DNA from: Promethearchaeota archaeon
GTDB lineage: Archaea; Asgardarchaeota; Lokiarchaeia; Sigyniarchaeales; SOKP01
Length of the DNA stretch: 32,000 bases
Reading direction: 5' to 3'
Assembly: GCA_030606485.1 (NCBI GenBank)
Contig: JAUWGH010000004.1
Coordinates: forward strand, 210,001-242,000
Part shown: piece after piece, positions 1 through 32,000 of the stretch
Numbering within the stretch: the first letter of the stretch is position 1
Layout: each line of letters opens with the position of its first letter
Notes under the pieces: generated by a model
What the model was told of the DNA's origin: nothing
The model's input: only the letters and a program-made list of their open reading frames with translations
Databases searched by the model: none
Translations under genes and position numbers: made by a program

Positions 1-430
1 ACCATAGATTTAACACATTTCTCTTATTTTCTATTCAAATAATATTTTTTCTGTATATTAAATGATAATCTTATTTTATTTCATTATTTATTCGAAATTT
101 AGATATGGGGGTGTTTAAAATTAAAATATCTTTCAAAATTTTTGTATTATAAAAGCGACCCAAAATATTCAATAAAATACATTATTTCAAAAAGAATTAC
201 TTAATGTTTTTTTTTAATTAATAGATATTTAAATAGATTTCATTTAAAAACATAATAAAAAGCAGTTCTAAGATTAAAATTTGACTTATAATAACATTTC
301 CTTCTAATGTAGAAAAAATCATACCTAATACAAAATTAAATGGAAAATAGAATGGTTTTTATTTTAAAATTAAATTATCAATATTATTAACCATTAAAAA
401 AATATAAAAACTCAAAAAAGTGATAAGAGA

Positions 431-760
431 ATGGCGAAAGATAAAATAATTGGCCTTATTATAATGGTTGTTGGTGTTCTATTAGCCATTGTTTATACTT
501 TGGGTTCTGTAGTCGATCTATACTTACAATCCAGTATTGGTGGCAATAATCCCGATGGTTTCATCATTCCGATTCCAGGTTTGATTGATTTATTCGATTG
601 GAGATTATTCGTTGTTCTACCGCTCTGGTTGATAATAATACTTGTATCTATCATTGCAATTTGGATTGGTTGGTCAATGTTAACCACACCTGCCCCCGTT
701 CCGCTTGAGGAATTAGAGGAAGAGCTAGAAGCGGAAGAAGCTGAAGCGGAAGAAGAGTAA
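431..760 (+). CDS. Small two-TM membrane protein with acidic tail (weak DPM2-like resemblance)
   Basis: 109 aa; two hydrophobic segments, then WSMLTTPAPVPLEELEEE, a pattern I recall from a conserved small archaeal membrane protein family; followed by a T-rich tract. Confidence 0.8.
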   Translation: MAKDKIIGLIIMVVGVLLAIVYTLGSVVDLYLQSSIGGNNPDGFIIPIPGLIDLFDWRLFVVLPLWLIIILVSIIAIWIGWSMLTTPAPVPLEELEEELEAEEAEAEEE

Positions 761-784
761 TAGAAACCAAAAGTATTATAAAAA

Positions 785-810
785 TTTTTCTTTTTTTCTT
801 TTTTTCTTGT
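785..810 (+). terminator. Probable oligo-U archaeal terminator
   Basis: TTTTTC-TTTTTTTC-TTTTTTTC-TTGT tract about 25 nt after the stop at 760. Confidence 0.45.
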
Positions 811-1219
811 TTATCTTTCATTTATTTCATAACCTCATGATTTCGGAAGCAATTTTTTGAGAAATCTATATGGAAAATGAGTAAAATCGGTATCTTCTGG
901 GTATCACCCAATGATAGCTTCTTTCCCCGTATTATTTCCCATGGACCTTAACTAACCGAGGTACGTTAATTCTATGTATGTGTGGAGTTATATTTCCACC
1001 CTTTATCAAGATTTTATTAGAAATAATTATATTATTCATTATTTTCAGTTCAATTTTAAAAATTCATTTTAAGTTCTATGGCAAGAAATTATGCAAATAA
1101 TAAGTTTAAAATACAATGATTTTAGTTATAAATTTATGAAGATTATAGTTGTAGATATTGGAGTATTGGGAACTTTATGGGCTCAGAACATCCAAAATCT
1201 TAAAATGTATAAAAAAATA

Positions 1220-1225
1220 GGAGGT
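1220..1225 (+). promoter_or_regulatory. Shine-Dalgarno site
   Basis: GGAGGT 10 nt upstream of ATG 1236. Confidence 0.7.
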
Positions 1226-1235
1226 ATTTGTTAAA

Positions 1236-2522
1236 ATGAATGATCTTCGAAGTAAATTGAAAATTTCTGAAGAGGCATTAAAAGCCCTAAATGATTTTCT
1301 TCTGGATAAGGATAATCTTATTATTAACGACCTTTTTAAAATTATAGACAAGTATGGTGGGGTTGAAGAGATTAACAAAAAGGCGGAAGAGGCGGGAAAG
1401 TTGGACAATTTAATTCAACAGTTAGAAAAGAAAAATCCATCATATGTAAAAAATATCGATTGGTTAATTGAGCAACGTGATAAACAAGCTTTTATTAGTA
1501 TTCGCGAGTATCGACGGAAGATTCTTGGTGATAAAGCTGAAAAGATGGACTTTGACGATACTTTTGCGGTAACTTTAGAGTTATCTGCATGTCAGTATTT
1601 TCCATTTTTAGTTGATATTATAAAACGAGCTATTGAGCATAAATTATTAGTACCTGGTCGAATAATTCGCGTTAGAAAAATGAAAGAGCAGGAAGAAGAT
1701 GGGGATCTTTTGGCTATGGCTGCTGCTATGCAAATTATTGGTGCATCATATGTAGAGACACTTGATACTAAGGGTACAGCTCCAGGTCCTGATGGACTTC
1801 CTGTAAATGTTCATCTTGGTGGTCCTGAAACCATTACCGGTTATTTCGGAGGCGTTGGTCAACCAAATGACTTTGCCTTGAAATGGGTTGATGAGTATCT
1901 CTACTATTATACAAATTATGGTATTAAACAAGTTCTCAACGTAAATCCCGGCACAGTTCTTCTTGGTTATTTTCTTTACAAACTGGGAATTAATAATGAA
2001 TTCAAAATTTCAGTCTATATGGGGAACGACAACCCTTATGCTTGTCTTTGGACCTTGATGACAGCAAAGTTATTTGCTCGAGAAGATGGTACAAGTCCAC
2101 TGATCGGTTTCAATCTTGCAAACTCCGTTAATAATGAGACAATCGAACTGTCAGCATATATTAGGAAATCATTTGGTTTTGAAGATATTGTTCGTTTAGA
2201 ACATCATATAGTTGAGACATGGAAAAGCATTGTAAGGCAGCCATATGATCGTCGGGATGAATTAATTGAACTTGCTAAAAAAGTAAAGAATGTGAGTGCT
2301 AAACATGAGGGGGGTAATATCGAAGTTGAACAGAAACGAGAGCATCCTTCGGATATTCTTGAATATTTCATGAGCAAAGAGGAGATTATGGAAGCAAATT
2401 TGTGGGAATCTATGCGAATTAACCATCTTGACCGTAATGATGCAGTAAATGCAACTGCCAGAGCTCTCACTGAGAATGGACTTACATTTCTCGCTGCAAG
2501 GAATCTTCATCAACTTAAATAA
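1236..2522 (+). CDS. Protein of unknown function (428 aa), probable enzyme
   Basis: Long ORF with strong RBS and typical codon usage; enzyme-like motifs VETLDTKGT, HLGGPETITGYFGGVGQPN, RLEHHIVE, SAKHEGG; 18 nt upstream of the next gene. Confidence 0.85.
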   Translation: MNDLRSKLKISEEALKALNDFLLDKDNLIINDLFKIIDKYGGVEEINKKAEEAGKLDNLIQQLEKKNPSYVKNIDWLIEQRDKQAFISIREYRRKILGDKAEKMDFDDTFAVTLELSACQYFPFLVDIIKRAIEHKLLVPGRIIRVRKMKEQEEDGDLLAMAAAMQIIGASYVETLDTKGTAPGPDGLPVNVHLGGPETITGYFGGVGQPNDFALKWVDEYLYYYTNYGIKQVLNVNPGTVLLGYFLYKLGINNEFKISVYMGNDNPYACLWTLMTAKLFAREDGTSPLIGFNLANSVNNETIELSAYIRKSFGFEDIVRLEHHIVETWKSIVRQPYDRRDELIELAKKVKNVSAKHEGGNIEVEQKREHPSDILEYFMSKEEIMEANLWESMRINHLDRNDAVNATARALTENGLTFLAARNLHQLK

Positions 2523-2528
2523 AATTAA

Positions 2529-2534
2529 AGGTGA
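2529..2534 (+). promoter_or_regulatory. Shine-Dalgarno site
   Basis: AGGTGA 6 nt upstream of ATG 2541. Confidence 0.7.
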
Positions 2535-2540
2535 AAATAC

Positions 2541-4043
2541 ATGAGTAAAAATAAAGGAAAATTTGATTTCCGTCCTTCGGGGGTAATTCCTGCACTAGTT
2601 ACACCATTCAATAAGGAAGATGAATCTATTAATGAAGAGAATTTACGTAATCTAGTAAGTTTTCTAATTGAACAAGGAGTAACGGGTCTCGTTCCATGTG
2701 GTACAACTGGTGAATTTGTGAATATGACTTTTAAGGAGCGTCTGAAAGTAATCGAGATTGTAGTGGATGAGGCGAATGGGAGAGTCCCGGTAATTGCAGG
2801 AACTGGAGAATCGGGAACTAAACTCGTTATTGATGCTACTAGGGCTGCTACTGATATTGGTGCAGATGCAGCTATTATAGTAACACCTTATTATCTTAAA
2901 CCTAAAGCAAAAGGTTTATATGATCACTATTTTACGATAACTGAAAAGACAGATATACCTCTCGTTCTATATAATATTCCTCCTTGCACAGGGGTTAATT
3001 TGCCTTGGACTGTGGTAGAGGATCTTGTCGATATTGATAATATTGTAGCTATTAAGGATTCAAGTGGTGATTACAAATATTTTTCTGCATTATTGGAAAA
3101 AGTAAGTGATCGAATCTCAGTCCTTATTGGATGGGATGAAAATGTCTTGGCAGCGCTGGCTGGTGGAGCTGCAGGAATGATTCTTGCCTCAGCTAATGTG
3201 ATTCCAAAGATTTGGCTCGAACTATATAATCATGTGAAAAACAACCGTCTTGAGGAAGCTCAGGTTCTTCAGAAAAAGATTCAAAAATTTACTCGGATGA
3301 TGGTAAGTTCTGGTGCTTTAGGACCTAAAGAGTGTTTGAATATGATGAATATTCCTGTTGGTGTTACTCGACAGCCGATAATAATGGGTGATACACTTTC
3401 CTATGAGCTTTGGGATGAATTTAGAATTGAATTGGAGAAGTTAGGTTTGCTAAAAAAGAAGGAAATTAAATTTGAAGTTGCCGAGAAAGAACTTACGAGT
3501 CGTTTTTATTCTGTTGATATTACTCCTCAGAAAATTTCAGACTTTAGTTTAAGGGTTGGTGAATCACTCGTAGGAAATAGAGCCGAACTTGCTCATGTAG
3601 ACCTTCTTATTGGTGATAAGAAAGGTCCTGTTGGTGAAGCATATGCTCGTTCCCTAACACATCCTGCGAAAGGACGTGAAGGTCTTCAAGTAATTCTTGA
3701 ACCTAACATGCAAGTTAAACCGGCAACAGTAATGATTCCTACAGTTAAAGTCCATTCGCTACGTCAAGCAAGTCTCGTATATGGACCTGCACAAGCAGCA
3801 GTAGGGAAAGCGGTAATGAAATGTGTGGAAGATGGTATTCTTCCTAAAGATGCTTCAGAAGATTTAGTGATTATTGCAAATGTTTTTGTGCATCCCAGTG
3901 CAAGTAGTCGCAAACGAATTTTTATTAATAACTATAAAGCAACCCGGAATGCTATTCGAAAGGCGATGGAAGGATTACCAACAGCAGATGATGGCATAAA
4001 GAATAGTGAAAATGCTCGCCACCCATTTAGAAATGATCCTTAA
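2541..4043 (+). CDS. Fusion: DapA/NAL-family class I aldolase (N-term) + formaldehyde-activating enzyme Fae (C-term)
   Basis: Aldolase motifs PALVTPF, CGTTGE, VTPYY, LYNIP and Schiff-base IKDSSG. Fae motifs [49 protein letters not shown]. Single continuous frame. Confidence 0.9.
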
Positions 4044-4091
4044 AAAAATAATAGGTATTATTATAATTAAAAAGAAGAGCATTTAGATATC

Positions 4092-5528
4092 TTAATCGTG
4101 TAATATTGGCTTTCGAGCAGCAAGAGCAGCATCAAGACGTTTTACTGGAGTGTTGAAGGGGGCATTTTTGAGAAGCTCTGGATTGGTTTTTGTTTCATTG
4201 TAGATTTTATTCATCACCTCAACAAAATTATCTAATGAAATTTTCGACTCAGTCTCGGTTGGTTCAATCATCATAGCACCTTTTACTATTAACGGAAAAT
4301 AAATTGTTGGGGCATATAATCCATAATCAAGAATACGTTTTGCAATATCTTCAGTAGTTATATTATTTTCAATTCCTCGATCTGAAAGCACAAATTCATG
4401 CTGACAGATTCGATCATATGGAAGGTGGTATTTTTCTTTTAAAAGAACTCGCAAATAATTTGCATTAAGAACAGCTATTTGACCCACGCGTTTTAGACCT
4501 TCGGCACCTAAGGCGAGAATATAGGCATATGCACGCACAATAACTCCAAAATTACCCCAAAAGCATTTAATCCGACCAATAGAATTGTTGGTTTTTTCTC
4601 GACATACAAATCCCTGTTCTGTAGCGATAATGGAGGGTTCAGGGAGATATGAAACGAGTTCTTTAATAACACCCACAGGTCCAGAACCAGGACCACCTCC
4701 ACCATGTGGAGTTGAGAAAGTTTTATGGAAATTCAGATGGATGATATCAAAACCCATATCCCCTGGGCGGCAAATCCCTAACATAGGATTCAAATTAGCG
4801 CCATCATAGTAGCATAAACCCCCATATTTGTGTATGATATTCGTGATATCCTTAATTTGACGGTCAAATATACCCAAAGTATTGGGATTAGTTAACATTA
4901 TACCCGCTACATCGCCCTGCTGCATTGCGAATTCAATGTGATCAAGTGGAATTTCTCCCGCATTATTTGATCGTACTTCGATTATTGAAAAACCTGCCAT
5001 TTTTGCAGATGATGGGTTAGTTCCATGGGCGGAATCTGGTATTAATATTTTATTTTTTTTGAGATTTTTATTCTCGAAATATTTTTTCATTATTAAAATC
5101 CCAGTTAATTCTCCATGAGCTCCCGCAGCAGGTTGAAAAGTAAATCCATCCATACCGGTAATTTCTATGAGCATCTCTGAGAGTTGGTGTATTAGTTCAA
5201 GAGCGCCTTGATTACCTTCTTGAAGAGGATGTATTTGGGAAAAAGCTGGAAGTCGAGTGATCACCTCATTAATTTTAGGATTATATTTCATAGTGCATGA
5301 ACCAAGCGGATAAATTCCTGAATCTATCCCATAATTTTTCCTACTCAACTCGGTATAATGGCGTACAATTTCTACCTCTGGAATATCGGGTAAGGGAAAA
5401 TCTTCTCGTTGAAAAGATGAGGGAATTATTTCGGCTAAATCAGCTCTATCTATATCCATTTCAGGAATGAAATTATGTTGAGAGCGTTTAGTACCTTTGT
5501 TAAAAATCAAAGTCAGGTTTGAAGTCAT
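4092..5528 (-). CDS. gcvPB: Glycine dehydrogenase (decarboxylating) subunit 2
   Basis: YPLGSCTMKYNP, QPAAGAHGE, SAHGTNP, PLP-lysine motif HLNFHKTFSTPHGGGGPG, IEPTETE. Confidence 0.97.
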   Translation of the reverse strand: MTSNLTLIFNKGTKRSQHNFIPEMDIDRADLAEIIPSSFQREDFPLPDIPEVEIVRHYTELSRKNYGIDSGIYPLGSCTMKYNPKINEVITRLPAFSQIHPLQEGNQGALELIHQLSEMLIEITGMDGFTFQPAAGAHGELTGILIMKKYFENKNLKKNKILIPDSAHGTNPSSAKMAGFSIIEVRSNNAGEIPLDHIEFAMQQGDVAGIMLTNPNTLGIFDRQIKDITNIIHKYGGLCYYDGANLNPMLGICRPGDMGFDIIHLNFHKTFSTPHGGGGPGSGPVGVIKELVSYLPEPSIIATEQGFVCREKTNNSIGRIKCFWGNFGVIVRAYAYILALGAEGLKRVGQIAVLNANYLRVLLKEKYHLPYDRICQHEFVLSDRGIENNITTEDIAKRILDYGLYAPTIYFPLIVKGAMMIEPTETESKISLDNFVEVMNKIYNETKTNPELLKNAPFNTPVKRLDAALAARKPILHD

Positions 5529-5531
5529 TGT

Positions 5532-6872
5532 TTAATTCCCTCCTATGTTTTTATTAGAAGCTTTTTGAGCTGCATGAATGAATTTTTCTATATCCTCCCG
5601 AGAATTACTCTCAGTAACACATACAAGTACAATATCTTTCATATCAGGAAAATATTTCGATATAATTAGAGGTGGAAGCAGATTTTCCTGTTTGCATTGT
5701 TCAATTAGTTTATTAACATTTGGACATTTAACCAAAAATTCATTATATGTTGGTTTCTTATTTAATATTTGATAACCTGGGATGGTTGCTAATTTTTGCT
5801 TAACATAATGAGATTTTTGAAAATTTTGAAGAGCAATCTCTTGAAGCCCTGTTTTTCCCAATGAAACGAGATAAATTAACGAGGCTAAAGCACACAGTGC
5901 TTGGTTCGTACAAATATTTGAAGTGGCTTTCTCACGACGTATATGTTGTTCGCGGGTTTGTAAAGTTAGGATAAATCCCTCTCGCTCTCCATCAATTTCG
6001 TTAGTTTTACCAATCAACCGACCTGGCATTTTACGCAAATATTTTTGCTTAGATGCAAAAATTCCTAATCCTGGACCCCCAAATGATGGTGAAATACCAA
6101 AAGATTGTCCTTCAGCAACAAAAATATCAATATCGGATTTTCCTGGAGGTTTTAACACGCCTAGGCAAGTAGGATCGGTCATTACTTGAACAACTAAACA
6201 TTTGGGAGCTTTATCTCTAATTTTTTGAACTAATTCTGATACATTTTCGATGTCTCCAAAAAAATTAGGACTCTGAAATAAAACAGCTGCAACACTATCA
6301 TCCAATTTTGAGATGAGTGTATCCTCCATAACAATTTCAAAATGGATGTCTTGCCCCCAGCAATAGGTCTTAACAACTTCTACATATTCCGGATGAATTC
6401 CTTCAAGTAAAATAAGTTTTTTTTTCTGCGTGGCTATAGTTGCCATAATTGCAGCTTCAGCAAGAGCAGTGGACCCATCATACACACTCGCATTGGCAAC
6501 ATCCATCTGGGTAAGCCGCGTAATTGCTGTTTGATACTCATAAATGGCTTGTAAATACCCTTGACTGGCTTCTGCTTGGTAGGGAGTATAGGCAGTATAA
6601 AATCCCGAAAGGCTAATTACAAAATCCACCAATGAAGGAATATAATGGTAATAACAACCAGCTCCTAGAAAAGAACTTGAATAAATTTTATTTTTATTTG
6701 AAAGTTCTTCTAATCGCCGTAAAAGATCTGGTTCAGACAAACCATGAGGTATGTTTAATTTTTCTAACAGCAAATCTGCTGGAATGTCTTGAAATAACTC
6801 CTCTAAGGAATTAACACCGATGGAAGTTAACATCTCGGCAATTGTTTCTTTATCATGAAGTATAAAATCCAT
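5532..6872 (-). CDS. gcvPA: Glycine dehydrogenase (decarboxylating) subunit 1
   Basis: FLGAGCY, YTAYTPYQAEASQG, NASVYDGSTA, LQTREQHIRREKATSNICTNQAL. Confidence 0.97.
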   Translation of the reverse strand: MDFILHDKETIAEMLTSIGVNSLEELFQDIPADLLLEKLNIPHGLSEPDLLRRLEELSNKNKIYSSSFLGAGCYYHYIPSLVDFVISLSGFYTAYTPYQAEASQGYLQAIYEYQTAITRLTQMDVANASVYDGSTALAEAAIMATIATQKKKLILLEGIHPEYVEVVKTYCWGQDIHFEIVMEDTLISKLDDSVAAVLFQSPNFFGDIENVSELVQKIRDKAPKCLVVQVMTDPTCLGVLKPPGKSDIDIFVAEGQSFGISPSFGGPGLGIFASKQKYLRKMPGRLIGKTNEIDGEREGFILTLQTREQHIRREKATSNICTNQALCALASLIYLVSLGKTGLQEIALQNFQKSHYVKQKLATIPGYQILNKKPTYNEFLVKCPNVNKLIEQCKQENLLPPLIISKYFPDMKDIVLVCVTESNSREDIEKFIHAAQKASNKNIGGN

Positions 6873-6932
6873 TCTATCTATCTCATTTAGATGGTAATAG
6901 TTGGATTAATCTATTAAATTAAAAAAAAACTA

Positions 6933-7328
6933 TTAATCTTCCTCTTTTTGGATCATTTCTTGATATTTTTCAACCGAGAGAAGATTTTTAATTTCATCTG
7001 GGTTAGATACTTTAATTTTCATTATCCAACCCTCCCCGTAAGGCGAAGAATTCAGAAATGCTGGATTATCAGCGATGTTTCCATTAGTTTCAACAATTTC
7101 TCCCGTTAAAGGCATGAAAAGTTCGCTAACAGCTTTGACTGATTCAATTTCGCATGCTGCATTTCCTTTTTCTAATACTGCTCCTATTACAGGGAGTTCA
7201 ACATATACAATATCGCCAAGTTTATGTTGTGCGTAGTCAGAGATTCCAACAGTTGCCATATCTCCATCCATTCTAACCCACTCGTGAGTTGGTGCATATT
7301 TTAAATCTGCAGGAAATTTTAGATCCAT
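6933..7328 (-). CDS. gcvH: Glycine cleavage H protein
   Basis: THEWVR, GISDYAQHKLGDIVYVELP, lipoyl-Lys motif ESVKAVSEL, NSSPYGEGWI. Confidence 0.97.
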   Translation of the reverse strand: MDLKFPADLKYAPTHEWVRMDGDMATVGISDYAQHKLGDIVYVELPVIGAVLEKGNAACEIESVKAVSELFMPLTGEIVETNGNIADNPAFLNSSPYGEGWIMKIKVSNPDEIKNLLSVEKYQEMIQKEED

Positions 7329-7366
7329 CCTTATTCACATTAATCTTGATTTTTATTCAAATTTTA

Positions 7367-8473
7367 CTATATATTACGATAAAATGGTGTGGGAACTACT
7401 TTGGCTTTAAGAAGTTTATTCCGAATTTCAATGTCAAATTCCGTCCCGATGGAGCTATATTGTGTTTCAACGAGAGCTAAGCCAATTGTGTTTTTAAGCG
7501 TTGGTGAGAATCCCCCAGAAGTTACATATCCAATTTCTACCCCGTTCTTAAATAATTTGTAGTTTTCTCTAATGATTCCCCTATTCAAGAGATTTAATCC
7601 AACAAGAATTCGTGATGTCCCCTCTTTTTTTTGGCGAATAAGAACTTCCTTACCTATAAAATCAATTCCTTCTTTTGGTTTTACAAGCCAGTTAAGCCCT
7701 GCTTCAATCGGGGTTATTGAATTAGTAAGTTCATGACCATACAAGCAGTAACAAGCTTCTAAACGTAAAGAATCCCGCGCCCCTAAACCTGCAGCACCAG
7801 CTCCTGTTTTCATAAAAGCATTCCAAATTGTTACAGCGTATTTATTTTCAAAAGAAATTTCAAAACCTCTCTCACCAGTGTAACCAGTTCGGGCTATGAA
7901 TGCAGGAACATCACACAAATTACAAAAAACAAAATAAAACCGATTCAAAGTAGATAAATCTGTATCAACGAGTGGCGCAATTAAGTCATCAGATTTCGGC
8001 CCTTGAAATGCTAATCGACATCTTTCTTTCGAGACATCCCTAACTTTTACTCGAAAGTTTCCAATTTGCTTATTAATCCATTGAAAATCTTTCTCTACAT
8101 TACTTGCGTTGACAATCATCCGAAATCGTTCCGGACTCTCCTCATAGTAAACTAAATCGTCTACTACAGTCCCATTTTCATAACACATGCAAGAATATTG
8201 TCCTTTTGACTTTTCTAATAATTTTAAATCATTCACCATCAAATATTGAAGGAATGGTATCACATCTGGACCTTCAAAAATAAATTCTCCCATATGAGAA
8301 ATATCGAACACACCTGCAAGCGTTCGAATGGTTTCATGTTCCTTTAAAATGCTTTCATATTGGACTGGCATCAACCATCCAGCAAAATTCACCATTCGCG
8401 CCCCCAATTTTACATGAGTCTCATATAAAGGGGTTTTTGTTCCATTTAGGTCTTCTTTAGTTATAAATTCCAC
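7367..8473 (-). CDS. gcvT: Aminomethyltransferase (glycine cleavage T protein)
   Basis: KTPLY, FAGWLMPVQY, FDISHMGE, VDDL, RTGYTGE, LGARDSLRLEA, GYVTSG, PTPFY; GTG start. Confidence 0.96.
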   Translation of the reverse strand: MEFITKEDLNGTKTPLYETHVKLGARMVNFAGWLMPVQYESILKEHETIRTLAGVFDISHMGEFIFEGPDVIPFLQYLMVNDLKLLEKSKGQYSCMCYENGTVVDDLVYYEESPERFRMIVNASNVEKDFQWINKQIGNFRVKVRDVSKERCRLAFQGPKSDDLIAPLVDTDLSTLNRFYFVFCNLCDVPAFIARTGYTGERGFEISFENKYAVTIWNAFMKTGAGAAGLGARDSLRLEACYCLYGHELTNSITPIEAGLNWLVKPKEGIDFIGKEVLIRQKKEGTSRILVGLNLLNRGIIRENYKLFKNGVEIGYVTSGGFSPTLKNTIGLALVETQYSSIGTEFDIEIRNKLLKAKVVPTPFYRNI

Positions 8474-8722
8474 ACCTATTAACGTGTAATATTAATACTG
8501 GGTAATAGAATAGTTAGAATTATTTAAATTTTTAGGCAAAATACGAGGGTTATTTTCTTGCACTCTAAATAACTTAATTATACTCTTGGAACATTACTCT
8601 TGAAGTTTTATTATAATTAGATATTGATTAATTTTATTATAATTTTAAATTAAATGGTAAATTTAATTATTCAAATTATTTTCATATAATTTATTGATAA
8701 AATGGAAATGGTGTATTAAAAG

Positions 8723-8920
8723 ATGTCATTTTTAATAGATATTGATATGGATAAATGTGATGGATGTGGCACATGTTATGAGGTCTGCCCTTCTGGAAAT
8801 TTTAGTGAACCAGAAGGAGGGAAGGTCAAAGTGCTTGAAGACATGCGTGATGAGTGTGTGGGCTGTAGGGCGTGTGAGACGCAGTGCCCTAATGAAGCGA
8901 TTGTTATAACAGAAGAGTAA
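8723..8920 (+). CDS. 2[4Fe-4S] ferredoxin
   Basis: Two CxxCxxCxxxCP motifs: CDGCGTCYEVCP and CVGCRACETQCP. Confidence 0.95.
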   Translation: MSFLIDIDMDKCDGCGTCYEVCPSGNFSEPEGGKVKVLEDMRDECVGCRACETQCPNEAIVITEE

Positions 8921-8992
8921 GTTATATTACTGAAGGTAATTTTAATTTACAATTTTTATTTATTTTTTTTATTGATATTTTCTTTTTCATTT

Positions 8993-10114
8993 TTACCATA
9001 ATAAGATTCTATTGCAGATCTTACATATACCTTCGTTAATTTGGATATTTAAACATTGTTCGTGATATGGTACGCCGCACTCTTTGCAAATATAAATCTT
9101 TCCCGTATAATTCTCAAAGTTCGAATCACATAAAGCACAATTTTGACTTGGGGGAAAATTATTTGGGACTTCTACAATTTTTGAGGTTCCCGTTAAATCC
9201 AATCCAGTCGTAGTAGTTGTTGTTGCAGAGGTTGGCATTGAGGTTGTAGGAATATTTGTATAAATAGTTCCACTTTGCATTTGAGAGGGTGTTTGATTTG
9301 TTTGAGCAAAGTCTTGATAATGAGCCCCAGCAGGAGTGCTTTTTTTTAATCCAACTTTGTAGGATACTTTTTCATCAAGGATATTAGTTAAAATCATTGC
9401 AGAAGCGAATTTTCCTTTTGCCTTACCTTTTTGTAAATGAGTATGGGAGATCAAATGAATTACCCGCCCGCCTGATTTACCATAATCAAAATAGACTAAA
9501 ACGGGCGCTTCACCCCATTTCTTTTGTAATACTAAAGAAGAAATCAATATTTTAACTGCAGTATAATTCAAAATGGTTATTGGGAAACTTTTAGCTTCTA
9601 ACCACCAACGGAAAGATTCCTCAGTTTTTTTTTTACCCCCCCACTTTGCTGTCTGGAGTTCAATTTCCAGACCCTCTAAAAATGGATGGTTTGGTTCTAG
9701 AATTTGACAAGGTACAACTGTATCGCCAGTTCTTGCGCCATTCCATTTTATAAATCCAGGAAATATAATTTCTACGATACTTCGAATTGCCCAATCTGTT
9801 GTTATTAACCAACCACCATTTTCAGCGACATATTTATAAATTCTTGTATGAGCAGCATTAGGGATCTCGTTGCCCGGACAACCTATCAAAACTACGTCAT
9901 AATGATTCAGGTCAATTTTCATCACATCTTTTGGTTTAATAACTTTCTTTTCTGATGCATACATATGTGGAATTATTTTTTCAGGTTTTTCATATCTACC
10001 GCTAACAGCAAGAATTTTTCCATGTTTTTCGACAGCTTCTACTACACCTTTCTTATTTAAAGCTTCTATCTTCCTTTTTTTTACCTCAGAATAGAGATTT
10101 TTCCAGTTACTCAT
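8993..10114 (-). CDS. Hypothetical protein: class I GATase-like N-terminal domain, Thr/Pro-rich linker, C-terminal C4HC3 (RING/PHD-like) zinc finger
   Basis: DVVLIGCPG...GGWLITTDWA suggests a flavodoxin-like/GATase fold; linker PTTSMPTSATTTTTTG; C-terminal CALC-x13-CKEC-x4-HEQC-x9-CKIC. Confidence 0.75.
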   Translation of the reverse strand: MSNWKNLYSEVKKRKIEALNKKGVVEAVEKHGKILAVSGRYEKPEKIIPHMYASEKKVIKPKDVMKIDLNHYDVVLIGCPGNEIPNAAHTRIYKYVAENGGWLITTDWAIRSIVEIIFPGFIKWNGARTGDTVVPCQILEPNHPFLEGLEIELQTAKWGGKKKTEESFRWWLEAKSFPITILNYTAVKILISSLVLQKKWGEAPVLVYFDYGKSGGRVIHLISHTHLQKGKAKGKFASAMILTNILDEKVSYKVGLKKSTPAGAHYQDFAQTNQTPSQMQSGTIYTNIPTTSMPTSATTTTTTGLDLTGTSKIVEVPNNFPPSQNCALCDSNFENYTGKIYICKECGVPYHEQCLNIQINEGICKICNRILLW

Positions 10115-10257
10115 TCAACCACTTTAAAGTTTTAAAATAAGAGAATATTTTGAAATTGAATTTGATAATATTAATAAAGAAATAATTAAATTAAATAAAT
10201 TTATTGACAAGAAATGGTTTTTCTTCAAGTAAATAAAGAATTTACATTATAAGGATA

Positions 10258-11340
10258 TTAAAAACAGAATTTACCCTCATCCATAAATGTTATTTCTTCA
10301 ATTAGAATTGTGGGTTTATTTATAATGAAATCGAGATGAATATCGGACAGGATATTTCCTCCAAAAAATTTATTTGTTCCAATTGCAATATGGCAGGACC
10401 CTTTTATTTTTTCTCCTTCAAGTACTGACTCATAGTGTGTTGCTTTTGGGTTCATACCAATTCCTAATTCCGCAACATTTCTTCTTGTTTTAATCAAATT
10501 AGGATCTTTCTCTGATTTCTTTTTTGGATTTAAATCCACTAAATTTAATGTTTCATCATTAGCACTTGTTAAGGAGATTAATAAACCATCTTTAAATTCG
10601 AATATCATATCCTCTCCTTCTTTCGCTCTAACTGACCATCCTTTTTCAATCAACATGGTTCCATTTGTTGTTCCTTCCATAGGTGCCGTAAATATTTCTC
10701 CTGCGGGAAGGTTTCCAAATGACCCATGTTCAGTATAGAGTCCATTATCATCCTTTAACTCTCTTTCGCCCTCCATAATCGTGAAAGTTAAGTCCGTTCC
10801 TCGTTTGGAAGTGATGTGTACATTCTTACTTTTATTTGGATTTATTTCAGAGATAAAGGATATACCTTTTTTAATTTCTTTATCTATTTCATTATAATCT
10901 GCGGTCATCGAGCCATTTATATCAAACATAAAGGGCTCAAATTCCGGTAATGTTGCTCCACGTGCGCCAACATTTGTCGCTTGCACCCTTGTATTTGTAT
11001 GAGATAATGAATAACTTGTAGGTATTATAAAAATATCGCAAGTTTTCAACTCTTCAGTGACAAAATCTGGAGCGTCAAGTCCTGATTGTAAAACTGAGGG
11101 GAATTCACATAATTTTACAAATTTTTCACCATATAATTCTTTAGTAAGATTAAATAACTTTTTTGTATATTGATTTCTATCTTTTATTTGTTTAAATTTC
11201 GCTTGAGTAATGGTTTTAAGCATATATTCTTCGGTAAAATCTGATACAAAGAGTATAGATTCATCCAATTTTCGTTTAAAATTTATCTTAAACATTCGGT
11301 CTAAACTATTTTTCAGATGGGTTGAATTATTTGACGCCAT
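10258..11340 (-). CDS. M29 family (thermophilic metalloprotease/AmpS-like) aminopeptidase
   Basis: GNLPAGEIFTAP, NVAELGIGMNP, EKIKGSCHIAIG, HLDFII; ATG 11340 preferred over TTG 11352. Confidence 0.85.
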   Translation of the reverse strand: MASNNSTHLKNSLDRMFKINFKRKLDESILFVSDFTEEYMLKTITQAKFKQIKDRNQYTKKLFNLTKELYGEKFVKLCEFPSVLQSGLDAPDFVTEELKTCDIFIIPTSYSLSHTNTRVQATNVGARGATLPEFEPFMFDINGSMTADYNEIDKEIKKGISFISEINPNKSKNVHITSKRGTDLTFTIMEGERELKDDNGLYTEHGSFGNLPAGEIFTAPMEGTTNGTMLIEKGWSVRAKEGEDMIFEFKDGLLISLTSANDETLNLVDLNPKKKSEKDPNLIKTRRNVAELGIGMNPKATHYESVLEGEKIKGSCHIAIGTNKFFGGNILSDIHLDFIINKPTILIEEITFMDEGKFCF

Positions 11341-11433
11341 TTTTTTCCACAAATAAGAATATTTTTTAAATTGGAAATATATTTATTTTTAGGATTTCTT
11401 ATTTATAAATCTATTAAGTTTGTTAAAATCAAT

Positions 11434-11949
11434 ATGTCAAAATCAATTCAATCGTCTGGCTCTGAGACAATTAAGGAAAAAATTGTTAAGAAAATTCCAT
11501 GGATATTTGGGAACAAACTGCGCAAACCTAGAATCCATTTTCCTAAAATACAAATATCCAAAAGATTTTCCCTTCCAACACCTTCAAGAAACTTAGGTCT
11601 ATTAACCATTTACATATTTCTTTTTGTTTTACAGATTGGAGTTATTTATATCATTTACAGAGAGCCTATAGCGTTGGGAGCTAACCCAAGTACTGGAGAA
11701 GCTATGTTTATTTATCCCGATATGCACGATGCTTTTATTATAGAATCGATTGTGGCTTCTATTTTAATATTCATAAGTTCCTCAGGATTTATAATAATAT
11801 ATCAAGCAACTAAGTATACTTATGATAGATCTTTTGCGTGGAGGTTGCTTTTAATTGGAGTAGTTTTAACATTGATAGGGTTTATAAGTTTGCAATATAT
11901 TATTGCTGTTAAGGAAGGAGTAATACTGCAAGGAACTAGAACTAATTAA
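11434..11949 (+). CDS. OSTC/DC2-like (OST3/OST6 C-terminal family) oligosaccharyltransferase accessory subunit
   Basis: Three TM segments; GVIYIIYREPIALG and FIIESIVASILIFISSSGFIII parallel eukaryotic OSTC GIIYDVIVEPPSVG and [22 protein letters not shown] (reference recalled from memory); ATG 11434 preferred over the TTG-extended ORF. Confidence 0.75.
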   Translation: MSKSIQSSGSETIKEKIVKKIPWIFGNKLRKPRIHFPKIQISKRFSLPTPSRNLGLLTIYIFLFVLQIGVIYIIYREPIALGANPSTGEAMFIYPDMHDAFIIESIVASILIFISSSGFIIIYQATKYTYDRSFAWRLLLIGVVLTLIGFISLQYIIAVKEGVILQGTRTN

Positions 11950-11972
11950 AGAAAGTGTGAAAATTTAATTAC

Positions 11973-11998
11973 TAGATTAAAACTCACATCTTAATCTA
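11973..11998. terminator. Inverted repeat between convergent genes
   Basis: TAGATTAA-10nt-TTAATCTA perfect 8-bp inverted repeat; AT-rich, so it may be chance. Confidence 0.25.
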
Positions 11999-12062
11999 AT
12001 TATATTAAATGAAAATAAAAAGTAAAAAAAATATAATTTTTCGAGTTTATTAATTTGATTTA

Positions 12063-12491
12063 TTATTGAATAGATGCAACATAATCTGCGGTTGATATCA
12101 AGTTTCCTTTCTCTGCATCAAGATTTGAAGCTTCAACCTTAAATAACCAAGCTGCATAAGGATCTTCATTTACCTTTTCAGGTTCATCCATTAAGTCAGG
12201 ATTTACTTCAACTACCTTACCTGATATTGGACTAAATATATCTCCAACACCTTTCTGGCTTTCGACTGTACAATCTACAGGATCGCCTGATCCATCAACA
12301 TCTTGAGAAACCTCTGCTCCTTCAACACCTTCTACATCAACGAAAGTAATTTCTCCCAATTGGTCAGCAGCATAAGAAGTAATACCGACAGTTACAATAT
12401 TTCCGTCAATTTTTGCCCATTGGTGTGCTTTAGAGTACAATAAATCATCTGGAAAGTCTAGTTCTTTATCATTAATTGTGGCTTTTACCAT
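12063..12491 (-). CDS. gcvH: Second glycine cleavage H-like lipoyl carrier protein
   Basis: HQWAK, GITSYAADQLGEITFV, lipoyl-Lys motif ESQKGVGDIFSPISG, NEDPYAAWLF. Confidence 0.88.
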   Translation of the reverse strand: MVKATINDKELDFPDDLLYSKAHQWAKIDGNIVTVGITSYAADQLGEITFVDVEGVEGAEVSQDVDGSGDPVDCTVESQKGVGDIFSPISGKVVEVNPDLMDEPEKVNEDPYAAWLFKVEASNLDAEKGNLISTADYVASIQ

Positions 12492-12580
12492 TTTCTTTCA
12501 TCTCATTTTGCATTTTTTTTTTATTTTATTTTATTAGGATGTTTTAAAATAATTTGAGTATTAATTTATAATTTTTTTTT

Positions 12581-13387
12581 TTATATGAAGATTTCATCTA
12601 AGTTAATTTTTTCTAATCTTATTATTCTTAGAGTTAAATTTTTTATTTTATTAAAAAGTAATTCATATATGATTGTTAGTGGCATAAAATAACCGATTAA
12701 GGCGATTGGAAAGAAAAAGATTACTATTTGTAAGAGAGGATCTGCTTCGGTAAATATTTTCGCGAAAGTAAGGTAATAAAAAATTGGAGTTGTTATTCCA
12801 GCGTATCCTCTTAAGATATATTTATAAAATTGACCAACTGAATTTACTTCGGGAGAGAGTCTAAATTCTTTCCTTAACCTTTTTATTTCAATGATTCCAC
12901 AATCGTGAAAAAGCCAAATTGGGATAACTAGGATTGAGCAAAATGGTGCAGTCAATAATGCAGCAAACAGAATGGTTGTGGAATGATCAAATCCGATAAT
13001 TCTTACATTAAATATCCAATAATAATTCATTATGACTAAACCAATAGAGAGGGATAAAAAACTAGGTAATAATGTTCGAGTAAAAGTTGGGAAGCCTTTA
13101 ATTTTTTCACCTTTAAGTGTGATTATTTTAAAATCGTAGTTTCTTTTTATAATTTTAGAGATTAACAAATATACTCCAATAAATAAGATTCCAAAAGGAA
13201 TAGCGATTAAATTGAAAACAAATGGCATAAAGTTAAGAAGTATAGCATCGGATAACCCTAACCCAGGATAGATCTTAGTAAGATCTAAAGTCGGTGGGAT
13301 ATTTCGTGTAATATAGATAGCAAAAATTATAGTTACTAGCGTAAAAAATATGGGTAATATTAATTGTTTTTTTTCCATTATTCTCAA
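12581..13387 (-). CDS. Hypothetical multi-pass membrane protein
   Basis: 268-aa ORF with about 6 hydrophobic segments; no family recognised. Confidence 0.75.
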   Translation of the reverse strand: MRIMEKKQLILPIFFTLVTIIFAIYITRNIPPTLDLTKIYPGLGLSDAILLNFMPFVFNLIAIPFGILFIGVYLLISKIIKRNYDFKIITLKGEKIKGFPTFTRTLLPSFLSLSIGLVIMNYYWIFNVRIIGFDHSTTILFAALLTAPFCSILVIPIWLFHDCGIIEIKRLRKEFRLSPEVNSVGQFYKYILRGYAGITTPIFYYLTFAKIFTEADPLLQIVIFFFPIALIGYFMPLTIIYELLFNKIKNLTLRIIRLEKINLDEIFI

Positions 13388-13485
13388 CTCAAAATTAAAA
13401 TATTATTTCTGAATAATTGCAAGATAGCTTTATTATTTTTTCGAATTAAATAAATTTTTATAGTTCTTATTATGGAAATATATTT

Positions 13486-14349
13486 ATGAGAGTGAGTTTT
13501 AAGCCAGATATTATTAAATCTATCAATTTTTTTTCTGAATTTAAAGAGTGGTATTATAAAATAATCAAAGATTTTAATTTTGATCAAGAGCAAGATAGGT
13601 TTGCTAGAGATTTATTTTTAGATATTTTAATTGATAGTAAAAATTATGAAAATTTTTATCAAAACTTGGAGAATTTAAAAGTTATAATCCAAAAAAATAA
13701 ATTTATAACCATATTTGGTTGCGGTCCTTCTTTAGAAAAAACTTTTAACAAAATTTCTCAAAATAATAAGAGTAAGTTTCCAATAAACCAATTGATTATT
13801 GCTATAGATGGAGCTGTCGTATTTCTTGATGAAAAAGGAATAAAATCAAACCTTATTTTTACTGATCTTGATGGATTTTTACCAGAAAAATTTTCTTATT
13901 TTAGAAAACTTTCAAATTATATAGTTTTACATGCACATGGAGATAATATAGATATTTTAAAAAAAATATCAAATGAGGTAAAAATTGCGAATAATATTAT
14001 TGGAACAACGCAAGTTGAGCCAAAATCTATTATTTTAAATCCAGGTGGTTTTACGGACGGAGATAGAGTTCTCTATTTTCTTAAAAATTTCATTCGGCCT
14101 AATCAAAAAATTTTTTTTATTGGTATGGATTTTGGAGAAGTTGTAGGTCGTTATTCTAAACCAGAGTACTCAGAAAATCAAAAAGCAAAACCAAATAAAT
14201 TAAAAAAACTTCAGTATGCTGAAAAATTATTAGAGTGGATCATTAAAAAATTAAAAAATGAGATTTATTTCATTAATTCAAAAATTTCTTCAAATTATGT
14301 TCAGATTATTTCAATTAAGCAATATTCAAACTTCTTAAATATTTTATAA
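13486..14349 (+). CDS. mptE: 6-hydroxymethyl-7,8-dihydropterin pyrophosphokinase MptE (DUF115)
   Basis: FGCGPSL, IAIDGA, TDLDG, HAHGDN, GTTQVEP, GGFTDGDR, GMDFG...GRYSKP...KLKKL. Confidence 0.88.
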   Translation: MRVSFKPDIIKSINFFSEFKEWYYKIIKDFNFDQEQDRFARDLFLDILIDSKNYENFYQNLENLKVIIQKNKFITIFGCGPSLEKTFNKISQNNKSKFPINQLIIAIDGAVVFLDEKGIKSNLIFTDLDGFLPEKFSYFRKLSNYIVLHAHGDNIDILKKISNEVKIANNIIGTTQVEPKSIILNPGGFTDGDRVLYFLKNFIRPNQKIFFIGMDFGEVVGRYSKPEYSENQKAKPNKLKKLQYAEKLLEWIIKKLKNEIYFINSKISSNYVQIISIKQYSNFLNIL

Positions 14350-14351
14350 TT

Positions 14352-15290
14352 TTAATTTTTTGATATAAGGTGATAATCTCTAATACCTTCCTCAGAGATC
14401 ATAAAAATCGTCTTTCTCTCGGGTAAAAATTCTGAATTAATAACATGTGCTGATCTTTTGTTTTCTCCAACATAACTGAATAAAATAAATTCTGAAAAAG
14501 AATGATTAAGCAATCGAACTGCGAAGGGTTTAACTGGGAAGAACGACTCTTTCGAGAAGTTTGGTGAAACTTGACCTATTAAAATTGATATCAAATTATA
14601 TTTTTTTGTTAATTCGTTTATTTTTTTAATGATTTTCAAAAATTTTTTTGTTTGAGTTATTTGATTCATACTTACATTATTTTGATCAGCTCGAAAATGA
14701 TTTGTTAGGGAATCGATAATAAACAACTTATAATCATAAGTTTTTATTAAGTCTTCTATCTTCTCGAAAGTAACATTTAAAGCAGTACTTCCAATAATAT
14801 TAAGAATATTTATGCTCTTCAAAACTCTTTTTGGTTCCAGATTTAAACTTGTTGATAATTGGTTAATTCTTTCTGGTTTGAAATTGTTTTCGGTATCCAA
14901 GAATAATGTTAAATATTGATTTTTCTTGATTAATTGTTCATTAAATTTTTGAGCTATATTTGTGGCCAATTGAAGGCATAATTGAGTTTTTCCAGTAGTA
15001 AATTCACCAAAAATAAAATAAACAACACCTGGAAAAAAACCTCCATTTAATATAGTATCTATATTGGTGCTTCCGGAACTTAATGGGTTTGATTTTTTTG
15101 AAATTTTTTCAATATCTTCTTTTAACCATAATAATTGATTTCCGGTCGATATTTCTTTTTTTAATTGCATTGTTGATTCGGGTGTTAAATATAAAAATTT
15201 TTGGATTTCTGCATTATTAAGATGATATAAAGTGTTAATATTACTTAGATTGGCGTTTTTTATTTTTTTTTTGAGGTTTTTATTTATCAT
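14352..15290 (-). CDS. RadA/Rad51 paralog (RecA-superfamily ATPase)
   Basis: SSGSTNIDTILNGG, Walker A GEFTTGKT, LDTENNFKPERI, Walker B FIIDSLTNHFR, C-terminal LPE...ISEEGIRD; DNA-binding loops diverged. Confidence 0.85.
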   Translation of the reverse strand: MINKNLKKKIKNANLSNINTLYHLNNAEIQKFLYLTPESTMQLKKEISTGNQLLWLKEDIEKISKKSNPLSSGSTNIDTILNGGFFPGVVYFIFGEFTTGKTQLCLQLATNIAQKFNEQLIKKNQYLTLFLDTENNFKPERINQLSTSLNLEPKRVLKSINILNIIGSTALNVTFEKIEDLIKTYDYKLFIIDSLTNHFRADQNNVSMNQITQTKKFLKIIKKINELTKKYNLISILIGQVSPNFSKESFFPVKPFAVRLLNHSFSEFILFSYVGENKRSAHVINSEFLPERKTIFMISEEGIRDYHLISKN

Positions 15291-15400
15291 TAATCCAAAA
15301 TAGTAAAGTTAAAATTTAATTTTTAATAATTTATAAAAAAATCAGTTTATTAATCTATTTTATTTTCATTTTCTAATAAAAATCTGGCTTATATAATTTA

Positions 15401-16045
15401 TTGAGTAAGAAGAACCTAATCGAGATGAGGAAAATAAGTAAAAAGAAGCGTGAGATTTGTGAATACTGCGGGGGTGAATTTATATACCTGTCCAGACATA
15501 AGTGTAAGGTTAAGCAGCGAATAGAGAGTGAGGATGAGGAAACGGAACAAGATCGAAGGCAAACAAGATTAGAATTTTTAAGAAAAGAATTAAGTAGAAA
15601 ATTAAAAAAAGATGAAACCGTAATTCTCGAAATAATTAGACAAGAAGGCGAGCTATTCTTAGAAGAATTAAAAGAGAAGGGAAATATTTCCAGTAATAAG
15701 ATTGAAAGAATTTTAGAAACTTTAGAATTAAAATCAAAAATAAAGGTTCAAAGAGAATTAGATACTGCGAATTGGACGAAGCGTATTTCATATATCGAAG
15801 ATTTAAGAGAAAAAACTGCTAAAGAGTCAAAAAAAATTGATACACGAAAGGATAATTTTGTTTGGGAAATGGTTTGGCGTGTACCCTGTTTTTTATGCCC
15901 TTTCATAGAAATATGTGATAACACTCAAGTAAGATTTAATCCTATGTTTTGTTCATGGTTAACTGATTGGATCTGGCACTGTCTCGGTAATAAAACGTAT
16001 CAAAATCCCTTTGAAGAAATGAAATTAAATATTAAAAAAAAATAG
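15401..16045 (+). CDS. TFEbeta / RPC34(RPC39)-like transcription factor: winged helix + C-terminal Fe-S cysteine cluster, with N-terminal extension
   Basis: wHTH-like ILEIIRQEGELFLEEL...IERILETLELKSKI; C-terminal PCFLCPFIEIC-x11-CSWLTDW matches the RPC39 pattern PCGLCPVFDDC...CIYMTEW (recalled); TTG start, ATG 15425 is an alternative. Confidence 0.8.
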   Translation: MSKKNLIEMRKISKKKREICEYCGGEFIYLSRHKCKVKQRIESEDEETEQDRRQTRLEFLRKELSRKLKKDETVILEIIRQEGELFLEELKEKGNISSNKIERILETLELKSKIKVQRELDTANWTKRISYIEDLREKTAKESKKIDTRKDNFVWEMVWRVPCFLCPFIEICDNTQVRFNPMFCSWLTDWIWHCLGNKTYQNPFEEMKLNIKKK

Positions 16046-16673
16046 ATTGACAAACTAAAAAAATTTCATTACTTCTAGAACGAGTTGCTTCTGGTATAAA
16101 TTTTCTAACTTTATGAAATTTTTCTTTTACTGATTTTAAGAATTTAGGTACTTCAGATCCTTCAAAACATTTTAAAATAAGAAAACCATTCTTTTTAAGC
16201 AAATTAATCGCTATCTCTAATATTCTATCACAAATTTTGATTTGGCTTACTTGGTCAAGTGTTTTATTACCAGTTTTTTTTATTGAACAATCGGATATTA
16301 TAAGATCAATTTTTTTTTCTTGGAAGTATTCATTTAGCTTCTCTTCTAACATTTCATCATGAATATCCATTTTCAAAAAATCAATATCTTCAATTGATGT
16401 AATTTTTTTAAAATCTACTCCAAGTATTTTGGGTTTAATTTTTTTTTTAGAATTTTCTAAATTGATTTCAATAAATTCTTTTGATACTTGCAACCATGAG
16501 CCAGGAGCACAACCTAAATCTAATAAAGAAAACACATTTTTAAAAATATTAAATTTTTTATTTATTTGAATTAATTTATAGGCAGATCTTGCTCTATAAC
16601 CATGTCTTTTTGCATTTTTATAGTAATGTTCTTTTTTATGTTCTTTAATCCATTTTTTACCCATATAATTCAT
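16032..16673 (-). CDS. rlmE: 23S rRNA 2'-O-methyltransferase RlmE/FtsJ
   Basis: GYRARSAYKL, LDLGCAPGSWLQV, LIISDC, LKCFEG, PEATRSRSNE (K-D-K-E tetrad); start may be 16664. Confidence 0.93.
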   Translation of the reverse strand: MNYMGKKWIKEHKKEHYYKNAKRHGYRARSAYKLIQINKKFNIFKNVFSLLDLGCAPGSWLQVSKEFIEINLENSKKKIKPKILGVDFKKITSIEDIDFLKMDIHDEMLEEKLNEYFQEKKIDLIISDCSIKKTGNKTLDQVSQIKICDRILEIAINLLKKNGFLILKCFEGSEVPKFLKSVKEKFHKVRKFIPEATRSRSNEIFLVCQSIFF

Positions 16674-16681
16674 CTAATATT

Positions 16682-17908
16682 TTAAAGTGTTGATAGCAAC
16701 CTTTTTAGTTCTTTAATTTCCATATTTGTTTTTATTGAAATGAAGTCAAAATGGGTTCTTGAAGCTAAATAACCTTTTTCTTTTATTTTTTTGATAATTA
16801 GATCCATTTTGGGCACAGATTGAAGTGTTAATTCTTCACAGAGTTTATGAATATTATAATAGGATATAGGCATATTGATTTCTTCTAAAGTAAAGCTTAG
16901 AATTTTTTCAATTTTATTCTTATTTTTAAAGTCAGAATATTTATTTAATTCAATTAAATAATGTAAAAAATCTTCTTTATGAATTTTTCCTAACCATAAT
17001 GGACCTGCCAGGTCTAAATTTTGATCTTTTTCACATGACATACAAATATGTGGGATTTGTAAGATGTTACCTTTAAAACTGGTTCTATATCCGCAATTAT
17101 TACAATGAAAGATATAACCATAATTATTAATATTTTCAAAAATTCTTTCTTTATTTTTAAAAACGAGAGCAATTATTCTAATAAAGTGGTTAGAGTAAAA
17201 GGTTAAAAGAGGGTGAATCCCTAAATTATTAATATTAGCGATTCTTGAGATAAAATATAATAAAATCCTTGCGCCAATTTCCTTACAATAATCTGTATGG
17301 AGTGGTTTTGACATATATTTTCTTAGACAAGCTTTTTTTCTAATTCCAAATAAAACAGCAGTATCTGTAGCTGTTATGCAGATTAAGCCATTTTTTTTCT
17401 TAATTGCTTTAAAAGCAGAATCAATGTATAAGTTTGGCGTTCCAAATGGGTCTATTGAAATTATATCAGGTTTTTCATCTTGTTTCATTAAAGCGAGTTC
17501 TGAAAATAATAAATTTGCACTCTTTTTTGAAATTTTAATTAGTGATTCTACGTCCTTTAAATTATTTATTTGAATATTTTTCTTAATTAAGTCGATAGCC
17601 ATTGGATTGATGTCATTAATATATATTTTTTTTACATTTTTACATTCTTTTAACATTCTAATTGAACCAATTCCAGAAGCCGCCATAGAATCTACAATAA
17701 CAAGTTTATTTTGATTGAATAATTTATTGTAAGCCATTATGGCTAAATTAGTAATGTCTCGATTGATTTCCATCTTTTTATTATAAAAAACAACCATAGA
17801 TTTCGAAGGAATATTATTCTTATCAACCGAATGTAAGAAAAAATTAGCCAACCCTTCTTTTTCTACAATAAATTTGTCATTTTTAAATTTTTGATTGTTT
17901 TCATTCAT
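16682..17908 (-). CDS. trm1: tRNA (guanine26-N2)-dimethyltransferase Trm1
   Basis: VFYNKKMEINRD, DSMAASGIGSIR, NDINP, IDPFGTP, TATDTAVL, CxxC...CxxC, GPLWLG, ASRTHF. Confidence 0.95.
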   Translation of the reverse strand: MNENNQKFKNDKFIVEKEGLANFFLHSVDKNNIPSKSMVVFYNKKMEINRDITNLAIMAYNKLFNQNKLVIVDSMAASGIGSIRMLKECKNVKKIYINDINPMAIDLIKKNIQINNLKDVESLIKISKKSANLLFSELALMKQDEKPDIISIDPFGTPNLYIDSAFKAIKKKNGLICITATDTAVLFGIRKKACLRKYMSKPLHTDYCKEIGARILLYFISRIANINNLGIHPLLTFYSNHFIRIIALVFKNKERIFENINNYGYIFHCNNCGYRTSFKGNILQIPHICMSCEKDQNLDLAGPLWLGKIHKEDFLHYLIELNKYSDFKNKNKIEKILSFTLEEINMPISYYNIHKLCEELTLQSVPKMDLIIKKIKEKGYLASRTHFDFISIKTNMEIKELKRLLSTL

Positions 17909-17934
17909 CTTTAAAAAATAATCTCTAAAAAATT

Positions 17935-18666
17935 TTATTTAATCTCATTAAATCCAGAATCATTAAGTTTTACATTAATTTCATATATTATTGATTGTGG
18001 TCGATTTTTTAATAATAGAATTCTTTCTGACATATTCTCAGTTCTTAGAATTTGAATGGTATTAGGTACCCAATATTCTGTTACCTTTCCACCCTTTTCT
18101 TTTATGTAATAATTTTCATTTTCTTTAATTGTTGTTTCATAGTTAGTAATTATTACATTTATTCCAAATCTTTGATTTAAATGAGTTAAAGTTGCTAAAA
18201 TTTGATTTAATTTAAGATTTAATTCGACGTTTTTCTTCTTCTTTGTCTTATCTGTTTTTAACGAATAAAGATCAAATGGACTATCGATTATAATTAATTG
18301 AATTTGGGAGATATATTTATTTTCAACTCTCTTTAGATCTAATAATACAAATTCCAAATTAAGAACGTATTTTAATAAATCATCAAAATCCTCTATTTTA
18401 ATAAAAATTATATTATTTGATTTTTCCTTATCCATTTTACTCTTTAGGCTTTCAAATTTCAGGGAAGGAAATTCATCCTTTGTGTAGATAAAAATTACTT
18501 TTTCATTTTGTTGCGAAAAATTTAAAGCAATCTGAAGTGCTAATGTTGTTTTCCCTACCCCAATATCGCCCCAAATTGAGAGAATTCCTTCAGAAAAATC
18601 AATATTTTTAAATAATTGAGTTAAAAAAGAATTTTCATTCGATATTTGCATGTTTTTTTCAAACAA
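17935..18666 (-). CDS. RadB-like RecA-superfamily ATPase
   Basis: Walker A GDIGVGKT, Walker B IIIDS, VIITN, GGKVTEYW; no N-terminal HhH domain. Confidence 0.75.
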   Translation of the reverse strand: MFEKNMQISNENSFLTQLFKNIDFSEGILSIWGDIGVGKTTLALQIALNFSQQNEKVIFIYTKDEFPSLKFESLKSKMDKEKSNNIIFIKIEDFDDLLKYVLNLEFVLLDLKRVENKYISQIQLIIIDSPFDLYSLKTDKTKKKKNVELNLKLNQILATLTHLNQRFGINVIITNYETTIKENENYYIKEKGGKVTEYWVPNTIQILRTENMSERILLLKNRPQSIIYEINVKLNDSGFNEIK

Positions 18667-18678
18667 TAATTAGGAAAA

Positions 18679-19515
18679 TTGATATATAAATTTATTATTT
18701 ATAAAATTAGATTGAGAATAAAAATATATATTTACAGTAACAATTCTCGTTTTTTTTATAAAATAAATAATAGTTTAAATGAACTTAGAATCCCCTTTTA
18801 TGTTTTAAATTATGGTATAAAATTAAGAAATATTAAAGGAATTATTCTTACCACACAAAAAGAATTTGATGGAATTTCTTCTGAAAATCTTAAAAATCGA
18901 TTTTTAATTTATCAAGACACCCAAGATTTTGAAGAATATATTATGCATGTCCTTGCAGCTCATAAATTTAATTTTAAAAAGAGATATTTTGAATTAATAT
19001 TTTCAATTGATCCAGGTAAAAATAAAAGTGGGATTGCAATTTTCTTAGATGAGTATTTTTTGATTTCTAAAATCTTACACAATCAAAGGGAATTTGTTGA
19101 TTATATTGGAAAATTCATCTCTTATTTTAATTCTGATAAGTTAAAGCCAATTATAATAAAGATCTTCTTTGGAATAGGAGTTCCGAGTTTAGTTGAGTCT
19201 TTATTGGAAGTTTTATCTCGTAAATTTATAGAATTTATGCCAATTTTTTATCTTGTCGATGAAAGAAATACTTCTAAAATGAAATATGATAAACACATTT
19301 TTAAAATTTCAAAACATGAAATTTCGGCAATTTGGATAGCAATTCGTGGAATTAAGGCAATAAAATCTATGAATATATTAAATAGCAATAAAGAAGATTC
19401 TCAAAGTGAGTTTCCTAAAAAATTAAATAGTGAGATAAAATTTGATATCAATTTAGCCAAAAATGTTTATTTTGGAAATTCATCAATTACTGAAGCTTTA
19501 AATTTTAAACAATAG
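18679..19515 (+). CDS. RNase H-fold YqgF/RuvX-like nuclease family protein
   Basis: SIDPGKNKSGIAI, IFFGIG, LVDERNTS, SAIWIAIRG; start codon uncertain. Confidence 0.6.
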   Translation: MIYKFIIYKIRLRIKIYIYSNNSRFFYKINNSLNELRIPFYVLNYGIKLRNIKGIILTTQKEFDGISSENLKNRFLIYQDTQDFEEYIMHVLAAHKFNFKKRYFELIFSIDPGKNKSGIAIFLDEYFLISKILHNQREFVDYIGKFISYFNSDKLKPIIIKIFFGIGVPSLVESLLEVLSRKFIEFMPIFYLVDERNTSKMKYDKHIFKISKHEISAIWIAIRGIKAIKSMNILNSNKEDSQSEFPKKLNSEIKFDINLAKNVYFGNSSITEALNFKQ

Positions 19516-19592
19516 AAATAAATTTTTTATTTATTATTTACTTCATTATTTAAATTTTTTTTAAAAATTAAGATAAGGGCTGAAAAGATATT

Positions 19593-20687
19593 ATGCGCCG
19601 TATAAAATCAATTGATGCTTTTAGAGGTTTGTGTATGTTATATATGATTTTTATGCACATTTTTGAATGGTGGATAAGACCCTCAGATATTTGGGTGCAT
19701 ACAGCTGGCAGAATGATGATAGAGTTTATAGGAGCATCTGGCTTTCTTTTTGTTTCGGGAATAAGTACTACATTATCGATAAGATTAAGAAAGGAAAAAG
19801 TAAAATCTGACCCGAATTATTCAAAGCGCGTATTTCTCAAAGAGTATTATTATAGAACATCATTCTTTTTGGCTATAGGTTTGATTTATAATGCTGTTAC
19901 AGTTATTTGGCTTTGGGGAATATGGGGACTTTGGAGTTGGTATATTCTACTAACCATACCTGTTTGTTTAGCGATTGGATACCCTTTAGTAAAATTACCT
20001 AAAGTTTACCGTATAATTTTAGCATTTCTTATAGTTTCTATTACTTATCCTTTATTTATTGCTCTAGAAAGTTTAAAAGAAATTGATGGAAGTTGGTGGA
20101 TAATTTATCATTTACTGTTTAATCCTCCATGGGAAGACCCAATTTTACCAATGTTTTCTTTTTTCTGTTTAGGTACAGTGGTCGGTGAAGTTTTCTATGA
20201 AGTTTATTCAATTAATGATGAAAATTTAAGAAGAACTTTAGTAAAAAAGAAAATTGTGAGTAATTTTTTGTTCTATGGCACAATTCTAATCTTACTTTCA
20301 ATAATAAGTTCGATATATATATTTAATGACCCAATCTCATTTTTAATTAGAGGTTCATTTACTTGGATAATATATGCAATTGGCTGGGATTTAATTATAA
20401 TGGGGCTTCTTACATATTTACATGAATTTAAATTATCACCAAAATGGAAAAATCGCTTTTTATTTTATTTCTCGTTCTATTCATTAACAATTTATTTAGG
20501 CCATGGTATCGTAGCTTTAATTTTTTGGGATGTTTTTAATATGTATAACTTCTGGATACCAACTAGTCTCACTGTAATTCTATTCTGGCTGATATTAAAG
20601 ATTATGTATAAGAAAACTGGATCAAAATTTTCGTTAAAAACTGTTATATCAAAAGCTGCAGTTTATTTATCAAAGGATAAAGATTAA
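19593..20687 (+). CDS. DUF1624/HGSNAT-like membrane acyltransferase family protein (copy 1)
   Basis: RIKSIDAFRGLCMLYMIFMH, FLFVSGIS; about 10 TM segments. Confidence 0.8.
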   Translation: MRRIKSIDAFRGLCMLYMIFMHIFEWWIRPSDIWVHTAGRMMIEFIGASGFLFVSGISTTLSIRLRKEKVKSDPNYSKRVFLKEYYYRTSFFLAIGLIYNAVTVIWLWGIWGLWSWYILLTIPVCLAIGYPLVKLPKVYRIILAFLIVSITYPLFIALESLKEIDGSWWIIYHLLFNPPWEDPILPMFSFFCLGTVVGEVFYEVYSINDENLRRTLVKKKIVSNFLFYGTILILLSIISSIYIFNDPISFLIRGSFTWIIYAIGWDLIIMGLLTYLHEFKLSPKWKNRFLFYFSFYSLTIYLGHGIVALIFWDVFNMYNFWIPTSLTVILFWLILKIMYKKTGSKFSLKTVISKAAVYLSKDKD

Positions 20688-20834
20688 GAATAGATTATGC
20701 CACTAAGACGATTTTTTTGTTTATTCAAAAAGGTAAAATAATTGTAAAGGTTAAAAATATCTATATTATTAGTTTTTTTATATAATGGATTAATTCAATT
20801 TAAAATTTTAAAGGAAAATTTGTAGAAAGAAATC

Positions 20835-21965
20835 ATGCGTCGTATTAAAAGTGTTGATGCTTTTCGAGGTTATTGTATTTTCGCTATGATTGTTTGGCAT
20901 ACATCCTATTGGTGGGCATCGCCTTTACATTCTTGGGCGTTAATACTTTTAAGATTGACTACGGAAGTTATTGGTGCAGCTGGTTTTCTTTTTGTTTCAG
21001 GAATTAGTTCGGTTTTATCAATAAGAAGAAGGATGGAAAAGGTAAAATCGGACCCTAACTATTCGAAGCAAAATTTTATTAGGGAATATTATTATCGATC
21101 TTTTTTTTTTTTTTTATTGGCTGTAATTTATAACGCAATTACGGTTATTTACATTGCGGGTTTATTGGCGCTTTGGAGTTGGTATATTCTTTTTATAATT
21201 GGCTTTTGCTTATTAATTGCCTATCCTCTCATAAAGCTGCCAAAAGTAGTCCGTTTAATTTTAGCAATATTTATACTTATAATTTCTTATCCAGTATTTG
21301 ATTTGCTAGAAAATCTAAGATATACTAATCTTTTTTGGGAGTTAATATATCATTTCATTTTTTTTCCTGCTCATGAATATCCAATATTACCGTTTTTTAC
21401 AAATTTTTGTTTAGGCACGATAGTTGGTGATATTTTCTACGAGATTTATTCAATTGAAGAAGGAGACTTAAGAAAAACTCAAATAAAAAAGAAAATTGTT
21501 AGAAATTTTGCACTTTTTGGTACAATAATAATCATTGCTTCAATTCTGAGTAATATTTTTATATTTCATCACGATATTACCACTTGGAGAACAACCGAAA
21601 CAATGGGAACAATTTTAGGTGTAGATAGGAGCGTGCTTACCTTAATGTTATGGGTAATTGGTTGGGATTTAGTCCTTTTTAGTTTGCTAACATATTTTCA
21701 CGAATTTAAATTTACACCAGAATGGAGACATCGATTTTTATTTTATTTTTCATATTACTCGCTAACGTTGTATTTTTTACATGATATAACAGCTCCAATT
21801 TTTTGGAATAGGCTTGACATATACAGCATCTGGATACCAGTAACTATCACCGTAATGGTATTTTGGTATATATCAAAAATTATGTATGAGAAACTTGGAC
21901 CAAAATTGTCTATAAAATGGCATATCTCGAGGTTTGCAGTATATCTATCGAAAGATAAATCTTGA
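20835..21965 (+). CDS. DUF1624/HGSNAT-like membrane acyltransferase family protein (copy 2)
   Basis: RIKSVDAFRGYCIFAMIVWH, FLFVSGIS; end-to-end paralog of the upstream gene; contains a T15 tract at 21101-21115. Confidence 0.8.
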   Translation: MRRIKSVDAFRGYCIFAMIVWHTSYWWASPLHSWALILLRLTTEVIGAAGFLFVSGISSVLSIRRRMEKVKSDPNYSKQNFIREYYYRSFFFFLLAVIYNAITVIYIAGLLALWSWYILFIIGFCLLIAYPLIKLPKVVRLILAIFILIISYPVFDLLENLRYTNLFWELIYHFIFFPAHEYPILPFFTNFCLGTIVGDIFYEIYSIEEGDLRKTQIKKKIVRNFALFGTIIIIASILSNIFIFHHDITTWRTTETMGTILGVDRSVLTLMLWVIGWDLVLFSLLTYFHEFKFTPEWRHRFLFYFSYYSLTLYFLHDITAPIFWNRLDIYSIWIPVTITVMVFWYISKIMYEKLGPKLSIKWHISRFAVYLSKDKS

Positions 21966-22063
21966 AAAAAAATTATAAAATGGTTTATAAAATAGTTTTA
22001 TGCATAAGACAACTTATTTACAATTACAATAAAATAAAAATATTAAGCCTTTTTTTATAAAAT

Positions 22064-23227
22064 ATGCGTGAAAAATCTAAAGTTTTTGTAATTAAGACTT
22101 CTCCAGATTCAGTACTTAAAGATTATGCTCAACTAATGCATATGGCAGAATATCAGAGATATTATACTAAAGAAGAGAAGATCATCCTTAAATTAAATTT
22201 AAGCTGGTCAAAATTCTTTCCCGCGTGTAGTACCCCTCCTTGGCAAGTGGAAGGAGTCCTCAAAACCATGATTGAGGATGGTTATAATCCAAGAAAATTA
22301 TTCCCTTGTGAGAATAAAACTGTAGTGACAAACATACAACGTGGTTTAATAGCAAATCGTTGGAAAAAAATAATAGAGAGATATAATACATGGTTTGTTC
22401 CATTAACGAGAGTAAAATTTGTTCCCTATGAATCTCTAAGACCTAAATTTATTAATTTAAAAAATAAAAAATTACATGTATTAGATTCAAAAATTTTTCC
22501 AGAAGGTTTTAGAATCCCGAAATTTTATGTTGGCAAGTCAATTATTCATTTACCTACTATGAAAACTCACGGACACACTGGACAAAGAGGAGGGTCTTTA
22601 AAGCACACTATGGGTACTTCAAAGCATGGAGGAATAACTTGCGCCATGAAAAATGCCTTTGGAGGCTTACTTACAAAAAGAAGGCATTTTAGTCATCAAT
22701 ATTTATCTGAAGTTCTTGTAGATCTATTAATAATTCAAAAACAAATTCATCCTAACATACTTGCTGTTGTAGATGGAGCAGTATGCGGTGATGGAGCTGG
22801 ACCGAGAATAATGATACCTCGAATAAAGAATTATTTACTTGCAGGATATGATCAAGTAGCCGTCGATGCCGTAGTATCTCATATGTTAGGATTTGAACCA
22901 CTTTCCTTGCCAACAATAAAAATAGCTCATGATGAAGGGTTAGGTTGTGGTGATTTCGATCAGATTGATATTGTAGGAGAAGATGTTTCTAAAATTAACT
23001 GGAATTTTCGTGTAAAAAGAAGCTTGGTCATATGGGGTGATCAAATGACCCGAAAGGGTTTCTTAAGATTCTTGGAGCCCCTTCTTCACAATGAATTATT
23101 TTTTATGGGACCGATAATGGCTTCTAAACTTTTTCACGACTTATTTTGGTATAATTGGACAGGGAGGAAAAGAATTAATAAATTTTTAAAGTCAGATTGG
23201 GGAAAATTATTCCAATCATACCAATAA
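22064..23227 (+). CDS. DUF362 family protein
   Basis: IILKLNLSW, ACSTPPWQVEG, HLPTMKTH, TCAMKNAFG, VVDGAVCGDGAGP, DQVAVDA; no C-terminal ferredoxin. Confidence 0.8.
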   Translation: MREKSKVFVIKTSPDSVLKDYAQLMHMAEYQRYYTKEEKIILKLNLSWSKFFPACSTPPWQVEGVLKTMIEDGYNPRKLFPCENKTVVTNIQRGLIANRWKKIIERYNTWFVPLTRVKFVPYESLRPKFINLKNKKLHVLDSKIFPEGFRIPKFYVGKSIIHLPTMKTHGHTGQRGGSLKHTMGTSKHGGITCAMKNAFGGLLTKRRHFSHQYLSEVLVDLLIIQKQIHPNILAVVDGAVCGDGAGPRIMIPRIKNYLLAGYDQVAVDAVVSHMLGFEPLSLPTIKIAHDEGLGCGDFDQIDIVGEDVSKINWNFRVKRSLVIWGDQMTRKGFLRFLEPLLHNELFFMGPIMASKLFHDLFWYNWTGRKRINKFLKSDWGKLFQSYQ

Positions 23228-23324
23228 AACTAAATATTATTAAATTCAAGAATCTAATAAAAAAATTTAATATATTAAGAAAATAAAAATAGAATTATCT
23301 AAATTCAAGAAGAGTGTGAATTTA

Positions 23325-24638
23325 ATGTCTCAAAAAAGAAAGATTATTGGCTCAGAAAGTCAAAAAAATATAGTAAAAATGTATTCCACTTATGTAAACA
23401 AATATAAAGCATCTTTTTTTAAAAAATTGGGTTTTGGAATCGTTCAAGGTGAGCGAGATCGCTTTCACGTGAAGATGTTAGAAGGAACAAGGAAAGGACA
23501 ACCCCCACTAGATTTAATCGATTGCAGAACGACTGGAGGAGTTTTTAACTTAGGGCATAGACATCCGGAAATAATAAAGGCATTAAAAGAGGGTATTGAT
23601 GCAGGTCTAGATATCGGAGATCACCATTTAATAAGTGAGCAAAGATCTTTACTCGCAAAACAAATGGCGGAACTTCTTCCCGGAGATATTTCTAAAACTC
23701 AATACTGTGTTGGAGGTGGAGAAGCAATAGATTTAGCCTTAAAATTAGCTAGAGCAATTACGCAAAGGAAAAAAATTATTTCAGCAAATAGAGCGTATCA
23801 TGGGGTAACAGGGTTTGCTTTAGGGGCTTGTGCTTCAAATTTTAAAGACATTTTTCTTTGGGGGCCATCTGATTTTGTACAAGTTCCTTTTGGGGATATT
23901 AATGCAATATCTAAAGTAATAGATGAAGATACTGCAGCAGTGATTTTTGAAACCATTCCGGCTACTGGAGGTATTTTAATTGCTCCGGAGGGATATTTTG
24001 CTACAGTAAGAGAGTTATGTGATGATAAGGGAGTCATAATGATTTCTGACGAAGTTCAAACAGGTTTAGGTCGAACAGGAGAACTCTGGGCAATTTTTGG
24101 GGGATTATATGAACATGAAAAAGTTGTTCCAGATATAATTGTACTTGCTAAAGGAATGAGCGCTGGTTATTATCCCATAGCCACTTGTAGTTATAAACCT
24201 TTTATTGAAGAAGTATTTAAAGATGATCCTTTCCTACATATAAGCTCTACTGGGGGTTCTGAGCTTGGTTGTTATGTTTGCAGGAGGATGCTCGATATAA
24301 TTTCTCAACCTAAATTTTTAGAACATGTTAGAAAGATGGGAAGGGAATTTAGAGATGGTTTGAACGAACTTAAAAAAAAATATTCAAATATCATTGTAGA
24401 TGTACGAGGAAGGGGGCTGATGTGGGGGATTGAGTTTAATAATGAGGTTTATGGGCAAGTATTTACAGTTTATATGATTAAGAATGGTATATTTGCGGAT
24501 TACTGTGGGAATAATAAGTCAACAAATAAATTAATGCCCCCTTTAATTATTGAATCTGAGGATATTGATGAAATTTTAAAACGTTTAGATATTGCGTTAA
24601 GTGAATATCCTAAAAAAAAAAAAGAGGTGCAAATGTAA
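23325..24638 (+). CDS. Class III PLP-dependent aminotransferase-family enzyme
   Basis: VFNLGHRHP, GGGEAIDLALK, YHGVTGFAL, DEVQTGLGRTG, PDIIVLAKG (PLP Lys), DVRGRGLMWG; ATG 23325 or GTG 23316. Confidence 0.92.
   Translation: MSQKRKIIGSESQKNIVKMYSTYVNKYKASFFKKLGFGIVQGERDRFHVKMLEGTRKGQPPLDLIDCRTTGGVFNLGHRHPEIIKALKEGIDAGLDIGDHHLISEQRSLLAKQMAELLPGDISKTQYCVGGGEAIDLALKLARAITQRKKIISANRAYHGVTGFALGACASNFKDIFLWGPSDFVQVPFGDINAISKVIDEDTAAVIFETIPATGGILIAPEGYFATVRELCDDKGVIMISDEVQTGLGRTGELWAIFGGLYEHEKVVPDIIVLAKGMSAGYYPIATCSYKPFIEEVFKDDPFLHISSTGGSELGCYVCRRMLDIISQPKFLEHVRKMGREFRDGLNELKKKYSNIIVDVRGRGLMWGIEFNNEVYGQVFTVYMIKNGIFADYCGNNKSTNKLMPPLIIESEDIDEILKRLDIALSEYPKKKKEVQM
24624..24629 (+). promoter_or_regulatory. 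Shine-Dalgarno site inside the 3' end of the upstream gene (translational coupling)
   Basis: GAGGTG 9 nt before ATG 24639, which abuts TAA 24636-24638. Confidence 0.65.
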
Positions 24639-25601
24639 ATGAAAATAAATACAGACATTATAAATGAACTAGAGAATACAATTGATACTATACATCCAGA
24701 GCGTGGTAAAATCCCAATAAAAATTCTTGGTTTTGGTGAAATAAGTTTAGTATTTGAACTCGTAGATGATCCTGAAAAAATAGCTTATAAAAGGCTTCCT
24801 ATCTTTGATACTGAGAAACAAGTAAAAAAGCATATAAAAGCTTACAAAGAATATAATAGAATCTTAAAGGAGGACATAAGATTAAATATTCCAGATTGTG
24901 ATGCTGTGTGGGTAAAAGATCCAAAAGGTAATATTGTATTGTATTGTGCTCAAGAAAAAGTTCCTCCTGAAACGATCGGAAATAAAATTATTCACGAACT
25001 TAGTAATCATGATGTGAGCAAGTTAGTCTTATTTATCATGAGAGAATTAAAAAAAGTTTGGGACTTTAATAAGAAAAATGAGAATATAAAGGTCGGTATA
25101 GATGGACAAATCTCGAATTTTTCTCTAGAGGGCTACAACCCGAATAATCCAAAAGTTCCTGAAGATATAACATTAATTTATTTAGATACAAGTACACCAA
25201 TGTATAAAATTAATGGAATCGAAGCTATGGAACCTGAACTATTTTTAAAAAGTGCCCCATCTTTTTTGAGATGGCTTCTTAAAGCCTTATTTATTCAAGA
25301 AGTAATGGATCGTTACCATGATTGGCGCTTAGTTACTATTGATTTAATTGCTAACTTCTTTAAGGAACAGAAACGTGAACTAATTCCGGGATTAATAAAA
25401 ATAATTAATGATTTTTTTATTCAAGAAGCTGGAGAGTTCAACATAGAATCTATTACATTAAAGGAGGTTCAATCATATTATGATAATGATAAAATGATTT
25501 GGGACATTTTTCAAAGGGTTCGAAAATTCGATCGTTTCATAAAGACAAAACTATTTCGAAAGAAATATGATTTTTACCTTCCAGGAAAAATCGAGAGATA
25601 A
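24639..25601 (+). CDS. Protein-kinase-like fold protein (resembles DUF6206)
   Basis: Gly-loop-like LGFGEIS, AYKR lysine, IDGQISN catalytic-loop-like and YLDT metal-loop-like segments. Confidence 0.6.
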   Translation: MKINTDIINELENTIDTIHPERGKIPIKILGFGEISLVFELVDDPEKIAYKRLPIFDTEKQVKKHIKAYKEYNRILKEDIRLNIPDCDAVWVKDPKGNIVLYCAQEKVPPETIGNKIIHELSNHDVSKLVLFIMRELKKVWDFNKKNENIKVGIDGQISNFSLEGYNPNNPKVPEDITLIYLDTSTPMYKINGIEAMEPELFLKSAPSFLRWLLKALFIQEVMDRYHDWRLVTIDLIANFFKEQKRELIPGLIKIINDFFIQEAGEFNIESITLKEVQSYYDNDKMIWDIFQRVRKFDRFIKTKLFRKKYDFYLPGKIER

Positions 25602-25607
25602 TTTTAA

Positions 25608-26345
25608 TTATTTTAAATATTTTTTAATCATTTCAATTTCTAATAATTGTTGGATATTCTCCAAGATAATTGAAGGATTTTCTCTTTCTAAATCTTTTTT
25701 TAATCCATGTCCCGATAGAATGGCAATACTATTTATCCCCGCATTTTTGGCACATTTAATATCTGTGGGTAAATCACCAATAAAATAAACTCTACTTTTT
25801 TCAATTTTGGAAAATCCATATGTATTTTTAATTGTTTTCAAAGCAAGTAAAATAGGTAAAGGATTTGGCTTCCGGGAGGGAGCATCACTCCGTGACGTTA
25901 TCACAGCGAAATATTGGCTTAGATTAAACTTTTCAGTAAAAAAAGCTAATCGTTTCTTTTGTGTATTTGAGACGATTCCCGTGGGAATATTATTTTCTTT
26001 TAAGATTTTTAAAATATTTTCTAGATTTGGTTTAAGAGTTTCATAGATTTTCTCCAATTTGGGATATTGAAGTCTAAAACGAATAAAGAAGATAATAATT
26101 TTTAAAGGGTTTGGTATAATTTTTCTGTAATTCTTAAATAAGTTTTTATAAGCCTTAAATTTGTTTTCAGAATCAGATTGTTCTAAAATTCTGGCAAAAT
26201 CAATAAGTCTCATCTTTTCAATATTTTGCCATTTATACCATTTATTTTTAAGTTGCTTTAAGGCAGCAAGTTCTAGGCTTGTGTGTGTTATAACCACACC
26301 ATCAAAATCAAATAATACAATTGGTGGATGGGGCATATATATCAT
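25608..26345 (-). CDS. HAD-superfamily (IA) phosphatase
   Basis: Motif I FDFDGV, motif II VSN, motif III RKPNP, motif IV IGDLPTD. Confidence 0.9.
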   Translation of the reverse strand: MIYMPHPPIVLFDFDGVVITHTSLELAALKQLKNKWYKWQNIEKMRLIDFARILEQSDSENKFKAYKNLFKNYRKIIPNPLKIIIFFIRFRLQYPKLEKIYETLKPNLENILKILKENNIPTGIVSNTQKKRLAFFTEKFNLSQYFAVITSRSDAPSRKPNPLPILLALKTIKNTYGFSKIEKSRVYFIGDLPTDIKCAKNAGINSIAILSGHGLKKDLERENPSIILENIQQLLEIEMIKKYLK

Positions 26346-27293
26346 TTAAATTAGTCCAAAAATTTCTAATACGGAATCCCAATAAAAAGCAATAAACATT
26401 AGAATCAAAATAATTATTCCAGAAATTATTATACCTTTATCAAAAAAAGCTTTTACTGGGTTTCTAGCGATTTTTGGATTTGCTTTTAATAAATACATAT
26501 ATTTCAATATTAAATATAATGCAACTGGAATAGTAAGAACTGAAGAATATTGATGTAATTTAATATTTTCTACATCAAGCAAATTAAATGGTCCTAAAAT
26601 TATATACAACGAGTAGGTCATAAATAATGAACTAGCAACCAAAATATGAAACTCTTCCAATAGTTTTTTTGAGTATTGATCATATACATTTTTATGTTTA
26701 GAGGCATTCTTTTCTCCCATTAATATTAAGTCGGCATCTCTTTTGCAAATAACTAAAAACAATGCAATTAAAAAAATTGCTAAGAATAGCCACGGGGATA
26801 TAAAAACTTCAATTAAAAAACATCCTGCAATAGCTCGAATAATATAAATAATGGATAGGGAAATAATATCAACGAAAGCATATTTTTTGAAGATAAAATT
26901 ATATAATTGCCCTATGACGATAATTAATAATAACATTAACCCAAATAATAAATTTGGAATTATAAAAATAAGACATAAAACAATGAAAAATATCAAAATG
27001 GTTAATAGAAAGAATGCAAAACCTTTTGATAAATCACCTGATGCAAGAGGGCGTTTCTTAGATTTTTCTGGATGCGATTTATCTTTTTCAATATCAATAA
27101 TGTCGTTTACGATATAATTTATTGATGACGCGCAACATGCCAGAATAAATCCTAATATTAAAATGGGCCATAAAGAAATATTTAAAATCATTTCTCCAAA
27201 AAAAGCCGCTACAAATATTAATGAATTTTTATAGTATTGTTTTACGCGCAATAGCCTTAAAATAGAAATTAACTTTCTTGTCATTAATATCAT
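26346..27293 (-). CDS. UbiA-family polyprenyl-phosphate phosphoribosyltransferase-like (DPPR synthase type)
   Basis: LLRVKQYYKNSLIF, NDIIDIEKDKSHPEKSKKRPLASG, IRAIAG, KRDADL; stop abuts the HAD start. Confidence 0.82.
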   Translation of the reverse strand: MILMTRKLISILRLLRVKQYYKNSLIFVAAFFGEMILNISLWPILILGFILACCASSINYIVNDIIDIEKDKSHPEKSKKRPLASGDLSKGFAFFLLTILIFFIVLCLIFIIPNLLFGLMLLLIIVIGQLYNFIFKKYAFVDIISLSIIYIIRAIAGCFLIEVFISPWLFLAIFLIALFLVICKRDADLILMGEKNASKHKNVYDQYSKKLLEEFHILVASSLFMTYSLYIILGPFNLLDVENIKLHQYSSVLTIPVALYLILKYMYLLKANPKIARNPVKAFFDKGIIISGIIILILMFIAFYWDSVLEIFGLI

Positions 27294-27521
27294 TTTTTTT
27301 TAGAACAAAATATTGGTGATATAATAAACGCTTCTTTTTTTGTTTTTCTGTTTTTAATTTCGAATTTTGTTTTTAAACGAACCAAAAATTGTAGATATTA
27401 ATATTTTGTAAATATCAAACGCATATTCTTGAATATTTATTAGATTTTAATGCGAAAATGATTAGTTATAATTCAATAAATTATTAAAAATAGAAGTGTA
27501 TAACAAGACACTAATTAATTA

Positions 27522-28172
27522 TTATTTTATCTCAATACGTTCGCCAGTAATCATATAATGAATTTTTTCTGCCATCTTACATGCATGATCTCCACATCTC
27601 TCAAGATAACGAGCAATCATTATGTAAGCTATGCATATAGAAATATTTGCAGGAGATTCCATCATATACGTAAGACATTCGCGAAAAATTGATAATCTTA
27701 ATTCATCTACTTCATCGTCTCGTTCTTCAAAATCTTTTAGAAATGATATATCGGATTTATCAAAAGCAACTAACGCGTTCTTTATCATTCCATTTACAAT
27801 TGACATCATGTGAGGAATACTGACAATTTTTTTAATGTGAATCTTTCCTTCTAATTCCTTAGTGGTTATATTTGTAATATCTTTCCCATAGCGCCCAATA
27901 CGGGTTAAATAAGTAATCATTTTGAGGATACAGGCAATTGTTCGTAAATCCCGCGCCATAGGTTGATAGAGAGCAATTAATTGTAATGCTTTTTCTTCAT
28001 TGCGATTATCATATTCCAACAATTTATCCTTCCTTGAGTAGATTTCTTCTGAATGATATATATTCAAATTTTTAAATGCTTCTATTGAACTATTGAGCAT
28101 ATCTAATGCATGAAAACCCATATCAAGGACTTGTTTTTTTAAATCTTCCAATTCATTATGAAATTTTTCCAT
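27522..28172 (-). CDS. phoU: Phosphate transport regulator PhoU
   Basis: IALYQPMARDLRTI, RIGRY, DDEVD, RYLERCGDHACKMAE. Confidence 0.95.
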   Translation of the reverse strand: MEKFHNELEDLKKQVLDMGFHALDMLNSSIEAFKNLNIYHSEEIYSRKDKLLEYDNRNEEKALQLIALYQPMARDLRTIACILKMITYLTRIGRYGKDITNITTKELEGKIHIKKIVSIPHMMSIVNGMIKNALVAFDKSDISFLKDFEERDDEVDELRLSIFRECLTYMMESPANISICIAYIMIARYLERCGDHACKMAEKIHYMITGERIEIK

Positions 28173-28184
28173 ATTTATTACCTC

Positions 28185-29018
28185 TTAACCGAATCTTCCA
28201 GTAATATAGTTTTCCGTTAATCTTTTTTTTGGTCTTTCAAAAATTTGTTTTGTTTCACCAAATTCAATTAGCTCTCCAATATACATAAAACATGTATAAT
28301 CACTTATCCTTGCTGCTTGCTGCATATTATGCGTAACTATAATAACGGTATATTTTTTTTTTAATTGATTGATTAAATCTTCAATTTTCCCCGAAGATAT
28401 AGGATCAAGAGAAGAAGTCGGTTCATCCATTAAAATTACTTCAGGTTCAACAGCTAAAGCTCTTGCGATACATAATCTTTGTTGTTGTCCTCCAGATAAA
28501 CCCATAGCAGAATCCTTTAATCGATTACATACTTCATCCCAAAGTACTGCTCTTTTAAGACTTGTTTCAACAATTTCTTCTAATTTATTAGTATCATTTA
28601 CTTTGTGAATTCTTGGACCGTATGCTACATTATCAAAGACTGACATCGGAAACGGATTTGGTTTTTGAAAAATCATACCTATTCTTTTCCGATATTGCAT
28701 AACATTATTGTTTGATGCATATATGTTTTTACCATGAAATCTAATTTCACCATTGATTTTGCAATTCTCAATAACATCATTCATTCGGTTAAAAGATCTG
28801 ATTAATGTACTCTTTCCACAACCAGAGGGACCGATAATCGCAGTGACTTTGTTCTTTTTGATCTTCAAATTAATATTTTTTAATGCATGATTATCATCAT
28901 ACCAGAGGTTCAGATCCTTACATTCAATTATATTATTGTTCTCATTTAAATTTCTAGCTGAATCTAAATCGCTATAATTTTCTTTTTTGTTATTTCTTAT
29001 TGAAACTTTTATATTCAT
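28185..29018 (-). CDS. pstB: Phosphate ABC transporter ATPase PstB
   Basis: [57 protein letters not shown]; ATG 29018 is preceded by GGTGA (29024-29028). Confidence 0.96.
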
Positions 29019-29023
29019 TCGAA

Positions 29024-31033
29024 TCACCAAGTTTTTTTTCTTTTATAATGATTTCTCACAATAAATGCTATGCCATATAATATCAAAACTAAAAATAATA
29101 ATACAAGAGCCGTGCCAGCAGCTTGCAAATCAGCATATGGTACGTCTGTGGAGAGTATAAATAAATGAAATGTTAACGCCATGACTGGTTCTAAAGGAGA
29201 ATTTGGTAATTTTCTTTGCGAAAAAATTACAGCAGTAAATAAAATAGGAGCTGTTTCTCCAGCGGCTCTGCCCATACAAAGAACGATTCCTGTCACAATT
29301 CCTGGGATAGCTGCAGGTAAAATAATCTTACTTATACATTGCCATTTGGTTGAGCCTAAAGCTAAACTACCTTCTCTAAAAGATTGAGGAATGCTTTTTA
29401 CGGCTTCTTCCGTGGTTTTTATTATTGTTGGAAGAATCATTAATCCTAAACTTAATCCACCAGCAAGCATTGAGATACCAAAATCACAAAAAACAACAAA
29501 AAAAGCAAATCCAAACAAACCAAATACAATTGATGGTATTCCATTTAAATTATCTACCCCTGCTCGAATAAGATTTGAAATTTTACTATTTTTAGAAGAA
29601 TATTCTGAAAGGTAAATACCTGCTGCTACACCTATAGGAACTGCGAATAAAACAGAAATTCCTACAAGAGAAAGAGTTCCGATAATCGCGGGTAAAATCC
29701 CCCCTTCTCTTCCTAGATTACTTGGGAATTCCGTGAGAAATTCTAATGTAATAGCTGGAAGCCCTTTTATTACAATATAATAAATAATAATACCTACAAA
29801 AAATAATACTACAATAGAGGCAAATATAACTACACCATACCAAATTTTTTGCTTATTTTTGGCGGAAATAAATCTCATTACAAAAATTATACTACAAAAA
29901 ATTAAGGTAACCAAAAGAGCGTTTAACCAACCGATCCATGTGCTAATAATTAAAATAATTATTATTGAAACTATTGAATATGTTATGATGTGTTTATATT
30001 TTTTTAAAATATGTTTCAATCTCAAATAAAAATTATTTTCCTTTAATTTTTGAGTAAATATTAAATTTTTAAACCTTTTTTTATGTGATATTCCTTGAAA
30101 TCTTTTATTTAATCTTGATAAAATTTGGTTCGAAATAGTATTAACGGCTAGAGTAATAAGAAATAATATAATTCCTAAAGCAAATAAGGCCTCACGATGA
30201 ATGCTACCAGCAGGAGTTTCTCCCATTTCAAGTCCTATACTGGCAGTTATGGTCATTATACCAGAGAAAATATTTGTTATGGGATCAGGAATAATTGCGC
30301 AATTACCAGTTACCATTAAGATTGTCATAGTTTCCCCTAATGCTCTACCAATTCCCAAAATAATTGCCGTCATAATTCCAGAAAGAGATATTGGTAGAAC
30401 AACTTTAATTATCGTTTGCCATTTTGTCGCACCTATGGCAAGTGATGCCTCTCTGTAATGATTGGGCACGGCGCTAATTGCATCTTCAGATACACTCACT
30501 ATTGTTGGTAAGCACATTATTGCAAGTATTATTGACCCTGATAGCCAAGTATTCCCCGAAGGAATATTAAAAAAAATCCTTATAAATTGATTCAAAACAA
30601 TTATTCCAAAAAATCCATAAACCACAGAGGGTATTCCTGAGAGAATCTCTACAGCTCCTTTAAGAAATCTACTAATTCTTGGTGGAGCAATTTCAGCTAT
30701 AAAAATTGCGGTGCCAAGACCTAAGGGAATAGCAATCACCATTGCTCCAATTGTGACCAATAAAGTTCCCATTATTAATGGAGCAGCACCAAAATAATTC
30801 CTGCTAGGCAACCATTTCTCTCCAAATATAAAATCAAAAAAAGAAACTTTTTGAAAGAAACCCCCTCCTAAGGCAAACAAAAATATAATTATAAAAAATA
30901 TAAAAATTGTTGCTATAGAAGCAAATATAAAAAGAGATGATTTAATTAAACTTTCTTTAGAAAATGCTTTTTTTGAAAATTTTTCTTGAACTGTTTTTGA
31001 TACTTCTTCTTGATCATATAATTGTATTGACAT
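29024..31033 (-). CDS. pstCA: Fused phosphate ABC permease PstC-PstA
   Basis: Two permease repeats in one frame: GIPSVVYG...SEDAISAVP...GRALGETM (PstC) and GIPSIVFG...TEEAVKSIP...GRAAGETAP (PstA). Confidence 0.9.
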
Positions 31034-31369
31034 TTTAAATTAGTGTTTCTTTTATTACTAATAGTTTTATAACTCCATTGCTTAAAGAATCAAAATCATA
31101 TGCGATATTATTTTTTATTTTTGCATCTTTTTACCTTTTCAAGAAAGAAAAATTAAGATTAAATAAAATCTATATCATCATATTCTCCATATATGAATAT
31201 ATTTTATAGAGAAATTTTGTGATATTAGAGGAATAATGGTTAGGATGATTTTTAATCAAATATAATTAAATAAATTATTGTTTTAAATAAAAAATATAGA
31301 GTTAGAATTTAAAAATTGAAAAAAAAGATATTAATTAAATTTTAAAATAACTCGAATTTTTTATTTGAA

Positions 31370-32000
31370 TTAACCCCATAAACGAACAAAACCTTCATCA
31401 TCGACGATTTGTTGTCCACATGGGCCAAAAATAAAGCTTAGAAAAGCTTTTGATGCGGCATTTGGTTCTCCGTTAGTTATTAAATGTAGATATCGTGATA
31501 TTTTATAAGATCCATTCTTTACATTAGCAATGGTTGGTGCTATACCATCTATTTCTACACCAATTACACTATTATCAAGATAACCCAAGCCAACAAATCC
31601 AATTGCATTTGGATTATTGGAGATTTCAGTTCTCATTACTCCATTAGATTGAGCTTTTAAGTGGTTAGCAACATCATTTTCATAATCTAAATCTTCTTCT
31701 AATCCTGTGAGGTCTTCAAAACTTGCTCTTGTTCCCGAACCTTCAACTCTATTCCAAACAACAATTATTGTTGTTGAAGTTGTGCTACCAACATCATCCC
31801 AACTATCGTATATTCCATTGTAAATTCCTACTAACTGTTCCATTGTAAGACTAGTTAAACCATGAGTATTATCAGCATCAAAAATAATAGCTATTCCGTC
31901 TAAGGCAAATGAAAAATCTTTCAAATTGCCAGTTACATTTTCATTTGGCGGTGATTTCACAGGACGTGAAGCCATACCAATATCTGTAATTCCATCAGTT
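31370..32000 (-). CDS. pstS: Phosphate-binding protein PstS (5' end beyond window)
   Basis: Frame is open to the edge (TDGITDIGMASR); FALDGIAII, RVEGSGTRASF, NAIGFVGLGY, YKISRYL; the listed Met at 31975 is internal. Confidence 0.92.
   Translation of the reverse strand, partial: TDGITDIGMASRPVKSPPNENVTGNLKDFSFALDGIAIIFDADNTHGLTSLTMEQLVGIYNGIYDSWDDVGSTTSTTIIVVWNRVEGSGTRASFEDLTGLEEDLDYENDVANHLKAQSNGVMRTEISNNPNAIGFVGLGYLDNSVIGVEIDGIAPTIANVKNGSYKISRYLHLITNGEPNAASKAFLSFIFGPCGQQIVDDEGFVRLWG

What the first reader, a model, noticed from the sequence alone, without database searches (positions are those of the whole stretch)
1236..2522. Unknown 428-aa protein tightly co-transcribed with the aldolase-Fae fusion
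Seen: strong RBS, same strand, 18-nt gap to the fusion gene, and the pair ends at the convergent gcvPB. Gly/His/Asp/Glu-rich motifs (ETLDTKGT, NVHLGG, GYFGGVGQPN, EHH, KHEGG) look like a metal-binding active site. Inference: it makes the aldolase substrate or consumes its product, and may be a metal-dependent barrel enzyme with an unassigned reaction.
Basis: inference. Interest (0 to 1): 0.62.

Follow-up and report, generated by a model that had tools for sequence, protein, structure and literature searches.

The report
Orphan barrel enzyme at homoserine node
This gene encodes a real, very strongly conserved enzyme of an unnamed family. It always travels with enzymes that make or break the four-carbon acids homoserine and 4-hydroxy-2-oxobutanoate, so it marks an undescribed pathway common in sediment archaea and some bacteria, but its own reaction is still unknown.

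Summary
Bases 1236-2522 (+) encode a 428-aa protein behind a GGAGGT site, 18 nt upstream of a DHDPS-like aldolase fused to Fae.

What the protein is:
- It matches no Pfam, NCBIfam or PDB sequence.
- It has more than 8000 relatives at 41-98% identity in Asgard archaea, Bathyarchaeia, Thermoplasmata, Chloroflexota and cyanobacteria.
- AlphaFold gives a confident N-terminal helical domain plus a TIM barrel. 54 of the 58 invariant columns lie in the barrel.
- No known superfamily stands out by fold.

How it is linked to other genes:
- In the window's own Loki-type family it is inherited strictly with the fusion (14/14 genomes against 0/8).
- In Chloroflexota it follows a second-copy PanB in 21 of 27 loci.
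- In Heimdall/Hod archaea and Thermoplasmata it sits in aminotransferase-homoserine dehydrogenase-AOR operons.
- In one bacterial contig (seen in two samples) it heads an aspartate kinase-ASD-homoserine dehydrogenase operon.

The shared element is homoserine / 4-hydroxy-2-oxobutanoate (HOB). My best reading is an enolising hydro-lyase-type enzyme that makes or consumes HOB. The exact reaction is inferred only.

Tests did not support a role as a ThrB, PanB or HcyBio substitute. This scan found the same family before on other DNA (e1-5565262 and others), and my results agree and extend them.

The parts
1220..1225 (+). Shine-Dalgarno-like GGAGGT, 10 nt upstream of the start codon
   Evidence: Read directly from the sequence.
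1236..2522 (+). Gene for the 428-aa orphan enzyme (P0001, here called X428)
   Evidence: ORF. More than 8000 homologues. No family match.
1236..1550 (+). N-terminal all-helical domain (residues 1-105), less conserved
   Evidence: AlphaFold model: helices H2-103, pLDDT 88-98. Only 4 of the 58 invariant columns lie here.
1551..2519 (+). TIM-barrel catalytic domain (residues 106-428). The invariant polar residues E115 S117 R142 R147 T178 N191 H193 N211 E220 Y224 N235 T240 K257 S259 D265 N266 R282 D284 N293 R310 R320 E322 H324 Q335 K356 H357 E358 include at least one at or just after the C-terminal end of each of the eight strands.
   Evidence: Models, invariant columns, mapping to strands, fold searches.
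2530..2534 (+). GGTGA ribosome-binding site of the downstream gene, inside the 18-nt spacer
   Evidence: Read directly from the sequence.
2541..4043 (+). Partner gene: a DHDPS-family class I aldolase paralogue fused to Fae. It is not the housekeeping DapA.
   Evidence: Pfam and NCBIfam. Every genome of the family also has a separate canonical DapA. The Arg of the YNVPGRT motif in the canonical DapA is replaced by Cys or Leu in the fusions, while the Schiff-base Lys is kept.

Best explanation
X428 is the catalytic, invariant core of a variable metabolic module centred on 4-hydroxy-2-oxobutanoate (HOB) and its amino form, homoserine. It is a cytosolic enzyme of a previously unnamed family. It has an N-terminal helical domain plus a TIM barrel, and the barrel mouth is lined by invariant Glu, His, Lys, Arg, Asn and Asp residues.

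The partner enzymes change with lineage but always connect the same C4 skeleton to central metabolism:
- to pyruvate plus a pterin-bound C1 unit, through aldolase-Fae in Loki-type Asgard archaea and Bathyarchaeia, a second-copy PanB in Chloroflexota, or a DHDPS-like aldolase in cyanobacteria;
- to aspartate, through aminotransferase or amino-acid dehydrogenase, homoserine dehydrogenase, and AOR or ASD plus aspartate kinase.

So X428 either makes HOB from, or converts HOB into, a compound not yet identified. I put this node-level claim at about 0.65.

The chemistry I commit to, at about 0.2 (inferred only), is base- or metal-assisted enolisation at C3 of a 4-substituted 2-oxobutanoate, followed by elimination or addition at C4. 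That is HOB <-> 2-oxobut-3-enoate + H2O, possibly with other leaving groups or nucleophiles such as thiols. In other words it would be a hydro-lyase step next to the aldolase, like the hydratase-aldolase and dehydratase-aldolase pairs of known catabolic routes.

Shown: the gene, its conservation, the fold class and the linkage patterns. Inferred: the substrate, the direction, any metal use and the reaction.
For: Enzyme-like family:
- No known family matches, yet more than 8000 relatives exist. Full-length members are never below 41% identical.
- At least 581 matching stretches were found in the one-genome-per-species collection.
- 58 columns are invariant in 54 diverse members, 54 of them in the barrel, with at least one invariant polar residue at or just after each strand end.
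- The models are confident (pLDDT 91.4, pTM 0.90).

Linkage to C1/2-oxoacid enzymes:
- The fusion is adjacent in 48 of 80 archaeal loci: tandem in Loki-type, divergent in Bathyarchaeia.
- Co-inheritance is strict in family f1: 14/14 against 0/8, p=3e-6 uncorrected.
- PanB (PF02548, 1.2e-100) lies directly upstream in 21 of 27 Chloroflexota loci, and it is a second, lower-scoring copy.
- A DHDPS-like gene sits next to X428 in Calothrix and Prochloraceae.

Linkage to the homoserine node:
- X428, aminotransferase, HSD and AOR form tight operons with varying gene order in Heimdall/Hod archaea and Thermoplasmata. Bathyarchaeial loci mix HSD, AOR, the fusion and X428.
- X428-AK-ASD-HSD forms an operon in L159/L160.
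- An ELFV amino-acid dehydrogenase lies 8 nt downstream in a Chloroflexia locus and nearby in Calothrix.
- Threonine-synthase-like genes are neighbours in Thor- and Bathyarchaeial loci and in G508.

Complementary distribution:
- Of five genomes examined, the two with an X428-linked HSD lack the fusion, and the three with the fusion lack HSD; X428 is in all five.
- In f1, 21 of 22 genomes have HSD or the module (p=0.024 uncorrected).

The fusion's aldolase has lost the Arg that sits in the YNVPGRT motif of the canonical DapA. This fits a small acceptor such as formaldehyde (the role of that Arg is from memory of E. coli DapA).

Catabolic use of HSD plus an aldehyde-oxidising enzyme on homoserine is documented (PMC9533460).

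Every other one-step neighbour of HOB already has a candidate enzyme in one context or another: aldolase or PanB, aminotransferase or amino-acid dehydrogenase, PanE-like reductase, IlvD/Edd dehydratase, TPP decarboxylase. That leaves an elimination/hydration-type step unassigned.
Against: - No assay, no ligand and no coordinates were available to me, so the active-site geometry and a metal site could not be checked.
- The direction is open. AOR and the bacterial transporter and regulator contexts suggest catabolism (X428 makes HOB). The weak complementarity with hom-thrC in f1 suggests supply of homoserine.
- The L159 operon has no linked aminotransferase, which would fit homoserine rather than HOB as the substrate.
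- Sugar kinases (FGGY, PfkB, Dak) near X428 in bacteria hint at a phosphorylated substrate that my proposal does not use.
- 2-Oxobut-3-enoate is not an established natural intermediate in the papers I could search.
- The family is absent from about half of the Asgard genomes sampled, including complete close relatives, so it is accessory.
Confidence: 0.45

Rival explanations
1. X428 is an acid-sugar dehydratase that converts a C4 aldonic acid (D-erythronate or L-threonate) into HOB (2-keto-3-deoxy-tetronate). HOB is then cleaved by the DHDPS-family aldolase. This would be a four-carbon version of the non-phosphorylative Entner-Doudoroff scheme (dehydratase, KDG-type aldolase, aldehyde oxidation by AOR), with Fae taking the formaldehyde.
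For: - The gene architecture X428 + DHDPS-family aldolase (+AOR in Bathyarchaeia) mirrors dehydratase-aldolase-AOR sets.
- The bacterial contexts look like sugar-acid catabolism: IclR or GntR regulators, ABC or MFS transporters, an MBL-fold candidate lactonase, Dak/PfkB/FGGY kinases, and a nearby DHDPS-AOR-GD_AH set.
Against: - In the P0130 clade X428 sits next to an IlvD/Edd dehydratase that could do this step itself.
- The archaeal operons have no transporter.
- 65-80% identity across phyla is unusual for a peripheral sugar-acid dehydratase.
- The AK-ASD-HSD operon is hard to fit.
- No specific fold match to known dehydratase families was found.
Confidence: 0.15
2. X428 is itself a metal-dependent (class II-like) aldolase. 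It joins or splits pyruvate and formaldehyde (HOB aldolase), or cleaves larger 2-keto-3-deoxy acids.
For: - Foldseek ranks class II aldolases first: YdjI at E 1.2e-6 and FBP aldolases, for both models.
- In the Heimdall and Thermoplasmata genomes checked the fusion is absent, so the X428-AT-HSD-AOR operon has no other C-C enzyme.
- The P0130-clade operon (IlvD/Edd, MBL, Dak) lacks any other aldolase.
- Invariant His193, His324 and His357 could form a three-His metal site.
Against: - X428 is strictly co-inherited and co-transcribed with another aldol-type enzyme (fusion, PanB paralogue or DHDPS-like). That would be redundant.
- No member matches PF01116.
Confidence: 0.12
3. X428 works at the amino-acid level on homoserine or a derivative. 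Examples are a non-ThrB phosphotransferase making O-phosphohomoserine, a phosphatase or esterase, or a homoserine-lactone hydrolase.
For: - The X428-AK-ASD-HSD operon has homoserine as its end product and no linked aminotransferase.
- ThrB is absent over the cut-off in all 26 archaeal genomes checked, while ThrC-like genes are present in most.
- ThrC-like genes are neighbours.
- A Gly-rich loop and five invariant Arg suggest an anionic, perhaps phosphorylated, ligand.
Against: - ThrB is equally common in Chloroflexota with X428 (21/30) and without it (15/20).
- Loki genomes with hom-thrC but without X428 also lack ThrB, so X428 is not the missing kinase.
- Most contexts (about 70 loci) supply HOB, not homoserine, and have no aminotransferase nearby.
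- No nucleotide-binding motif was found.
Confidence: 0.1
4. X428 belongs to pantoate/CoA synthesis, helping or following ketopantoate hydroxymethyl transfer. In this reading aldolase-Fae is the H4MPT-dependent PanB analogue.
For: - PanB is the commonest bacterial neighbour.
- The window's genome lacks PanB but has PPS and PanE.
- A PanE-like gene is in the Calothrix cluster.
Against: - The X428-linked PanB is a second copy alongside a canonical one.
- In family f1, PanB presence is unrelated to the module: 8/13 against 6/9 as scored (9/14 against 5/8 once G505 is counted as a carrier).
- Three f1 genomes lack both.
- The HSD, AK, ASD, AOR and aminotransferase contexts have nothing to do with pantoate.
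Confidence: 0.05
5. X428 is a non-catalytic accessory or chaperone subunit of the aldolase, as GatZ/KbaZ is for tagatose-bisphosphate aldolase.
For: - Its length is close to that of GatZ-like proteins, and 3txv appears among the Foldseek matches.
- It is strictly co-inherited with the fusion.
Against: - The polar residues at the barrel mouth are invariant across lineages that have different partners or no aldolase partner at all.
- A virus-like contig carries the gene alone.
Confidence: 0.03

Closest known systems
Class II (metal-dependent) aldolases of the FBP / tagatose-bisphosphate / YdjI family (PF01116)
   Same: Both are TIM barrels. These are the top Foldseek matches for the whole model and for the barrel alone (E 2e-4 and 1.2e-6). 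Both have invariant His, Glu, Asn and Lys at the barrel mouth, suited to enolate chemistry on a keto substrate, and both sit in aldol-type gene contexts.
Peptidase U32-like barrels (PF01136; RlhA/TrhP/UbiU-UbiV type)
   Different: hhalign probability is 0.2% against the genome's own U32 family. No PF01136 hit. No conserved cysteine, so no Fe-S cluster of the UbiU/UbiV kind (the cluster requirement is from established knowledge of those enzymes).
Hydratase-aldolase and dehydratase-aldolase pairs of catabolic pathways (MhpD/MhpE or HpaH/HpaI; gluconate dehydratase + KD(P)G aldolase + AOR of the non-phosphorylative ED pathway). Recalled from established biochemistry.
   Same: The operon logic is the same: a hydro-lyase next to a pyruvate aldolase (here of the DHDPS/KDG-aldolase family), sometimes with an aldehyde:ferredoxin oxidoreductase.
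   Different: X428 is unrelated in sequence to those hydratases and dehydratases. The aldehyde here is probably formaldehyde, captured by Fae or a PanB-type enzyme. The link to homoserine dehydrogenase is new.
Engineered HOB / homoserine-cycle routes and the canavanine-to-homoserine-to-aspartate pathway (PMC8879981 and PMC7918591 found by term search only; PMC9533460 read in part)
   Same: The same intermediates: pyruvate + formaldehyde <-> HOB <-> homoserine. Homoserine -> aspartate semialdehyde -> aspartate by HSD plus an aldehyde-oxidising enzyme was shown in vitro, in loci that also hold a class I/II aminotransferase-like gene, threonine synthase and dapA.
   Different: None of those routes contains a protein like X428. 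The natural archaeal module uses Fae/H4MPT and tungsten-type AOR.

Membership tests
TIM-barrel (beta/alpha)8 fold | Eight alternating strand-helix units closing a barrel | tested here: met
Class II aldolase PF01116 | Sequence or profile match to the family | tested here: not met
   No PF01116 hit for P0001 or any of 54 members, even at E up to 5.
Class II aldolase PF01116 | Specific structural similarity above other barrels | tested here: inconclusive
Class II aldolase PF01116 | Three-His divalent metal site plus catalytic Asp/Glu at the barrel mouth | not testable with these tools
Peptidase U32 (PF01136) | Profile match to the family | tested here: not met
   hhalign probability 0.2% against an alignment of the genome's own U32 homologues. 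No Pfam hit.
Peptidase U32 (PF01136) | Conserved cysteines for a 4Fe-4S cluster (UbiU/UbiV/TrhP/RlhA type) | tested here: not met
   No cysteine column is conserved; the best is C119, in 23 of 54 members.
Peptidase U32 (PF01136) | Barrel shape | tested here: inconclusive
PanB / ketopantoate hydroxymethyltransferase (PF02548) | Homology to PanB | tested here: not met
   hhalign probability 0.1% against 14 neighbouring PanB sequences.
DHDPS/NAL class I aldolases (PF00701) | Homology to the family | tested here: not met
   hhalign probability 0.35% against 40 fusion proteins. No Pfam hit.
Functional analogue of homoserine kinase ThrB | Presence where ThrB is missing and absence where ThrB is present | tested here: not met
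   ThrB is over the cut-off in 21/30 X428-positive and 15/20 X428-negative Chloroflexota. ThrB is absent from all 22 f1 genomes whether or not they carry X428.
Functional replacement of PanB | Anticorrelation of the module with PanB | tested here: not met
   PanB in 8/13 X428-positive and 6/9 X428-negative f1 genomes as scored (9/14 against 5/8 with G505 counted as a carrier). The X428-linked PanB in Chloroflexota is a second copy.

The most novel reading that the evidence does not exclude
X428 catalyses a reaction type not yet in enzyme catalogues: cofactor-independent gamma-elimination or gamma-replacement on a 2-oxo acid. Examples are HOB or 4-methylthio-2-oxobutanoate <-> 2-oxobut-3-enoate, allowing thiol or water exchange without PLP. 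Together with aldolase-Fae or a PanB paralogue it would form a natural pathway linking pterin-bound C1 units plus pyruvate to the homoserine, methionine and aspartate family in Asgard archaea, Bathyarchaeia and Chloroflexota. That would be a natural counterpart of the engineered homoserine cycle.
Probability: 0.18. Interest if true: 0.85.

Novelty: new variant of a known kind. Interest (0 to 1): 0.68.

Why it matters
This is one of the most conserved proteins of unknown function in Asgard archaea: 65-80% identity across phyla, more than 8000 database relatives, all labelled hypothetical. It sits where one-carbon metabolism (H4MPT or folate) meets the aspartate/homoserine family of amino acids.

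Assigning its reaction would do three things:
- complete a pathway that today exists only as an engineered design (pyruvate + formaldehyde -> HOB -> homoserine);
- change metabolic reconstructions of the closest archaeal relatives of eukaryotes and of abundant sediment heterotrophs;
- possibly add a new barrel chemistry useful for C1 bioconversion.

It also corrects the routine 'DapA' annotation of its partner gene.

Tried and rejected
- Sequence family searches (Pfam and NCBIfam on P0001; Pfam on all 54 members; PDB sequences) found nothing.
- The ESM-Atlas feature search gave no usable hit.
- Profile-profile comparison with PanB, with the aldolase-Fae fusion and with U32 gave probability below 1% in each case.
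- Four PDB fold searches on two models gave only generic barrels. Folding the barrel alone did not sharpen the result.
- Complex prediction of X428 with the fusion returned 'no answer' (ipSAE 0.00, controls not run). This is no evidence either way.
- The homoserine-kinase-substitute idea was rejected on phyletic grounds.
- The PanB-replacement / pantoate idea was rejected.
- The idea of a substitute for the HcyBio (COG1900) homocysteine route is not supported. HcyBio is present in 21/22 f1 genomes regardless of X428, although it is absent from the four other archaeal genomes.
- The neighbours of the two tandem fusions in a complete Thorarchaeota genome were uninformative.
- Paper searches for the family, for a natural HOB pathway in archaea and for 2-oxobut-3-enoate enzymes found no description.
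- The anticorrelation with homoserine dehydrogenase in f1 (p=0.024) is not corrected for phylogeny. It partly follows genus boundaries, so I treat it as suggestive only.
Full report
OBSERVATION. The ORF at 1236-2522 (+) is real: 428 aa with an ATG start. GGAGGT lies 10 nt upstream. An 18-nt spacer holding GGTGA separates the ORF from the next gene. That gene (2541-4043) carries DHDPS (PF00701, 1.4e-74) and Fae (PF08714, 8.8e-57) domains.

WHAT KIND OF PROTEIN. P0001 matches no Pfam or NCBIfam model and no PDB sequence. The same holds for all 54 members of a diverse alignment. Yet the word-index search hit its ceiling of 8000 relatives. The best 120 are 76-98% identical, and every one that carries a name is called hypothetical; they come from Loki-, Hermod-, Hod- and Heimdall-type Asgard archaea.

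At 50% clustering the family collapses to a handful of full-length representatives, the most distant 41% identical. A second search from that distant member found Anaerolineae, cyanobacteria (Calothrix, Prochloraceae), a deltaproteobacterium and euryarchaea. The collection of one genome per species holds at least 581 matching stretches. The best 80 (65% identity or more) come from Asgard lineages, Bathyarchaeia, Thermoplasmata and one Chloroflexia genome.

AlphaFold gives a confident model (pLDDT 91.4, pTM 0.90). It has a helical N-domain (residues 1-105) and a TIM barrel (106-428) with one disordered loop at about 181-210. Fifty-eight columns are invariant and 54 of them lie in the barrel. 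Each of the eight strands carries at least one invariant polar residue at or just after its C-terminal end: E115/S117, R142/R147, T178, N235/T240, K257/S259/D265/N266, N293, R320/E322/H324, K356/H357/E358. That is the signature of a barrel active site. There is no conserved cysteine.

GENE LINKAGE IN ARCHAEA. In 48 of the 80 best loci the aldolase-Fae fusion is adjacent. It lies downstream on the same strand in Loki-type genomes (27 loci) and divergently upstream in Bathyarchaeia. X428 is better conserved between these groups (65-71%) than the fusion (about 55-62%).

In a sample of 121 Asgard genomes at least 85% complete, X428 is present in 64, with a patchy spread across families. Inside the window's own family all 22 genomes examined carry a roughly 430-aa Fae ORF. 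The second Fae, in a roughly 500-aa ORF, occurs in exactly the X428 carriers. One apparent exception has the fusion cut by a contig end. The count is therefore 14/14 against 0/8 (p=3e-6, uncorrected).

Every one of these genomes except G450 (no match at E<=1e-30) and G514 (only the fusion's own domain matched) also shows a separate canonical DapA that scores higher than the fusion's DapA domain. The fusions have lost the Arg of the YNVPGRT motif seen in the canonical protein, but keep the Schiff-base Lys. So the partner is an extra aldolase paralogue, not the lysine enzyme.

Where the fusion is not adjacent, in Heimdall/Hod archaea and Thermoplasmata, X428 sits in tight same-strand operons, in varying gene order, with three genes:
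- a class I/II aminotransferase;
- a bona fide homoserine dehydrogenase (NF004912, 425 bits against a cut-off of 373);
- an aldehyde:ferredoxin oxidoreductase.

Bathyarchaeial loci mix HSD, AOR, the fusion and X428. In some Thor- and Bathyarchaeial loci a threonine-synthase-like gene fused to PadR is a neighbour.

GENE LINKAGE IN BACTERIA. Thirty of 401 sampled Chloroflexota carry X428. In 21 of 27 assessable loci the gene directly upstream on the same strand is PanB (PF02548, 1.2e-100). In the four genomes checked this PanB is a second, lower-scoring copy beside a canonical one.

Other bacterial contexts:
- PanB-FGGY kinase-X428 beside a DHDPS-AOR-dehydratase set.
- PanB-X428-MFS with sugar kinases.
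- TPP decarboxylase, PanE-like reductase, amino-acid dehydrogenase, DHDPS-like aldolase and X428 in Calothrix; DHDPS-like aldolase plus X428 in Prochloraceae.
- An amino-acid dehydrogenase 8 nt downstream in a Chloroflexia genome.
- In the most divergent clade, an IclR-regulated operon: Liv-type ABC transporter, X428, IlvD/Edd dehydratase, MBL-fold hydrolase and Dak1-Dak2.
- Most tellingly, X428-aspartate kinase-ASD-homoserine dehydrogenase in one operon.

LOGIC. Two unrelated supply routes recur next to X428. One joins or splits pyruvate and a pterin-bound C1 unit (aldolase-Fae, PanB paralogue, DHDPS-like). The other runs between aspartate and homoserine (AK-ASD-HSD or AOR-HSD). What the two routes share is not their starting material. 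They share the C4 product: 4-hydroxy-2-oxobutanoate and homoserine, which an aminotransferase or amino-acid dehydrogenase interconverts, and such genes are also recurrent neighbours.

Five genomes illustrate the complementarity:
- Own genome: fusion present, HSD absent, ASD present.
- Heimdall genome: fusion absent, HSD next to X428, ASD absent.
- Thermoplasmata genome: the same as the Heimdall genome.
- Complete Thorarchaeota and Bathyarchaeia chromosomes: fusion present, HSD and ASD absent.
- X428 is present in all five.

In family f1, 21 of 22 genomes have HSD or the module. The association (p=0.024) partly follows genus boundaries, and I regard it as suggestive. Counting the contexts that would need an unlinked aminotransferase favours HOB over homoserine as the compound X428 touches.

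DIRECTION AND CHEMISTRY (INFERRED). AOR enzymes normally oxidise aldehydes. The bacterial clusters have transporters and IclR/GntR regulators. Homoserine -> aspartate semialdehyde -> aspartate by HSD plus an aldehyde-oxidising enzyme is a documented catabolic route, in loci that also hold an aminotransferase-like gene, threonine synthase and dapA (PMC9533460). All this favours X428 producing HOB, which is then either cleaved to pyruvate plus methylene-pterin or oxidised to aspartate.

The weak complementarity with hom-thrC favours the opposite, biosynthetic reading proposed by earlier notes of this scan. I cannot decide between them.

Every other one-step neighbour of HOB already has a candidate enzyme in some context: aldol cleavage, amination, 2-oxo reduction, decarboxylation, and formation from a 2,3-dihydroxy acid by IlvD/Edd. 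The step I think most likely for X428 is therefore an enolisation-driven elimination or addition at C4 of a 4-substituted 2-oxobutanoate. The rivals, in order, are a tetronate dehydratase, a class II-like HOB aldolase, and an enzyme acting on homoserine or a phosphorylated derivative.

TESTS THAT NARROWED THE FIELD.
- ThrB is equally frequent in Chloroflexota with and without X428 (21/30 against 15/20), and it is absent from all 22 f1 genomes. X428 is not the missing homoserine kinase.
- PanB is unrelated to the module (8/13 against 6/9). X428 is not a pantoate-pathway replacement.
- HcyBio is present in 21 of 22 f1 genomes regardless of X428.

COMPARISON WITH EARLIER NOTES OF THE SCAN. The same family was examined on other DNA. 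Note e1-5565262 described an orphan barrel beside aldolase-Fae, present in Asgard archaea, Chloroflexi and cyanobacteria, nearest to class II aldolases. My independent searches agree with it. They add:
- the strict co-inheritance in one family;
- the paralogue status of the linked PanB;
- the AK-ASD-HSD operon;
- the fusion-or-HSD pattern;
- the negative ThrB, PanB and HcyBio tests;
- the U32-like shape match without Fe-S cysteines.

A further operon reported there (e1-1359061: X-family gene, Fe-ADH, AOR, D-2-hydroxyacid dehydrogenase, LarA-like) fits the same C4 hydroxy/oxo-acid theme, but I did not verify it.

VERDICT. This is a widespread, unnamed enzyme family marking an undescribed pathway at the C1/homoserine junction.

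Noticed in passing
L004:8001-9158 (virus-like contig, 41 kb, VirSorter category 3): A 385-aa member of the family (P0126, 46-48% identical, invariant residues kept) sits alone among small phage-like ORFs, with a clamp-loader-like AAA protein, ERCC4, Vsr, ThiF and a radical-SAM gene. It is a possible auxiliary metabolic gene of an archaeal virus.
   Followed up: partly
G000 (own genome): C6:68018-70240, and the whole genome for PanB: The 100%-complete genome has phosphopantothenate synthetase and a PanE-type reductase side by side, but no PanB. Three related genomes lack both PanB and the X428 module. The source of ketopantoate is unclear.
   Followed up: partly
22 genomes of the window's family; own genome C10:639024-639989: No genome has a ThrB over the cut-off, although most have threonine-synthase-like genes of two or three types. 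The canonical hom-thrC pair occurs only in the HSD-positive genomes. A homoserine kinase appears to be missing from the lineage.
   Followed up: partly
L155:7706-10587 (complete Thorarchaeota chromosome): Two overlapping tandem aldolase-Fae genes, 43% identical to the window's fusion, lie far from X428. The first has a shortened Fae domain (profile positions 13-135 of 159).
   Followed up: partly
L133, L134, L135, L142, L143 (Chloroflexota): A 23S rRNA intervening-sequence protein gene (PF05635) is inserted between the PanB paralogue and X428 in five loci.
   Followed up: no
L067:5666-7150 and similar Thor- and Bathyarchaeial loci: A threonine-synthase-like protein (TIGR00260, 207 bits) is fused to a C-terminal PadR-type winged helix. 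It lies one or two genes from X428.
   Followed up: no
L159:7060-11593: The X428-AK-ASD-HSD operon could run backwards as an ATP-yielding oxidation of homoserine to aspartate, with ASD and aspartate kinase in reverse, by analogy with GAPDH/PGK. This is purely a thought; nothing was tested.
   Followed up: no
window 8993-14349: Other features near the finding: a protein with a C-terminal PHD/RING-type finger (8993-10114), an OST3/OST6-like membrane protein (11371-11949), a second glycine-cleavage H protein (12063-12491) and an MptE-like pterin diphosphokinase (13486-14349).
   Followed up: no
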